A stretch of 64,000 bases of DNA from an uncultured Candidatus Saccharibacteria bacterium (GTDB lineage: Bacteria; Patescibacteriota; Minisyncoccia; Phycocordibacterales; UBA9973), in NCBI GenBank assembly GCA_964502615.1, contig CAZCXF010000003.1, positions 8,962 through 72,961 on the forward strand, written 5' to 3'. Below the pieces are notes generated by a model that searched no databases, was not told the origin of the DNA, and saw only the letters and a list, made by a program, of their open reading frames with translations. Below, piece by piece: positions 1 to 64,000 of the stretch. Position numbers and translations under genes: made by a program. Each line of letters opens with the position of its first letter. Within the stretch, counting starts at the first letter, position 1.

Positions 1-100
1 GATTTACCACATTGCGCCGGGATATTTTTCTATAAAAATGTAAAAAACCTTGATTTTAAAGGGGATATTTTGAAAACTCTCGATAAAATTAGGTAGAATT

Positions 101-307
101 ATGAAAAAAATAGTAATTTCGCTAATAAACACATATCAGAAAATACCTCTTAAATCACACAATTCATGTGTCTTTATACCCACATGTTCTCAATATACAA
201 AAGAATCTATTGAAAAACATGGTTTAAGCAAAGGCCTCTTACACGGGTTTTTAAGGATTTGTAGATGTCATCCTTGGCAAAAAAACCATTATGATCCTAT
301 AAAATAA
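101..307 (+). CDS. yidD: membrane protein insertion efficiency factor YidD
   Basis: 68 aa with the conserved IPTCSQY...RCHPW motif of the YidD family; sits immediately upstream of yidC. Confidence 0.8.
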   Translation: MKKIVISLINTYQKIPLKSHNSCVFIPTCSQYTKESIEKHGLSKGLLHGFLRICRCHPWQKNHYDPIK

Positions 308-348
308 AGTGATTTTGGGTTTCTGTATTTTTAAGATACAATAGGAGG

Positions 349-1089
349 ATGCATGCACTATGGAACACAATCTTCTATCAACCAATATATAACGCTCTTG
401 TTTTTACAATCAACAATATTACCTTTGGTGATGTTGGCTTTGCTATTATCTTTATAACTATAGTAGTGAAATTTATCCTATTCCCTCTTACTAAAAAATC
501 TATAAGAAGCCAGGTTCTAATGAAGAGAATTGAACCAGAACTAAAGAGTATTAAAAAAGATTTTCCAAATAAAGAAGAACAAGCTAAAAAAACATTTGAG
601 TTATATAAAAAATATGGAGTAAACCCATTTTCTGGTTGTTTGGTTGTTTTACTCCAACTCCCAGTTATTTTTGCTTTATATTATGTTTTTTATAAAGGAT
701 TGGATTTATCAAGTGGTCCTCTATATTCTTTTATTCACGCTCCTTTTGATGTACATAATAATTTTTTAGGATTAGTGGATATACATAGTAAAAGTATAGT
801 TCTTGCAGTAATGGCAGGTATATCTCAATTTATTCAAGGATATTTAGCTTCACCTATAAAACCAAAAGTTGAAGTTGTAAAAGATATTAAAAAAGATGAA
901 CCCAAAACATTTCAAGAACAGATGTCAGACAGTATGCAGTTAAATGTAAAATATTTCCTACCTATTTTTATAGCTTTTATTGCTTATCAAATATCTGCTG
1001 CGGTTGCATTATATTGGATTACCAGTAATATATTTACTATAGTTCAAGAATGGTATATAAGACGTGAATTAAACAAAAACACTATATAA
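349..1089 (+). CDS. yidC: YidC/Oxa1 family membrane protein insertase (short Gram-positive/CPR type)
   Basis: 246 aa polytopic protein with YidC-like hydrophobic core; in the yidD-yidC-jag gene order. Confidence 0.8.
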   Translation: MHALWNTIFYQPIYNALVFTINNITFGDVGFAIIFITIVVKFILFPLTKKSIRSQVLMKRIEPELKSIKKDFPNKEEQAKKTFELYKKYGVNPFSGCLVVLLQLPVIFALYYVFYKGLDLSSGPLYSFIHAPFDVHNNFLGLVDIHSKSIVLAVMAGISQFIQGYLASPIKPKVEVVKDIKKDEPKTFQEQMSDSMQLNVKYFLPIFIAFIAYQISAAVALYWITSNIFTIVQEWYIRRELNKNTI

Positions 1090-1095
1090 ATCACT

Positions 1096-1563
1096 ATGCA
1101 AGATAAAATTAAACAAATAATAGAAGATATTTTCAAACACACAAATTGCACAATTTCAAAGTGTGAGTTTTCAGATGAACATGGAATGCTTTGGTGTATG
1201 ATAGAAACCCCTGATTCTAGATTTATGATCGGAAGAGATGGAGAAACACTAAGATCTCTTAATCATTTAGTTCAAAAAGTTATAGAAAAAGATTTACCTG
1301 AAAATGAAACAACTAAGATATTTATTGATGTGAATGGTTACCAGAAAAAACGTTTTAATGATTTAAAAAATATTGCTCACATGATGGCAGAACGTGCTCG
1401 CTACTTCAAAAGTAATATTGAGATTGATCCAATGCCAGCTTTCGAGCGACGTATCATACACATGTTTTTAGAAGGATCTCCTGATATTAAAACAGAGTCC
1501 GAAGGTTTTGGTCCCAATAGAAAAGTGGTAATTAAATATACACCAAACAATATAACTATTTAA
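1096..1563 (+). CDS. khpB: Jag/KhpB-like RNA-binding protein (KH + R3H domains)
   Basis: 155 aa; KH-like GRDGETLRSL segment and C-terminal R3H-like segment; follows yidC in the conserved order. Confidence 0.65.
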   Translation: MQDKIKQIIEDIFKHTNCTISKCEFSDEHGMLWCMIETPDSRFMIGRDGETLRSLNHLVQKVIEKDLPENETTKIFIDVNGYQKKRFNDLKNIAHMMAERARYFKSNIEIDPMPAFERRIIHMFLEGSPDIKTESEGFGPNRKVVIKYTPNNITI

Positions 1564-2559
1564 CTAATGACCGTTTGTTGACCAGTGCCAATTCTCTATT
1601 GGTAAATTTCTCAAACCATATTTACTAGAGTTTTGACTTAACCAATCAAAACAAACTTTTGTAGATCCTACTATTGGGAATCTATTTTTCCTTCCAGTTC
1701 CTATGTTTATAAGTGAACCGTTACATTTTAAATCAAAAGCTAACCCTGTTTCGTGCATAGACGTTCCAGGATATGCTGTAGTTGGATTACATTTTGCATT
1801 TTTATTAAATTCATTTCCAACTCCACAATTTGCTCTTCTAGTTGCTATTTGTTCGGCTGGAGTTCTAAATCCTCCACCTGAAATTTTTAATCCAGCAGCA
1901 TTAGCATCAGCTATCATTTGTTTAAACTTTGCAGAAATTGATTTACAAGCGATAAATCTCACTGTAACAGTTTTTACTTCCTCTACCCCCTCTGGACATT
2001 TTGAAGTCTTGGCACCTGTTGAAGGAATAACTGTTTTTTCGTTAGATAGGATTGGATCTCCATCAACACTAATATCATTACTAACCTGATCCAACGTCAA
2101 TCCGTCTTTCCCTGTCAGTGCCGGATCTATGGTGTTTAAAATAGCATATGCACCAAGAGCAAGTAATAACCCCCCAATAGGACCCCAAATCTTCTTTTTA
2201 AGCTCTGCTTTCTCAGTAAATGACTCACTAGTCATATACGATATACCATGGATTATTAGCATAATAACTGCCAATACTCCACATATACCAATAGCTACAT
2301 TAAATAGAATATTAAAATACTTACCTATATCATTCGTCTCTATCTTCTCTAACCCTGGTAATGGAGCAAGGAGACAATATATATTTTCGTCTCTTTTAGT
2401 TTTTTCGTCCTTTTTAATACAAGGGTCACCTGACGGTTTATCCTTTTCAGCATTTATTGTAACTGGAGTATCCCCTGTCCCAGCATAAATATTAATAACA
2501 GAAATAGATAGATTAAATATTACTATTAGTGTTACAAGAAATACTTTTAAAGGTTTCAT
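1564..2559 (-). CDS. T4SS-associated cell-wall hydrolase: N-terminal signal/TM, VirB2/TrbC-like two-helix module, C-terminal M15 (VanY-like) metallopeptidase domain
   Basis: Two hydrophobic helices separated by a short charged loop (IGKYFNILFNVAIGICGVLAVIMLIIHG...KKKIWGPIGGLLLALGAYAIL). C-terminal SMHETGLAFD (SxHxxGxAxD) and ENWHW motifs of LAS/M15 peptidases. Paralog of 3978-5264. Confidence 0.55.
   Translation of the reverse strand: MKPLKVFLVTLIVIFNLSISVINIYAGTGDTPVTINAEKDKPSGDPCIKKDEKTKRDENIYCLLAPLPGLEKIETNDIGKYFNILFNVAIGICGVLAVIMLIIHGISYMTSESFTEKAELKKKIWGPIGGLLLALGAYAILNTIDPALTGKDGLTLDQVSNDISVDGDPILSNEKTVIPSTGAKTSKCPEGVEEVKTVTVRFIACKSISAKFKQMIADANAAGLKISGGGFRTPAEQIATRRANCGVGNEFNKNAKCNPTTAYPGTSMHETGLAFDLKCNGSLINIGTGRKNRFPIVGSTKVCFDWLSQNSSKYGLRNLPIENWHWSTNGH
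2078..2385. repeat. duplicated segment, copy A (paired with 4705-5012)
   Basis: ~308 bp recognisably similar with a ~118-bp core (2121-2238 vs 4748-4865) differing at about one position. Confidence 0.8.
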
Positions 2560-2560
2560 T

Positions 2561-3949
2561 TTAATTTAAATCCAAACTCCACAGCGTCCCATCTTTTTTA
2601 TTAATAAAATAAAGAGCAGTATTTTCTTTATTTAAAAATAAGTGCGTAGCATCTAAGTATTGATTACCTAAACTATCAACATCTGCAATACTTGAAACTT
2701 CTCCGGTTAAGCTGTTTATTTTTACAAAAGTATCATCAAAAGATGTCAATCCTTGGTACCAAGAATCTGGTTGTTTACTACCTAGAGTATCTGGTATTGC
2801 ACAATATATTGTTATATTATCATCTTTCCAAACACATTTTTCTGGTAAACCACCTATATTTAAATTAGAAATAAAATGGCTTGATGTGTTTAATAGATTT
2901 AATTCCGGCTCTGAATCATTATAAGAACTGTATAATACTACTAACCCATCTTTATTTGAAAGAGTTGTTAATCCTCTAACTCCACCAAGTATCTTCTTTA
3001 AAGTCCCGTTGGTCGTATTTAAACTAAATAGACTACCATTTACAGAACTCGATGCTCTTGTTGTAAGAAAAACATTAGAAGCACCTACCCATTGGGACAA
3101 CCACTCTGAATAAGGAGATGAAAAAACTTGAGATTTTTTATTATCATAAAACGATCTTACCCAACCGGAAATTCCATTTGAATTTTTTACAAGATAAAAG
3201 AATTGGGTTTTATCTGGAGATAAACTTAAATCAATAATGTTTGAAGGCAAAAACTCTCCTTTATCAGCCCCAAGGGTAGCAAAGTAACTACTTATTGTTT
3301 TATTATCTCCAGATAAATATCTGTAAATTATAGAAGAAGCTTTACTGTCAAAAATAGCTTCATATATTCCAGGAATCGTAGAGTTAGATATCTTACTTAC
3401 AGTTTTTGTATCTAAATACATTTGATAAATATGTCCTGTAACTTTTTCAACATACCTAAGAGAAGGAACAGTCTCTACTGTTGGAACGACTGGTTTTTTA
3501 TCTGCCACTTTTTTATTTTTAGTATTTATAGGTTCAGTTTTAGTTTGGGGCTTATCTCCACCTTTAAGTGGGACTTCAGTTGTTGTTTGAGCAGGCTCAC
3601 CACCCCCCTTAACTGGAATTTCATCTACAGGTAAAGGTCTAGTATCCTCAAAAAACGCAGCACCAGATACTGCAAAATCTGTTAACTGATGTAGTCTAAT
3701 TTTTGTTTCCCCTACTCCAACAATTTCAGGGTTATCTGAATTCTGATTTGAAGGATTCTCATTAACCAGAGTACTACTATCTGTAGTAGGTTGCTTAGTA
3801 TTAAAAAGACTGCCAAATAATCCATAAGCACTAGAGTTTGTGCCACTAGAAGAATTACTATTTTTTTTACTAGATATATAGTAAACCAAGAATACCAGGC
3901 CTACTAAAATAAACACAGATATAAAAATTATTTTCGTTTTACGTGGCAT
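2561..3949 (-). CDS. bitopic membrane protein with Pro/Thr-rich linker and large extracytoplasmic domain (VirB8/VirB10-like topology; function unknown)
   Basis: N-terminal TM, low-complexity Ser/Pro-rich region, long beta-rich C-terminus; embedded in the T4SS-like operon. Confidence 0.3.
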   Translation of the reverse strand: MPRKTKIIFISVFILVGLVFLVYYISSKKNSNSSSGTNSSAYGLFGSLFNTKQPTTDSSTLVNENPSNQNSDNPEIVGVGETKIRLHQLTDFAVSGAAFFEDTRPLPVDEIPVKGGGEPAQTTTEVPLKGGDKPQTKTEPINTKNKKVADKKPVVPTVETVPSLRYVEKVTGHIYQMYLDTKTVSKISNSTIPGIYEAIFDSKASSIIYRYLSGDNKTISSYFATLGADKGEFLPSNIIDLSLSPDKTQFFYLVKNSNGISGWVRSFYDNKKSQVFSSPYSEWLSQWVGASNVFLTTRASSSVNGSLFSLNTTNGTLKKILGGVRGLTTLSNKDGLVVLYSSYNDSEPELNLLNTSSHFISNLNIGGLPEKCVWKDDNITIYCAIPDTLGSKQPDSWYQGLTSFDDTFVKINSLTGEVSSIADVDSLGNQYLDATHLFLNKENTALYFINKKDGTLWSLDLN

Positions 3950-3977
3950 AGATTAACCCTTTAATTGTACCATAAAA

Positions 3978-5264
3978 CTATTTATCCTGAGCTACACATT
4001 GAGTATACAAATCAGCCCTAATAGGGGCTTCAGTATTCATAAATTTTCCACCCCCACTACAACTACCAGATCCATACGCTCTATAAGTTTGTTCAATGTT
4101 TTTGCCACATTTCTTATAGTTGTTATTCATAATATAAGCACCCAAAAGAATATCAACCATAGGATCATATAAATCTTTTGCGAATATTCTCTGATGACCA
4201 GGTATTGTTGTTTGAATACCTACCGTATAGTCTGCGTACTTTGAGCCCTTAGGGTAAAGCGTTACACCTAAAAGGCCTATTCCATGAGAAAACCTCCAAT
4301 CGAGACCTAAATCTTGAGCATTTGGGTTTAAAGCAGAATAAGGTTTACCTTGTATATGTTCTGTGTTTTTAAAAGAACCCTTTTCAATCAAAGTGTTATC
4401 TGGAGTAAAAGTTGTACCATCATACTTTTTACCAGAAGCAATAAATTCTCTTCTTGATTTAATTCCAGATGATGCAGCATCTTCATCGTGACCAACAAGA
4501 CCTTCAATACCTCCAGATTCTCTTTGTATTGCAGCTTGAAGTAAGCAGTGTGGAATATTATACTCAGGTTTAGCAGCTATTTCCTTTATAGTATTATAAT
4601 ACTTAGTTCTTTTAAACTTTTTTGTACTTGGATTTGATTGAGTTTCAATAAGTCTTATTTGTTGACCTTCAGATAAGGTAACATTAGGGTCAATATTTAT
4701 GTTGTTACTAACCTGATCCACCGTCAGCCCCTCCTTCCCCGTCAGCGCCGGATCTATAGTGTTTAAAATAGCATATGCACCAAGAGCAAGTAATAACCCC
4801 CCAATAGGACCCCAAATCTTCTTTTTAAGCTCTGCTTTCTCAGTAAATGACTCACTAGTCATATAACTAATCCCATGAATGATTAGCATGATAACTGCAA
4901 GCACTCCACATATACCAATAGCTATATTAAAGAGTATATTAAAATACTTCCCTATATCATTAGTTTCTATGCTCTTTAGCCCTGGAAGTGGAGCCAGGAG
5001 ATTGTAGGTGGTGTTGTTTGAAGGTTTACCGTTTTCAGCATTTATTGTAACGGGAGTATCCCCTTTTTTATAACAAAAAGTATTACCATTAATATTTTTT
5101 AGAGCATCTGAACACAATTCTTTTGTGGCGTATGGTCCTTGTACAACATTAGCAGTATCTAAGAAATACCACTCTTCTTCAGCAGAAACAAAAGCAACTT
5201 GAAAAGAAAGGAAGATATTAAATATTACCGTTAGTATTAATAGATATATATTTAACTTCTTCAT
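3978..5264 (-). CDS. T4SS-associated cell-wall hydrolase: VirB2/TrbC-like two-helix module fused to lytic transglycosylase (SLT-like) domain
   Basis: Same TM module as 1564-2559, near-identical at DNA level. C-terminal LLQAAIQRESGG catalytic-glutamate motif typical of family-1 lytic transglycosylases. Confidence 0.5.
   Translation of the reverse strand: MKKLNIYLLILTVIFNIFLSFQVAFVSAEEEWYFLDTANVVQGPYATKELCSDALKNINGNTFCYKKGDTPVTINAENGKPSNNTTYNLLAPLPGLKSIETNDIGKYFNILFNIAIGICGVLAVIMLIIHGISYMTSESFTEKAELKKKIWGPIGGLLLALGAYAILNTIDPALTGKEGLTVDQVSNNINIDPNVTLSEGQQIRLIETQSNPSTKKFKRTKYYNTIKEIAAKPEYNIPHCLLQAAIQRESGGIEGLVGHDEDAASSGIKSRREFIASGKKYDGTTFTPDNTLIEKGSFKNTEHIQGKPYSALNPNAQDLGLDWRFSHGIGLLGVTLYPKGSKYADYTVGIQTTIPGHQRIFAKDLYDPMVDILLGAYIMNNNYKKCGKNIEQTYRAYGSGSCSGGGKFMNTEAPIRADLYTQCVAQDK
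4705..5012. repeat. duplicated segment, copy B (paired with 2078-2385)
   Basis: See copy A. Confidence 0.8.
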
Positions 5265-5265
5265 T

Positions 5266-6261
5266 TTATAGTGTTAGGTTTAACTTCCCAGCAACTTTTT
5301 GGAATAAGAAATTCAAATTTTCCATAACTAAGTCAATAGTTGCATAACCACCTCTTTCTGCAGGTCTAACAGTTAGTTCTGTTTTTTTGGATGGAGTGTC
5401 AATTGTTTCACCGTTTATTTTCCAGTTATAAGAAAAATTTACCTCGTTACCATCTAATGCCAAGAAGTACGGTTCAGCAACTAAAGTAACTTCATCTTCT
5501 GAAATTAAAGTTCCGTCTGTTAATGCGTTGTTATATAAAACCCCCTCAGTAGGTGATTTCTTATAAAATATAATTTTTGGATTAACAATTGGTATATCTA
5601 TTGTTTTAGTAGCATTATATTTCCCATCTATAGATGAAGCTTGAACAGATATATTTTCTTTTGTTTTTAGTTGATCGTTGGAGAAAATATAATAATCTTT
5701 TCCGTAACCAGAAGCACTCTGTACAGCATTGTCGTCATTTTGCCAAGCGTAAGTAATATTACCCTTACCCTTCGTTATAATGTTTGTGTTTGGAATAGCA
5801 ACTACTTTTATTGTACTTTCTCTGGATGGGAAAGATTTACCTCTATAAAAAGGTGGAGTATAAGATCCTATACTTTCCCACATAAGCTCGACTTCAGAAG
5901 TTTTTATTGTAACCTTTTTTGTAAATTTATCTGCACTATCTGGCGGTGTTATTGTAATATAAAAATCCGTTGTAAGATCTGGTCCTGGTGCTTGAAAAGA
6001 ATAAGAAAGTTTTCCATAACCAGATAATAATATTTTTGAACCATTATGCCATTCAATAAAAGCTTTATTTAAGTCAGTAGCATAACTAGATATTTTTATA
6101 GTAACATCCCCATATGGTTCTGGATTTTCTGGTATGGTTGTTACATCTATGTCTCCATCTTGGAGTCCTACTTCGGAAGCATGGGTTAATAAACTTGGAG
6201 TTAACAAAACACCAAGCACCAATAGACCAAAACCGATAGTTTTCATTTTTAAGAATATCAC
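5266..6261 (-). CDS. secreted beta-rich protein, unknown function (T4SS operon member)
   Basis: N-terminal signal peptide (MKTIGFGLLVLGVLLTPSLLTHA); no recognised domain. Confidence 0.3.
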   Translation of the reverse strand: MIFLKMKTIGFGLLVLGVLLTPSLLTHASEVGLQDGDIDVTTIPENPEPYGDVTIKISSYATDLNKAFIEWHNGSKILLSGYGKLSYSFQAPGPDLTTDFYITITPPDSADKFTKKVTIKTSEVELMWESIGSYTPPFYRGKSFPSRESTIKVVAIPNTNIITKGKGNITYAWQNDDNAVQSASGYGKDYYIFSNDQLKTKENISVQASSIDGKYNATKTIDIPIVNPKIIFYKKSPTEGVLYNNALTDGTLISEDEVTLVAEPYFLALDGNEVNFSYNWKINGETIDTPSKKTELTVRPAERGGYATIDLVMENLNFLFQKVAGKLNLTL

Positions 6262-6304
6262 CTATATATTATATGATAACTTACTTTGGATTGCCAATTT
6301 AGCT

Positions 6305-8137
6305 TTATTGCTTATTTGCTTGTGCCAAGTCATCCTTTGCTTTTTTTATAGCTAGTATTTGTGATGGATCTGAAGTAATTATCTGATCTTCTGTATATGA
6401 AGCGATAGTTTTTACTGCAACGTGTTTAAGCCCAGCAAAGAATATCCCTTCCCCAACATTTGCTTCCAATAATAGGTATTTTTCTTCATCTGTTAGATTA
6501 AAAGTTTTCTGGAGTACATCAACAGTTGACGGAGATTGTTTTAATAGTAGTTGAATAGAAGTGATGGTAACAATAGGCACTGCATAAGGACTCTTCATGA
6601 AGTCGCCAACATCTTGAGTGATAGTTGCAAGTCCAAGGTAGTATTTACGCCCACGTTTAGCAATAGAATATAGGAATGAAGCGGTATCTTCAGATTTCAT
6701 CATCCACCAAGCCTCATCAACCACAAGAAGTCTCTTTTTAATATTTTTACGAACAGCGTTCCATATATAGTGTGTGACTATGTACATTGCGACTGGTTTT
6801 AGTTCGTCTTCCATGTCTCGAACTGAAAATACTACGAACTTTCGATTTATATCTACGTTTGAAGGTTGATTCAAAAATGATGCCCAAGATCCGTGAGTGA
6901 ATTTTGTTAAACGCTGTATTAATGATGCACTTCCCTCCATTCCAGCAAGCACCATCTCAAAGTCAGTAAGAAGTGGTGGTTCAATGTTTGCAAAATTTGA
7001 GTCAGGAGTAATATCTTTTAAAGCGTACGTTTCAGTGATAGCTCGATCGATAATTGAATCTTCTTCTGGAGTAAGGCCTCCAAGCATTATACGAAATAGA
7101 CCTACTAAGTTTATAGTGTTTGCACGAAGGACATCAGCTGGTGTTTCATCTGCTGTAGGTATTGGAAGATCAAAAGGATTGATATGGTGATCAGAAGAAA
7201 GAGCAATATTGAAGTATCTTCCACCAACAGCTTCGGATAAATATTCATACTCTCTTTCTGGGTCAATAACAATAACTTCAGTATCAAACATAAGAGTACG
7301 AATAACTTCAAGTTTAGTAGCATAAGATTTTCCCGCACCAGAAGTCGCGAAAGTTATAGAATTGTAGTTTGGAAGAGAGAATCTATCAAATATAATAAGA
7401 CTAGAGTTATGACGATTTACCCCATAAAGAATTCCTTTGTCAGAGGTTAGATCAAAAGATACGAAAGGAAATAAACTAGAAAGTGGCTCGGTATTTAACT
7501 TTTGATGTATTCCCAAAACATCAGTTCCCAGAGGAATTACACTTTTAAAAGCTTCATCCTGTTGGAATAGTGCTGGTTTTAGATATATAAGTTTTGATTC
7601 CAATAAAGATTTAATTTCACTTTCTATTTTAAATAAGTCATTTTCATTATCAGCATAAACTGTAATATAAAGACCAACATCAAACATTTTTTCCTGTGCC
7701 TGCATTAGGTTATCGCGCAAACTCTCTAGATCTCTATAAGCAGTATCGAGCATTGGGTCACGAACAAGACCTTTAGATTCTCGAATAGATATCTGGCTTT
7801 GAACTTCTGCAACTTTATTTTGAAAAGTATGAAGCACATCCACAGTGTCTATAGGATGTATAAATATTGAAACATCAAAAACTTTGTCCAGGTTTATTAT
7901 TGGTGAAAACCAGTTATCAGTAAGATATCTTGGATATGATATGACAAAGAAAGTTCGAGCAATTTTATCTCCAAGATTAAGCGATTTTGGTGTGATTTGG
8001 AGTGCAGATGGTGCAATAATATCTTGAAGCTCTAGTACAGCAGCTTTATATATTTCAGCAGGCAAAACAGGCATAACCATATTTTTAGGTTTTGTTATGT
8101 CGTTCTTTTTCCCAAATAATGATGAAAATATACCCAT
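6305..8137 (-). CDS. virB4: VirB4/TrbE/CagE-family T4SS ATPase (ATPase domain)
   Basis: Walker A FATSGAGKSYATK and Walker B LLVVDEAWWMM; size and motif spacing as in VirB4 C-terminal AAA_10 domain. Confidence 0.8.
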   Translation of the reverse strand: MGIFSSLFGKKNDITKPKNMVMPVLPAEIYKAAVLELQDIIAPSALQITPKSLNLGDKIARTFFVISYPRYLTDNWFSPIINLDKVFDVSIFIHPIDTVDVLHTFQNKVAEVQSQISIRESKGLVRDPMLDTAYRDLESLRDNLMQAQEKMFDVGLYITVYADNENDLFKIESEIKSLLESKLIYLKPALFQQDEAFKSVIPLGTDVLGIHQKLNTEPLSSLFPFVSFDLTSDKGILYGVNRHNSSLIIFDRFSLPNYNSITFATSGAGKSYATKLEVIRTLMFDTEVIVIDPEREYEYLSEAVGGRYFNIALSSDHHINPFDLPIPTADETPADVLRANTINLVGLFRIMLGGLTPEEDSIIDRAITETYALKDITPDSNFANIEPPLLTDFEMVLAGMEGSASLIQRLTKFTHGSWASFLNQPSNVDINRKFVVFSVRDMEDELKPVAMYIVTHYIWNAVRKNIKKRLLVVDEAWWMMKSEDTASFLYSIAKRGRKYYLGLATITQDVGDFMKSPYAVPIVTITSIQLLLKQSPSTVDVLQKTFNLTDEEKYLLLEANVGEGIFFAGLKHVAVKTIASYTEDQIITSDPSQILAIKKAKDDLAQANKQ

Positions 8138-8138
8138 A

Positions 8139-8792
8139 TTATTGTAATTTAATTCCCCTACTAATATCTCCTGGGTTGAAAGTCTTATAGAAAAGCTCTA
8201 CTTCTTCTTCTGTTGTTAGTTGACTGCTTCTAATACCGAGTCCTCCAAGTCCTGAAATTATAACATTAACTCTTTGGTCCAACTGGCTTCGTTTTTCTTC
8301 AAAGGAAGCCATTTCGAGAGCTTTCTTTGTATTTTCAACAGCTTTTTTTGTTTCGCCTCCGCCTATAATTTTATCAAGTAACCCGTCCCCTGATTTTAGT
8401 ACTGTTGGACTATAAGGCACTACAACGAAAAAGGTTTTAGTCATTATATTTACTTCATCAGTAAACGCTCTGATAAAATCAATATATTCTTTTGTTTGTA
8501 TTTTTAGAAGTTTTTCGTTTTGAACCTTGAGCCTTTCTTCAAGCATTCCTAAGTATGGCCTAATATCTAGTCTTCTTGATTGCATAACGATCTGGGTTGA
8601 AAAATCTAAACCATTTAAAAAAGATTGAAATTGACTAATTATAGCTGCTTGCTCATCTGCAGATTTAAGAGAAAGGTTTATAGAAGAGGCAATCAAGACA
8701 GCTCGAAGTCCCCCATCTTTTAAAATGATAACCCCATTTCTTACTTCTTTTATTGGTACAAATTCTTGAGCTGCGCGTGCGTTTATAGCCAT
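8139..8792 (-). CDS. probable VirB4 N-terminal domain, encoded as a separate ORF (split virB4 or frameshift)
   Basis: 217 aa soluble protein directly abutting the VirB4 ATPase ORF (stop TAA, 1 nt, ATG, different frame). 217+610 aa matches a canonical VirB4 (~800 aa). N-terminal sequence resembles the N-terminus of Firmicutes VirB4 homologues (from memory, not verified). Confidence 0.35.
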   Translation of the reverse strand: MAINARAAQEFVPIKEVRNGVIILKDGGLRAVLIASSINLSLKSADEQAAIISQFQSFLNGLDFSTQIVMQSRRLDIRPYLGMLEERLKVQNEKLLKIQTKEYIDFIRAFTDEVNIMTKTFFVVVPYSPTVLKSGDGLLDKIIGGGETKKAVENTKKALEMASFEEKRSQLDQRVNVIISGLGGLGIRSSQLTTEEEVELFYKTFNPGDISRGIKLQ

Positions 8793-8813
8793 AAGTTTAT
8801 TATATCATGTTAC

Positions 8814-9227
8814 CTACTCCTTATTATTCTCATCAGGCTGCACATCCAAACTCCAAGATATATCTCTTAATTTACTAGAAGAGAGAACTGGTAGAACTGA
8901 AGTTTGCGGGAGGGCCTCTTCTTCTTTGTTTGCATCCTTGGGTTTAGCTAGACGCTGTTTCCATATATACAGCTTGTTTGAAATAGCATAATTTATCGCT
9001 GCTTGGAGGTAGTATATAAAAGGCTTATTGTTTATCTTGTAAAAAGTTAAAAGGCCTGCTAGAAGCCCGACTGGTAGTATCAACAAAATTGCTATCCAAA
9101 AAGGTAGAAGTTTGTATAGAACAAATATCATTCCAGCACCCCCTGCCATGTATACGAACTGTCTAAAAGTAAAAGGACCAAAAAGTTTATCCTCAACGTC
9201 TATAAATTGTGGAACTTTAAATTGCAT
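8814..9227 (-). CDS. PrgI-family / VirB3-like small membrane protein
   Basis: N-terminal KVPQFIDVEDKLFGPFTFRQF motif followed by two TM helices; located directly upstream of virB4 as in Gram-positive T4SS loci (prgI-prgJ). Confidence 0.55.
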   Translation of the reverse strand: MQFKVPQFIDVEDKLFGPFTFRQFVYMAGGAGMIFVLYKLLPFWIAILLILPVGLLAGLLTFYKINNKPFIYYLQAAINYAISNKLYIWKQRLAKPKDANKEEEALPQTSVLPVLSSSKLRDISWSLDVQPDENNKE

Positions 9228-9247
9228 ATCCTAATTGTATCACAAAA

Positions 9248-10282
9248 CTATATTGCTTCGTGATAAGGATCGTGGGGTTTTTCTGCGGCAACTACTGGTT
9301 GAGAGTTGTTTGGTGGAACTATTTCAGGAGTACTATGATTTATCTTAGGGATAGTTTGGTTGCTAACAACAGGTTTGCTTACAGTAGGAGCACTTAATTT
9401 ACTACCAATAATACTTTTCATAACATCTTCTTTTTCAGGCTCGTTACTAACCATCTCAATACCAGCGCTTTTATAGATACCCGATTCAGTTTTTGGTGTT
9501 TCTTCAATTGGTTTTGGTATTGTGGAAGCAAAAGTTTTTGGAGTCTCAGGTTTTGCCACTACTGCATAGGGTGGAATTGGCACCTCATCTTCTCCTTCTT
9601 GTGCCACCCCCTTACTTTTTTCCCAATTATTTCTTAAAATCTCACGAATATTTTTTAAAATATCTTCATTTACATTATTTACTATCTCACTAACTACAGT
9701 AGGGCTTACTCCTAGCTTACTGTTTAATTCTTCTTCATATTTATCTGGGTGAATTGTATTAAGAATTACTTTATTAGTGGCTTCCTCAAGTGTCTGCATT
9801 TGATCTATCGATAGATTTTTCTCAGTAGCTATATTTACCAGTTTTAATTGATATCCTGATTCAACAATAGCATCTTTAACTTCTTTTGGTAAGGTATTAA
9901 ATTTTTCATCGAGTTTTCTAGTATCACCATATTTCTCTTCAACAAGAGATTTTGTGTTGTCCTCATAAGCTTTATTTAAACTATCGGATATCGGTTCTAT
10001 TATGGATTCGTTTATTTCGGCTGTGATCCTCTCTAGTAAATCATCTGATACACCCAACTCATCGAATAAAATATCTATATAATTTTCCTTACTTATAACA
10101 CCCAAAAGTAGTAAAGTTGTCTCTGTCCCTAAGGTTTCTTTTTGACTAGTACTTAGATCGTGTGCCTGACTAATCTCTTGCAATGTATCCATCCATTTCA
10201 TATTAGAAAAGAATTCTTGTACATCTGGTGGAAGTTTTGTGTATGCTTCAGCTATTTTTTGTTGTAATTGTGTTTGATCCAT
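9248..10282 (-). CDS. acidic soluble protein of unknown function (T4SS operon member)
   Basis: 344 aa, no TM, Glu/Asp-rich; position between VirB6-like and PrgI-like genes. Confidence 0.3.
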   Translation of the reverse strand: MDQTQLQQKIAEAYTKLPPDVQEFFSNMKWMDTLQEISQAHDLSTSQKETLGTETTLLLLGVISKENYIDILFDELGVSDDLLERITAEINESIIEPISDSLNKAYEDNTKSLVEEKYGDTRKLDEKFNTLPKEVKDAIVESGYQLKLVNIATEKNLSIDQMQTLEEATNKVILNTIHPDKYEEELNSKLGVSPTVVSEIVNNVNEDILKNIREILRNNWEKSKGVAQEGEDEVPIPPYAVVAKPETPKTFASTIPKPIEETPKTESGIYKSAGIEMVSNEPEKEDVMKSIIGSKLSAPTVSKPVVSNQTIPKINHSTPEIVPPNNSQPVVAAEKPHDPYHEAI

Positions 10283-10292
10283 AAATTATACT

Positions 10293-12992
10293 TTAATGAT
10301 GCCCTCCTTTATCCCCATGCCCTTTATCTTCTTTATGATCGTCTCCCCCACCATGTGCATCTTTAACTTTTACTTTAGTGTGTACTTCTATATGTTTAAG
10401 AGTATCACCTAAGGTTGCCTTCAAGTCCTTTAAGAAGTCCTTTTGTGAAGTGCCATGATCCATTCCTCCAGAAAGTTTCTTGAGTCCCATTCTCATTAGA
10501 CCAGAAGTGTGAGCAGCAAGCCCAGCTCCTATTAAAGCACTAGCTCCTCCTGTAAATGCTGCTGCAGCTAAACCAAGAGCGGTAATAGCATTATGATCCA
10601 TATCTCTTAAGTCCATGGTTCCCTTAGTTGCCATATTCAATACGTCATTTCTTAAGTTGTAACTAGGAACTTTGTTATAGGTTTTCTCTAAATGCTCTGC
10701 ATCGTGGAACTTACTAGGATCCTTACCAAGGTTTGTGGCATATGTATTTAATATATTTGTATTTACTTTACCACTATTGTCATCCACTGATCTATTTACC
10801 ATTGCATTTTCTCCCGCACTTAGTTTACTTACATCTTTTCCGTTAAACAGGAATTTTGCCACTTCAGCTTTGTTAGCGCTCTTTCTAGCCTTTTCCTGAT
10901 CACCTTGGTCAAGTTCTGAATATTTTTTACCCTTTTGTATTTTATCTGCATGTTCATCAAGTACATGTTCTGCGTGAGCTTTGTCGCTTTTCTCACTTTT
11001 CTCCTTCTTATTCTTATCTATTCTTTGTTTCAACCAAGTATTACCGACTACATTCTTTCTTTGTACTTCATTTTTACCAGTTTTAGGGTTCGTTCTTATT
11101 ACAGGTTTACCAGTAGTAGGATCGCGTTCTACTACTTTTTTAACACCTAAACCTACATTTGCCATTTTTGCGCTTATAGCCTTGCCGTAAGTCTTTGGGT
11201 TATACCACTGCTTTTTGAATTTATCTATTGCAGCGTCTCTTGTAGTCTGACTAGATTGAGCCATCTTAAGTGGATTTGAAATAAAACCTCTTCCAAGAGC
11301 TGCAATTCCACCAGAAGCTAAAGCTGCTCCACCAACAAGCGCACCCCCTCCGATAACGGCAGCTTTTGTTACCATAGAACCAATATCACCAGCAAATTGT
11401 GTGGCTAGTTTTTTTGCCTTCATCATTAATATCATTATGAAAGCAAAAGGGACAATTATCCCGAGCACAAAGTCTGTGCCACTAGTACCGTTTAATTTTG
11501 GCAAAAAATCTCCACCTACGAATTTTAAAATCAGATACATGAAAAACATGAAAATAGGGGCCAAGAACGACAATTTTAAAGTATTATCCCACCATTTTGA
11601 CCAACCTATTGCCTCAATATTTTTCATTGCTGGAACCATGTAAGAAAAGAAAGCTATTGGTACTAATATCATTGCTATCCAAAGGCCTATAACTCTACCA
11701 ATCATAAGTAATCCGACAGATAAAAAAACAATCATTCCAACGATATTAACAATAGATGCAAGAAGTGTTACCAAAATAAAAGTACCAACACTGACACCTT
11801 TTGATAAGTCATCTTCAAGTCGGGAACTAGCATTTCTGTTCGGGTCGGTAGATCCAACCCTAGCTGCTTTTATTATTAATTTTTGTGGGTCTACAGCTTT
11901 CACTACTGCAATAGATAGTTGTTTTTCACCACTTTTTCCAAGAGCCTCAGTTTTATTTTCTGGATTTGCTTTATCTGAAGTTGTAACCGTTGTTGCGCTA
12001 TAGAAAACTCTAGCTAGTATATTCGAAGCATCAATAATAACTCTTGTGGCAAATAAACTAAAGTTCATTAAAATACCTATGATTACAACATTCATAATCA
12101 TCTCTTTGGTTTTGAATCCATGTATATTTAGTATTGTGGAGAAAGCAATCCAAAGAAGTACAAAAATAAAGAAAATATTTACAAAATCACGAACTATACC
12201 CCACCCACCAGTAACAAAAGTGTTGGTATAGGCTTTATCTCCTACTGAGTAAAAAAAAGAGAAGTCAAAAAACTTTCCAGTCAATTCAAATAAAAATGAA
12301 GTTGGTTTAAATAAGATTGTATACAATATCTGAGCAAAACATCCACCAATATTTACTCTAAAAACAGCTTTTGTACACCAAGGTAGATATCCAGCATCTG
12401 AGTTTATGGTTGCAAGTTCTTCAGTCTCGCTGTCTTCAACCTCTCCTGCTTTAGTTGTACTGATTTCAACATCGTATCTTGGATAAGCTAAACTTTCACC
12501 AGAAGTGTCACCTGCATAACCAAAGTAACTTACATAGTAAGTTTTTTCTGGAGTTAGATTATTTATTGTTTTTTCTACAACCCCATTTTTCTTAAAATCT
12601 ATCCAGTTACTACTACAACCATCTCTACCACCATCAATTTTAGATCCTTCTGGAATTGAGAAAAAACTCTCATTTATAGAACATCCAGAATCATGAGCCA
12701 TGTAAAAATCTAGTAATGCTAAATTTTCTTTTGATATAGTAGTACCTGGTTTATCTGTAACTATCACTACTAAACCTTCATGGTCTGTGTTTGATAATTG
12801 TGTTATGTCAAAAGCGAAACTTATGGATGTACTAGTTCTTTTCTTTTTTAATATTGTTATAGAAAGGTCAGCGCTAGCTACAGATTTTTTTAGAATAGGA
12901 ACTCCATCTTTTATGCTAACCGTAAAAGGCGCGAAAAGATTCACGAGAATAAGGGTTATTAGGATTGAAGGTATAATTTTTCTCATTCGCAA
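10293..12992 (-). CDS. VirB6/TrbL-like polytopic T4SS channel protein with N-terminal extracellular domain and Lys-rich / His-rich C-terminal tail
   Basis: Signal peptide, ~230 aa extracellular region, multiple TM helices (aa ~260-560), long hydrophilic C-terminus ending HGGGDDHKEDKGHGDKGGHH; position upstream of prgI-like/virB4 as prgH in Gram-positive T4SS. Confidence 0.5.
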   Translation of the reverse strand: MRMRKIIPSILITLILVNLFAPFTVSIKDGVPILKKSVASADLSITILKKKRTSTSISFAFDITQLSNTDHEGLVVIVTDKPGTTISKENLALLDFYMAHDSGCSINESFFSIPEGSKIDGGRDGCSSNWIDFKKNGVVEKTINNLTPEKTYYVSYFGYAGDTSGESLAYPRYDVEISTTKAGEVEDSETEELATINSDAGYLPWCTKAVFRVNIGGCFAQILYTILFKPTSFLFELTGKFFDFSFFYSVGDKAYTNTFVTGGWGIVRDFVNIFFIFVLLWIAFSTILNIHGFKTKEMIMNVVIIGILMNFSLFATRVIIDASNILARVFYSATTVTTSDKANPENKTEALGKSGEKQLSIAVVKAVDPQKLIIKAARVGSTDPNRNASSRLEDDLSKGVSVGTFILVTLLASIVNIVGMIVFLSVGLLMIGRVIGLWIAMILVPIAFFSYMVPAMKNIEAIGWSKWWDNTLKLSFLAPIFMFFMYLILKFVGGDFLPKLNGTSGTDFVLGIIVPFAFIMILMMKAKKLATQFAGDIGSMVTKAAVIGGGALVGGAALASGGIAALGRGFISNPLKMAQSSQTTRDAAIDKFKKQWYNPKTYGKAISAKMANVGLGVKKVVERDPTTGKPVIRTNPKTGKNEVQRKNVVGNTWLKQRIDKNKKEKSEKSDKAHAEHVLDEHADKIQKGKKYSELDQGDQEKARKSANKAEVAKFLFNGKDVSKLSAGENAMVNRSVDDNSGKVNTNILNTYATNLGKDPSKFHDAEHLEKTYNKVPSYNLRNDVLNMATKGTMDLRDMDHNAITALGLAAAAFTGGASALIGAGLAAHTSGLMRMGLKKLSGGMDHGTSQKDFLKDLKATLGDTLKHIEVHTKVKVKDAHGGGDDHKEDKGHGDKGGHH

Positions 12993-13035
12993 TATGATAT
13001 TAATTATATCATATCTATAGATTTAGCTTGAGTAT

Positions 13036-13815
13036 TTACCAGATATTTAGTTGATATTCTAAGTCTTGGTATTGTGATGGAGCGTAAAAATCTGGTTTTA
13101 TATTAAAGTCTCCATAGTAAGGGTTGTTTTTAGTAGCCTTAGGACCTGTATATTTTACATCCCTCTTTTGGTCTTTACATTGAAGAGTCAAAGTATCTGC
13201 GTGATCAATTAGATCTTGGTTCCTTTTAATATCAGCATTGATCATCGCTACTTCATCGGCAGTTTTTAACTCAGGGGCTATTAGATAATACTGACGAAGT
13301 AAGTCAGCTAACTCATCTTTTTCAGCATCGGTGTATTCTAGTTCCTCATCTATTGGACAAACTTTTGGACTCTCATCTTTTTTTGGTTCTGGTGTTGGAG
13401 TCGGTTTTGGTCCACCACCTGTTCTTACTATTGGCTCATTCCCTACACTTATACCTTCTCCTGGTGTTGGAATAGGATTAAAAGGTGCTGTTATTCCACT
13501 TTTTTTGTTTACAGTTCCTCCTACATCGCCCCCTGGAACCTGGTTTATATCACTACCACCATTATTCTGTGTATTGTTTTTTGTGTTAGTGTTTTGGTCG
13601 GTATTTTCTGTTTCAGTATTAGTTTTATCTACAGTATCAACAGTCTTTTGTTTTGGTGTACCAAGTAATGGGGAGAATAGTTTTGTAATAGATTGATTTT
13701 TGGTCCCAAAAAGTTTATCACTATTTTTAAATAGTAGATATGCAACCACAACAAGCACAATAATTGAAATTATTGTTATTATGAGAGCTTTACTTTTTTT
13801 AGGATTGTTTTCCAT
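13036..13815 (-). CDS. bitopic membrane protein with Thr/Asn/Pro-rich linker, unknown function
   Basis: N-terminal TM, low-complexity linker, conserved-looking C-terminal domain. Confidence 0.3.
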   Translation of the reverse strand: MENNPKKSKALIITIISIIVLVVVAYLLFKNSDKLFGTKNQSITKLFSPLLGTPKQKTVDTVDKTNTETENTDQNTNTKNNTQNNGGSDINQVPGGDVGGTVNKKSGITAPFNPIPTPGEGISVGNEPIVRTGGGPKPTPTPEPKKDESPKVCPIDEELEYTDAEKDELADLLRQYYLIAPELKTADEVAMINADIKRNQDLIDHADTLTLQCKDQKRDVKYTGPKATKNNPYYGDFNIKPDFYAPSQYQDLEYQLNIW

Positions 13816-13819
13816 ATAT

Positions 13820-16678
13820 CTATTGTGCGACTTTTATTAATGTACCCTCTGGTTCAAGTGGGGCGTAATCTTTGATTATCTGTTGTTTGTTCTTAATGAT
13901 CGGTAAAGGTCTATCATCTGAAGCAATAATTTTTCCGTTATAGTCAGTAAAGGTTACTTTTTCTTTTAATAAACAAGTTGGACTTATTTTTGTTCCACCT
14001 TCCTTTGCTATTTTATCTGCTCTTCTCTTTTGAGCAGCAGCGATTATTTCGTTTACTCTTTTTTGTATTGCCTTTAGCTTATCTAAGTTTGGAGTTGCTT
14101 CTGCTAGCAAATCTCTTGAATCATTTTTTGCAGCTTCAACCTCTTCTATATAATCTGGAATATTTTTGGTAAGTTGAAGCCCTTCTTGTGCTGCTGGAAG
14201 GTATTTTGTATTTCCCTTCCAATAGTTTTGCATTGGACTAGCAAGTCCATAAGTTGCATCTATGTATTCCTCAAATCCATCTAAAGTTGCAAGAAGTTTT
14301 GCAGGGTCTAATCCTGTATTTTCTGGAGCGATCATTTTTAATATTGAATCACGATCTGTTCCGATTGTATTTGCTATAAAGATTGGATCGAGAGGCCTTT
14401 TACCAGCAAGCATATCGTCTCTAATCTTCTCATTCTTTATTCTAATTCTTTCATTGTCTGCTTCTATTGCAGCTCTCTGTTCTTCGTAATTTCTGTAATC
14501 TTTTGCTTCTTTAAATTTCTTTCTTATCTGATTCATTCCTGCAAGCGGGTTTACTATGAAACTGAGTCTCTTTAATAGTGAAACCTTCTTTTTTACAGGC
14601 TTGTCTGGCAACGGTTGAGGATATTCGTAGGTACCATCTGGAGCGTATTCTATTGTATTACCTACATTTCCAACATCATTTACACTATTTAGGGTAGAAA
14701 GATATTCGTCAATTGCTTCTTTAGAATTTTCTCTCCAGTTAGGATTTGGACCAGGTATACAATAATCAAGTTCACCAAGTGCTGGTAATACATCTGCAAT
14801 AACACCTTTGTATATTCCCATCGCATCTATATAGTCGTATTGATTTTGTATTACCCCCTTCTTGATTAATACCCCATCTTGATCATATATGTTTCCAAGA
14901 TCTTTTGTTATATCAAATCCATCGTCTTTTATGTATGTATGAGGAGTTTTAATTGGACCGCCACCTCCTGTTGTCGCACCTCCTCCATTTGAAGTTGGAT
15001 TACCTCCAGAACCTACTGTAACTCCTGTAGTTGTTGAAACTGGAGTACTACCTGTACCAAAAATAGTGTCGTCAACATTTACATATCCATCTTCATCGAA
15101 AGTTATTGATTGAGTAGTTGTTCCGCCAGATGCAACAGTTGTTATGTTTTTAGCTGGGTCAAGTCCTGCTAATCCTTGGTTTTCAAATTTAGCTAGAAGC
15201 ATTGTAAACAAAGCATTTAATGCATCGTTCATTGTTTTTACTAGTTCAAGTTGTCTCTCAGGAGTGTTTAGGTAAGTGTTTGCTTTTGCAGCTATAGCAC
15301 TTCCTGGGGTTACTGTTTCCCACTCTTTACACTTTTTTTCTGCAGGTGCCTTACCACCATTGGTACTGCATGAAGAGATAAGACCAGAATATTCTGATTC
15401 TACATTAGTCTTACAAGAGTTTATTGCTGCAGGAGTCTTGTTGTCAGTTTCACATGTTTGAAGTGAGTCAGTCTTTTGAGATTCATAATTTGATTTACAA
15501 CTATTAATTTCTGCAGGAGTTGGACCAGCTGGAGTTTCATAAACTTTACACTTTTGCTGAGGTCTGTATCCTTGTCCTTGAACTAATTCAGCCTTAGCAT
15601 TTTCAACCTTATCTTGTTGTTTTGAAGAAATATTTTCAGTACTTAGTGCTATAAAACCAAGTGGATTGTTTTTATCATCTTGAGTTAGTCTTGACCAGCC
15701 ACTCCATCCACCCTTTGTGAAATCATTAGAGAAATCTTCTATTGTTGCTCCAGGTTCTAAGTAATTTGTTAAATCTTGTTTCATAGAAGAAGTAAAATCT
15801 TTTGCAAGTTGTTGCGTAGAGATTGCTCCTCGAGCAAAATCTCTACCATACGGGTAATCAGCACCATTCATCGGATCTTTAAATAATCTTGTTTCTTGAT
15901 CTAAAATGCTATTTTCTATGTCACTATAATATTTACTAAGATTATTAACATAAAAAGAATTACCACTAAATCCAGTATTTATCCAGTTCATAGTATATTT
16001 TGTCATTGCAGAAAGCTGATTTTTTGCAAGTTGTATGGCTATACCATTTAAACAGTTCTCTCGATATTCTTTTTTTGCTTCTTTTGTATCTGTATCCTTT
16101 TTGTCCTCATGCTGTTTTTCTGAAGCATCATCAAGTTTTTTCTCAACGCCAGGGACTTCTGCATGCTCTTCTGTTAGGTTTCGATTTGCTATGTTTTCAA
16201 TTCCTTTACCAGCACCGGTTCCTAATTGGGTTCCTGTTCCTACTACTGTTGTAGTAGTGGCACCAAGCGCAGTTTGAATCACTCCAGTTATTACAGTAGT
16301 AACTATATTTTTAGTGTTTTTTGCTAGTTGTTTTTTTGCCCAATCTTGCAATTTCTTTTTTGCCTTATCTACCAATTTATTTGCAACCTTGTTTACAGCT
16401 CCAACAATTTTGTCTGAAACTTTGTTTACTATTCCAGTACAGCCTACAACTTGAGAAAGAAGCCTTGGATTTATAAAATCTTTAACTTTGGGTTTGAAAG
16501 GGTTATCACCATTATTTGGATTGTCGTAGTTAAGTGGAGCAGATGCTTGACCTGATGGAGTTGATTGAGGCGAGCCTGTTGCTATACCTGCGTATACTTG
16601 TAAAGGCAAAATAGTTTCCACTAAGAATAAGGCTATGACTAGAGTAGAAATGATTTTTCTTGTAGTTCCTTTATTCAT
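13820..16678 (-). CDS. large secreted protein with Cys-rich short repeats and Gly/Thr-rich region (candidate surface adhesin)
   Basis: Signal peptide; repeated P(A/T)EINSCK(S/T)N...SC units; 952 aa; no catalytic motifs recognised. Confidence 0.35.
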   Translation of the reverse strand: MNKGTTRKIISTLVIALFLVETILPLQVYAGIATGSPQSTPSGQASAPLNYDNPNNGDNPFKPKVKDFINPRLLSQVVGCTGIVNKVSDKIVGAVNKVANKLVDKAKKKLQDWAKKQLAKNTKNIVTTVITGVIQTALGATTTTVVGTGTQLGTGAGKGIENIANRNLTEEHAEVPGVEKKLDDASEKQHEDKKDTDTKEAKKEYRENCLNGIAIQLAKNQLSAMTKYTMNWINTGFSGNSFYVNNLSKYYSDIENSILDQETRLFKDPMNGADYPYGRDFARGAISTQQLAKDFTSSMKQDLTNYLEPGATIEDFSNDFTKGGWSGWSRLTQDDKNNPLGFIALSTENISSKQQDKVENAKAELVQGQGYRPQQKCKVYETPAGPTPAEINSCKSNYESQKTDSLQTCETDNKTPAAINSCKTNVESEYSGLISSCSTNGGKAPAEKKCKEWETVTPGSAIAAKANTYLNTPERQLELVKTMNDALNALFTMLLAKFENQGLAGLDPAKNITTVASGGTTTQSITFDEDGYVNVDDTIFGTGSTPVSTTTGVTVGSGGNPTSNGGGATTGGGGPIKTPHTYIKDDGFDITKDLGNIYDQDGVLIKKGVIQNQYDYIDAMGIYKGVIADVLPALGELDYCIPGPNPNWRENSKEAIDEYLSTLNSVNDVGNVGNTIEYAPDGTYEYPQPLPDKPVKKKVSLLKRLSFIVNPLAGMNQIRKKFKEAKDYRNYEEQRAAIEADNERIRIKNEKIRDDMLAGKRPLDPIFIANTIGTDRDSILKMIAPENTGLDPAKLLATLDGFEEYIDATYGLASPMQNYWKGNTKYLPAAQEGLQLTKNIPDYIEEVEAAKNDSRDLLAEATPNLDKLKAIQKRVNEIIAAAQKRRADKIAKEGGTKISPTCLLKEKVTFTDYNGKIIASDDRPLPIIKNKQQIIKDYAPLEPEGTLIKVAQ

Positions 16679-16711
16679 AATAGATTAATCACTATTTAGT
16701 ATAACACATTA

Positions 16712-17578
16712 TTAATTACCAGAAATGCCATCAATATCAGTCTCGAGTGCATCACTGTATTTTTTATAATTTATAAAAGATTTTATCCCAGACAGTGGGT
16801 CGCCTAGTAGATTTGTCATACCAACTATACTTTGTCCAACCTTTTCATAATTGTTTGCAAGGCTTATATGAGGGTTAACCAATGTATTCGGTACTGGTAT
16901 TTTTATAAACTCTGCTCCAAAATCTCTATAAGCCTTAGAAATTGAGTTTATTTGCTTGATAGCATTTGGGTCTTTGTTTACTAAGCCTTGGTTTATAAAA
17001 ATAAGCTCATCTCCAATGTTTTTATCTCCATATTTTATAACAAGATTTATAAAAGCTTCATAATAGTTGCTTATTGAATCAGGGTTAGATTCTACAACCT
17101 TAACCATATTTCTAGTATAAATATCATCAATAGGTGTAGCTTCAACCTTTTTACCAATAGCCTCAGATACTGCCTGGATGGAGTTTTGATCTAGTGTTCC
17201 ACTCTGCTGTAGAGACATAATAATAGAGAAAAAGTCACGAGAAAGTGCATCGTTTTCTGATATTGGTGTATCTCCGCCAGCTAAATCTGGCCTATCTTTG
17301 GCTATGGTTGCCCTCTTTGCCAAGATAAACTCCTTATTTTCTGGGCCATTTTTTGTTGGATCAAGCCCCCAAAGCTTTTCTTCCCAGTCTGGAATAGTGT
17401 TATTATTTGCATCTTGCTCAGTCAAACTTTTAACCACAAGCTTACTTTTAGGGAGAATTTTTGATTTGCCGCCAAAGTACCTAGCAATTTCATATATTCC
17501 TAAAACAATAGCAAGTATTATAGCAATAGCTATTACCCTATGTATGAATTGTTTACTCGGTAAATAATCTTGATTCAT
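16712..17578 (-). CDS. membrane-anchored protein, unknown function (first gene of T4SS-like operon)
   Basis: N-terminal TM helix; 288 aa. Confidence 0.3.
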   Translation of the reverse strand: MNQDYLPSKQFIHRVIAIAIILAIVLGIYEIARYFGGKSKILPKSKLVVKSLTEQDANNNTIPDWEEKLWGLDPTKNGPENKEFILAKRATIAKDRPDLAGGDTPISENDALSRDFFSIIMSLQQSGTLDQNSIQAVSEAIGKKVEATPIDDIYTRNMVKVVESNPDSISNYYEAFINLVIKYGDKNIGDELIFINQGLVNKDPNAIKQINSISKAYRDFGAEFIKIPVPNTLVNPHISLANNYEKVGQSIVGMTNLLGDPLSGIKSFINYKKYSDALETDIDGISGN

Positions 17579-17604
17579 TGTATGGGAATATTATACAACT
17601 GAAA

Positions 17605-18420
17605 TTACAAATTTCCTATACTAGTGTCAACAGATTTCGTTAATTTAAGCCAAATATCTAAAGGCAAGTCCTCGGCTCTTGATTTTGGGTCAATTTTTAA
17701 ATTTAAAAACGACTTTTCTATTGCATCTTTTGGTATTATCAGCTCCAAATTCTTTTTTAGAACCTTACGCTTATGCCCAAAACCAGTTTTAATAAGATTA
17801 AAGAAGTTACTTTCTGTTTTTTTATCTTTAAAATTTAATTTTGAGATATTGCTTATAGCTATGATTGCTGAATCAACCTTGGGAGCTGGACTAAAAAATC
17901 TCTTATTTACTTTCATAATATATTTAGGTGTACCATATGCTTTAACAGATAGAGATAAGATACTCTCCTTTTTATCATTTGCAACTATTCGCATAGCAAC
18001 TTCTTTTTGCACTAGTATCACCATCTTGCTTGGTTGTATTTCTTCAGATAAGAATTTTTTAAATATTGCTCCAGTTATATTGTAAGGAATGTTTGCGATT
18101 ATTTTGTATTCATTATTTATTAAGTTATATTTTTTAGCGTCAAATTCTAAAATATCACCTTGAACCAAGACAAGATTACCAGTATCTATTTGTGTTCGAA
18201 ATTTTTCTTCGAGAATCAATATCAAATCCCTATCTTTCTCAACAGCAATAACCTTGCCAGATTTTTCCAGCAATTTTTCAGTCAACGCTCCTTTACCTGG
18301 ACCAATTTCTAAAACAGTATCTTTTTTAGACACTTCTCCAGTTTCACACATTGTTCGAAGTGCGGATTCCGATTTTAAAAAGTTCTGCCCGAAAGATTTT
18401 TTTGCTACATGTATCATCAA
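17605..18420 (-). CDS. rsmA: 16S rRNA (adenine1518/1519-N6)-dimethyltransferase RsmA/KsgA
   Basis: FGQNFL motif and SAM-binding LEIGPGKGALT. Confidence 0.85.
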   Translation of the reverse strand: MMIHVAKKSFGQNFLKSESALRTMCETGEVSKKDTVLEIGPGKGALTEKLLEKSGKVIAVEKDRDLILILEEKFRTQIDTGNLVLVQGDILEFDAKKYNLINNEYKIIANIPYNITGAIFKKFLSEEIQPSKMVILVQKEVAMRIVANDKKESILSLSVKAYGTPKYIMKVNKRFFSPAPKVDSAIIAISNISKLNFKDKKTESNFFNLIKTGFGHKRKVLKKNLELIIPKDAIEKSFLNLKIDPKSRAEDLPLDIWLKLTKSVDTSIGNL

Positions 18421-18530
18421 TTAATACTAACACGCTTTTAAAATAAAAAACAAAACTGATTTTATGAGTAGGTGTGGGCGCGCGCCGAGCGAAGCGAGGT
18501 AGGGATAAGCGAATAAAATTAGTTTTGTTT

Positions 18531-20447
18531 TTACAGGTAAACCACCCTCTCTCCATTTTTTGGTCCACCTTGATCAAACGAAGTTAGATGCTCTGGGATA
18601 TCGTAAATAAATTCACTCGGAGTATTTACTTGCCTATTTCCAAATATTGTTCGAAGAGATGCATATGATAAATACAATTTACGTCTTGCTCTTGTTAATG
18701 CTACATAGAATAATCTCCTCTCTTCTTCAGAGTCTTCTTTAGATTTTCCATCCATTCTTGTGTGTGGGAAAAGGTCTTGTTCAAGTCCAGTTATAAATAC
18801 GTATTTAAACTCAAGGCCTTTTGAAGCGTGTACTGTCATAAGTCTTACACCCTTACTCTTATGCATTAAAGTATCTTGATCACTAGCAAGACTCGCATCT
18901 TCTAGTAGTTTTTCCATTCCTTCCCCTTCCGGCATGGTATCGTATTTAGTTGCAAGGGTTACAAGCTCTTTCATGTTTTCTAAACGTTCAAGATCATCTG
19001 ATGCTCCTTTAGATAATTCTTCTTCAAGTCCGCTTTCTTTTATAACGAATTTTATAGATTCTGATGGAGTGTGACTGTCAGTGTATTCTCGTATTTTATC
19101 TAAAAGAATATAAAATTTATTTATTTTTTCCTGCATTGCTTTAGGAAGATCACTAAAATTTCCAGCAAAAAGTTTTGTTAGAGTTACTTTTCCAATTCCT
19201 CGTGTAGGTGTATTTATAATTCTTTTTATATCTGAGAGACTTTCTTTATTGTAAGCTGCTTTTATGTACGAAAGGATATCTTTTACTTCTCGACGCTCAA
19301 AGAATTTTATTCCAAGGACTTGATAAGGTATTTGTCTTCCGAGTAAAGCTTCTTCAAGTACTCGGGACTGAAAGTTTGCTCTATATAAAACTGCAATTTC
19401 TTCTGGATCTATGTCTTTCTTTAATAAGTCATCAATTTTCTCAGCAACAAACTCTGCTTCTACTATTTCATCGTAAGCTTCGTAAATGTCTATAGATTCA
19501 CCATCTACATTTTCAGTAAATAATGTTTTATCTACTCGATATTGATTTTTCTTTATCACGCTATTTGCAGCACTAATTATATTTTTTGTGGATCTATAAT
19601 TTTGTTCAAGCATTATAACTTTTGCACTTGGAAAATCTTTTTCGAAATGAAGCATGTTTTTTATATTTGCTCCACGCCAGCTATAAATATTTTGATCTGT
19701 ATCACCAACCACACAAATATTTTCATCTTTGTTTACTAATAGTTTTGTAAGCTCATACTGAACTTCATTTGTGTCCTGGTATTCATCTATATGTATGTAC
19801 TTCCATTTTGCTTGGTAACTATTTTTTACCTCAGGATATTTTTTTAAGATTAAAACTGTTTGAAGAAGCAGATCATCAAAATCAAGTGCTCTCTCCTCTT
19901 TTAACTTTCTTTCATAATCTCGCCAAATAACAGCAACTATACTTTGCATAGCTCCATTTACATTTTGGCTAAAAGTTTCAGATGTTATAAAATCTCCTTT
20001 TGATTTAGAAATAATACTTTTTATCTTACGAGGTTCGTACTGTTTTGGGTCTATCCCCCTCTCTTTCATACTATCTTTTATTATTACTAGCGCGTCGTGT
20101 TCGTCAGCAATAGCAAAATGTTTAGTCAGGCCTATCAAGTGAGCATTTTCTTTTATGATATATACACCTAGAGAGTGAAATGTTGATATAAAAGGTAAGC
20201 TATTTTGCCCATGAACAGGATCATTTAAAAGGTTTGCGACCCTGTCTCGCATTTCTTTTGCAGCCTTGTTTGTAAATGTAACTGCAAGTATTTGGCTTGG
20301 ATCTATTCCTTGGTGGATCAAGTGAATTATCCTATGAGTTATAGTCTTTGTCTTACCAGCTCCTGCTCCAGCTACAATCAAAAGAGGCCCCTCCGTATAA
20401 AGGACAGCCTCTTTTTGTTTATCGTTTAAGGATTCTAAGTAATTCAT
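18531..20447 (-). CDS. pcrA: UvrD/PcrA-family ATP-dependent DNA helicase
   Basis: N-terminal LLIVAGAGAGKTKTITHRI Walker A and UvrD helicase motifs throughout. Confidence 0.85.
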   Translation of the reverse strand: MNYLESLNDKQKEAVLYTEGPLLIVAGAGAGKTKTITHRIIHLIHQGIDPSQILAVTFTNKAAKEMRDRVANLLNDPVHGQNSLPFISTFHSLGVYIIKENAHLIGLTKHFAIADEHDALVIIKDSMKERGIDPKQYEPRKIKSIISKSKGDFITSETFSQNVNGAMQSIVAVIWRDYERKLKEERALDFDDLLLQTVLILKKYPEVKNSYQAKWKYIHIDEYQDTNEVQYELTKLLVNKDENICVVGDTDQNIYSWRGANIKNMLHFEKDFPSAKVIMLEQNYRSTKNIISAANSVIKKNQYRVDKTLFTENVDGESIDIYEAYDEIVEAEFVAEKIDDLLKKDIDPEEIAVLYRANFQSRVLEEALLGRQIPYQVLGIKFFERREVKDILSYIKAAYNKESLSDIKRIINTPTRGIGKVTLTKLFAGNFSDLPKAMQEKINKFYILLDKIREYTDSHTPSESIKFVIKESGLEEELSKGASDDLERLENMKELVTLATKYDTMPEGEGMEKLLEDASLASDQDTLMHKSKGVRLMTVHASKGLEFKYVFITGLEQDLFPHTRMDGKSKEDSEEERRLFYVALTRARRKLYLSYASLRTIFGNRQVNTPSEFIYDIPEHLTSFDQGGPKNGERVVYL

Positions 20448-20486
20448 TAGTACCCTATTGTAACATTTTTATTAACCTTCTCAATT

Positions 20487-23400
20487 TTACCTTTCATATA
20501 TACGGCGTGTAGGAGAAATTGAACGCATCATCTTGTCTTGGCTAGGTACATCTCCTTCATAGTCTCTACTCCATGAATCTCTATCATTCCAATCTATTGG
20601 CCTCTTGAAACCATAAAGTGTATTATCGTCAGCCTTATATACTTTCTCTGTTATACGTTTTATGTATGTTTCCATATTTTCATTACCAATAGGTTTTTCG
20701 TTTCCAAGCGTGTGTTCAACTTTGTCCACGAATTTCTCATAGTCTTTACTACCTACAAGTTTCTTATAGAATCCAGATAAACGTTCCACTTCATTTCTGT
20801 GTGAGAATGAATATGTTCCAGTTAGTGGATTTTGACTAATGATTCCTTTTCTTACAAGTTTATCTAAATCTGCTTTTGGTAAATTGTTTCCATTTAGAAA
20901 ATCTTCTTGCATGAAATATTTTGCCGGTATTTTTTCTACAATTTTCCATTCCTCGGTAGGTCTAAAGTATTCTTGTGTAACTCTCACGTCTGGACCCGGA
21001 ACATTTCTTCCAAGAACTGGATCATAAATAACTTTAGGTACATTTTCTACTCGGACATTTGTTCCAAATAGTTGTTGCAGTTCACGCTCTTTATTGAAGT
21101 CTTCATAAGAATCAAAGTTTAAACCTTTTTGTTCAAACATCTGATCGTTCGCGGTATTCCAATCATCATATTTTAGACCATCTTTAGTGTCATCAATTGT
21201 TGGATATTCAGGTTTGTCTATTAAAACGGTTTTATTTCCAAAAGTTTGCCTTATCTCTCTGGCTGTTTCTAAATGCCTAGGATCTGATTCTATTGGTAAA
21301 CCTTCACCAGTGCTATTGTTTACAGCGTTTTCATAAACGCCATTACCTTTATTGGTAAATATTGCTTCTCTATCTGTCATAGGTACTTCTCTTGAAGTCG
21401 TTCCAGGATTTGGTCCACCTTTAATTGCACCAGATCTAGGATAAACATTTCCCGTTTCCTCTCCTGTATTGTATCCACCTACAGCCTCAGTAGGTTTTAT
21501 TATTTTCCCAGATCCTATACCTTCGTTACTAAAACCATCTGGCTGTGTCGGACGAACATTGTTATCCATAATTATGGGTGTCTCTGTTTTAGTAACTGTA
21601 CCAAGTCCATACTCATCAACTTTTTCTGCTGTAATACTTGGTCCAGAAATCTTACGAGCCCCAGATAGATCAATATCATTTTCTTCCACCTTAGGAGTAG
21701 GCACTGTGTCTATGTTTACTGGTGCTGTTGTTCCTGTCACTTGGTGCGCTCCGGATAGATCAATAGATTCATTATTTACTGTTGAGTTTAATTCTGTTCC
21801 ATTCAGTGCAACGTTCTCAGTATTAACTCCTTCTTGGAAATCTACATTTTCTGTTTTTATTGCTGACTCATCTAATATAGTTGATTCTGTTGAAATTTTT
21901 GCAGTACTAATTATGTCTTTATCGTCTAGTTTTATATTTTTATTGAAATTATCTTCAACGACTGGAGATTTTGAGATATCAGCAACCTTTTCTAATTTTG
22001 GAGCAACTTTAATTTTTGGACTTCCATCTGCTTTGACTGTTGGTTGATCGTCTACAGGTACTTTCACTTCTGCTTTAGGAGTTGGTGGTAGAGTATCGTT
22101 TAAATTAGTTTGTGTAGTTATGTGAGCACTGTCTGGAATATTTGCTGGTACAGTATTAACATTAACGGTATCTTTTATTGAAGATGTTAATACACTATCC
22201 TTGCTTGGTAGATTCTGTAACATCTCATTGTTACTAACCTTTGTCATACCGATAGCCCCTGCAACTTTATCTTGGTGGTGCCCCAAAATACTACTCCAGT
22301 TAATAGTAAGGCCAAGTCTCTCTTGTATGTCACGGATTTCATAAGCCAAACCAGAAAATGTTGCTGCAACTAAAGCACCACGGATTATTTCATGTTTCTT
22401 AAATGCTGCTTGTTTGTCATCGAACCCAATTTCATTCTTCTGTCTCAATCTCTCAAGAATAACTGCTACATCTCTGTTGTCTTCTTGGATTAAGTCTCTA
22501 AGTTGTCTTTTCTCCATTCTTGAAGAACCATCCATACTCATGACCTTAATTTCTATTAGCTCATCTGGTATATCTGCAAAGTTTGGTTTGTTTGCTTGTA
22601 TTTCAACAGCTGCTTTAGACAAAAGTCTTAGCATTTCATAGTTTATTCCAACTGGATTATTAGTACCATAGTTTATAAGACCTTCTTCTAATTTACTTCT
22701 TATATAGTTTGAGCGTCTCTCAAGTTCAAGTATTAATCTTGCCTTTTCTCCAGGATTTGTAGTTCCTCCAATTTTATTTAATATATTTTCCAATCTTTGT
22801 ATTTGACTGTCCGCATCTATAAATCCTGCTACTTCTCGAGCATTTACGTCTTTACCAGATATCACTTTGGAAGCTTCTTTTAATATCTTGCCTTTAAGCT
22901 CCATATCTTTACTTGAGTTCTTGTCTTCAAAAATTTGCCCAGGCTGGTAGGGTTTACCATTGGCCATTATAGGAGTTCCTTGTTCATCAAGCATTACATT
23001 TCCAGCATCATCTTTTTTAAAGTTGTTGCTGTACTTCTCTCTTGCGAGCATCCTTTCCTCCCTAGTCATCTCTCTAAAAGTTTTACCTTCTCTTCCCTCA
23101 CTAAAAGCTTTGTTTATTTTTTGTTCAGCTTTTCTTTTTGCTCTAAGTGCTCCTATTGTCGCTGCTGTGATAGGACCTGCTAATGTTGCAAATCCTCTCA
23201 ATGCCCACCTGCTGGCATATCCTAACCCCATATAACTTGCTCTCCACAAGTTTTCATTATTTGCCAGCTTTTTCCAGGATGAAGATTCTTGTAATTTTTC
23301 CATTTCCAAGATTGCATCTGGGCTCGTATTTGTAAATTGCATCATAGATATCTTGTAGTCTTTCTCACACATGAATGTTTGTGCTTTTTCTACAGCAAGT

Positions 23401-24401
23401 GAAGCCTCCATTCCTTCATCTTTGTATTTTTTCGCACGTAAATCTATGACTTTCTTTTTTGCTTCGTTATATTCATGCTCAAGCAAAATATATTTATCGT
23501 AATTTTTCTCACTACCGAGCCCTTTTGCAGCTCTTTCATTTTTCCATGAATCTGGCATTTTTGAGAATTCATTTGCTTTTTCGTTATATTTTTCTACAGC
23601 TTCTTTAACTTCAGGAGACATAGCAGGATCAATTTGTATAAACTCTATGCTTGGCTTACCAGCATTATCAATCACTTTCAAATTAAGCTCAGACATTCTT
23701 TTTGTTAAAGCTCCCAATACTTCTTCGTCGGGCTTGAGTTTTCCTGATCTAAAATCTTCCAAAGCTTCTTTACTTTGTGAATTTACGTAAGATGATTTCC
23801 ATATCTTTTTCCATACTTTACCAAGAGCACTAGGACGCCACTTAAATACGTTAAATGTTCCATTTATTTTGTTTTTTTCATTAAATCTTTTTTCTCCCTC
23901 TTTTTTTACATCAACAAATATTTGCTGAGATGCTTGTTCTATAACCAACATTTTTTGTGGTTCAGTTAGAGTTGCCCATTCTGGTATAGATTCAAAATCT
24001 TTTTCTTTTAGACCAACCTTCCTTAGTTTTTTACCAAGTAAAGTGCTGGCATTTCTGGCTTCTTCTTCTGCTTCCTTCTTTTCCAAATGTTCTTCAATGC
24101 TTTGTTTTATAACTTCAGCTTGCTCTTCATTTGTTTTCTTCGTTTCCTCTGCTTGCTCGGCAATTGTCTTTTTTAGTTCCTCTTTGAGGTTTCCTATCTT
24201 TATTTTCTCTCTGAATGTATCAATAGTAACTTGGTCAAATCCTAGATTGATAAGCCCTGCATCGCTTTCTCCGGATTTGATTGCCATAGTAAGAATCATT
24301 TCTTTACTACTACCGATCTGGCTCTTCAGTTGCGCAGAAATAGCCTTATTTTCATCTAATTTTTTCTGAGCCTCTTCTTTTGTTAATCCTTCAATTGCCA
24401 T
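20487..24401 (-). CDS. giant (1304 aa) protein of unknown function, coiled-coil N-terminus, one internal hydrophobic segment
   Basis: No signal peptide, no nucleotide-binding motifs; long Lys/Glu-rich coiled-coil; hydrophobic stretch GLGYASRWALRGFATLAGPITAATIGAL. Confidence 0.4.
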   Translation of the reverse strand: MAIEGLTKEEAQKKLDENKAISAQLKSQIGSSKEMILTMAIKSGESDAGLINLGFDQVTIDTFREKIKIGNLKEELKKTIAEQAEETKKTNEEQAEVIKQSIEEHLEKKEAEEEARNASTLLGKKLRKVGLKEKDFESIPEWATLTEPQKMLVIEQASQQIFVDVKKEGEKRFNEKNKINGTFNVFKWRPSALGKVWKKIWKSSYVNSQSKEALEDFRSGKLKPDEEVLGALTKRMSELNLKVIDNAGKPSIEFIQIDPAMSPEVKEAVEKYNEKANEFSKMPDSWKNERAAKGLGSEKNYDKYILLEHEYNEAKKKVIDLRAKKYKDEGMEASLAVEKAQTFMCEKDYKISMMQFTNTSPDAILEMEKLQESSSWKKLANNENLWRASYMGLGYASRWALRGFATLAGPITAATIGALRAKRKAEQKINKAFSEGREGKTFREMTREERMLAREKYSNNFKKDDAGNVMLDEQGTPIMANGKPYQPGQIFEDKNSSKDMELKGKILKEASKVISGKDVNAREVAGFIDADSQIQRLENILNKIGGTTNPGEKARLILELERRSNYIRSKLEEGLINYGTNNPVGINYEMLRLLSKAAVEIQANKPNFADIPDELIEIKVMSMDGSSRMEKRQLRDLIQEDNRDVAVILERLRQKNEIGFDDKQAAFKKHEIIRGALVAATFSGLAYEIRDIQERLGLTINWSSILGHHQDKVAGAIGMTKVSNNEMLQNLPSKDSVLTSSIKDTVNVNTVPANIPDSAHITTQTNLNDTLPPTPKAEVKVPVDDQPTVKADGSPKIKVAPKLEKVADISKSPVVEDNFNKNIKLDDKDIISTAKISTESTILDESAIKTENVDFQEGVNTENVALNGTELNSTVNNESIDLSGAHQVTGTTAPVNIDTVPTPKVEENDIDLSGARKISGPSITAEKVDEYGLGTVTKTETPIIMDNNVRPTQPDGFSNEGIGSGKIIKPTEAVGGYNTGEETGNVYPRSGAIKGGPNPGTTSREVPMTDREAIFTNKGNGVYENAVNNSTGEGLPIESDPRHLETAREIRQTFGNKTVLIDKPEYPTIDDTKDGLKYDDWNTANDQMFEQKGLNFDSYEDFNKERELQQLFGTNVRVENVPKVIYDPVLGRNVPGPDVRVTQEYFRPTEEWKIVEKIPAKYFMQEDFLNGNNLPKADLDKLVRKGIISQNPLTGTYSFSHRNEVERLSGFYKKLVGSKDYEKFVDKVEHTLGNEKPIGNENMETYIKRITEKVYKADDNTLYGFKRPIDWNDRDSWSRDYEGDVPSQDKMMRSISPTRRIYER

Positions 24402-24421
24402 ATAGTTAATTTTACTTTAGT

Positions 24422-24985
24422 TTATTTCTTTTTACTATTAAAAACTTCGTCTATGTCTCCTGCATTAAAACCCTCTGCTAGTAACTCCTTTTTACTTAAT
24501 CCAGCTTCCCTACCTTTCGCAATCGCCTCCATAGCTTTCTTTTTTAACTGTTCCAGCTTTTCCATTTCCTCTTGTTTGGCGATAAACTCTTCAAGCTCCT
24601 TATTCTCCTTATCCAATTGAGCGAGTTGTTTTTCTATTTCGATTACTTTTTGCATTTCCTCATAAAGTTGTTTCCGTAGTTCCTCATTGTTTTGAATTAC
24701 CTCGGAATCTTCTTCTGGTTCGACGACGTCTTCAGTATCAGGGTTTTCAGTGTAGTTCTCTTCTGTTTGTGAATCACCGGGATTAGTGTCATGAAGTACG
24801 ATAGGATGTGATATTTCGTCAGGTTGTACCTCTCCTGGAATTACTTGTTTACTAGAATTGTCTAACTTTTTTTCATTTAGCTGTGCCATCAATTCTTCCT
24901 CCTCAAGCAAAAGAGCATCCAGTTCTTCTTTGGCTTTATCTTTATCGGTTGGTATTGGTGGTTGGTTAAATTTGGCTTGATTCAT
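24422..24985 (-). CDS. acidic coiled-coil protein
   Basis: 187 aa, Glu/Lys-rich heptad-like; overlaps upstream gene end by 20 nt (translational coupling). Confidence 0.3.
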   Translation of the reverse strand: MNQAKFNQPPIPTDKDKAKEELDALLLEEEELMAQLNEKKLDNSSKQVIPGEVQPDEISHPIVLHDTNPGDSQTEENYTENPDTEDVVEPEEDSEVIQNNEELRKQLYEEMQKVIEIEKQLAQLDKENKELEEFIAKQEEMEKLEQLKKKAMEAIAKGREAGLSKKELLAEGFNAGDIDEVFNSKKK

Positions 24986-27173
24986 AGCTACGGTTGTTCA
25001 TTACATTATAAACTTCCTCTAAATTTTCGTCTTTTATCCCTTGCTCTTTGAAGAACGTTCTTACTTGTTCTAATGCCAACTCCTTATCCTTATATGATCT
25101 GTATGCATCTTGGTAAGATATTGTTTTTAATAGTGTCTTACCCTTACCTGTAATGCTATCGCTACTGACTTTATTATACAGTTTTTTCTTAATAAGTTCT
25201 TGTATTTGTTTCCATACCTCATCATCAAGATCTTCTTTCTTTTTTACTTGAGTTGAATCAGGGTGTTTTTTTATATAGTTGTCTCGAATAATTTTATGAG
25301 TTGTTATATTTTCAAATTTTATACCATATTTCTCAATACGGGGACGTAAGTATTCAAGAAGACTCTCTAGTTGAGCAATTGTAAACTGAGTATGGTTTTT
25401 TGTATCGCCCTCCATCTCAACCCCAAGTGAAAAATAGTTGACTGCATTACGATTATTAAAATCACTCTTTCCAGCGTGTGCCAATACTGAGTTGTCGGTA
25501 TTAAATAAGTATCGAGTTCCATCTTTCATAATTACTACATGAGAAGAAGTATTTGATTCTGGGTTTTTAAATTGTCTTATAATGCTGTCTGCCTCTTCGT
25601 ATTCGCCAGTATGGTGAATCACAATAACCTGCTTCTCATTTATTGCAGGTTTATGAGTAATGCTATCTAGCGTAAAGTTTGGGGTATAGTTTTGATATTC
25701 TTTATATTTATTTTTGTATTCATATGGAGATATTCTTTCATCATTAATTAAAACAAGAGCTGTACCCCCATCGGTGTTTCTAAGTAAATGTTTTTTAATT
25801 TCTTCTGTTGTTATTTTTTGGTCGTTGTCCCAAATAGGAAGATTGTATGACCCATTGTCTAAGAGAAAAGCTTGGATAGGTACACCCCTGTATTCATTTT
25901 GCAGTCTTTGATAAACATGATACATATCACTAAATGATCCATTAACCTGAAGTTGTTTGTCTCCACAGACCATGATTATTTTTCCACCCTCAAGCGTTCC
26001 AAAATGTGTACAGTCTGATGGTTTAGTAGCTTTTAGATTTTTATCTACACTTACCCCTATAGGGAATGGAATTTCTTTACCTTTCTCATTTATAGAAACA
26101 GGCACCATTCGCAAGGCTTGTTCATGATAGACAAGATTTAATGTTGAATCAGGATTCAATTTAAAGTTGAGAGGTATTTCGTATGTTTCAGACACCATCC
26201 AATCATCGTTAAATTCTTTATAATGACCGGCTTTAATTTGCTGTGTTTTTGTGTTGTATCCTACAACTGGTATATCACCAATCTTTTCAGCACCTAATCC
26301 AGTATGTCCCTTGAGAGCTGGACTGAATTCCCCATAGCTATAAAATTTCTTAAATAAATTTGTTGTTATACCTGCTGCTGAATCTATATCACTATAATTT
26401 TCACGGTCATTTATCAATTTAAACCTAGGAGGAGTTCTATCGCTTAGGTCAAAAACTGATGTTTTGTAATAACCAAACTTGTAATCTATTTTATGTTCCC
26501 CTATAAAGTCATAAGTACTTCTCTCAACATTTGTTGAGTCTCCAATTTTATTTACATCATATCCTTCACTGATACCTACGATTTTTGGATCATCCTTACC
26601 TTCCTTATCCATATGTCTTTCTTTCCAGTTTTTCCAGAGTTGCCAATATTCTTGGGGGGTATGATAAGAAAGTGCAACACTAGCACTTACGCCAGCAGAT
26701 AAAGTTAAAAGACGAATAGAACCACGTAACCATTTATTTTTCTGATTCCAAAACTTGTTGGCAATTTTCATCCATAATGGACCAACTTTTCCAGAATGTA
26801 CTTTATCCAAAGTGTCTGCCAGTATTTTAGTCAACTCTTCGGGTGTTTTACTTTCTTTATCTAAAAAATCTTCCCTCTTTTCTTTTGCTAACTTATTTAA
26901 AGCAAAAATTACTTCTTTTGTACTCTCTTCATTTAACTTATTAAATTCTTGGAGAATAGTATTTTCGTTTTCTTCTTCAACTAATTCAGTTGCAATTTCT
27001 GTATTTTTTTCATTGTTTTTTAAAATTTCTTGTGGTTTTTCTTCTGTTATAATTTTTTCAAGTAAAGCCTTTCTTCCTCTAATATATTCTAATCTCTCTA
27101 GCAATAAATCCCTCTCATTTTTTTCTTGAAGGTTATCACCTGGCTTTTTTATTGAATCAATATTGTCTGTCAT
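24966..27173 (-). CDS. membrane-anchored N-acetylmuramoyl-L-alanine amidase (Amidase_2/PGRP domain) with N-terminal coiled coil
   Basis: C-terminal VIVIHHTG...LAHAGKS...NYFSLGVEMEGD...ITTHKII matches Amidase_2 zinc amidase pattern; TM helix near aa 150-170. Confidence 0.6.
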   Translation of the reverse strand: MTDNIDSIKKPGDNLQEKNERDLLLERLEYIRGRKALLEKIITEEKPQEILKNNEKNTEIATELVEEENENTILQEFNKLNEESTKEVIFALNKLAKEKREDFLDKESKTPEELTKILADTLDKVHSGKVGPLWMKIANKFWNQKNKWLRGSIRLLTLSAGVSASVALSYHTPQEYWQLWKNWKERHMDKEGKDDPKIVGISEGYDVNKIGDSTNVERSTYDFIGEHKIDYKFGYYKTSVFDLSDRTPPRFKLINDRENYSDIDSAAGITTNLFKKFYSYGEFSPALKGHTGLGAEKIGDIPVVGYNTKTQQIKAGHYKEFNDDWMVSETYEIPLNFKLNPDSTLNLVYHEQALRMVPVSINEKGKEIPFPIGVSVDKNLKATKPSDCTHFGTLEGGKIIMVCGDKQLQVNGSFSDMYHVYQRLQNEYRGVPIQAFLLDNGSYNLPIWDNDQKITTEEIKKHLLRNTDGGTALVLINDERISPYEYKNKYKEYQNYTPNFTLDSITHKPAINEKQVIVIHHTGEYEEADSIIRQFKNPESNTSSHVVIMKDGTRYLFNTDNSVLAHAGKSDFNNRNAVNYFSLGVEMEGDTKNHTQFTIAQLESLLEYLRPRIEKYGIKFENITTHKIIRDNYIKKHPDSTQVKKKEDLDDEVWKQIQELIKKKLYNKVSSDSITGKGKTLLKTISYQDAYRSYKDKELALEQVRTFFKEQGIKDENLEEVYNVMNNRSYESSQI

Positions 27174-27287
27174 CTCTGTTTAGACATTGTAATAGGTCTA
27201 TATTATAAAGTAAATAAATAATTTTGTCAAATCAGTATAATATTACTTTGTTTATAAGCCTTATTTTATCATTAAAGTAAATAAAAA

Positions 27288-27323
27288 ACACCCTAAAGTT
27301 ATTGTCCAAGACTTTAACTTTAG
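27288..27323 (-). terminator. rho-independent terminator of the 27346-28110 gene
   Basis: Perfect 10-bp stem ccctaaagtt/aactttaggg followed by T-run on minus strand. Confidence 0.7.
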
Positions 27324-27345
27324 GGCGTGGGTACGGATCAATGAA

Positions 27346-28110
27346 TTATTTTATCACGATCACATTACTTTGTTTCTGGCGGAACATTCCGCCAACCTGC
27401 TGGCCGTTAAGGATCATCGGTGTGTAAGCTGCGCTTGGAAGAATAGCGGCTGTTATTGTACTTTCGTAAATAAAGCTTTTAGTCTCCAACTTCTCACGGG
27501 CCCAACCTTTCAGGATTTTTAAGGCCTGATCAAGGGGCATGGCGTTCATGGTAACGATGGAGATATCTCTGCCAGTAGTAAATGTCTTAGCGCTGTCTTT
27601 GAGTGTTTTACCCCATTCTTTTTGAACCAGGAATCTCCAGTTTGTTGACTTTGACGGCAGCTTTTTCATTTCAGCAGTGTCCACATCATTTTTCCACATT
27701 GGAAGGTAAACCTGAATTGATTTAACACCATCGTCCTCACCCTCAACTCTCAGAATCCCGTCTGCATAAAAATTGATCCAACCGGAAGGTTGGAATTTAG
27801 GGTCAACTGATCCTAAATTATTTCCATTGTCCAATGCTTGGCCGGAAATGGAGTCAGTGGGTGTGGAATAGGTTCCGGTCAGGACCAGGCTGTAGCCTTT
27901 GAAATTTTCGGGCTTCGGGTAAAACAGAATGTCTGCTTTGTTATCCGGTTTTTCAACCGTTATCACAGAGCCCACCGGTACATTATCAGATACAAGCGAC
28001 CAGGTTTTTACTGAACCGCAGTCAGCGATCGGTTTCAGACTTGTGGTTTGAGCATTTACTGTTGCATTCAGGGCAGTCACCATTACCAGGGCAAAAATTA
28101 CCTTTTTCAT
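27346..28110 (-). CDS. secreted protein of unknown function, compositionally foreign (elevated GC)
   Basis: Signal peptide MKKVIFALVMVTALNATVNA; GC visibly higher than flanks; own promoter region and rho-independent terminator. Confidence 0.45.
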   Translation of the reverse strand: MKKVIFALVMVTALNATVNAQTTSLKPIADCGSVKTWSLVSDNVPVGSVITVEKPDNKADILFYPKPENFKGYSLVLTGTYSTPTDSISGQALDNGNNLGSVDPKFQPSGWINFYADGILRVEGEDDGVKSIQVYLPMWKNDVDTAEMKKLPSKSTNWRFLVQKEWGKTLKDSAKTFTTGRDISIVTMNAMPLDQALKILKGWAREKLETKSFIYESTITAAILPSAAYTPMILNGQQVGGMFRQKQSNVIVIK

Positions 28111-28262
28111 GTTGTTTTTTATATTTGTTTTGGGTTTAAGTTACAAATTTCTAGGTATATTTTATATACTCAAAAACTTGTAACCCAAACTAAACAAAGT
28201 ATCAAAGATCACATATTGCTGTATATAATAGCATAAATAAACAAAAAAGTCAAGTAATATCA

Positions 28263-28292
28263 ATAAAAAATCCCGCTTTTGCAAGCGGGCCT
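28263..28292 (-). terminator. rho-independent terminator of GH25 gene
   Basis: cccgctt-ttgc-aagcggg hairpin followed by T6 on minus strand. Confidence 0.7.
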
Positions 28293-28311
28293 TCGACATA
28301 ATATGCCGGTA

Positions 28312-29070
28312 CTATTTTTTCAGTAGCAATGAGTCAAAAACTTTCAGAGGTATATTATTACCATCAACTTTCTTTTTTATCCCCTTGATACTTACTTTGT
28401 CGGTGAATTGATGGATCAAAGCCTTTTTGATGTCAGGATCATCAAAATAGTCTTTTTTCGAATCTCCATAAGCTGCCAACCACAAAGGATACTTATTGAA
28501 AGCCGTATCTTCCTTGAAATTGTTTCGGTAAAAATTTAAGCTAGTGTAAATTACCGGAACAACTCTATGTTTTTGGGCTACAGTATCGAGAAGGAATTTA
28601 AACCTCTTTTTCAAAGAATCGGTTAATAAAATATCCTTCTTACGATTGGTACTATCTCCTTCTTCAATGTCTATAATTGGGCGGAAGTCACCCTTGATCA
28701 GTATCATAGACATTGAAAGATAGTTCATTGCTTGTGAGTCAACCGGTTGACTGGGCACAAAGTAGTGATATGCACCAACTCTGTAACCTCTCGATTTTGC
28801 TTCGGCGAAATTCTTCAAAAATGTAGAATCTCTGTACGAAACTCCTCTGGTTGCTCGACAAACTACGAATTTAACCGGATGCTCATTTGCTATTGAGTCC
28901 CATATGATACAGGTTCCCTGGTGATGGGATATGTCTATTCCAAATGCCACTTCAGGTGCTTTAGGTTTTTTCTTCATTGCAGTTTTAGTTTCAAAAACAA
29001 GCAATGCAATTAAAAAGATTGCAGTAAAGATAATTAGTTTTTTTCTCATGATTACAAAGTTTGTAATCAA
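28312..29070 (-). CDS. glycoside hydrolase family 25 muramidase (lysozyme), secreted
   Basis: GIDISHHQG...CRATRG...GAYHYF pattern of GH25; N-terminal signal/TM. Confidence 0.65.
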   Translation of the reverse strand: MITNFVIMRKKLIIFTAIFLIALLVFETKTAMKKKPKAPEVAFGIDISHHQGTCIIWDSIANEHPVKFVVCRATRGVSYRDSTFLKNFAEAKSRGYRVGAYHYFVPSQPVDSQAMNYLSMSMILIKGDFRPIIDIEEGDSTNRKKDILLTDSLKKRFKFLLDTVAQKHRVVPVIYTSLNFYRNNFKEDTAFNKYPLWLAAYGDSKKDYFDDPDIKKALIHQFTDKVSIKGIKKKVDGNNIPLKVFDSLLLKK

Positions 29071-29100
29071 ATTAACACAAAAAAACTATAAAGTCAAGTA

Positions 29101-29676
29101 CTATCTATTTAAACCATATTCTTCGAGTGCTTTCTTATATGAATTTTCTATTTCTTCTGGTTTATCTTTAATACTATCAAGATATGATGGGTGTATTCCC
29201 CATACTAGAAGTAGTTCTTCTTTGTCGCCGTTACGGTCTATTACTTCCTTCATTCTATTTCTTGTTTTTTCGTAATTTTCTATAAATTCTGCTTGCGAAG
29301 CAAAAGCATCCCTGTTCTGTCTACTTTTATTTTTTATAAATTCTTCCTTAGCATTGCTATCTAAATTGTCGTAGAATAGTCCCCCTATTTTTGTTTCATT
29401 ATCAAAATTAACTTTTTCTTCTTCTGCTATAACATCAGGAGTTTTTTCAACTTTCTCTTCACCCAAAATTTGTTTTTTTAGCTGTATATATTCGTCACGA
29501 AGTCTATTAAATTCAACCAACGCTTCTTTTCTTCCTTTTTCTTTTTCTTCCTTTTTAAATTTTTCATCAAAAGCTTTCCCAGTAGTAGAAGCTTTCACTT
29601 GCATTAAAGCTTCCACAGGATTTGCTCCCGTGACTATTGTTCCATCTTCTAATTTAAATCTAAAAAGTTGTTTCAT
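29101..29676 (-). CDS. hypothetical protein
   Basis: 191 aa, Lys/Glu-rich, no motif recognised. Confidence 0.3.
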   Translation of the reverse strand: MKQLFRFKLEDGTIVTGANPVEALMQVKASTTGKAFDEKFKKEEKEKGRKEALVEFNRLRDEYIQLKKQILGEEKVEKTPDVIAEEEKVNFDNETKIGGLFYDNLDSNAKEEFIKNKSRQNRDAFASQAEFIENYEKTRNRMKEVIDRNGDKEELLLVWGIHPSYLDSIKDKPEEIENSYKKALEEYGLNR

Positions 29677-29677
29677 G

Positions 29678-32092
29678 TTATTCTTTTATTTTTATAGCTT
29701 TCAAAAACTTATCTTCATTACCCAAATCTCTGTCAGCTTTTTTCTTTGGCGGAAGAATCATCACTCCATTAATCATATTACTTCCTGGAATAGCTTTAGA
29801 TAATTCTTGATCAATAAATGTTAAATCATGGGTTGAGTTATTTATAAAACCTTTTTTAGTCAGTTCACTGTATGATGCATAAGTGTCGTATCCTTTTGCT
29901 TTAATCAACGCAAAAGGATAATGGAATTTATTTAAATATTTATTATTCTTGCCAGAAGTTTGATAATCAGGAAAGTTATATATTACCTTACCCAATTCGT
30001 TTGTGTATTCTTTGATAACTCGCTCTTTCATTTTTCTTTTTGCAAACTCAAAAGCCTTTAGATCACTATCTATCTTTTTTTGAATTTCACCAATAACAAA
30101 TTTTAATGGCACCATCTCTTCTCGGTACATTTTTCTTGGTTTATTTTCACCCTTTTCTTGCCACCCTTCCGCTTCCACAAGTATCTTCACTTTTTCTTCT
30201 AATTCCTTGTCAGTAAACTTTGGATCAAAAGGATCTCTACCTTCTTTTGACCATTGTATCAAGTGCCTAAAATCAACTTCTTTCTGCAAGGCAAATAAAG
30301 AACTGGCATATTTGTATTTGAAATATGACTCATTGAATCTTTTATTATCAACATATGAAAGATTGTCTTCTTGGTTTATTGTGTTGGTCAATCTATCTAA
30401 CTTAAGATCACGTTCTATAAAACCATTCTCTAGCATAGTATCGTATGTTTCTTTTGTTGCTGAAGTTTTATTGTCGCCAGGATGATTTTTTTGGTGGTGA
30501 TCAAAGTTTATTTGCACGCCTCCATTCTCATGCTCTACTGACAAAGTCTTATTATTTGTATCAATATATATTATTACTTCTCCTGGTTTTTGTTCAACAC
30601 CTTCTCCTTTATGTGTTTTTTCTATTAAATTATATTTAACTCCAGCTAGTTGAAGCATATATAGAGCTCCACGTGTATCACTATCCGCATCCCAGTGGCT
30701 CAGTAGTTCTCCCTTTTCGTTTTCGAAACTGTATCCATGGATAACTACTCTATCTACTTTCATATTATTCTTTCGTAAGATATCTCCTATCTCTCGCATT
30801 GTTTCTAATCTCTTTAATTTTTCCTTTTCTATTTTTTCATTTTCTTCTGTATCTTCAACTTGTCCTGCTGGTTGTATTTCTACATTTCCAAATCCAAGAA
30901 TAGAAAGTTGTTCTTTCCATAATTTTGCTTTTTCTTCAGGCGAAGCCTTTCTTCTACCAATGGTTTGCCTAATTTTTAATTCCTCAATTTTCTCACCGAA
31001 GTTCTCAAGACTCTTTAATTCTTGTTTGTTTTTGTATTCTTCACTTTTTTCTACAACGAACTCCTTATTTTTATCCATCAAGAAAGAGCGCATATCTTCT
31101 ATGCTCATATTACCCTTTTGGTTTGTAGTTAGATTCTCAAAAGAAATCTTCCCGTTTCTAACTTCTCTGATTTTATATATAGCTCTTTCACCGTCTAATC
31201 CGCCAGTTCTAATTTTCACAATATCTCCAATACTAATATCTTCAAGTTTCTTTTCTTTCTCTTTATTCTTTCTAAATTCTATACTTGTTTCTTCTGCTAG
31301 CCTCTCTGCATCTTCCATTTTTAATTCTACTCGTTCGCCCTTCTCGTTTTTAACAACAATATATTTTTCTTTTCCACGTATAACAATTCCAACCACTGAG
31401 TAATTTAAACTTTCTTTACCAACTAGTTTGTTTATATCATCAGTAGCAACTTCTACATCAAGACTTTTACCATTATCTAAATTTACCCAATCTGATCTCA
31501 TCTCTCCGTTTACTTCGAGAGGGATCTTCTTATCAAGAGCTAATTTAATATTATTTAATCTTTCTATAAGAAGTCTTTTTTTGTCTAGTAAATTATCTAA
31601 AGCTTTTTTTCTACTAGATTTTTCTATATCACTTAAATCTTTATTATTTATTCGATCAATTTTTCTACTTAATGCTATCTTTACCCACTCATATGGGTTC
31701 TCTTCAAAAATTTCTAACTCCCTTTTATTTCTTTCATCAACTTTTTTATCCCCGTATATTTTACTTAATTCATTTCTCCATATATCTGTTTCTAAATAAA
31801 CTAAATCTTGTAGTTTTATATCTTCATTATTTAGTACAAGACCCATACGATCTAGTTTTTCCCCTCTTGAAGTTTTTGGGTTTTTTTCTTCTATTTCCCT
31901 TATATCTTTACCTTCTGGATAATCTTTAGGGAAAAGCCTCTTTAGCATAGGGTTAAAAATACGACCTGCTTCCTTCCTACTCTCCTTTTCAATATTTCTT
32001 GGTTTACGTGGTTCTATAGGTGTAGGATTATCTCCCCCGCCACTTTGGCCGGGTATTTCACTAAGAGCATTGTATTTCTTTAGTCCATCCAT
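29678..32092 (-). CDS. large Lys/Glu-rich protein with embedded DHH-family phosphoesterase motifs
   Basis: HWDADSDTRGA (motif I), VIIYIDTN (motif II), INFDHHQ (DHH motif III) within aa ~450-530. Confidence 0.4.
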   Translation of the reverse strand: MDGLKKYNALSEIPGQSGGGDNPTPIEPRKPRNIEKESRKEAGRIFNPMLKRLFPKDYPEGKDIREIEEKNPKTSRGEKLDRMGLVLNNEDIKLQDLVYLETDIWRNELSKIYGDKKVDERNKRELEIFEENPYEWVKIALSRKIDRINNKDLSDIEKSSRKKALDNLLDKKRLLIERLNNIKLALDKKIPLEVNGEMRSDWVNLDNGKSLDVEVATDDINKLVGKESLNYSVVGIVIRGKEKYIVVKNEKGERVELKMEDAERLAEETSIEFRKNKEKEKKLEDISIGDIVKIRTGGLDGERAIYKIREVRNGKISFENLTTNQKGNMSIEDMRSFLMDKNKEFVVEKSEEYKNKQELKSLENFGEKIEELKIRQTIGRRKASPEEKAKLWKEQLSILGFGNVEIQPAGQVEDTEENEKIEKEKLKRLETMREIGDILRKNNMKVDRVVIHGYSFENEKGELLSHWDADSDTRGALYMLQLAGVKYNLIEKTHKGEGVEQKPGEVIIYIDTNNKTLSVEHENGGVQINFDHHQKNHPGDNKTSATKETYDTMLENGFIERDLKLDRLTNTINQEDNLSYVDNKRFNESYFKYKYASSLFALQKEVDFRHLIQWSKEGRDPFDPKFTDKELEEKVKILVEAEGWQEKGENKPRKMYREEMVPLKFVIGEIQKKIDSDLKAFEFAKRKMKERVIKEYTNELGKVIYNFPDYQTSGKNNKYLNKFHYPFALIKAKGYDTYASYSELTKKGFINNSTHDLTFIDQELSKAIPGSNMINGVMILPPKKKADRDLGNEDKFLKAIKIKE

Positions 32093-32392
32093 GTTTGTCT
32101 ATTATACCTATATTTAAATATGCTTGTCAAATAAAGCTATTTGTGGTGTAGTAAAGCGTTTTTATAGGGAGTTGATAACCCTGTGTATTACTTGGTTGAC
32201 TAAGGGGTCTACATGGGCTACCCTTAAAGGAGTAGGGTAGCTTTAGGGCTTCACTACTTCCTGAAATAGAAGAAAAGCTTTATTTTGTAAGCATTACCGA
32301 AAAGATTGTAACAATCACATTGGTATCATTTAGAAAATTACAGCCCTCACTTTTGTGGTCGTACTGTAGTTCCTAGATAGGGTGATCCCAGT

Positions 32393-33622
32393 TTGATTAA
32401 TTTATTTAGGCTTATTAAACTCAAAAATCAAGATTCTAATGGTAGTTTTGCTTGGCAAAAAAACCAAAAGATGAAAATAGCCTTATTTTACAAGCCTTCT
32501 ACTATGAAAGCTTGTATTTCTGTGTTTGTATTAATGTATATCTTTTGCCAGCCAAGCTTAGCTTCGGCTGGTTTTTTATCTGATCTTGTTGATAAAATAG
32601 TGGGCAATAAGACTCAGGCTTCTGAAATAGAACCTGCAAATACAGAGGTGATTCACAATTCTCAAAATGTTCCTTTGCTTGAGTCTTCTATTAACCCAGA
32701 CTTAAAGAATATAAAAGATGAACCTACTCCTGTTTCTATATCTAGTAATACAGCCTTATCTAATAATGGTAATCTAGACGTTGATTCTGAGCTTGAAAAA
32801 TATGACTCAAACGTCAAAATTACTACTTATACAGTAAAAAAGGGTGATACATTAGATAGTATTGCTAAAAAACTCAAGATTTCTAAGGCTACTATAATTG
32901 CATCAAACACAGACCTTAAAAAATCAGATTTATTAAAGGTTGGACAACCTCTTGCTATCTTTGGAATTAAGCCTGATGTCAAAGAGGTCCCAGTTAAAAA
33001 TGAAAAAACGATAGTAAAGAAAGAGGAAGAACCAAAAGAAACAAAGAAAGTCGTTGTTGAAACTAAACAACAAGCACCAAAAGAAGAACCAATTCCAGCC
33101 CCTATAGTACAAGCTCCAGTAGTTACAACACCTATTATAGAACCCCCAGTTCAGGTTGCTCAGCCTCAACAACCAGAACCTCAAACTCCAACTGGGCAGC
33201 CAGAAGGTGGAATCGATGGTGGATATATATGGCCATTCCCTAAAGGAATAGGTCGCGTATCACAAGGTTTGCATGCTGACCAAGCGATTGACTTTGCAGC
33301 ACCAAAAGGTACTCCTATATATGCTGTTTCAAATGGTACGGTTTTAATTGCTCATCCAACAGGTTATAATGGTGGATATGGTAGATATGTCGTTATAAAC
33401 TTTGATGATGGGCGCCAAGCAATATTTGGACATATGAGCGAAGTTACTGCAACTCCAGGGCAAGTAGTAAAAAAGGGTGATGTTATAGGATTTGTTGGTT
33501 CAACTGGTAAATCTACTGGCCCCCACCTACACTTAGGTTTCCACTTTGAGAGTGGTTCAGGACTAGGAAACCCTTATATTGGTTTGAAAGTTAATAGTAC
33601 GGATTTTATAGACAATGAATAA
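32393..33622 (+). CDS. LysM domain + M23 (LytM-like) metallopeptidase
   Basis: LysM YTVKKGDTLDSIAKKL; M23 HADQAIDF (HxxxD) and GPHLHLGFHF; true start probably at internal Met (~32471 or ~32504), giving signal peptide MKACISVFVLMYIFCQPSLASA. Confidence 0.75.
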   Translation: MINLFRLIKLKNQDSNGSFAWQKNQKMKIALFYKPSTMKACISVFVLMYIFCQPSLASAGFLSDLVDKIVGNKTQASEIEPANTEVIHNSQNVPLLESSINPDLKNIKDEPTPVSISSNTALSNNGNLDVDSELEKYDSNVKITTYTVKKGDTLDSIAKKLKISKATIIASNTDLKKSDLLKVGQPLAIFGIKPDVKEVPVKNEKTIVKKEEEPKETKKVVVETKQQAPKEEPIPAPIVQAPVVTTPIIEPPVQVAQPQQPEPQTPTGQPEGGIDGGYIWPFPKGIGRVSQGLHADQAIDFAAPKGTPIYAVSNGTVLIAHPTGYNGGYGRYVVINFDDGRQAIFGHMSEVTATPGQVVKKGDVIGFVGSTGKSTGPHLHLGFHFESGSGLGNPYIGLKVNSTDFIDNE

Positions 33623-33902
33623 AAAATTATTAACATTACTTATAGCATTCCTATTATTTATAGGCTATCCAATGGCTGATATTTCTGCTGCAACTACAAC
33701 AGGATCAACACCAGCTTCAAAAACAGTCACCAAGACAGTAAAAAAGAAAACAGCTACGAAGAAAAAAGTAGTAAAAAGAAAGAGAAAAGAAAGATTAATT
33801 AGTGCTCCAAAACCATTTACTCTCGAAACTGCTCCCCATTCACCTCAACCAATTGCCAAAGCAAAAAAGAAAACAACTAAGAAAACAGTTAAGAAAGCAT
33901 AA
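33615..33902 (+). CDS. small Lys-rich secreted protein
   Basis: Signal peptide then KKK-rich basic tail; 95 aa. Confidence 0.3.
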   Translation: MNKKLLTLLIAFLLFIGYPMADISAATTTGSTPASKTVTKTVKKKTATKKKVVKRKRKERLISAPKPFTLETAPHSPQPIAKAKKKTTKKTVKKA

Positions 33903-33904
33903 AA

Positions 33905-33934
33905 AATCCCCGACCAAAGTCGCGGGATTTTTTA
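33905..33934 (+). terminator. rho-independent terminator
   Basis: atccccgac-caaa-gtcgcgggat hairpin followed by T6. Confidence 0.65.
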
Positions 33935-33953
33935 TGCTATAATTTATCTATAA

Positions 33954-35507
33954 ATGAAAAGGCTCTTACTACTATCTCTAATAGTTTTTCTATTATCTGG
34001 ATTTGTTAATCTAGGTTCTGCCTTAGCTTCTGATGGTACTATTGATACTAGTTTTGTAACAGGGACTGGTTTTGATGGGCCAGTTAACGCAATAGTTAAA
34101 CAATCCGATGGAAAAATAATCGTTGGAGGACAATTCTATAATTATAATGGAACACCTTCTGCATCTATTGTCAGACTAAACTCAGATGGAAGCATAGATA
34201 GTAGTTTCACTATTGGTACAGGTTTCAACGGAGCTATAACAGCTTTAGGTATTACATCAAATGGAAAAATAATCGCAGCAGGGACTTTTGATGACTACAA
34301 TAGTAATTATTCTAAGGGAGTAGCAAGAATAAATTCTGATGGAACTTTTGACTCAACATTTGTTACGGGTATTGGTATTAGTGGTGCAAGAAATTTTTAT
34401 ACTATTAATGCTATGGTAGTTCAATCTGATGACAAAGTTATTTTAGTTGGGCGGTTTAATGGTTATGACGGTAATACTGTTGCTGATATAGTTCGTATCA
34501 ATACAGATGGTTCTTTTGATTCGAGTTTTCTTCAGGGTGGTGGTTTCGATAACGAAACTTTTTCTTTAGCTATTCAATCTGATAATAAAATAATAGTTGG
34601 AGGGACTTTTAATAGTTACGATAGTAATACTGTTGCAAATATAGTTCGATTAAATTCTGATGGAACATACGATGCATCTTTTTCAACAGGAGCTGGTTTT
34701 AGTGATAGAGTTTCATCGATAGTCGTTCAATCTGATAATAAAATCCTTCTAGCTGGACCGTTTACTACATTTGATGGAAATAGTATTCCTTATTTAATAC
34801 GCCTCAATTCTAACGGATCTATTGATGGTAGTTTTAATACTTCTAATAATTTTGACGGTACTATTAATTCTGCAGTTATTCAGTCAAATGGAAAAATTAT
34901 AGTAGGAGGGGTTTTCAATAATTATGGATCAACTGCAGTGTCGCACGGTATTGCGCAACTAACTTCTACCGGGGCACTTGATTCAACATTTTCTATAGGC
35001 ACTGGTTTTGATTTTACTCCATTAGTAATGTTGTTAGATTCAAATAATAAGTTAATTGTTGGTGGAGATTTTGGCCAATATAACGGATCAACAGCTGTAG
35101 ACATCATTAGACTAAATGCTGATCCCGTAGTAATTATCTCTTCTGGTGGAGGAGGTGGAGGTCACCATAGCTCAGGGTTTTTACCAAGTCTGGTGCAAAT
35201 ACCTACACCAACAACAGGGATAAATATTCCTGCTGTGTGTATGCCTCTAATTACAGGTCCTATTGAGAGAGGTAAGAAAAATAACCCAGAAGAAGTAAAT
35301 AAACTAGTAACTTTCTTAAACACTCACGAAGGAACAAATTTAATTGCTGACGGTATTTATGGACGCAAAGATGTAGAAGCTATTAAAAATTTTCAGACCA
35401 AATACTATAAAGATATATTCTCTCCATTTTTGAAAAATAAAGTAACTGGCATCGTCGGATACTACACTAGGTTTAAAATAAACGAGCTTAATTGTTTGAA
35501 AAAATAA
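33954..35507 (+). CDS. secreted delta-60-repeat (beta-propeller-like) protein with C-terminal peptidoglycan-binding (PG_binding_1-like) domain
   Basis: About 8 repeats of DGSxDxSFxxGxGFxGxV...QSDGKIxVGGxFxxY...IVRLNSDG; C-terminal LIADGIYGRKDVEAIKNFQ resembles PG_binding_1. Confidence 0.5.
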   Translation: MKRLLLLSLIVFLLSGFVNLGSALASDGTIDTSFVTGTGFDGPVNAIVKQSDGKIIVGGQFYNYNGTPSASIVRLNSDGSIDSSFTIGTGFNGAITALGITSNGKIIAAGTFDDYNSNYSKGVARINSDGTFDSTFVTGIGISGARNFYTINAMVVQSDDKVILVGRFNGYDGNTVADIVRINTDGSFDSSFLQGGGFDNETFSLAIQSDNKIIVGGTFNSYDSNTVANIVRLNSDGTYDASFSTGAGFSDRVSSIVVQSDNKILLAGPFTTFDGNSIPYLIRLNSNGSIDGSFNTSNNFDGTINSAVIQSNGKIIVGGVFNNYGSTAVSHGIAQLTSTGALDSTFSIGTGFDFTPLVMLLDSNNKLIVGGDFGQYNGSTAVDIIRLNADPVVIISSGGGGGGHHSSGFLPSLVQIPTPTTGINIPAVCMPLITGPIERGKKNNPEEVNKLVTFLNTHEGTNLIADGIYGRKDVEAIKNFQTKYYKDIFSPFLKNKVTGIVGYYTRFKINELNCLKK

Positions 35508-35510
35508 TAT

Positions 35511-37076
35511 CTAGTTTCTAGGTCTATACTGTAATGCTTCCAAGATATGATTTGTATTTATATCTTCACTTCCTTCAAGGTCTGCAATAGTACGAGCAAG
35601 TTTAATCGTTCTATGATATGCACGTGCAGAGAGTTGTAGTTTTTCAGCACTATCATTTAATAATTTTTTTATTTCTGTTGTAAGTGGGGCATAAATTGCG
35701 AGTTCTTTTACATTCATCTCACTATTTGTGTTTATTTTTCTCGGAGAGTTTTTAAATCTTTTTGTTTGAATATCTCGAGCCCGCTTAACTCTTTCTTTTA
35801 TTACAGTAGTTTTTTCTCCAGAAGGTTCTGTGCTTGAAAGTTTTTCATAATCTACCACACCAACAGTTACCCAAATATCTATTCGATCCATAATAGGACC
35901 TGAAAGTTTTCTACTATACCTATCAAGGTCACTTGGTTTACAAATGCATTCTTTTTGTTTATTCCCTTTGTTTCCGCATGGACATGGGTTCATAGCCGCG
36001 ACTAATATAAAATTTGATGGAAAAATTGCCGAGCCACGAGCACGAGAAATAGCAACGATATTATCTTCTAAAGGTTGACGCAATGATTCCAAGACACGTT
36101 TTTCAAATTCTGGAAATTCATCTAAGAAAAGTACTCCCCGATGTGCAAGTGTTACTTCTCCTGGTTTTGGATTTACTCCACCCCCGATCATTGATACATA
36201 ACTTGCAGTATGATGAGGTGCTCTAAATGGTGGTTCTGTAATAAGGTTATCTTCAAGAAGACCCACTACTGAATGTATCCCCGTGATTTCAAGACATTCC
36301 TCTGTTTTTAAATCTGGAAGTATATAAGAGAAAACTCGAGCAAGCATTGTTTTACCAGTTCCTGGAGGTCCTGACATTGCAATATTATGTCCACCAGCTG
36401 CAGCTATTTCTACTCCCCGCTTTGCTCCTTCTTGTCCGCGGATATCTGCAAAATCTATTCCATATTCTTTTTTATTGTGAAATATTTCTGTTTTTGGGGT
36501 TGGGATTATTTTAGATTTCTCTTTTTCAATTGGATTACCCTCCTTGTCTAATCTTATTTTATAAATGTGATCAACGACTTCTTTTAGAGTTTTTGCTCCA
36601 TAGACTGTAATACCCTCTACTAATGCTGCTTCTTTTGCATTTTGTTCCGGTAAAAATATTTCTTTATAACCAAGCCTTTTAGCTTCTTGGGCTAGTGGCA
36701 AAGCCCCTTTTATTGGTTGAAGCTCACCATTTAAAGATAATTCACCTAAAAACACTCTTCCTTCTGGATCAAAATCAATTTCTTCTGCTGAAAGTAAATA
36801 AGCAAGAGCAATAGCTAAATCAAAATACGGACCCTCCTTTTTTATATCAGCAGGAGAGAGTGATATTACTATTTTTTGGTTTTGATTTTTAGGAGAAGTA
36901 AAACCAGAGTTTTTGAGTGCTGAACTCATCCTATCTTTTGACTCATCTACTGCTTTATCTGGCAGTCCTACTAAAGTAAAAGCGTGTAGGGTGTTTTTAG
37001 TTATATCAACCTCTACAGTAACGATCTTACCTTTTAATAGATATGTTTGAGCTGAATAAACTCTTGAAAATGACAT
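35511..37076 (-). CDS. comM: YifB/ComM-family Mg-chelatase-like AAA+ ATPase
   Basis: Lon-like N-domain, Walker A GPPGTGKT, ChlI-type AAA module. Confidence 0.8.
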   Translation of the reverse strand: MSFSRVYSAQTYLLKGKIVTVEVDITKNTLHAFTLVGLPDKAVDESKDRMSSALKNSGFTSPKNQNQKIVISLSPADIKKEGPYFDLAIALAYLLSAEEIDFDPEGRVFLGELSLNGELQPIKGALPLAQEAKRLGYKEIFLPEQNAKEAALVEGITVYGAKTLKEVVDHIYKIRLDKEGNPIEKEKSKIIPTPKTEIFHNKKEYGIDFADIRGQEGAKRGVEIAAAGGHNIAMSGPPGTGKTMLARVFSYILPDLKTEECLEITGIHSVVGLLEDNLITEPPFRAPHHTASYVSMIGGGVNPKPGEVTLAHRGVLFLDEFPEFEKRVLESLRQPLEDNIVAISRARGSAIFPSNFILVAAMNPCPCGNKGNKQKECICKPSDLDRYSRKLSGPIMDRIDIWVTVGVVDYEKLSSTEPSGEKTTVIKERVKRARDIQTKRFKNSPRKINTNSEMNVKELAIYAPLTTEIKKLLNDSAEKLQLSARAYHRTIKLARTIADLEGSEDINTNHILEALQYRPRN

Positions 37077-37113
37077 AAAAACATAAAAGCCCCAAAGGGC
37101 TTTTATAAAAATA

Positions 37114-37509
37114 CTATACGACCTTTTCCATGCAAGCTTTGCATGTGCGAGCTGCAGGGTTTGCTTCTAGCCTATCTTCTTCAATTGGATTTCCACAAAC
37201 TTCACAAATTCCGTAATTTCCACTTACTATTTTTTGCAGAGCATTATTTATATCATCGAGTCTCTGGTCTAGTGTCTCTGTTATTGCTGATCTTTCTCCA
37301 TAATCTTCTGTTCGATCAGCCATATCACTCTCATCTGCTTCAGGAGCACTCTGGGATGGAGGAGTGGCTTCCCACTCGCCTGTTTCTTTGTCTAATTTAC
37401 CCATAGAGCTTAATTCTTCTTCCAGTAGCTTCTTTTCTTCTTCTAATTTTGTTTTGTATATTTCTGTTTTCATAATTGTAATATTAACAAGACTATTTAT
37501 AATTAGCAA
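37114..37509 (-). CDS. DksA/TraR-family C4 zinc-finger protein
   Basis: C-terminal CEVCGNPIEEDRLEANPAARTCKAC four-Cys finger; N-terminal coiled coil. Confidence 0.6.
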   Translation of the reverse strand: MLIINSLVNITIMKTEIYKTKLEEEKKLLEEELSSMGKLDKETGEWEATPPSQSAPEADESDMADRTEDYGERSAITETLDQRLDDINNALQKIVSGNYGICEVCGNPIEEDRLEANPAARTCKACMEKVV

Positions 37510-37511
37510 TC

Positions 37512-38417
37512 TTATAACGGCTTGGTTTCTTTTGATATAATCCTTGTCACAACCTCTTTCAATACATCTTGGTTGTCGGCAATGATAAAATTGTTTTTAT
37601 TTATAAATATATAATAGAGTACTTCTTTTCCTAGATTATCATAAAGCACTCTAGCATCTTTGTTGTCTATAATAATATCAGACCACTGTTTTTCTAGGAG
37701 TTCGGATCTATCTCCGCTTATGTCTATACCAAAAATTGAACTCATATCATTAAGCATTGTTTTTTCCCAAGAAAGCATCGAAGCATATGTCTGGTTGTAG
37801 TCTTTAATTGAAAATATTAAGAATAGATGAGGTTTAGAACTATCACCATCTTTTGTGTTATAAGTTCCTATTAAGTATTTTTCACCCAAATTTCTAATTA
37901 GAGCTTGAGGAGCACTCTCGCCGATTAGAGAAATAAATTCTGTAACATTTACTAATTCTGGTTTTCCGCTAACATCTTTTTTTAAGAATATAGCTTTTAC
38001 CGAATTTTCTTTACTATCATTTCCAACCTCTTTTTTTATTGCACCCGATAAATCATTATGAGTTGTAAGCCCAGCTGTATCGACAAATGTTTTTTCGTTA
38101 AAAGATATCGGAGCCTCGATTTCTTTTATAGTTTGAACTGGTGATGTTGTCTCAACATTTTTTTGAGTTACAAAGTAAGTTATGCCTAAAGCAATTACTA
38201 TTAGAATAATTCCTCCAAAAATTAGAAAAACTTTAGAAGAATTACTACCTTCTGCTTTTTTATATATTTCTTCACTTTCCCTCTTTTCTTTTTCCGCTAG
38301 TGCAATTTTTATGACTGACATTTCATTGTCACGCACTGCATCAGCCATATCCGATGTATAAGTATGGATAACTTTTAGATCACTACTTAAATTGTTAGGC
38401 CTTTTATTTTCCTCCAT
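37512..38417 (-). CDS. membrane-anchored hypothetical protein
   Basis: Single TM around aa 63-85; no motif recognised. Confidence 0.3.
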   Translation of the reverse strand: MEENKRPNNLSSDLKVIHTYTSDMADAVRDNEMSVIKIALAEKEKRESEEIYKKAEGSNSSKVFLIFGGIILIVIALGITYFVTQKNVETTSPVQTIKEIEAPISFNEKTFVDTAGLTTHNDLSGAIKKEVGNDSKENSVKAIFLKKDVSGKPELVNVTEFISLIGESAPQALIRNLGEKYLIGTYNTKDGDSSKPHLFLIFSIKDYNQTYASMLSWEKTMLNDMSSIFGIDISGDRSELLEKQWSDIIIDNKDARVLYDNLGKEVLYYIFINKNNFIIADNQDVLKEVVTRIISKETKPL

Positions 38418-40536
38418 TTGTTGGTTTAAAGAAATCAGGGTTAGCTTCTTTAATTGATAAGTTTAGGCGTCCCCTTTCATCTACTTTTATTATTTTTACT
38501 GGAACCTTATCTCCCTCTTTAAGGATATCAGAAACTTTCTCAACTCGAAATGGTGCGATTTCAGAAACGTGCACTAGTCCTTCTGTGTCAGTATTTATTT
38601 TCACAAAAGCACCAAAATCCATAATTTTTACAACTTCTCCGTTTGCAAGTTCCCCTACTGTGTATTCGTGAGTCATATCGTCAATAATTTTCTTTGCTTT
38701 TTCTGCACCTCCGTTTTTACCAGTAATAAATATTGTTCCATCTTCATCAATTGTGATTTCTGTACCAGTTTCTTCGCGGATTGCATTTACATTTTTTCCA
38801 CCTGGTCCGATGACAAGTCCTATTTGTTCTTTTTTAACTTTAGTAACTACTATCATAGGTGCGTTTGGTGATATAGATGCGCGAGGTACAGCTATTTCTT
38901 TTACGATAGTTTCAAGTATGTTTAGGCGTGCAACTTTTGCACGACCCAATGCTTCTTTTAAAATATTTACAGGTATTCCATCAACCTTCACATCAAGTTG
39001 TATTGCAGTGATACCATCCTTTGTTCCAGCAACTTTAAAATCCATATCACCATAATGATCTTCTGGTCCTTGGATATCTGTAAGCAGTACGTATTTGTTT
39101 TTATCAGCAGTATCAATCATTGCTCCGATTGATATTCCTGCAACAGGTGTTTTTATAGGTACTCCACCATCCATCAATGCTATTGTTGATGCACAGATTG
39201 AAGCTTGAGATGTTGATCCATTTGAAGCAACTGATTCAGAAACCACTCGAATTGTATATGGGAAATTTATTTTCTCTGGAATCACAGGAGTTAAAGCTTT
39301 TTCAGCAAGGAATCCATGACCCATTTCTCTTCTATTGATTCCACCAACACGACCTGTTTCACCGCCTGAGTACGGAGGAAAGTTGTAGTGATGCATGAAA
39401 CGTTTCTTTGCAGAAAATTCTATTCCATCTATAGTGTGCATACTCTCAGGACCTGCAAGTGTTAGTACAGATAGTACGTGTGTTTCTCCTCGGTAAAATA
39501 TTCCAGAACCGTGTAACACGTCTGAAATACCTCCGGCCTTAGCATAAAGAGCACGAACTTCATCGAGTGTGCGTCCATCAGCACGTTTATTTTCTAAAAT
39601 AGCCTTTTCATGAAACATTTTATCTAGGTAGTGGTGTAGGTAATCTTGTGCAACATAAATTTCTTCCTTCTGTTCTTCGTTGTATGTTTCTTTTAAGATA
39701 TTGTTCCAAAGTAATTCCGCATCATTTGCCACTTTCTTTCCTTCTTTACTAAAAAGTCCAGCATCAATCATTCCTTTTACTTTATCATTAAACAAATCCA
39801 TAACATCTTTTGTTGCTTCTGGTTTTGGAAATGAAAGTTTTTCTTTACCAAATTCACTTCTTAGTTTTTGTTGGAAACTTTCCCACTTTGTTATCTCTTC
39901 AATTGCAATATCAAATCCACTACCTATTTCTTCATCAGACAATTCGAAAGCCATAGACTCAATCATGTTTATAGTCTTCTCTTTTCCGCAAACCATCAAA
40001 TCAAGAGTATAAACTGGTTCATCTCCGTTTGGAATGTAATTATTTACTTTTAGAGTATTGTCTTCTTTTGTCTTACTTATATGAACTGCTCCTATTGGAC
40101 CGTTCCAAGGTATGTCTGAAATGTTGAGTGCAATAGATGCTGCATTTACTCCCAAAGTTTTTGGATCAGCTTTTCCTATAGCAATTACAGTTATGATGAC
40201 TTGAACTGCATTTTTTATATGGTGGTCAAAAAGTGGTCTGATTGTACGGTCAATAACTCGTGCTGCAAGAATTGCTTGGTCGGATGGACGACCCTCACGT
40301 TTGCTAAATTGACTACCTAGGATTTTTCCAGCTGCATAGAACTTTTCTAAATACTCAACTGTTAAATTAAAAAAGCCTGGATTATTTTCCCCACTCTTTG
40401 AAATCACAGCTGTAGCCATTACAACTGTCCCCTCACATTTGAGCATGACTGAGCCGTTTGCTTGGTCTGCTAAATCACTAAAAACTGCAGTGATCTTTTT
40501 ACCACCGATTTCTACTTCGTATTCTTTACTATTCAT
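38404..40536 (-). CDS. pnp: polyribonucleotide nucleotidyltransferase (PNPase)
   Basis: Two RNase PH domains, KH and S1 domains; 710 aa. Confidence 0.9.
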   Translation of the reverse strand: MNSKEYEVEIGGKKITAVFSDLADQANGSVMLKCEGTVVMATAVISKSGENNPGFFNLTVEYLEKFYAAGKILGSQFSKREGRPSDQAILAARVIDRTIRPLFDHHIKNAVQVIITVIAIGKADPKTLGVNAASIALNISDIPWNGPIGAVHISKTKEDNTLKVNNYIPNGDEPVYTLDLMVCGKEKTINMIESMAFELSDEEIGSGFDIAIEEITKWESFQQKLRSEFGKEKLSFPKPEATKDVMDLFNDKVKGMIDAGLFSKEGKKVANDAELLWNNILKETYNEEQKEEIYVAQDYLHHYLDKMFHEKAILENKRADGRTLDEVRALYAKAGGISDVLHGSGIFYRGETHVLSVLTLAGPESMHTIDGIEFSAKKRFMHHYNFPPYSGGETGRVGGINRREMGHGFLAEKALTPVIPEKINFPYTIRVVSESVASNGSTSQASICASTIALMDGGVPIKTPVAGISIGAMIDTADKNKYVLLTDIQGPEDHYGDMDFKVAGTKDGITAIQLDVKVDGIPVNILKEALGRAKVARLNILETIVKEIAVPRASISPNAPMIVVTKVKKEQIGLVIGPGGKNVNAIREETGTEITIDEDGTIFITGKNGGAEKAKKIIDDMTHEYTVGELANGEVVKIMDFGAFVKINTDTEGLVHVSEIAPFRVEKVSDILKEGDKVPVKIIKVDERGRLNLSIKEANPDFFKPTNGGK

Positions 40537-40741
40537 ATTCTTTATTTAGTTAGTCTCCAGACCCTAGTTTTGAAACACTTCTAGTTTCAACTCTATCCGT
40601 CTAGAGAATAACTGGTTATTTGTAATATACACAAAGCATAGCAGGAAATATGGATGTTTTCAATTATGTTTACTTTTATGGGTATTGAAGATATACTCCA
40701 ATTAAACGGACTGAAACTTTAAATCATTTAAAAAACTCATC

Positions 40742-41479
40742 ATGAAAAGTATAATCTTCAAGGAATACTCTAATGTATATAGGGAAAGCCTTATAAACTT
40801 CTCAACAACCTCTCTTGAAATGTTTAACCTGATAAGGGAAAAGATTTCTAGGCAGAATTTCATTAGCCTGTCATTAGGTCGGTTAACCGATTCAAGTTTT
40901 GAAGTTGTGCCTGCAATTAATTTCTCATCAGTAGGACTGGTTGATAATAACATTATTGAAGCACTGTATTATGATCAACACCATTGCGATGAATCCGGTA
41001 ATCTTATTGCTCAAAAGAAAGTTATCCGGCTGGATAATCCACTTGCAGAGTTACCGATTTTACCCAATTACAAAGGTGACTCAAAATTTTTTACAATTGG
41101 GGAGGAATTGTCTTCTTACCGACAGTTCATAAAAGAGTCACGAGAATACTTGCTCACCATGATTGGCCAGGATATCACTCTCTACTATAAGAATGATGAC
41201 CTGAGTATATCCATGGTTAGTGGTTCACTCACGGAAGTAAACAAAAGCAATATTTTCATGAACGACTTTCATGAATTGCTGGTTAAGGATAATAAAACAG
41301 TTCGTGTTGAAATCCTTTCCAGACCCAAAAACCATCGCTTCATATCTCAAAATGGCTACATGTTCCAAGTTACCCCGGCAATTTTTGAAAAATGTCAGAT
41401 GTACGATGGTGGTGAGGTTTTCGGAATTGAAAAAGTTTGGAATTTTTCAATTCCACAAAAAATGGTTAATGTTGCTTAG
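40742..41479 (+). CDS. hypothetical protein inserted between rpsO/NYN and pnp
   Basis: 245 aa, no recognised motif; opposite strand to flanking operon; followed by GC-rich hairpin. Confidence 0.35.
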   Translation: MKSIIFKEYSNVYRESLINFSTTSLEMFNLIREKISRQNFISLSLGRLTDSSFEVVPAINFSSVGLVDNNIIEALYYDQHHCDESGNLIAQKKVIRLDNPLAELPILPNYKGDSKFFTIGEELSSYRQFIKESREYLLTMIGQDITLYYKNDDLSISMVSGSLTEVNKSNIFMNDFHELLVKDNKTVRVEILSRPKNHRFISQNGYMFQVTPAIFEKCQMYDGGEVFGIEKVWNFSIPQKMVNVA

Positions 41480-41524
41480 TTCTGTGTACTTGAATAATAA
41501 CAGGTGGCCCCGTGGCCGCCTTTT

Positions 41525-42031
41525 TTAATATATTAAATATTTTCTTGGATTAGCTGAAAGATCTAAGAAGTCATCTGCTTGCTCTTTTAATTTCATAGAT
41601 GAACTCTTTCCAAATGATACTACTTCAACTTGTACTCCAAATGTACTCTGTAAATATTCTACAAGTGGAACAAAGTCACCGTCCCCTGCTACTAGTACTA
41701 CTGCATCGAGTCTAGGTGCCATTTTTACTGCGTCGATTGATATTCCTACGTCCCAGTCACCTTTTTTATTTCCACCAGCAAAAATTTGTAGTTCTTTTGT
41801 TTTGGTTTCAATACCTAGCTTAGTAAGTGCATCAAAAAAGTTCTTTTCTTCCCCTCCTTCGGAAGTTATGACATATGCAGTCGCGCGGACGAGCTTTCGC
41901 CCAGCTACAGCATCTTTAAGTACTGCACCAAAATTTACTTTTCGTTTATATAGATTTTTAGCACTATGATACAGATTTGCTGTATCGATAAATACACCAA
42001 CTCTCTGCTCTTTATGTTTTATTATGCTCAT
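41525..42031 (-). CDS. NYN-domain (LabA-like) protein
   Basis: RVGVFIDTANLY...VVLVAGDGDFVPLVEYL pattern of NYN/PIN-like nucleases. Confidence 0.6.
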   Translation of the reverse strand: MSIIKHKEQRVGVFIDTANLYHSAKNLYKRKVNFGAVLKDAVAGRKLVRATAYVITSEGGEEKNFFDALTKLGIETKTKELQIFAGGNKKGDWDVGISIDAVKMAPRLDAVVLVAGDGDFVPLVEYLQSTFGVQVEVVSFGKSSSMKLKEQADDFLDLSANPRKYLIY

Positions 42032-42057
42032 ATATGTTTATTGTATCAAAACAAAAT

Positions 42058-42077
42058 GTTCCGACCTAGGTCGGAAC
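42058..42077 (-). terminator. rpsO terminator/attenuator hairpin
   Basis: Perfect palindrome gttccgacc-ta-ggtcggaac followed by T-rich tract on minus strand. Confidence 0.65.
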
Positions 42078-42083
42078 ACAATG

Positions 42084-42344
42084 TTATGCTTTTAATGTTT
42101 TAAGTTGTGCTGCGTGACGAGTCTTGTCTTTCTTCTCTAAGTACTTAAGATGACTTCTGCGATCAGCAACCATCTTGATAAGTCCACGTCGAGAGTGATT
42201 ATCTTTCTTGTGTTCCTTCAAGTGACTTGCAAGTTCATCGATTCTTTTACTTAGAATTGCAATTTGAACTTCAGGAGATCCTGTGTCCTTATCGTGAATC
42301 TGGCTTTTCTTTATAATATTTTGCTTTTTCTTTGTCGTTAACAT
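42084..42344 (-). CDS. rpsO: 30S ribosomal protein S15
   Basis: [14 protein letters not shown]...[15 protein letters not shown] signature. Confidence 0.9.
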
Positions 42345-42417
42345 CGTCCTTATATACTAGCACATATTTAAAAAAATTGCAAGAGGGCTTTATATAAGGG
42401 TATTTATACAGACTTAT

Positions 42418-43365
42418 GTGTTACAATTATTGTACGACATTAATATGGCTTCAAAAATTGACCAATTAAAAAGAGAATTCCTTGAACATGTTGAAATTGA
42501 GAAAGGAAATAGCCTAAAAACAGTAAATAATTACGATCATTACCTGACACGGTTTTTTGAATTTGCAAAGATAAGCGAGCCAAAAGAAATTACTGATGAC
42601 AAGATTCGCGAATTCAGGTTATTTTTAAACCGACAGCCGGGTATGAAAATTCGTGGTCAGCAAGCTGCCACACTTAAAAAGAATACTCAGAACTATCATT
42701 TGATTGCACTTCGTTCATTTCTAAAATACATGATGAAACGGGAGGTTACTTCCCTACCGCCTGACCGTATTGAACTTGCCAAGATCAAAGAAAGATCTCT
42801 CGATCTTATCTCAACAGATGAACTTGTAAGGCTCATGAATGCGCCCGATGTTAGTACCCCAAAAGGTCTTCGTGATAGAGCAATTCTAGAATTATTCTTT
42901 TCTACCGGTCTTCGTTTGTCTGAACTCTGCTCTCTTGATCGCGATCTTGATTTATCAAAAGATGAGTTCTCAATTCGAGGAAAGGGAGAAAAAGTAAGAG
43001 TAGTATTTCTTTCAGACGAAGCGAAGAATGCAATACGTGCATACTTGAAAGGGCGTAAAGATTTAGACGAGCCTATGTTTGTGCAACAGTCTCACAATGG
43101 AGGTAAACAAAATGGTAGATTAACCCCAAGGTCAATAGAGCGAATCGTGAAACACTACGCAATTAAGGCTGGAATATCGAAAAAAGTTACACCTCACGTA
43201 ATTCGCCATTCATTTGCAACTGATTTACTATCAAATGGTGCTGACATCCGCTCAGTGCAGATGATGCTTGGTCATGCTAATATTGCTACAACTCAGATAT
43301 ATACTCACATAACAGACAAGCAACTCAGAGATGTACATAAAAAGTTTCACAGTAAGTCAAAATAA
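42418..43365 (+). CDS. xerC: XerC/XerD-family tyrosine recombinase
   Basis: C-terminal HVIRHSFATDLL...LGHANIATTQIYTH with catalytic R-H-R-Y pattern; start may be the internal Met at ~42445. Confidence 0.8.
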   Translation: MLQLLYDINMASKIDQLKREFLEHVEIEKGNSLKTVNNYDHYLTRFFEFAKISEPKEITDDKIREFRLFLNRQPGMKIRGQQAATLKKNTQNYHLIALRSFLKYMMKREVTSLPPDRIELAKIKERSLDLISTDELVRLMNAPDVSTPKGLRDRAILELFFSTGLRLSELCSLDRDLDLSKDEFSIRGKGEKVRVVFLSDEAKNAIRAYLKGRKDLDEPMFVQQSHNGGKQNGRLTPRSIERIVKHYAIKAGISKKVTPHVIRHSFATDLLSNGADIRSVQMMLGHANIATTQIYTHITDKQLRDVHKKFHSKSK

Positions 43366-43368
43366 TTT

Positions 43369-44163
43369 ATGAAAATAATTTCATGGAATGTAAATGGAAT
43401 ACGCGCAGTACACAAGAAGAATCTCTTCGTGCCTTTTGTGAAAAAATACAAGCCAGATATTATCTGTCTTCAAGAAACAAAAGCAGAACAACACCAATCA
43501 GAAGTGGATCTGCCAGATTATGAAGAATATTGGAATTCTGCATCACGTAAGGGTTACAGTGGTACTGCAATTTTTACTAAGACCAAACCCATATCAGTTA
43601 TTCTCGATATTCCAAAAGAGATTGCTAAAAAATATAAAAATTTGAGCGATAAATATGGAGATGCCAATAGTGAAGGCCGTGTAATAGCAGCTGAGTTTAA
43701 AGATTTCTATATTGTTACTGTATATACTCCAAATGCCAAAGATGATCTTTCTCGTATAGAAATGCGTCATGATATGTGGGACAAGGCTTTCCTTGAATAT
43801 ATGAAGAAACTTGAGAAAAATAAACCCGTTATTTTCTGCGGTGATCTTAATGTTGCACACACAGAGGACGATCTTGCTCGTCCAAAGGAAAATATCGGCA
43901 ACAAAGGTTTTACAGCTGAAGAAAGAAAAGGATTTCAGAATTTTCTTGATGCTGGGTTTATAGATACCTTTCGATTATTCACGAAAGGTAACGGTTACTA
44001 TACATGGTGGAGTCACTTCGCAAATGCACGTACTCGTAATGTTGGCTGGAGAATAGATTACTTTTTAGTATCAACTAAACTAAAATCAAAAATTAAATCA
44101 GCTAAAATTCTTCCTGAAGTTTTAGGGTCTGATCACTGCCCCATCCTTTTGGAATTAAAATAA
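43369..44163 (+). CDS. xth: exodeoxyribonuclease III (AP endonuclease)
   Basis: MKIISWNVNGIRA N-terminus and ExoIII family motifs through C-terminal SDHCP. Confidence 0.85.
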   Translation: MKIISWNVNGIRAVHKKNLFVPFVKKYKPDIICLQETKAEQHQSEVDLPDYEEYWNSASRKGYSGTAIFTKTKPISVILDIPKEIAKKYKNLSDKYGDANSEGRVIAAEFKDFYIVTVYTPNAKDDLSRIEMRHDMWDKAFLEYMKKLEKNKPVIFCGDLNVAHTEDDLARPKENIGNKGFTAEERKGFQNFLDAGFIDTFRLFTKGNGYYTWWSHFANARTRNVGWRIDYFLVSTKLKSKIKSAKILPEVLGSDHCPILLELK

Positions 44164-44326
44164 TAAAGTATTGACTTCCTGTGAGGAAGTACGCTATATT
44201 GATAAAAGTATGAAACGCAATTTTAATAGTCAGTATAATCAAATTCCTTGCCTCCTTCCGACATCATATTTGATGGCTGATTTTTGCGTTTAAACACTCT
44301 CCTTAGAAAAAATTGATTAAACCTAA

Positions 44327-44356
44327 AAATGAGCCATCAAATATGGCTCATTTTTG
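44327..44356 (+). terminator. intrinsic terminator hairpin after a short non-coding/small-ORF region
   Basis: aatgagccat-caaat-atggctcatt perfect 10-bp stem followed by TTTTG TTCTTT. Confidence 0.5.
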
Positions 44357-44404
44357 TTCTTTAAAAATATTCAAAATATTCACTAACCCCCTAAATTTAA
44401 TTTC

Positions 44405-45397
44405 ATGAACAAGATGAATTTTAAGATTGCCATTATTGGCAACGGAAAGCTAGCTAAGTCCATCGTACTCGGCTTATTAAAATCTGGTTTTAAACCAGGA
44501 CAAATCATTGTTATAGGCAGAGAAACCTCTGATTTAGAATGGTTCTCAAAGAAGGTAAATATTTCACGCAACATGGAAGAAATTGCTACAGCAAGTCATA
44601 TAATCATTGCTGTTACTCCAGACGGTTGCGGAGATACCTTGGTCCGGATTAGAGATGTAAATTTGCAAAGGTTGTGGGGTTACGAAATAATCTCGTTTAC
44701 CTCAGGTCTTTTAACAGAACAGATTTCAAACGTGATTCCTGAGAATGTATTGCATCGTACTATCGCAGCTACTTGTAATACAAATATTGCTTATGGTCAC
44801 GGTATTATCTGCTCGACAAGGGATTCCAACCTGCTTCGTTTCTTGGTTGGGGAGAATTTGTACATAGAAAGAAATCAAGAAAAGATAATAAATTATATTG
44901 TAAGTATCGGTTCTTTCAACGCTCTGCATTGCGTTGGGGTCGACCTTGCTAAAACAAAGTCACGCATGCCACTTTCTAAGTGGATAGATTGCGCTGATTA
45001 TTCATTATCTAACTTTAACTTTCCTGACCAAATTCACTCCAAAGATCCTCAGTACGTCATCAAAGAGTATTTATGCAATGTAAGTAGAATTTTCTCAAGG
45101 AATTTCTACCACAATGTTTCTCAGTCTGAGAGGATGGCTCTCGGTACATTCAAAAGCACTCTGCAAACTCTTCGAGCAATGATAAACGAAGGAAATGCAG
45201 ATCCTGTTGCGAATTTACGAAGTACTGTTGTTACCCGTGGTGGTTGTACTGAGAAAGGTGTAAATAAAATTTTAACACCCGATCAATTAACATCTCGTAA
45301 ATTCATGGAGGAAGAGGTGGTTATGCCTATTTTGAATGTAGCAAACAATTTTCCAAGAATTGCTACAGAATCAATCAGAAAAAGCTTGAGAGCTTGA
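44405..45397 (+). CDS. divergent pyrroline-5-carboxylate reductase-like NAD(P)-binding protein
   Basis: N-terminal Rossmann KIAIIGNGKLAKS; weak ProC-like HRTIAATCNTNIAYGHG and VVTRGGCTEKG segments; 330 aa, longer than canonical ProC. Confidence 0.4.
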   Translation: MNKMNFKIAIIGNGKLAKSIVLGLLKSGFKPGQIIVIGRETSDLEWFSKKVNISRNMEEIATASHIIIAVTPDGCGDTLVRIRDVNLQRLWGYEIISFTSGLLTEQISNVIPENVLHRTIAATCNTNIAYGHGIICSTRDSNLLRFLVGENLYIERNQEKIINYIVSIGSFNALHCVGVDLAKTKSRMPLSKWIDCADYSLSNFNFPDQIHSKDPQYVIKEYLCNVSRIFSRNFYHNVSQSERMALGTFKSTLQTLRAMINEGNADPVANLRSTVVTRGGCTEKGVNKILTPDQLTSRKFMEEEVVMPILNVANNFPRIATESIRKSLRA

Positions 45398-45424
45398 ATT
45401 GTTTTTCTCAAACTATGTGTGAAT

Positions 45425-45452
45425 ACCCCGGCTATGAGTCGGGGTTTTTTAT
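45425..45452 (+). terminator. rho-independent terminator
   Basis: ccccggctatgagtcgggg hairpin followed by T6. Confidence 0.7.
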
Positions 45453-45891
45453 TTTTTGCAATTTTATTATTTTATGTTAGTATCTTTTTTAAGTGATTGT
45501 TTAACCATTAAAAGATTTTTTATGATTGTGAAAACATTTGTCCTTTCTCTTTTCTCAGTTTTTATCTACACGAGAAAAGAAAAAGAAAAAGAAAAAATTG
45601 TAACGTGGGATGACCATAGTTATCATGCACACTATCCTTAGTCTAAAACCATTCAAACCCCAATTTTTCACTTTTCAAATCTCGGCTTATGAGGTATCTT
45701 GCAAGAGTGTTTGTTCGCTCCTTATCAGCATCATTTTGGTGTCTGAAAAGAACATTTCAGTCTAAAAACCGACCACCAAAACCTGGAGATGGTTTGTGGT
45801 CAAGAAAAGGCTTCAAATAAGAAGCATTACATGAATACTTCTGATTCTACCCGTTAAGTTCCAACTGCTAACCCGGTTGGTTCTTTTTTAT

Positions 45892-46386
45892 TTAGCTTAC
45901 TTTTGGCGGTTGGTCCATTCCAGCCCAAAGGTTCATAGTTCCTATATTTTCAGTACCTGATTGTTTCATATACAGGAAGAGTTGCATTTTGTATGCAGCG
46001 GCAATAGAAAGCATCCCCATCAGATGAAGTGCTTTACTTTGAGTTCTTCCCCACATATTTACTTCTGTTTTCATATCTTCTTCTGAAATAGAGTTTATTA
46101 ATTTTTCTACCTCAGTGAATTCCTTGTCCATCATACTTGCAAAATTCTCAAGGGTCGCTTGCTCCCCTACTCCAAGATATTTTTTATAGGCACTTCCATC
46201 TCCTGTAACTACTCCTTCTATTCCAGATATAAATATCTGAGTAAGGTATGTCATAAGCTCCTGCATATTTCTCTGAGGTTCTGTTGGTTTATGAGAAAGT
46301 TGTTCTGGTTTTATCTTTTCTGCTAGGTGCTTGATAATTCGAAATTCGTTTCCAAGTATTCCTAAATATTGTTCTTTTGTGATCAT
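45892..46386 (-). CDS. hypothetical helical protein (possibly DinB/YfiT-like)
   Basis: 164 aa; weak resemblance only. Confidence 0.25.
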   Translation of the reverse strand: MITKEQYLGILGNEFRIIKHLAEKIKPEQLSHKPTEPQRNMQELMTYLTQIFISGIEGVVTGDGSAYKKYLGVGEQATLENFASMMDKEFTEVEKLINSISEEDMKTEVNMWGRTQSKALHLMGMLSIAAAYKMQLFLYMKQSGTENIGTMNLWAGMDQPPKVS

Positions 46387-46450
46387 ATAATCTAATTATT
46401 AGTTTGTAATAACATGATTATAACATATCAAACCATCCCCTATTCTTTAT

Positions 46451-47947
46451 TTATTTTTTGACACCATGCTTTGCATGGAGTTTTTTTATTTCTTCCTCCT
46501 CAAGGGTTTCTTTCTTTTCCTTACCCTTTTCCCCTAATGCTTTTAATTCCTTATCGTCTAGTTTTTCAAATTCATGAACAAGTTTTGATAAGTTTTCTTT
46601 TGTATTTTTCTTAGGATCATCAAGAACTTCTTCAAGAAGCGCATTCAATATCCACCCCATTCTCGGCCCTGGTTTTATATTTAATTCTTCCATTAAAGTT
46701 TTTCCATCTATCTTGAGTTGTCCTACCGAAATCGGATCTCTTAAAACCTCTTCAATCATAGCGTGATATTTTCTTAGTCTATATGGGGCTTCTGCTTTTT
46801 TCATTCCTACCCTATCACATTCACGAATATTCATTAGATCCCATATGTTTTCTTTACCCACCTTCGCCACCATCCTCCTAACTGCTGAGAGTGTAATTTG
46901 CTCAGTATCAGAGAAAAACATGTGGTTTCTAACCATAGATACAACAAAATCTGTCTCCCTCTTTGGAAACTTCAATCTTTCCATTATTGTCTTTACCATC
47001 CTAGCTCCGACCACTTCATGACCATAGAAGGTATAAGCTTTCTTGTCACCTGGTCTCCTAGCGCGTGGTTTTCCAATGTCGTGAAATAGTGCAGATAATC
47101 TGATTTCCCTAGAAAAACCTTTACTTGCAGCATGTTCTAAGGCTTGTAGGCAATGTTCAAAAACATCATATATATGTGCTCCCCCTTGGTCGCACCCAAT
47201 TCCCTCTTCTAATTCTGGAATTATGTATTTTAAGAGTCCTAATTTAGAAAGCATACCAATCCCAATACTAGGATTATTGGATTCAATTATTTTTACAAAT
47301 TCGTCGTGGATTCTTTCGTTCGAGATATTCTTTATTAAGTTTGAATTATCTGAAATAGCTTGCATGGTGTCGTAGTCCACTGCAAAACCTAACTGTGTGG
47401 AAAAACGTATAGCTCGGAGCATGCGAAGTGCATCCTCATTAAACCTATCATTTGCCTGACCTACAGCTCTAACCACCCTGTCCCTTATATCTTCTTGTCC
47501 TTTATAAAGGTCAATAATCTGTCCCTTAGATATGTTGTAAGCTAAGGCATTCATAGTAAAATCACGTCTTTTGAGATCATCTCCTATATTATCGCTATAT
47601 TTTACTTGGTCTGGATGGCGAAAGTCACTATATTTTGCCTCAATTCGATAAGGTGTAACCTCTATTTTACGTGTTTCACCTGAAACATTGGTTTCATCTA
47701 TAACAGCTACAGTTCCAAATGTATTCTCATATACCGTCTTTTCAAACAGAGGTATAATTTCCTCAGGCTTAGCATCTGTTGTTATATCCCAGTCTTTAGG
47801 ACTTCTTTCTATTAAAAGGTCTCTTACGCAACCACCAACAATAAAGGCTTCAAATCCAGCCTTCTCTAAGGTAGATGTTACATGTGTAACATATAGAGGT
47901 ATTTTTGAATTATCTATTAGATTATTCGACATTTTATTTATGTGCAC
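46451..47947 (-). CDS. cca: CCA-adding tRNA nucleotidyltransferase with HD domain
   Basis: Pol-beta-type GGCVRDLL and polyA-polymerase head; HD motif HDIGK; likely true start at internal ATG ~47932. Confidence 0.8.
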   Translation of the reverse strand: MHINKMSNNLIDNSKIPLYVTHVTSTLEKAGFEAFIVGGCVRDLLIERSPKDWDITTDAKPEEIIPLFEKTVYENTFGTVAVIDETNVSGETRKIEVTPYRIEAKYSDFRHPDQVKYSDNIGDDLKRRDFTMNALAYNISKGQIIDLYKGQEDIRDRVVRAVGQANDRFNEDALRMLRAIRFSTQLGFAVDYDTMQAISDNSNLIKNISNERIHDEFVKIIESNNPSIGIGMLSKLGLLKYIIPELEEGIGCDQGGAHIYDVFEHCLQALEHAASKGFSREIRLSALFHDIGKPRARRPGDKKAYTFYGHEVVGARMVKTIMERLKFPKRETDFVVSMVRNHMFFSDTEQITLSAVRRMVAKVGKENIWDLMNIRECDRVGMKKAEAPYRLRKYHAMIEEVLRDPISVGQLKIDGKTLMEELNIKPGPRMGWILNALLEEVLDDPKKNTKENLSKLVHEFEKLDDKELKALGEKGKEKKETLEEEEIKKLHAKHGVKK

Positions 47948-47964
47948 CCAGAGGGATTTCGATC
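47943..47964 (-). pseudogene. tRNA-Arg 3'-end fragment (direct repeat of tRNA-Arg acceptor/T-arm)
   Basis: tgcacccagagggatttcga duplicates the 3' end of the tRNA-Arg gene 100 bp away (one extra T); further degenerate T-arm-like copy cgaatccct at ~48018. Confidence 0.5.
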
Positions 47965-48044
47965 ATTACATGATCAGTACACTTTTCGTATTGCTGGAGC
48001 AATAAACTCAAAGTCTTCGAATCCCTACAGAACGTGCCGTTCTG

Positions 48045-48116
48045 TGCACCCAGAGGGATTCGAACCCCCAATAACGGTTCCGAAGACCGTCGTGATATCC
48101 ATTTCACCATGGGTGC
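48045..48116 (-). tRNA. tRNA-Arg (anticodon TCG)
   Basis: 72-nt cloverleaf folded by eye: acceptor GCACCCA/TGGGTGC, D-stem GTGA/TCAC, anticodon stem ACGGT/ACCGT loop CTTCGGA, T-arm GGGGG-TTCGAAT-CCCTC. Confidence 0.8.
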
Positions 48117-48253
48117 AATTATATGTTTATATTTGCGACTAAGTAATTGTATACTAAAACACATGTTTAGTAAATAGCCTTATAAATAAAGGTTAAAATC
48201 GTAAATTGCAATTATCTTAGAAAATAGTTATAATCTATGAGTTATTTTATTTT

Positions 48254-48324
48254 GCGGGATTGGTTTAGTGGTAGAACACGTCCTTGCCAAGGATGAGACA
48301 GGAGTTCGATTCTCCTATCCCGCA
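48254..48324 (+). tRNA. tRNA-Gly (anticodon GCC)
   Basis: Acceptor GCGGGAT/ATCCCGC, anticodon stem CGTCC/GGATG loop TTGCCAA, T-arm AGGAG-TTCGATT-CTCCT. Confidence 0.85.
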
Positions 48325-48594
48325 CAAAATATTTTCTATGTGTCCCAAAGTCTATATGTTCTTTATTAGTCTTTTATACACATTTAAAACCCTTTTAAAT
48401 TATAGCTTTTGTGGATAACTCTGTGGGCATTGTTCATAAAAGACACATAATATAACTAATTGAATTTATTTTTGTCTGTAAATATCCTTAATTTACAAGC
48501 TTTTTCTACAAAGACAGAGTAATATTGGTTTTTTATGTCCTATAAATAGCTTAGGTTTCACGTGAAACATATTAATAAGTTACACATGTAACGT

Positions 48595-48999
48595 ATGAAA
48601 AAATTCACCTCAGATTCACAAAAAATTGGCCAATTAGGCGAAGATATTGCTTGTAAGTTTCTCATGAAACACGATTTTATAATATTAGAACGAAATTATA
48701 CAAAAAAATGGGGCGAGATAGACATAATTGCTGAAAAGGATAAAAAAATATACTTTATAGAGGTAAAATCAGTTTCATGTGTAACCTTACCAGATTTTAA
48801 AGATGAAAACCCATTTATTAAACGACCAGAAGAGAATATGCATCCTTGGAAGCTTAAAAGACTATCAAAGACAATTCAAACTTACCTTATCCACAAAAGA
48901 ATAGGGAATACACCTTGGCAATTTGACTTACTGCTTGTATATATAGACTTAAAAAATAGAACAGCAAGAGTAAGAACTATTGAAAATATTATTTTATAA
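48595..48999 (+). CDS. YraN/UPF0102-family endonuclease-like protein
   Basis: IGQLGEDIACKFL...GEIDIIA...IYFIEVK pattern of the UPF0102 family. Confidence 0.7.
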   Translation: MKKFTSDSQKIGQLGEDIACKFLMKHDFIILERNYTKKWGEIDIIAEKDKKIYFIEVKSVSCVTLPDFKDENPFIKRPEENMHPWKLKRLSKTIQTYLIHKRIGNTPWQFDLLLVYIDLKNRTARVRTIENIIL

Positions 49000-49026
49000 A
49001 TAGTATATATAAGTTATACTTTATAA

Positions 49027-50673
49027 ATGAAAGAATGCCTGTATTGTAAGTCAAATTTTGATATTTCTGATAGAGAAAAGACTATGTACGAAAAAGTAGG
49101 TGTTTCTCAGCCGGATATCTGTTCTCACTGCAGATGGAAACAACACATGGCTTTTTGGCCGTTCGGTAAGTTTAGAGTAGGGAAGTCAGATTTGTCTGGT
49201 GAAAAGCTAATTACTGTGTTGCCTGAGAATCCAAGATATCCGGTGTATACATCAAAAGAATGGTGGAGTGATGCTTGGGATCCGATGGAATATGGACAAG
49301 ATTATGATTCAAGTCGTTCATTTTTTGATCAACTCAAAGAGCTTCAAGAAAAAGTTCCAAGGCCTCATCAACAAGGTGCACAGAGTGTTGGATGTGATTG
49401 GTGCGATGATACATGGGAATCAAAGAACTGCTATCTAAGCAGATCTGTTTTTGGTGCAGAAAATCTAATCTATGGTTACAGAGCAGTTAATTGTAAAGAC
49501 TCAATAGATATTTCTCACGTGTATGATTTAAATCAATGTTACGATTGCGTTTACTGTTTTAACTCGTACGAATTATTCTTCTCAAGAAACAGTAGAGATT
49601 GTATGAACAGCGCCTTTCTTTTTGATTGTAGAAACTGTAGTAACTGTTTTATGTGTTGGAACTTGAGAGGCAAATCTTATTGTATTTTAAATGTTCAATA
49701 TACAAAAGAAGAGTATTTAGAAAAAATTAAGCAGTTTGATTTTTCTTCAAATGAAAATCTCGAGCGATTAAGACTTCAATATCAAGAGATATTAAGGAAG
49801 GAAGTTGTTCATAGAGAGAATTTCAGCGTTAAAACATATGATTCTATTGGTAGCTATATGGCAGACTGTAAAAATTGTAATAATGTTTTTTTCTGGGAGA
49901 GTTCTGAGGATTGTATGAATTGTTTAAGAGGGCTTCGCTCTAAAGATTGTATAGATCTAACAGGGAACTGGATTATGGAATTATCTGGGAATAATAGTTG
50001 TTGCACTAATGGCTATCAACTCAAATATTCTATTTGGTGTGATGGGGCAAGATATTCGGAGTATTGTGATGAATGCTTGGAAATCGACTACTGTTTTGGT
50101 TGTGTAAGTTTACGTAAGAAAAAATATTGTATTTTAAATAAACAATATACAAAAGAAGAATATGAGGTTCTAAAAGAAAGAATAATTTCTGACATGAAAC
50201 AGAGAGGGGAGTATGGTAAATTCCCACCATACTCACTAGGTCTATGTCCTTATAATGTTTCTACGGCAGCGATCTACTTTCCAGAAGTAACAAAAGAATA
50301 TGTTTTAGAAAAAGGTGGTTATTGGGATGAAGAAGGGGGAGTTAAAATTGAAGGGATGGATACTAAGGATTTACCAGACTCAATTTATGATATCGGTGAA
50401 GATATATGCAAACAGCCTCTTATTTGTCCTGTAACTGGATGGAGATATAACATTTCTGTTGATGAACTTTCTTTTCTAAAAAGAAATAAAATCGCTATTC
50501 CAAGAGTGCACTTTGATGTGAGAACTAAAGAAAGAGTTATAACTACTAGTCCAACAAAAGGGGAACTATACCAGTGTTTTTACTGTAAAAAAGATATTAA
50601 TGCATATTATCCGAAAAGTTGGGGATATGAAAAAATTGCATGCGACGAGTGTTATTTAAGAGAAATCGCCTAG
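49027..50673 (+). CDS. cysteine-rich protein with internal duplication, unknown function
   Basis: About 50 Cys in CxxC/CxC pairs; repeated module ending K(S/K)YCILN(V/K)QYTKEEY appears twice. Confidence 0.35.
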   Translation: MKECLYCKSNFDISDREKTMYEKVGVSQPDICSHCRWKQHMAFWPFGKFRVGKSDLSGEKLITVLPENPRYPVYTSKEWWSDAWDPMEYGQDYDSSRSFFDQLKELQEKVPRPHQQGAQSVGCDWCDDTWESKNCYLSRSVFGAENLIYGYRAVNCKDSIDISHVYDLNQCYDCVYCFNSYELFFSRNSRDCMNSAFLFDCRNCSNCFMCWNLRGKSYCILNVQYTKEEYLEKIKQFDFSSNENLERLRLQYQEILRKEVVHRENFSVKTYDSIGSYMADCKNCNNVFFWESSEDCMNCLRGLRSKDCIDLTGNWIMELSGNNSCCTNGYQLKYSIWCDGARYSEYCDECLEIDYCFGCVSLRKKKYCILNKQYTKEEYEVLKERIISDMKQRGEYGKFPPYSLGLCPYNVSTAAIYFPEVTKEYVLEKGGYWDEEGGVKIEGMDTKDLPDSIYDIGEDICKQPLICPVTGWRYNISVDELSFLKRNKIAIPRVHFDVRTKERVITTSPTKGELYQCFYCKKDINAYYPKSWGYEKIACDECYLREIA

Positions 50674-50731
50674 ATCATATCAATTGTGTTTTATGCAAAA
50701 TATGCTAATATAGATGAGTGTTTTTCGTATT

Positions 50732-50804
50732 CGGGGTGTGGTGTAACGGCTAACATTCCTGTTTTGGGAACAGGCGACTCCGGGTTCGAATCCCGGCACC
50801 CCGA
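50732..50804 (+). tRNA. tRNA-Pro (anticodon TGG)
   Basis: Acceptor CGGGGTG/CACCCCG, anticodon stem CCTGT/ACAGG loop TTTGGGA, T-arm CCGGG-TTCGAAT-CCCGG. Confidence 0.85.
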
Positions 50805-50830
50805 CAAGCCGGATGAGAATTTTTAGTTAT

Positions 50831-50901
50831 GCGGGATTAGTTTAGTGGTAGAACTACAGTTTTCCAAACTGTTGGCAAGAGTTCGATTCTCTTATCCCGC
50901 A
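50831..50901 (+). tRNA. tRNA-Gly (anticodon TCC)
   Basis: Same acceptor/D/T arms as tRNA-Gly(GCC); anticodon stem ACAGT/ACTGT loop TTTCCAA. Confidence 0.85.
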
Positions 50902-50902
50902 C

Positions 50903-51625
50903 ATGCAATTTGTATTTATTTTCTTTACTTTTGTATCCACATTTTTAGGTGGCTTATTTGGACTAAAATTTAGAGATAAAATGCATCTAATCTTGGGTTT
51001 AACAGCTGGAATAATTCTAGGTGTTATTGTTTTTGATATATTTCCTGAAATTATAGAAATCACAGGATCTCTAGGGGTTGATCCAATATACCCAATGCTT
51101 TTTCTGATAATAGGATTTTTAATCTTTCACATCGCTGAAAAGTTATTGCTTGTTCACCATTCTCACGAAGATAACTATGGACCTCATACACACCCAACAG
51201 TAGGGAAGTTTCAAGCCCTAGCTTTGGCAGGACACTCATTCCTAGATGGAGTTGGAATTGGTCTTGGTTTTCAAATATCGAGTGCAACAGGTATATTTGT
51301 AGCTCTTGCTGTAATTGCTCACGACTTTGCAGATGGATTAAATACGGTTTCCCTAATGCTTCGTCATAAAAATAGCGATAAGCGAGCAATACAGTTTTTG
51401 TTTATCGATGCTCTTGCTCCAGTCTTAGGAGGGCTTTCAACTTTATTTTTTACATTATCTGAAAAGACTTTACTTGCTTATTTGGGATTTTTTGCGGGAT
51501 TCCTTCTTTATATTGGTGTTTCAGATATACTTCCTGAGGCTCATAGTAAAAATTCATCTCTTAAAACTGTTGGTATGACGGTACTAGGAATAATTTTAAT
51601 ATTTCTTGTTACCAGAGCTCTATAA
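50903..51625 (+). CDS. ZIP-family divalent metal transporter
   Basis: Polytopic; HSHEDNYGPHTHP His-rich loop and HDFADGL motif; start probably downstream (MHLILGL ~50975) because the ORF as drawn abuts the tRNA. Confidence 0.65.
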   Translation: MQFVFIFFTFVSTFLGGLFGLKFRDKMHLILGLTAGIILGVIVFDIFPEIIEITGSLGVDPIYPMLFLIIGFLIFHIAEKLLLVHHSHEDNYGPHTHPTVGKFQALALAGHSFLDGVGIGLGFQISSATGIFVALAVIAHDFADGLNTVSLMLRHKNSDKRAIQFLFIDALAPVLGGLSTLFFTLSEKTLLAYLGFFAGFLLYIGVSDILPEAHSKNSSLKTVGMTVLGIILIFLVTRAL

Positions 51626-51627
51626 AT

Positions 51628-51665
51628 AAAAAAACCGGATCACTTAAGATCCGGCTCCATTTTTG
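51628..51665. terminator. bidirectional intrinsic terminator between convergent ZIP and desaturase genes
   Basis: ccggatc-actta-gatccgg hairpin flanked by A7 upstream and T5 downstream. Confidence 0.7.
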
Positions 51666-51680
51666 TAATACAATAATTAA

Positions 51681-52760
51681 TTATGCAACCACTGGTTGTG
51701 AGTGATTTTTAACCCAGGCCATTTTGCAAAGATATGAAATATGGTCAATAAATACTCCGATGAACGTTTTGTATTCATTGTATTCCACATTAAACTCTCT
51801 ACAATGTTGCTTCAATATTTTTCGTACTCTGCGATAGTGTACATGTGATATATCCGGGAATAGGTGATGCTCAACTTGAAAGTTTAGTCCACCAAACAAA
51901 TGGAACCAAACGGGGTTCCATGTCCCAAAGTCTGCTGTTGTTTTTAATTGAAACACTGCCCATTCCATGTTTATGTTAGGATTACCTACATAAAACGTAG
52001 CTTTGTTTTGGACGTGTGCCATTTGAAAAACAATCGCTATGATAAATCCACATACAAACTCAAGTACGATAAATCCGAGGCCACCTTTTACAGAACCAAA
52101 CACAATCATAGGTAAGATTAAAGATTTGAATAGGTAAACAAGTTTACCAGCCCAAAAAAATATTTTCTGGTTTTTTGTCATCTGCTTTATTTTATGACCA
52201 CCAATTCTGCCAGTAAAATACTTGTAGATATCTTTAATTGCAAACCAGAAAAAATGAAGTACTCCATAAAGGATAAAAGCATAAAAAGGTTGAAAAATAT
52301 AAACAAAACGCCATTTTTGCCAAAACCCTAAACGCAGAGCACTATTTGTATCTACGTCATCATCTTCCGGTGTGTTGGTTACATGATGATGTATCACATT
52401 ATGCTTGGTCTTCCACATGAAACTACTAGCTCCCGAAGCATCAAACACCCAACTCATTATTTCATTCACGACTTCGTTTTTGCTATAGCTACCATGAGCT
52501 CCATCGTGGCCAATATTAAATCCTGCCAATCCCATGACCACTCCACTTGCTGCTCTGAACCATAAGTAGGTTGAGAGGGTCATTTGTGTAGTGTAGGGGT
52601 AAACATAAAGAAATATTGCCAGGAGTATGATGATACCTGTTTTGATGAATAGAACCAGGTTACCCTTAATCGAGATTCCTTTTTCTTCAAAGTAGGAATA
52701 AACTTTTGTCTTTAAAGAGCTGTAGAAAGGGGAGCCCTGACCCGTGGTTATCTTTATCAT
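51681..52760 (-). CDS. membrane-bound fatty-acid desaturase (three His-box type)
   Basis: HDGAHGS, HNVIHHHV and QVEHHLFP histidine boxes; multiple TM helices. Confidence 0.75.
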   Translation of the reverse strand: MIKITTGQGSPFYSSLKTKVYSYFEEKGISIKGNLVLFIKTGIIILLAIFLYVYPYTTQMTLSTYLWFRAASGVVMGLAGFNIGHDGAHGSYSKNEVVNEIMSWVFDASGASSFMWKTKHNVIHHHVTNTPEDDDVDTNSALRLGFWQKWRFVYIFQPFYAFILYGVLHFFWFAIKDIYKYFTGRIGGHKIKQMTKNQKIFFWAGKLVYLFKSLILPMIVFGSVKGGLGFIVLEFVCGFIIAIVFQMAHVQNKATFYVGNPNINMEWAVFQLKTTADFGTWNPVWFHLFGGLNFQVEHHLFPDISHVHYRRVRKILKQHCREFNVEYNEYKTFIGVFIDHISYLCKMAWVKNHSQPVVA

Positions 52761-52810
52761 ATTTATTTTTTTAAGAGTACAGGTTAAAGTTTCTTTTCAT
52801 CATAACACTT

Positions 52811-52843
52811 AAGTAGGTATTAAAAAACCACTCATGGATAGAA
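52811..52843 (-). terminator. hup terminator
   Basis: accactc...gagtggt hairpin followed by T6 on minus strand. Confidence 0.6.
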
Positions 52844-52872
52844 TAGAGTGGTCTTTCAATCTGTATAATATT

Positions 52873-53145
52873 TTATTTTACAGCGTCTTTTAGAGCTTTC
52901 GCTGCTCGGAACTTAGGAACTTTTGTTGCTGGAACTTTAACTTGTTCACCAGTCTTTGGGTTGCGAGCCATACGAGCTGCGCGTTGCTTGACTGAGAAGA
53001 TTCCAATTCCTGCTATTGATACCTCGCCACCTTTCTTCAAAGTAGAAACGATTGCATCAAACATTCCGTTCACAACTTCTTCAGCTTGTACTTTTGTACC
53101 GCCGATTTTGCCATGAACCCATTCTACTAATGCTTGTTTATTCAT
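52873..53145 (-). CDS. hup: HU-family DNA-binding protein
   Basis: 90 aa; GFGxF...RNPxTGE arm motif (GIGIFSVKQRAARMARNPKTGEQV). Confidence 0.85.
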   Translation of the reverse strand: MNKQALVEWVHGKIGGTKVQAEEVVNGMFDAIVSTLKKGGEVSIAGIGIFSVKQRAARMARNPKTGEQVKVPATKVPKFRAAKALKDAVK

Positions 53146-53329
53146 TTAATTATTTTTTTATAATCTCAAAAGAAATTATAAAAATTTTTCTGAATAATAT
53201 TCGACCGTTTTAGAAACGCGTTCCTTAAAATAGGAGTAATACTATTATATACCAAGGGTATTTTCACGCAAGCTCTAGTACTAAATTGACAAAATTATAA
53301 AAACATTGTAATTTTTTGTCATTTTCACT

Positions 53330-53644
53330 CTAATTTTCTCTATTTCCTAAGTAATCTGGGTGTACAAATCCTGTTCTGTCTTCTTTTAGAATCAACGGTT
53401 TTTTGTCTGGATTCTTTCTTCTCTCCTCAACTCGTCTTTTTAGAAAATTCATTGCTATTTCTTGAACTTCTTCTGAGCTAGTAAGTGCTTCGTAAATAAG
53501 ATCTTCGAGTTGGTCCCATGTAACATCTCCTATAAGGATTCTTTTTTCTATTTCTTCAAATTTTTTTAGATAAATTGCTTGTAGTTCAGGACTTTCTCCA
53601 GCTATTTTCTCTAATTTTGTCCTACCAATTTGATTCATATTCAT
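53330..53644 (-). CDS. hypothetical protein
   Basis: 104 aa; no motif recognised. Confidence 0.25.
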   Translation of the reverse strand: MNMNQIGRTKLEKIAGESPELQAIYLKKFEEIEKRILIGDVTWDQLEDLIYEALTSSEEVQEIAMNFLKRRVEERRKNPDKKPLILKEDRTGFVHPDYLGNREN

Positions 53645-53660
53645 ATAGCTTTAACTTATT

Positions 53661-55187
53661 TTACCTTGCAAATTCGACTATTCTATTCTCGCGGATCATG
53701 GTTACTTTTATTTCACCAGGGTAGGTGAGTTCTTGTTCTATTTTCTTTGCAATATCACGTGCCATATCTTTTGCTCCGATATCAGATACTTTCTCTGGGG
53801 TAACAAAGATTCTAATTTCACGTCCAGCAGACAGAGCGTAAGATTTTTCAACACCGTCGAAACTCTTAGCTAAGGCTTCAAGGTCTTGCAAGCGCTTAAT
53901 ATAATTCTCAACAGAGTCGCGTCGTGCACCAGGGCGCCCACCTGAGATCATGTCAGCTGTCTGTACTATAACAGCTTCTATAGTCTCGTGAGGAACATCG
54001 TCGTGGTGACTTTTCATTGCAGTTATAATTCTTGGGTCAGCTCCAAATTTCTGAAGGATACGAATACCAATATCTATGTGTGTACCTTGAACTTCATGGT
54101 CAAGTGCTTTACCAATGTCATGTACTAGAGCACCAGCCTTTGCGATTTGAATATCTGCTCCAAGTTCTTCGGCAAGCATTCCAGCGATGTGAGCCATCTC
54201 TATAGAGTGCTGTAGGACATTCTGCCCATAACTTGTACGGAAATACAAGCGTCCAACAATAGCTACTATTCTAGGGTCAAGATTGAATATTCCGCATTCA
54301 TATACTGCCTGGTCACCTTTTTCTTTAATTATTTTATTGATATCTTCTTGAGCTTTCAAAACAACCTCTTCAATTTTTGCTGGTTGAATACGGCCATCAA
54401 GGATAAGATTCTCAAGCGCAAGGCGAGCAACTTGTCTTCGAACTGGATCAAATGATGAGATTACAATTGCCCCTGGAGTTTCATCGATAATAAGTTCAAC
54501 CCCGGCTGCACGTTCAAAAGCACGAATATTTCTACCTTCCTTACCAATAATCTTACCCTTGATTTCATCGTTTGGAATATTTACTGAAGTCGTCATCATT
54601 TCGCTTGCAGTTGATGAAGCAAGGCGATTGATACTTGCAGAAAGTATATCTTTTGCTCTACGATCGAGTTTTTCAGTATTTGCTGTTTCCATCTTTTGCA
54701 TCCTAACAAGCAAATCTTCTTCATATCTATCTTCAATACTCTTGAAAAGAATATTTTTTGCATCCTCGACTGAAAGGTGAGCTATTTTCTCAAGCTCAGC
54801 TTCTTTTTCAGATTGCATATTTTCAACTCGTTCTTTTACTTTTTTAACTTCCTCAACTTTAATTTTTATATTCTCAACTTCACGATCAATTTCAACTTGG
54901 CGTGCATCTAGAAGCTCCTCCTTTTTTATAAGGCGATGTTCTGTCTGCTTCCACTCTTCTTCTTTTTTCTTACTTTCTAATTGCACTTCTTCAGCCTTCT
55001 CCTCAGCTTTCTTTTTAGCTTCGTCGAGAACTCTCTGTGCTTCTTCTTTTGCACCGAGCATGATCTGCTTGATTTCGAGTTCCATTGAACCCTTCTTACC
55101 AAGAGATATGATAAGGCGCAAATAATATCCAACGCCAACACCTGCAACTAGTGCAAGTACTGAAATTATTATTGCTGTTAATGACAT
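53661..55187 (-). CDS. rny: ribonuclease Y
   Basis: N-terminal TM, coiled-coil, KH domain, HD domain (HDIGK). Confidence 0.85.
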   Translation of the reverse strand: MSLTAIIISVLALVAGVGVGYYLRLIISLGKKGSMELEIKQIMLGAKEEAQRVLDEAKKKAEEKAEEVQLESKKKEEEWKQTEHRLIKKEELLDARQVEIDREVENIKIKVEEVKKVKERVENMQSEKEAELEKIAHLSVEDAKNILFKSIEDRYEEDLLVRMQKMETANTEKLDRRAKDILSASINRLASSTASEMMTTSVNIPNDEIKGKIIGKEGRNIRAFERAAGVELIIDETPGAIVISSFDPVRRQVARLALENLILDGRIQPAKIEEVVLKAQEDINKIIKEKGDQAVYECGIFNLDPRIVAIVGRLYFRTSYGQNVLQHSIEMAHIAGMLAEELGADIQIAKAGALVHDIGKALDHEVQGTHIDIGIRILQKFGADPRIITAMKSHHDDVPHETIEAVIVQTADMISGGRPGARRDSVENYIKRLQDLEALAKSFDGVEKSYALSAGREIRIFVTPEKVSDIGAKDMARDIAKKIEQELTYPGEIKVTMIRENRIVEFAR

Positions 55188-55411
55188 ATAAGTGACAATG
55201 TCACTTCTAAATACACGAGTCTTCTATAGACCTATTTTATATTCTGTATTCTTATGTAGCACGTTCACCAATATAAAACTTTTTTTCATAAGATTGTTTG
55301 GAATTTCTGTATCAGATAAGACTGTATTTTTGGAAGTAAACACTTACTAAACTGTTAAAATTCGATATACGTATAATACTAGAAATACTTGATTTTGTCG
55401 AGTTTGGTAAA

Positions 55412-56161
55412 TTATTTATTTCTTGGGAGAACTATATAAAAAGTAGTACCTAGATTTTCACCTTTAGAAATAGCATATATTTGCCCACTATGGCGATTGA
55501 TGATTTCTTTTGATGCATATAGTCCAAGACCCATGCCGTCAGTATTCATTTTTTTAGCACGCTCACCTCGATAGAAACGTTTGAATATGTTTTTCCTGTC
55601 TTTTCTTGAAAGCCCTATACCATCATCTTTTATTTTAAGTACCAGCTCTTTATTTTTTAGTTCGGCTTCGATATCTATACTACCGCCTTCTTTTGCATAT
55701 AAAATTGCATTTTCTATTATTACGTTTATAACAAACGAAATCTTTTTTGTATCAATAGTGAGGAGGGGTAGATTTACCAAAGAAGGAACTTTTAGTGAGA
55801 TTTTTTTATCATGAAGCAGTACACTATATTTTTTTAAAGCATCTTCTAAAATTTCACGCATTGAAACTGCTTTTAGGTCATAAGTTGAAGTATTTTGAAT
55901 ATCTTTTATACCAGCGACAATATCAACTAACTCGAGTAATCTGTTTACTGAGTTGTCTAGGTTTGTTATTATCTCGAGTTCATCTTTACGTGGCATGTCA
56001 GTTTTTATTGCGTCAGCCATCCATTTGATACGAGTGAGAGGAGTTCTAAAAGTGTGATTTACAATAGTAAGAAAAGTTTGCTCAGTAAAATCTCTACTGA
56101 ATTCTCTTTTAAGTAAATATAAAATAATGAGAACTAAAACAGTAATAATTATTATTTGCAT
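55412..56161 (-). CDS. small membrane-anchored sensor histidine kinase (orphan)
   Basis: H-box HTFRTPLT; HATPase G-boxes DDGIGL and GMGLGL; single N-terminal TM; no adjacent response regulator. Confidence 0.65.
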   Translation of the reverse strand: MQIIIITVLVLIILYLLKREFSRDFTEQTFLTIVNHTFRTPLTRIKWMADAIKTDMPRKDELEIITNLDNSVNRLLELVDIVAGIKDIQNTSTYDLKAVSMREILEDALKKYSVLLHDKKISLKVPSLVNLPLLTIDTKKISFVINVIIENAILYAKEGGSIDIEAELKNKELVLKIKDDGIGLSRKDRKNIFKRFYRGERAKKMNTDGMGLGLYASKEIINRHSGQIYAISKGENLGTTFYIVLPRNK

Positions 56162-56166
56162 TTTTA

Positions 56167-56751
56167 TTATTTTTTAGGTTTTGAAACTATATCGTCTATG
56201 ATTCCGTACTTCTTTGCTTCATCGCTTGTCATCCAGTAGTCGCGATCTGAATCTTTTTCTATTTGAGCTACTGTCTGTCCTGTATTTTTTGCAAGAATTT
56301 TATTTAATGTATCTTTTGTACGAAGAATATGTTTTGCGTTGATTGCGATATCTGATGCTTGACCTTCTGCGCCACCCATAACTTGGTGTATCATAACTTC
56401 AGAGTTTGGAAGAGCGAATCTTTTGCCTTTTGCGCCAGCAGAAAGAAGAACTGCACCCATAGAAGCAGCGATACCTACACATATAGTAGATACATCTGCT
56501 TTTACGAAACCCATAGTGTCTAGTATTGCGAGTCCTGCTGTAACTGAACCACCAGGGGAGTTGATATATAAGTATATGTCTTTCTTAGGATCTGTGTGAT
56601 CAAGATAAAGTAGCTGAGCAATTACAAGGTTTGCAGTGTGGTCGTCTATTGGACCACCAAGGAAAATTATGCGCTCATTTAGAAGGCGAGAGTATATATC
56701 GTACGCTCGTTCACCAAACTGTGATTTTTCTATAACTGTAGGGATTAACAT
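56167..56751 (-). CDS. clpP: ATP-dependent Clp protease proteolytic subunit
   Basis: ClpP signature incl. catalytic Ser context GIAASMGA and His/Asp downstream. Confidence 0.9.
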
Positions 56752-56944
56752 GGGTTTAGTATAGCAAAATAAGGATATTGCGCCAATGTGAACCTACTTG
56801 ACATAGTATGATATTATATGGTATAATACAGTGAGAAATGATCTTTGAGAATATTGGCTTTTCATGAAGGTTTAGATTGTTGAATTGTATGGATCAATCT
56901 TGGTCCCTAGAAATCAACAATTTTAAACCACTCAATTTTATATC

Positions 56945-57400
56945 ATGAAAAAGTTATTAGTAATTTTAGCCGCAATTCCTTTCTTAACAAGCTGCACCAA
57001 AGAAAGCACGGACGAGTTCCTCCAAAACACCAACGTAACCTTCGGTTTTCAAATCGCTGGTGTTCCTGTCGTTCTGAGTTTTGGTAATGGAGCCACCGGG
57101 CTTTATTATCCCCAGTCCGGATATGGTTCTTATGTTTACGGAGGAAATTCAACTAACATGACAGCATGTTATGTTGTAAGTTCTCCTGCGAGCTCAGAAT
57201 CAGTACCCGTTTTTGACCGGACAGGTTTATCTATCGGAACAGTACGGTGTGACCAAGGGGTTGGATCAAATACAAATCAAATTTTTCTTTCTTTGAAAAA
57301 CTGGTTCGTACAACATCCAAACACTCCATGCATTGTTCTGGTTCGTTGGGATCCAAGACCGTTTACAACCGGGCGTTGGGAAGGAACAATCGTTGGTTAA
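56945..57400 (+). CDS. lipoprotein of unknown function, compositionally foreign (elevated GC)
   Basis: Lipobox LTSC after signal peptide; GC clearly above flanks; followed by hairpin + T9. Confidence 0.4.
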   Translation: MKKLLVILAAIPFLTSCTKESTDEFLQNTNVTFGFQIAGVPVVLSFGNGATGLYYPQSGYGSYVYGGNSTNMTACYVVSSPASSESVPVFDRTGLSIGTVRCDQGVGSNTNQIFLSLKNWFVQHPNTPCIVLVRWDPRPFTTGRWEGTIVG

Positions 57401-57435
57401 AAAATAATTTCAGCCAAGCAGTTAGTAAATAAAAG

Positions 57436-57474
57436 AAGCCCCAGGATCTATATCCATACGGGCTCTTTTTTTTT
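57436..57474 (+). terminator. rho-independent terminator
   Basis: gaagcccc...gggctc stem followed by T9. Confidence 0.55.
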
Positions 57475-57486
57475 GCACAAAATATT

Positions 57487-58608
57487 TTATTGATTCTCTA
57501 AGAAGTTAAAAACTTTTTCGTTTTCAAGCATATTCTCGATGTATGCGCGAGCGCGAACTGGATCAGCATCTTTATACATTGTCATAATGTTTCCAACTTC
57601 TTTTTCTATTTCTTCTTCAGTTGGTTTTAGGTTTTCTTTATCTGCAATTGTGCGGATTATCATTTGAAGTTTCGCACGCTTCTCTGCATCTCCTCTCCAC
57701 TCTTTTCTTAAGTCATCTTCAGTCTTTTTTATTTGAACTAAATAATCTGCAAAGTTTAATCCTGCGTTCGTAACATCTGCTTCTAATCGATAAAGTATTT
57801 TCTGTATTTCACTTTCGATCAATATCTCAGGTATTTCTCCAGAGGTTTCTGAAATTAATTTCTCAACAATTACCATACGAAGTTTGTCTTTCTCAAGAGT
57901 TTCTTTTTCGATCTTCATATTTTCACGAATTTTATTTTTCAGAGCCTCTGCATTTTCAAAATCACCGAAAGATTTTGCGAAAGCATCATCAAATGCTGGG
58001 TACTCACTCTCGGGTATTTCATGAGCCTTAGCATGTTCTTCTTCTGTCATATTTTCGTGACCTTCATGACTTCCTCCGCGTGCTTGCTCTGCTCGCATTT
58101 TACGAAGATCAAGAATAGTTTTTTCTACATCAGCCTCTCCAACACTAACTTCTGCGATTGGGTTTTTCTTTTTCTCGTCACTTGCAAGTTTTTTATAATC
58201 TGGAAGCTTCATTTCTGGTAATACTGCAGTTAGGATTTTGAATTCTAGATCTGAACCGCGAGCAATCTTTGTAATAGCAATCTGTGGGCGACCAATAGCT
58301 TCGATTTTATTTTCTTCTATTATTTTTATATACACATCTTTGATTGCAAGTTCTGCCATCTCTTCTAATATCATCATGTCTGTGACGTTTTCTTTTACTA
58401 CAGATGCAGGAGCTTTGCCTTTACGGAATCCTGGAAGTTCAATACGCTCGCTTATAATAGAGAGAGCTTTTTCTTCGTATTTTTCAAAATCTGCTACAGG
58501 TAGTGACCCTATTATTTCTAATTCACTTTTTTCTTTTTTATTGATTGTTGTTTTCATAAGTTTATCTAGTTTATATGTACGTAAGTTATTTGTCAAAAAA
58601 TCCACCAA
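57487..58608 (-). CDS. tig: trigger factor
   Basis: Ribosome-binding N-domain and PPIase-like middle domain; true start probably MKTTINKK (~58557). Confidence 0.75.
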   Translation of the reverse strand: MVDFLTNNLRTYKLDKLMKTTINKKEKSELEIIGSLPVADFEKYEEKALSIISERIELPGFRKGKAPASVVKENVTDMMILEEMAELAIKDVYIKIIEENKIEAIGRPQIAITKIARGSDLEFKILTAVLPEMKLPDYKKLASDEKKKNPIAEVSVGEADVEKTILDLRKMRAEQARGGSHEGHENMTEEEHAKAHEIPESEYPAFDDAFAKSFGDFENAEALKNKIRENMKIEKETLEKDKLRMVIVEKLISETSGEIPEILIESEIQKILYRLEADVTNAGLNFADYLVQIKKTEDDLRKEWRGDAEKRAKLQMIIRTIADKENLKPTEEEIEKEVGNIMTMYKDADPVRARAYIENMLENEKVFNFLENQ

Positions 58609-58626
58609 TTGGTGGATTTTTTGACA
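58595..58626. terminator. bidirectional terminator (perfect palindrome) between ppa and tig
   Basis: A6-tccacc-aatt-ggtgga-T6. Confidence 0.65.
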
Positions 58627-58632
58627 GAGTAA

Positions 58633-59220
58633 TTAATTTTCTAGTTTAGGAGCGTAATCTTTGTTGTATCTTTCTTTACATTCATTGATTATCTTTACTG
58701 CTTCGTCTGCGCCAAAGAATTCTTTTACTTCTCCTGTGCCTGGCTTCTTTAATTCTTTATATTTTTCCCAGAAATATTTTGTTTCAGTTTTAAAATAATC
58801 TCCCAGATCTTCAATAGAATTTATATGATCGTTTTTCTTGTCATCATTTACTACTCCGATTATTTTATCATCTACTTCTCCACTATCTATAAATTTCATT
58901 ACACCAATAACTCTTATCTCAACAAGAGATCCAGGGACAAATTCTTCTGTTACGTTTACAACAACAATATCAAGAGGGTCATTGTCTTCATCCCATGTCA
59001 TTGGAATTGCTCCGTATGAAAATGGGTATACAAGTGGTGAGTATCCTACGCGATCAAGTTTAAGTTGGCCACTCTCTGTTATTAGTTCATATTTATTTCT
59101 TGAGCCCTTGTTGTTTTCTATAATAGTATTAACTATTTTTTTATCTTCATTTGCAAATGGTGGTAGCACATGAAGCAGATTTAACATGTATCTTGATGGT
59201 TTATGATTTATATTTGCCAT
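58633..59220 (-). CDS. ppa: family I inorganic pyrophosphatase
   Basis: PLDIVVV and Asp-rich metal-binding motifs. Confidence 0.8.
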   Translation of the reverse strand: MANINHKPSRYMLNLLHVLPPFANEDKKIVNTIIENNKGSRNKYELITESGQLKLDRVGYSPLVYPFSYGAIPMTWDEDNDPLDIVVVNVTEEFVPGSLVEIRVIGVMKFIDSGEVDDKIIGVVNDDKKNDHINSIEDLGDYFKTETKYFWEKYKELKKPGTGEVKEFFGADEAVKIINECKERYNKDYAPKLEN

Positions 59221-59338
59221 ATTTTTTATATTTCTCCATAAAGTTTATTAATAAAAAAGTCCTCTGATCTCCTGTCCATGCTTGCGCATTGGCAGGCCAG
59301 ACATTTTTTCTTAAAAAACTTTATTCCGGTTAATAATA

Positions 59339-60535
59339 TTACGCAGTTGTGCCATCATCTACTAGACCTTCGTCGAGTGTGATCTCACCTGCATCTTCAC
59401 TTATTATATCATCTTCACTAGATACTACCTCGCCAGTTACACCTTTAATATCTATTCTCCAACCAGTTAGTTTTGCTGCAAGGCGAACATTCTGTCCTCC
59501 TTTACCAATTGCAAGAGAGAGTTGATCAGCCGTAACTTCTACTACTGCTTTGTGTTCTCCTTCATTTACTTCTATATCAAGAACACGAGCAGGAGAAAGT
59601 GCGCTTGCAATATATTCGCTAGGATTTGCTGACCAAGGAATAATATCGATTTTTTCTCCACCGAGTTCGCTCATGACAGTTGTGACACGAACACCTTTCT
59701 GACCAACGCAAGATCCAACTGGATCAACGTGTTCATCGTTTGAATAAACTGCAATTTTAGAACGACTACCTGCTTCACGAGCGATAGCTTTTATCTCTAC
59801 TATACCTCCTGCAATTTCTGGAGCTTCAGATGCAAATAATCCTTCGATAAGCTGAGGATGAGTGCGAGAAAGTTTTAGATTTACACCACGAGGAGTTTCT
59901 TCGACAGAATAAAGATATGCACGAATTCTCTCACCACGTTTGTAAAATTCTCCAGGGATTTGTTCTTCTGGAAGAATTATTCCAGTTGCGCGATTGAAAT
60001 CTACATAAACTATTCCACGTTCAACTTTTTGAACAAAGCCGTTTACTATTTCACCTTCTTTACTTCCGTATTCATCGATAATAGCGCCACGTTCTGCTTC
60101 ACGGATTTTTTGTATGATAACTTGTTTAGCTGTTTGTGCTGCGATACGACCGTAGTCATCTTTTGTTTCAAGAGGGAAAATTATTTCTTCTTCGAGTTTT
60201 GCATCACTTTTTATTTTTTTTGCATCAGCAAGTAGTATGTGATGTTCTTCGTTGAAGCGAACACGATTGTCATCTTCGGAAATTTCTTCTTCAGCATCTT
60301 CATCTGTTGTCATGCGGACGATTGAATCATCGACAACAATCTTTACTTGGTAGAATTCCATCTTTCCAGTTTCAATATCTATTGTTGCCCGAACTATTTG
60401 GCCCTTTTTCCCGTAATCTTTTTTGTAGGCAGCAGCAAGAGCCTGCTCGATAGCATCGATTATCTTTTCGCGAGGTATTTTGCGCTCCTGTTCGAGTTGC
60501 TCAAGCGCGGATTTCATTGTTTTGAGGTCTAACAT
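59339..60535 (-). CDS. nusA: transcription termination/antitermination factor NusA
   Basis: N-terminal NusA domain, S1 and two KH domains; 398 aa. Confidence 0.85.
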   Translation of the reverse strand: MLDLKTMKSALEQLEQERKIPREKIIDAIEQALAAAYKKDYGKKGQIVRATIDIETGKMEFYQVKIVVDDSIVRMTTDEDAEEEISEDDNRVRFNEEHHILLADAKKIKSDAKLEEEIIFPLETKDDYGRIAAQTAKQVIIQKIREAERGAIIDEYGSKEGEIVNGFVQKVERGIVYVDFNRATGIILPEEQIPGEFYKRGERIRAYLYSVEETPRGVNLKLSRTHPQLIEGLFASEAPEIAGGIVEIKAIAREAGSRSKIAVYSNDEHVDPVGSCVGQKGVRVTTVMSELGGEKIDIIPWSANPSEYIASALSPARVLDIEVNEGEHKAVVEVTADQLSLAIGKGGQNVRLAAKLTGWRIDIKGVTGEVVSSEDDIISEDAGEITLDEGLVDDGTTA

Positions 60536-60826
60536 ATTTAGTTGTTATTAAATTTTTAATTAAAAAAGTCCGGTTCGAAAACGGACTTGCTAATCGCATC
60601 GTACTATAAAAGGACGACCTCGTCAAATTGGGGATAATTTGTGGATAAATACCCTTGTAGAAATTGACAAAACTCCAAAAAGCCCTTATACTTGACACAG
60701 AGGTGAGTATTGTGTTTTAAACACAATTTGTACGTTGAAAAATGTTTTTGTAGGTGGGTAATACAGTTTTAGTCTTATAAATCAAGGCTTGATCTGTATT
60801 ACTCATCTTCTTAAAAAACAAACATC

Positions 60827-61552
60827 ATGAAAAAGAAACAGTTAATCAGAACCCCATGGATAGGGGCAATTATCCTTATTTCAGTTGCAGCTCTGGTTAG
60901 CTGCAGTAAATCTGACGTAATTCAGCCGAAACAACCCGTAAAAACAGACACCATTCCCGTGGTAAAGTATGCCGCATCTTTCACAAGCAATCCGGTATTG
61001 AACCCGGATACGCTTTATGCAAGGACTGCCGGTGTAATGTCGTGGGTTTCAGCTCACGCAACTAGTACCTCGATTAACATAGGTACTCTTGCCGAAAGCA
61101 AAAATTCCGCTACAATTCCACCACAGGAAACATCAACCAGCGCCACAATCACCCTTACAGGTGAAGATGGAACAATTACTCCTAAGACAGTTCCTGTTCC
61201 GGTGTATGACACGGTATTCAGTTTCATCTGTAAGAATAGCCCGGTATGGCACACAGATTCCCTTATAAAAACATGGGCTGGTGGACATACAGTCCTTCCC
61301 CCGGATCCTCTGCCAAACTGGATATACTACAGAGACCGTACTGCAAGAGCTTTAAGAGCTGATGGTACATTGTCAAATCCAGGTACATGGTATCACCTTA
61401 ATGATGGTGCCCAATACGGAGATGGCCAGTGGATATGGAACAACGTTTTTATCGGACTGAAAGAGGTTACCCCAAATAACTGGAAATACCAGTGGATAAG
61501 GGTGCATGTGGAGGGTATCTATACCTACACCGCATACGCTACTCATCAGTAG
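60827..61552 (+). CDS. lipoprotein of unknown function, compositionally foreign (elevated GC)
   Basis: Signal peptide with lipobox LVSC; higher GC than flanks; own terminator. Confidence 0.4.
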   Translation: MKKKQLIRTPWIGAIILISVAALVSCSKSDVIQPKQPVKTDTIPVVKYAASFTSNPVLNPDTLYARTAGVMSWVSAHATSTSINIGTLAESKNSATIPPQETSTSATITLTGEDGTITPKTVPVPVYDTVFSFICKNSPVWHTDSLIKTWAGGHTVLPPDPLPNWIYYRDRTARALRADGTLSNPGTWYHLNDGAQYGDGQWIWNNVFIGLKEVTPNNWKYQWIRVHVEGIYTYTAYATHQ

Positions 61553-61595
61553 CCCCTCAAGTTTTCTTTCATTTTTTCATGGCTATACTTTAAGC

Positions 61596-61630
61596 CGGAT
61601 TCCTTTTTGGGAATCCGGTCTTTTTATTTT
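61596..61630 (+). terminator. rho-independent terminator
   Basis: ccggattcc-tttttg-ggaatccgg hairpin followed by T5. Confidence 0.7.
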
Positions 61631-61710
61631 GTGGATAATATTGCTATTATTTAACATACAAGAGTGGTACAATTGAAACATATAATTTAGCCACCGTTAA
61701 TTTTATTAGT

Positions 61711-63006
61711 ATGAATATATTTAAATTTTCGCTTAGTAGTTTTTTTGTTTTATTATCTCTCTTTTCATTTCAACTAGCAGGAGCTGCTACTGCACCTGTA
61801 GTAACTAAAAATAACTCAGCAGATAACCTAGGTGTTATTGTTGCAAATGTAAACATTAAAAATGCAAAAATTGTTTTCCAAGATGGTAAGAATTTTAAAA
61901 TATCATTTACTATATCAAACGGTGAAGGACTACAAACAGGAGTTAAATACGGCTTAAAACTTTTCTCAGATGACAAGAGCCAATCTCTAGTTGATGAAAA
62001 GATATATGATGACTCACTAACTCTAGGTGAGAATAGTTCTGTATCAAAAGAGATAACTTACACACCACCTTCTATTTTAGATGGCAGTTACACAATCCTC
62101 CTAGAAAGTAAAAATCAAAGTAATTTCCCTTTTAGTTCTTTCATTGTTGGTAAAATAAAACTAACAGCTTCTGTGAAATGGTTAGAAATTATTCCTGAAT
62201 CATGCTACACACAAATACAAGAAGATAAGACAAATAAACACCACCTCATAACAGAAATTGTTGAAATCAATGAGACTGATTCTCTATCTTTAAATTGTAC
62301 TGTTATAAACAATTCTACTAATACAGTTACAGCAACACCTATTTTTAATACTAGGTACTCTGGATCTTATGGTGAATACGCTCCACAATCTGGTGGAAGT
62401 GAAGATGCCATTACATTTGCAAAAGGAGAAAAGAAAAATATATCAATGTTGCTTCCAAGAGGTGATATTCCAAAGCCTTACAACGTAAAAGTAAATCTAA
62501 TGGATGGAGAAAACTATTCAAACACTATTTCAGTTGGCTACATAATAAAAGGAATGAGTGCAACTATTCAAAAAGTTTCACTAGATAAAGATTTTTATAA
62601 AGCAGGAGAAAATGCAGAAGTTTCATTCGTTTGGTTTGGTGCAGGTTTTTATGAAAAAACACCAAAAGTTACAGTAAATGCTTCACTTACAAATAGTAGA
62701 GGTTGGCAGTGTGCAAGTTCTGTGACACAAGACGTAGTTAAAGAAAAAAATGAACCAGTAAATAAAATATCAATACCCATAAAAAATACTTGTGATGATC
62801 CACATATTAAAATTTCAATAAGTGATGCTGGTGGTACTGTACTAGACCAGAAAGAATTTACATTTAAAACTAATAAAGCCAAGAATAAAACTACAAGCAT
62901 TGTTAACAACAAATATGTGATAGGTTCGATAATAGTATTTGTTTTGATAGCAATATTTGGTCTTTATATGAATAGGAAAAAGAAAATTAATAGTGTTAAA
63001 ATGTAA
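61711..63006 (+). CDS. surface protein with signal peptide and C-terminal TM anchor plus basic tail
   Basis: N-terminal signal; C-terminal IGSIIVFVLIAIFGLYM NRKKK membrane anchor. Confidence 0.35.
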   Translation: MNIFKFSLSSFFVLLSLFSFQLAGAATAPVVTKNNSADNLGVIVANVNIKNAKIVFQDGKNFKISFTISNGEGLQTGVKYGLKLFSDDKSQSLVDEKIYDDSLTLGENSSVSKEITYTPPSILDGSYTILLESKNQSNFPFSSFIVGKIKLTASVKWLEIIPESCYTQIQEDKTNKHHLITEIVEINETDSLSLNCTVINNSTNTVTATPIFNTRYSGSYGEYAPQSGGSEDAITFAKGEKKNISMLLPRGDIPKPYNVKVNLMDGENYSNTISVGYIIKGMSATIQKVSLDKDFYKAGENAEVSFVWFGAGFYEKTPKVTVNASLTNSRGWQCASSVTQDVVKEKNEPVNKISIPIKNTCDDPHIKISISDAGGTVLDQKEFTFKTNKAKNKTTSIVNNKYVIGSIIVFVLIAIFGLYMNRKKKINSVKM

Positions 63007-63018
63007 TCTATAAAAATT

Positions 63019-64000
63019 ATGAAAAACATTCTTAAAAATACAAAATATATAGGTTTCGCAATAGTATTGTTAATAACACTATTTAGTTACTCTAAAGCTT
63101 CAGCTACATCTTATGTTACTAACTGCGTATTTGGTGGAAATATAGCGACAGAGGCAACTCTCAACCCTGGTGGACCTTTCTCTACTAGCACAACTCCATT
63201 TGATGCTCAAGGTAGACTTGAGACAAATGGTTGCTTAACAAATCACGTATCTTTAGTTGTTGAGCACAATGGAACACCAGTAACATTAATACCGGCAACA
63301 ACAGTTCTGCCTGCAAATAGTGGACCATATCCGACAGGACTTCCTGCTTTTACAACATTCTCATCACAAACTACTCCTGCAACATATCCAGTTACATTTA
63401 CAACAGGCTTTGATGAAGTAGATGATTTGCCTACTCCTTGTGTCATAACACTAACATTCTCAGGAACGTTTAGATGGGGTAAGATTCTTTACTCAGGCCC
63501 TGCATCTCACCCACAAATAGATGTATATGTACAACTCACAGGAACTGGTGCCAACCCAACACCTCTTGCTCCTAGAATACGCCACTTTATAGTCCCAGCA
63601 AATACTACTAACGACAGTCGCTATGAAAATATAAATGGTTTCAATTGTAATCAACAATATAATGGCTGTGAGATAGAAAACCCATGGGGATTCTGGGCAG
63701 GACATATATCTTCTAACTCACCAATAACTACATATGGTGGAGGATCTATATGTGGGGCAACAGGAAATACTACATATGGTGGAGGATTTGCACACTGCTT
63801 CATTGCTGATACAAAAGTTGCTATGGCAGACGGAACAGAGAAAAATATCCAAGATGTAAAACTAGGAGATGTTTTGAAAGGTGAACTTGGTAACAATAAA
63901 GTTATTGGATTCCACAGACCAGAATTGGGTAATGAAAAACTATATTCATTCAATGGAGGCAGACACTTTGTTACTGCAGAGCACCCATTCTATACAACAG
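63019..64000 (+). CDS. secreted protein with Hint (intein/hedgehog-like, bacterial intein-like) domain; truncated by window end
   Basis: ATG at 63019 with signal peptide; open frame to window end (translated by hand, no stops). From nt ~63796: CFIADTKVAMADGTEKNIQDVKLGDVL...TAEHPF matches the N-terminal splicing block of Hint domains. Not in the ORF track because the ORF runs off the window. Confidence 0.55.
   Translation, partial: MKNILKNTKYIGFAIVLLITLFSYSKASATSYVTNCVFGGNIATEATLNPGGPFSTSTTPFDAQGRLETNGCLTNHVSLVVEHNGTPVTLIPATTVLPANSGPYPTGLPAFTTFSSQTTPATYPVTFTTGFDEVDDLPTPCVITLTFSGTFRWGKILYSGPASHPQIDVYVQLTGTGANPTPLAPRIRHFIVPANTTNDSRYENINGFNCNQQYNGCEIENPWGFWAGHISSNSPITTYGGGSICGATGNTTYGGGFAHCFIADTKVAMADGTEKNIQDVKLGDVLKGELGNNKVIGFHRPELGNEKLYSFNGGRHFVTAEHPFYTT

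What the first reader, a model, noticed from the sequence alone, without database searches (positions are those of the whole stretch)
61711..64000. Secreted protein with Hint (intein-like) autoprocessing domain, preceded by a membrane-anchored surface protein; cut off by window end
Hand translation from ATG 63019 gives a signal peptide, ~250 aa Thr/Pro-rich region, then CFIADTKVAMADGTEKNIQDVKLGDVLKG...TAEHPF. This is the canonical N-terminal block (Cys nucleophile, TxxH) of Hint domains found in bacterial intein-like (BIL) modules and in polymorphic toxin/surface proteins. There the domain cleaves or ligates the flanking polypeptide. Whatever lies C-terminal (beyond 64000) could be a released toxin or effector. 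The upstream 431-aa anchored protein may be a partner or immunity-like gene.
Basis: seen in the sequence. Interest (0 to 1): 0.6.

Follow-up and report, generated by a model that had tools for sequence, protein, structure and literature searches.

The report
Self-cleaving surface protein with anchored partner
The window ends inside a secreted protein of an uncultured Paceibacteria (CPR) bacterium that carries a complete intein-like self-cutting (Hint/BIL) domain followed by a small cysteine-rich tail, not a toxin; it belongs to a large, barely described subfamily with an almost invariant lysine right after the domain, and it works together with the membrane-anchored protein encoded just upstream.

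Summary
The ORF from 63019 has a signal peptide, a 230-aa Thr/Gly/Pro-rich domain, then Cys260-FIADTKV…TAEHPF. An identical contig (0 mismatches over 3174 nt) completes the protein at 479 aa. The Hint domain is 140 aa (Cys260–Asn399) and ends …DGYLVHN. Then come Lys400 and an 80-aa tail with 8 Cys.

The toxin reading is not supported:
- The tail has no toxin domain.
- There is no small immunity gene.
- The locus sits in conserved synteny between nusA and tuf.

The closest sequences and folds are BIL domains (Tetrahymena BUBL BIL2, Clostridium thermocellum BIL).

The upstream 431-aa protein is three β-sandwiches plus a TM anchor. It is a partner, not an immunity protein: at least 11 relatives encode both proteins as one fused polypeptide.

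New points about the subfamily (864 clusters at E≤1e-30):
- The +1 residue is Lys in 235 of 253 domains.
- CPR members have HNKxxC plus Cys-rich tails.
- Cys parity of the two flanks is coupled (p≈3e-21), which suggests a disulfide spanning the Hint.

Most likely function: autoprocessing at both junctions. Possibly Lys400's amine joins the flanks. This is inferred, not shown.

Verdict: new variant of a known kind; moderate interest.

The parts
60827..61552 (+). 241-aa predicted lipoprotein (lipobox LVSC). First gene of the conserved four-gene surface cluster, on its own transcript.
   Evidence: ORF. No Pfam hit. Homologue at the same position in Paceibacteria MAG JBGAUR01 (46% id) and in CAZGOI01 (29% id).
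61594..61629 (+). Intrinsic-terminator-like hairpin (GCCGGATTCC-TTTTT-GGGAATCCGGT plus a T-run). It separates the 241-aa gene from the 431/Hint/545 genes.
   Evidence: L001 3823-3848; window = L001 + 57771. Sequence seen. No terminator-like site lies between the next three genes.
61711..63006 (+). 431-aa membrane-anchored surface protein. Signal peptide (residues 1-26), three FnIII/macroglobulin-like β-sandwich domains (about 46-151, 158-279, 284-384), TM helix 400-423 (nt 62908-62979), then a basic tail RKKKINSVKM. Partner of the Hint protein.
   Evidence: AF2 model with mean pLDDT 80. Foldseek hits only to FnIII/MG/RbmA-type β-sandwich arrays. No Pfam family. Homologue adjacent to Hint genes in at least 8 of the CPR loci examined. 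Fused to a Hint protein in P0020, 23, 25, 27, 28, 31, 33, 67, 76, 77, 80.
63004..63018 (+). Junction between the two genes: TAA stop plus 4 codons. The two ORFs are in the same reading frame. In fused relatives this position is a short basic cytoplasmic loop between two TM segments.
   Evidence: Coordinates ((63019-61711)/3 = 436). Alignment of fusions.
63019..63105 (+). Signal peptide of the Hint protein (residues 1-29, …SKASA|TSY).
   Evidence: It corresponds to the second TM segment, ending A-x-A, in the fused relatives.
63106..63795 (+). N-terminal flank ('N-extein'), residues 30-259. β-rich with 6 Cys. The first half is a confident β-sandwich in the homologue model.
   Evidence: AF2 of P0005: residues 30-135 have pLDDT about 80-94, the rest is lower. 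Homologous only in a subset of the family.
63796..64000 (+). First 68 residues of the 140-aa Hint/BIL domain. Cys260 is the block A nucleophile (nt 63796-63798). T319-x-x-H322 is block B (nt 63973-63984). The rest (to Asn399), Lys400 and the 80-aa 8-Cys tail lie beyond the window (L001:6445-6687).
   Evidence: Fold match to BIL2 and Cth BIL.

Best explanation
The window ends inside a Sec-exported surface protein of a Paceibacteria (CPR/Patescibacteria) bacterium. Its layout is signal peptide, 230-aa β-rich N-flank, 140-aa bacterial-intein-like (BIL, A-type-like) Hint domain, Lys400, then an 80-aa 8-cysteine tail.

The Hint domain is an autoprocessing module. The proposed steps are all inferred from conserved residues, not observed:
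1. Cys260 makes an N→S acyl shift that turns the His259-Cys260 peptide bond into a thioester. Thr319 and His322 assist.
2. Asn399, assisted by His398, cyclises and cuts the Asn399-Lys400 bond.
3. There is no Cys/Ser/Thr at +1, so the thioester is resolved either by water or by an amine. Water gives plain cleavage. The amine is most plausibly that of the nearly invariant Lys400, which would join the N-flank to the Cys-rich tail and discard the Hint domain.

Either way the mature product is a processed surface protein, not a released toxin.

It acts together with the 431-aa, TM-anchored, three-β-sandwich protein encoded 12 nt upstream, and probably with the 545-aa secreted repeat protein downstream. 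The three genes look like one operon. In many relatives the first two are a single polypeptide joined by a TM hairpin.
For: Shown:
- Complete Hint domain with blocks A, B, F and G (C260; T319/H322; D-x-H-T-Y-Y-A-D-G-x-L-V-H398-N399). These are invariant or nearly so in 65 aligned homologues, while the flanks vary.
- Pfam Vint above its cutoff.
- Best PDB sequence hits: BIL2 of the T. thermophila BUBL1 locus (E 3e-5) and Cth BIL.
- Best fold hits, using the AF2 model of homologue P0005, whose Hint has pLDDT >90: BIL2 (E 3e-10, TM 0.77), Cth BIL 2lwy (1e-7) and gp41-1 intein.
- Domain length of 140 aa is inside the BIL range of 130-155 (PMC9185962).
- +1 is Lys in 98 of 101 single-Hint relatives and in 235 of 253 Hint C-termini overall. 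Never Cys, and Ser/Thr once each.
- The Hint domain contains only one Cys, Cys1 (87/87).
- Cys-count parity of the N-flank and tail is coupled: 49 even/even, 35 odd/odd, 3 mixed (Fisher p=3e-21). There are about 15 different odd/odd combinations.
- In odd/odd proteins one Cys sits 7-13 residues before Cys1. In the eight 9-Cys tails I aligned, the extra Cys lies at the far end of the tail.
- The 8-Cys tail is a conserved module. It is seen only after Hint domains in the sequence held here (13/13).
- Partner link: the 241/431/Hint/545 cluster lies between nusA and tuf in the window strain and in MAG JBGAUR01. The same four genes are adjacent in CAZGOI01, whose wider flanks I did not check. There are 11 fusion proteins. 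One fusion was verified as a continuous ORF in code 11 (L026).
- No terminator-like site within the three-gene block.

Precedent from the literature:
- BILs cleave at the N end, the C end or both, and can splice without a +1 nucleophile (PMC7664689, PMC7765530, PMC9185962).
- BIL2 forms a Lys-ε-amine isopeptide with the N-extein C-terminus (PMC8616854, section 2.4).
Against: - No biochemical data exist for any member of this subfamily. Which bonds break and whether the flanks are joined is pure inference.
- The window protein itself is even/even (6+8 Cys), so the cross-Hint disulfide argument does not apply to it directly.
- 23 of 253 related Hint domains sit within 8 residues of the protein's C-terminus, ending …HNK, HNKK or HNKP. 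There Asn cyclisation would release almost nothing. The core function of the subfamily may therefore be N-terminal cleavage or transfer only, with Lys+1 playing a structural or catalytic role rather than acting as a nucleophile.
- The tail is poorly modelled (pLDDT <50), so its fold and its contacts with the N-flank are unknown.
- The parity statistic is not corrected for relatedness of the sequences.
Confidence: 0.65

Rival explanations
1. Polymorphic-toxin reading. A pre-toxin HINT domain releases the C-terminal region as a toxin or effector, and a neighbouring gene gives immunity.
For: - Secreted protein in which the Hint lies immediately before a variable C-terminal region.
- C-terminal His-Asn is invariant, so C-terminal cleavage is chemically plausible.
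- Weak PT-HINT similarity: E 0.0021 here, and up to 26 bits in relative P0012.
- Tails differ between otherwise orthologous proteins, for example the window protein versus P0002/3/6.
- BIL domains are known in MafB/CdiA-type toxins (PMC4436062).
Against: - The tail is only 80 aa, has 8 Cys and is Pro-rich, with no toxin-family hit in Pfam or NCBIfam.
- The tails of 10 proteins chosen for their 8-Cys tails align as one module with shared Cys spacing, so within this tail class they are not a set of unrelated toxin domains.
- PT-HINT is below its cutoff (18.8 bits against 27.7).
- No small downstream ORF. The next gene is a conserved 545-aa secreted repeat protein.
- No Rhs, filamentous or other trafficking region.
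- The locus lies in conserved synteny beside nusA, tuf and the S10 operon in a 53%-identical genome.
- Coupled Cys parity suggests the tail stays attached to the N-flank.
Confidence: 0.08
2. Hedgehog-like transfer. Only the N-terminal junction matters. The thioester at His259 is attacked by an external nucleophile, such as a lipid, a cell-wall amine or a lysine of the anchored 431-aa partner. The N-flank thus becomes covalently attached to the cell surface. The Hint plus 8-Cys tail acts as a disposable 'Hog-like' unit whose tail recruits the acceptor.
For: - The order signal peptide / cargo / Hint / about 70-80-aa accessory tail mirrors the Hedgehog order of Hedge domain / Hint / sterol-recognition region (PMC7765530).
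- The tail is found only behind Hint domains.
- Many subfamily members have the Hint at the extreme C-terminus, where only N-junction chemistry is possible.
- Tight genetic coupling, including fusion, to a membrane-anchored Ig-like protein with two nearly invariant lysines, K97 and K113.
- BIL2 transfers its N-extein to lysines of other proteins (PMC8616854).
Against: - His398-Asn399 is invariant (253 of 256 end in HN). Hog domains lack this, and it has no role in a pure N-junction mechanism.
- The Pfam Hint (Hedgehog) model scores only 13 bits.
- No acceptor has been identified.
- Coupled Cys parity points to an N-flank-to-tail link rather than disposal of the tail.
Confidence: 0.17
3. A canonical (selfish) mini-intein that splices out of a conserved host protein.
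For: Blocks A, B, F and G look intein-like. The size of 140 aa is typical of mini-inteins. gp41-1 and DnaB mini-inteins are among the fold hits.
Against: - +1 is Lys, not Cys/Ser/Thr.
- The same, 60-78% identical Hint sits between unrelated N-flanks and different tails, so there is no conserved host protein or insertion site.
- The proteins are exported. Known inteins live in cytoplasmic, mostly replication and repair proteins (PMC5874633).
- No Hint-less allele of the flanks was found (low sensitivity).
Confidence: 0.03
4. The Hint domain is catalytically dead and serves only as a structural or adhesive module.
For: No activity data exist. Extracellular oxidising conditions could block Cys1.
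Against: Every catalytic position (C1, T, H, H-N) is invariant across more than 100 diverged proteins, while surface positions and flanks vary. The Hint contains no other Cys that could tie up Cys1.
Confidence: 0.05

Closest known systems
A-type bacterial intein-like (BIL) domains (Amitai et al. 2003; Dassa et al. 2004; Clostridium thermocellum BIL, PDB 2lwy, Aranko et al. 2013)
   Same: - Hint fold of 130-155 aa with a Cys1 nucleophile, TxxH and a conserved C-terminal His-Asn.
- No obligatory Cys/Ser/Thr at +1.
- Located in variable regions of secreted, non-conserved bacterial proteins.
- Fold hit to 2lwy at E 1e-7, TM 0.78.
   Different: - Here +1 is not merely 'any residue'. It is Lys in about 93% of domains.
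- CPR members add a fixed HNKxxC and an 8-Cys (or larger) tail.
- Cys parity is coupled across the domain.
- There is a genetic link, including fusion, to an anchored Ig-like protein.
- No profile of A-type BILs was available, so membership at profile level is untested.
BIL2 of the Tetrahymena thermophila BUBL1 polyubiquitin-like locus (PDB 6Y75/6TMM)
   Same: - Best sequence match (E 3e-5) and best fold match (E 3e-10) in the PDB.
- Same block structure and C-terminal H-N.
- It resolves its thioester with a lysine ε-amine to form an isopeptide (PMC8616854). That is the chemistry suggested here by the invariant Lys+1.
   Different: - BIL2 is eukaryotic and intracellular. It is flanked by ubiquitin-like domains, and its acceptor lysine lies inside ubl5 or other substrates.
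- Here the flanks are exported β-sandwich and Cys-rich modules, and the candidate lysine is the +1 residue.
- Identity is only about 25%.
Pre-toxin HINT (PT-HINT, PF07591) of polymorphic toxin systems; BIL in Neisseria MafB
   Same: A secreted protein with a Hint placed just before a variable C-terminal region, and weak profile similarity.
   Different: - Below the Pfam cutoff.
- No toxin domain and no immunity gene.
- No Rhs, CdiA or MafB N-terminal region.
- Stable syntenic core-genome location.
Hedgehog/Hog autoprocessing domains
   Same: The order signal peptide / cargo / Hint / short accessory C-terminal region; thioester chemistry at the N-junction.
   Different: Hog domains lack the terminal His-Asn and use a sterol acceptor. 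The Pfam Hint model scores 13 bits. The tail here is a disulfide-rich module, not a sterol-recognition region.
C-type BIL domains of predatory bacteria (Dori-Bachash et al. 2009)
   Same: Relatives at 43-46% identity occur in Bdellovibrionales/Oligoflexia MAGs, with the Hint at the protein's C-terminus.
   Different: C-type BILs are defined together with a PPS-1 domain (PMC9185962). Neither that paper nor its sequences were available here, so the relation is unknown.

Membership tests
HINT (Hedgehog/intein) superfamily | Significant match to a Hint-clan profile | tested here: met
   Full-length protein: Pfam Vint 28.9 bits (cutoff 27). Hom_end_hint, AXH, PT-HINT and Hint score below their cutoffs.
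HINT (Hedgehog/intein) superfamily | Hint fold | tested here: met
   AF2 model of homologue P0005: the Hint region has pLDDT >90. Foldseek gives BIL2, Cth BIL and mini-inteins at E 3e-10 to 8e-4, TM(target) 0.6-0.8. The model is of a 61%-identical homologue, not the window protein itself.
HINT (Hedgehog/intein) superfamily | Position-1 Cys/Ser nucleophile and block B T-x-x-H | tested here: met
   C260 and T319/H322 are invariant in alignments of 14 and 65 sequences.
A-type BIL domain | Conserved C-terminal His-Asn | tested here: met
   H398-N399. 253 of 256 related Hint C-termini end in HN.
A-type BIL domain | No obligatory Cys/Ser/Thr at +1 | tested here: met
   +1 = Lys400. Lys in 235 of 253; Ser and Thr once each; Cys never.
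A-type BIL domain | Sits in variable regions of non-conserved, often secreted bacterial proteins; length 130-155 aa | tested here: met
   140 aa. The same Hint lies between unrelated N-flanks of 20-700 aa and tails of 2-377 aa. N-terminal signal-peptide-like segments are visible in the proteins I read.
A-type BIL domain | Match to the A-type BIL sequence motifs or profile of Amitai et al. 2003 | not testable with these tools
   No BIL-A profile exists in Pfam or NCBIfam, and the paper is not in the library. Only indirect evidence: phmmer E 0.01 and Foldseek 1e-7 to Cth BIL 2lwy.
Canonical class 1 intein | Cys/Ser/Thr at +1 | tested here: not met
   Lys400.
Canonical class 1 intein | Inserted at a conserved site of a conserved host protein | tested here: not met
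   The flanks are non-homologous across the family.
PT-HINT / polymorphic toxin system | PF07591 above the gathering threshold | tested here: not met
   18.8 bits against 27.7.
PT-HINT / polymorphic toxin system | C-terminal toxin domain | tested here: not met
   80-aa 8-Cys tail with no family hit at E<0.1. Conserved Cys scaffold.
PT-HINT / polymorphic toxin system | Cognate small immunity gene immediately downstream | tested here: not met
   The downstream gene is a 545-aa signal-peptide protein with Ig-like repeats and acidic double-disulfide repeats (NF033662, 43.5 bits). It is conserved in synteny, and tuf follows.
Hedgehog/Hog domain | PF01079 match and absence of a terminal His-Asn; sterol or adduct recognition region | tested here: not met
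   PF01079 scores 13.1 bits against 29.7. HN is present.
BUBL-type BIL (isopeptide-forming) | Flanked by ubiquitin-like domains | tested here: not met
   The flanks are a β-sandwich N-domain and a Cys-rich tail.
BUBL-type BIL (isopeptide-forming) | Thioester resolved by a lysine ε-amine | not testable with these tools
   Needs protein chemistry. Only the conserved Lys+1 and the structural kinship point that way.

The most novel reading that the evidence does not exclude
This Hint subfamily may be a natural 'amine-directed' splicing or ligation module. The nearly invariant Lys at +1 would replace the Cys/Ser/Thr of inteins as the acyl acceptor. Two outcomes are possible:
- The Hint excises itself from exported proteins and leaves the N-flank joined to the Cys-rich tail through Lys400. 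The bond would be an isopeptide, or a peptide bond after Asn cyclisation. In many members a disulfide would pre-tether the two flanks across the domain.
- Alternatively, the thioester is passed in trans to a lysine of the co-encoded, often fused, membrane-anchored Ig-like protein. That would give CPR bacteria a sortase-independent, ATP-independent way to build covalently linked surface structures.
Probability: 0.22. Interest if true: 0.8.

Novelty: new variant of a known kind. Interest (0 to 1): 0.5.

Why it matters
Hint/BIL domains are the natural source of protein-ligation chemistry used widely in biotechnology. Yet the biological role of bacterial intein-like domains in secreted proteins is still largely unknown.

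This locus gives access to a large subfamily: 864 clusters at E≤1e-30. It is common in CPR/Patescibacteria and is also found in Alphaproteobacteria, Bacteroidota and Bdellovibrionales. Three regularities are testable:
- an almost invariant +1 lysine;
- a dedicated 8-Cys tail with coupled cysteine parity across the domain;
- a recurrent gene fusion to an anchored Ig-like protein.

If the lysine is the acyl acceptor, this would be the first bacterial, extracellular counterpart of the isopeptide-forming BIL2 of Tetrahymena, and a new splicing class. It would also say something about how ultra-small episymbiotic bacteria assemble their surface.

If it only cleaves, this is an ordinary BIL-type maturation step, and the finding is routine annotation.

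Tried and rejected
1. Toxin/immunity reading: rejected. See the rival explanations and the membership rows.
2. Search for a second Hint copy or a tail-like module elsewhere in the 64-kb window: none found (tblastn).
Homologue P0005 was used instead.
4. Database search with the tail profile alone, to see whether the 8-Cys module exists without a Hint: only one identical fragment was returned from 25 candidates. This is uninformative because of the word pre-filter. A local hmmsearch of all ORFs in the held loci found the tail only after Hint domains.
5. Pfam and NCBIfam on the 241-aa, 431-aa and 151-aa neighbours: nothing above cutoff.
6. Fold search of the 431-aa model: only generic FnIII/MG/Ig arrays, with no enzyme or pilin-specific match.
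7. Literature searches for Hint domains in Patescibacteria/CPR: no papers. The primary BUBL, A-type BIL and C-type BIL papers are not in the library. Statements about them rest on secondary descriptions (PMC8616854, PMC7664689, PMC7765530, PMC9185962).
8. Model coordinates are not exposed, so I could not measure Cys-Cys distances to test the cross-Hint disulfide.
9. Stop-codon readthrough between the 431 and Hint ORFs, which share a frame: considered and left open. In MAG JBGAUR01 the two genes are in different frames (L087 coordinates), so separate genes are a normal state.
Full report
**1. What is in the window**

Two ORFs lie head to tail on the + strand at 61711-64000.

- The first ORF (61711-63006) encodes 431 aa. 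It has an N-terminal signal peptide and a C-terminal hydrophobic helix followed by RKKKINSVKM.
- The second ORF starts at 63019 and runs off the window after 327 codons.
- Even this cut fragment hits Hint-clan profiles (Hom_end_hint E 2.4e-6, Vint 2.7e-4).

**2. Completing the protein**

The 431-aa protein is found, residue for residue, on 11 public contigs.

- One of them (JGI 3300045392, Ga0490023_001269 = L001) matches the last 3174 nt of the window with 0 mismatches. I treat it as the same strain.
- It gives a 479-aa product.
- The Hint domain is Cys260-Asn399, 140 aa, ending …LDGDHTYYADGYLVHN.
- Lys400 follows, then 79 more residues to the stop: KVGCSADGSGAPTYPQCPNGNYCLDN…FCSDDNFIHNCP. 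This tail has 8 Cys and 16% Pro.
- All four splicing blocks are present: A (Cys1), B (T-x-x-H), and F/G (D-x-H…V-H-N). Naming these blocks as intein blocks is from my knowledge of the Pietrokovski/Perler block nomenclature.
- The full-length protein passes the Pfam Vint cutoff (28.9 against 27 bits). AXH, Hom_end_hint, PT-HINT and Hint stay below theirs. No NCBIfam model fits.

**3. Fold**

The tool would not accept the off-window sequence. I therefore modelled P0005, a 469-aa homologue with 61% identity, the same architecture and the same tail type, using 65 aligned relatives.

- The Hint region has pLDDT >90.
- The first half of the N-flank is a confident β-sandwich.
- The tail is poorly modelled, with pLDDT <50.
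- Foldseek against the PDB puts these first: the BIL2 domain of the Tetrahymena thermophila BUBL1 locus (6Y75/6TMM, E 3e-10, target TM 0.77), the Clostridium thermocellum BIL domain (2LWY, 1e-7) and the gp41-1 mini-intein.
- The same two BIL structures are also the best and the seventh-best sequence matches in the PDB.

**4. Organism and neighbourhood**

The window has about 35% G+C. The region examined, from about 53.6 kb to the end, carries housekeeping genes: RNase Y, ClpP, trigger factor, pyrophosphatase and NusA. The whole window holds four tRNA genes.

- The closest species-representative genome with the same gene order is a 'Candidatus Paceibacteria' MAG (JBGAUR01). Other relatives are labelled Paceibacterota, Nomurabacteria or 'Saccharibacteria' MAGs.
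- In the window strain the order is nusA / 241-aa lipoprotein / 431-aa anchored protein / 479-aa Hint protein / 545-aa secreted protein / tuf / S10 operon.
- The same order with the same sizes (254/428/470/527 aa) occurs in JBGAUR01, where the Hint proteins are only 53-55% identical.
- CAZGOI01 also has all four genes adjacent.
- A good terminator-like hairpin follows the 241-aa gene (window 61594-61629). None lies between the next three genes, which are separated by 12 and 35 nt.
- The 545-aa protein has a signal peptide, Ig-like repeats and acidic double-disulfide repeats (NF033662 above its cutoff).

This is a stable surface-protein operon next to core genes, not a mobile toxin cassette.

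**5. The partner**

The AF2 model of the 431-aa protein (mean pLDDT 80) shows three β-sandwich domains and a TM helix at 400-423. Foldseek finds only FnIII, macroglobulin and RbmA-type arrays.

The decisive result is a Rosetta-stone fusion. P0020, P0023, P0025, P0027, P0028, P0031, P0033, P0067, P0076, P0077 and P0080 (776-922 aa) each consist of, in order:
- a 431-like ectodomain;
- its TM helix;
- a short basic loop;
- a second hydrophobic segment ending A-x-A, which is the counterpart of the Hint protein's signal peptide;
- an N-flank, a Hint domain and a Cys-rich tail.

Further points:
- P0025 and P0076 carry a different N-flank type, so the link is between the 431-like protein and the Hint module in general.
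- One fusion is a continuous ORF under code 11 in genomic DNA that I hold (L026).
- 431-like genes flank Hint genes in at least 8 of the CPR loci examined.
- In the window the two ORFs are in the same frame, separated only by TAA and four codons.

So 'partner' is supported and 'immunity' is not.

**6. The Hint subfamily**

A profile search of 1.84 billion cluster representatives finds 864 proteins at E≤1e-30 and 2705 at E≤1e-10. Pattern-based genome scanning finds three groups:
- CPR members (45-71% identity in the best matching segment).
- Relatives at 40-50% identity in Alphaproteobacteria. An example is Kiloniellaceae, with the layout signal peptide / Hint / KGGGDGGG-type Gly/Asp tails and no Cys.
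- Relatives in giant Bacteroidota proteins, Bdellovibrionales and others.

Across 225 proteins I located 256 Hint C-termini:
- 253 end in His-Asn.
- The next residue is Lys in 235 and Arg in 5. It is never Cys, and Ser and Thr occur once each.
- 23 domains lie within 8 residues of the protein's end, for example …HNK, HNKK, HNKP.
- Tandem arrays of up to five or more Hint domains exist (P0017, P0122).

In the CPR members:
- The tail begins K-x-x-C in 82 of 101.
- The 8-Cys tails of 10 chosen proteins, the window protein's among them, align as one conserved module of 63-82 aa.
- In the DNA I hold, that module occurs only behind Hint domains (13 of 13).
- The Hint itself is 60-78% identical between proteins whose flanks are unrelated.

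**7. An unexpected regularity**

The Hint domain has exactly one Cys, Cys1, in 87 of 87 complete single-Hint proteins. The numbers of Cys in the mature N-flank and in the tail have the same parity: 49 even/even, 35 odd/odd, 3 mixed (Fisher p=3e-21).

- With the larger set there are about 15 different odd/odd combinations, such as 3+9, 3+13, 5+11, 7+15 and 9+15, and only about 7 mismatches.
- In odd/odd proteins one Cys sits 7-13 residues before Cys1. In the eight 9-Cys tails aligned, the extra Cys lies at the far end of the tail.
- The simplest reading is one disulfide that ties the N-flank to the tail across the Hint domain, assuming extracellular Cys are paired and Cys1 stays free. The flanks would then stay together whatever the Hint does.
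- Caveats: the statistic is not corrected for shared ancestry, and the window protein itself is even/even (6+8).

**8. Mechanism**

*What is shown.* The domain has every residue needed for the two intein half-reactions and lacks the +1 nucleophile needed for the transesterification step.

*What is inferred.*
- (a) Cys260 forms a thioester with the carbonyl of His259.
- (b) Asn399 cyclises and frees Lys400.
- (c) The thioester is resolved by water, giving cleavage, or by an amine.

*What the literature says.*
- BILs mostly give N- and C-cleavage products (PMC7664689).
- Reviews disagree on whether A-type BILs join their flanks. PMC9185962 lists ligation alongside N- and C-cleavage. PMC7765530 says A-type BILs cleave at the C-terminus but cannot ligate.
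- The titles of Dassa 2004 and Aranko 2013 (cited in PMC7664689 and PMC7765530) speak of splicing and ligation without a flanking nucleophile. That the α-amine freed by Asn cyclisation is the acceptor there is my recollection, not something I read here.
- BIL2, the closest solved structure, uses a lysine ε-amine to make an isopeptide with the N-extein C-terminus (PMC8616854, section 2.4).

The near-invariance of Lys at +1, the conserved His-Asn, the dedicated tail and the parity coupling together make 'flanks end up joined, Hint discarded' attractive.

However, members that end at HNK show that the subfamily can work with N-junction chemistry alone. There the lysine cannot be bringing a cargo. 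I therefore commit to autoprocessing at both junctions with confidence about 0.65. Of that, joining through Lys400 carries roughly one third. I keep a Hedgehog-like transfer to an external acceptor, possibly the anchored partner, as the main rival (0.17).

**9. Comparison and novelty**

Functionally and structurally this is a BIL-type Hint domain. It meets every A-type feature I could test: His-Asn, no +1 nucleophile, variable secreted hosts, and length.

It fails defining features of the other families considered:
- canonical inteins (+1 nucleophile, conserved host);
- PT-HINT toxin systems (profile cutoff, toxin, immunity gene);
- Hog domains.

NCBI already labels some relatives 'Hint domain-containing protein', so the presence of a Hint domain is not new.

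The following appear undescribed. Two literature searches for Hint domains in Patescibacteria/CPR returned nothing, and I know of no description:
- the Lys+1 signature of a large subfamily;
- the HNKxxC plus 8-Cys tail unit in CPR;
- the parity coupling;
- the recurrent fusion or operon with an anchored three-β-sandwich protein.

I rate it a new variant of a known kind, with interest 0.5. The most novel reading not excluded is amine-directed splicing or trans-ligation for surface assembly. It has probability about 0.22 and would deserve about 0.8.

Noticed in passing
window 63004-63018 (between the 431-aa ORF and the Hint ORF): The two ORFs are in the same reading frame, separated only by a TAA stop and four codons. 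In at least 11 relatives the two proteins are one continuous polypeptide. This could be a recent fission, or it could allow occasional readthrough.
   Followed up: partly
L001:6723-8360 (gene after the Hint protein, just beyond the window end): A 545-aa secreted protein with repeated about 90-aa Ig-like modules (TW..TG…C…TYTY.I.C) and C-terminal CSDGIDND-type acidic double-disulfide repeats (NF033662, 43.5 bits). It is syntenic with the Hint gene in several CPR genomes. Similar Ig-like modules form the N-flanks of many small Hint proteins.
   Followed up: partly
P0008/P0010 N-flanks versus P0009/P0012/P0013/P0015 tails: A Cys-rich motif, SC.QF(x5-6)C(x2-4)W.(S/T)HGC.W, occurs before the Hint domain in some proteins and after it in others. 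Extracellular modules appear to be shuffled around a constant Hint.
   Followed up: no
P0017 (842 aa), P0036, P0034, P0029, P0122 (4119 aa), P0123: Proteins made of 2 to 5 or more tandem Hint domains of this subfamily, abutting directly as …HNK(x)C…. Some have phage-like neighbours or domains (weak E217 collar hit; an endosialidase-chaperone hit in P0112). This resembles the BUBL polyprotein logic.
   Followed up: no
P0004 (545 aa, 2977-bp JGI contig): Its last 294 residues are identical to residues 186-479 of the window's Hint protein. Its first about 250 residues are an unrelated, cytoplasmic-looking sequence. This is either a chimeric assembly or a recombinant N-terminal replacement.
   Followed up: no
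L001:12739-13131 (S10 ribosomal-protein operon downstream of the window): A diacylglycerol-kinase-family gene (PF01219, 130 aa) is inserted between rplB and rpsS in the ribosomal protein operon. It is also present in the related MAG (L086/L087).
   Followed up: no
window 56945-57400: A 151-aa predicted lipoprotein (MKKLLVILAAIPFLTSC…) with no family match lies between clpP and the trigger factor gene. It is conserved at 52% identity in the related Paceibacteria MAG.
   Followed up: partly
L033, L051, L052, L065 and P0203, P0206, P0210, P0214: Many non-CPR members of the subfamily end exactly at …HN, …HNK or HNK plus 1-7 residues. The conserved Asn-Lys is kept even where there is no C-terminal cargo. 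No current mechanism explains this.
   Followed up: partly
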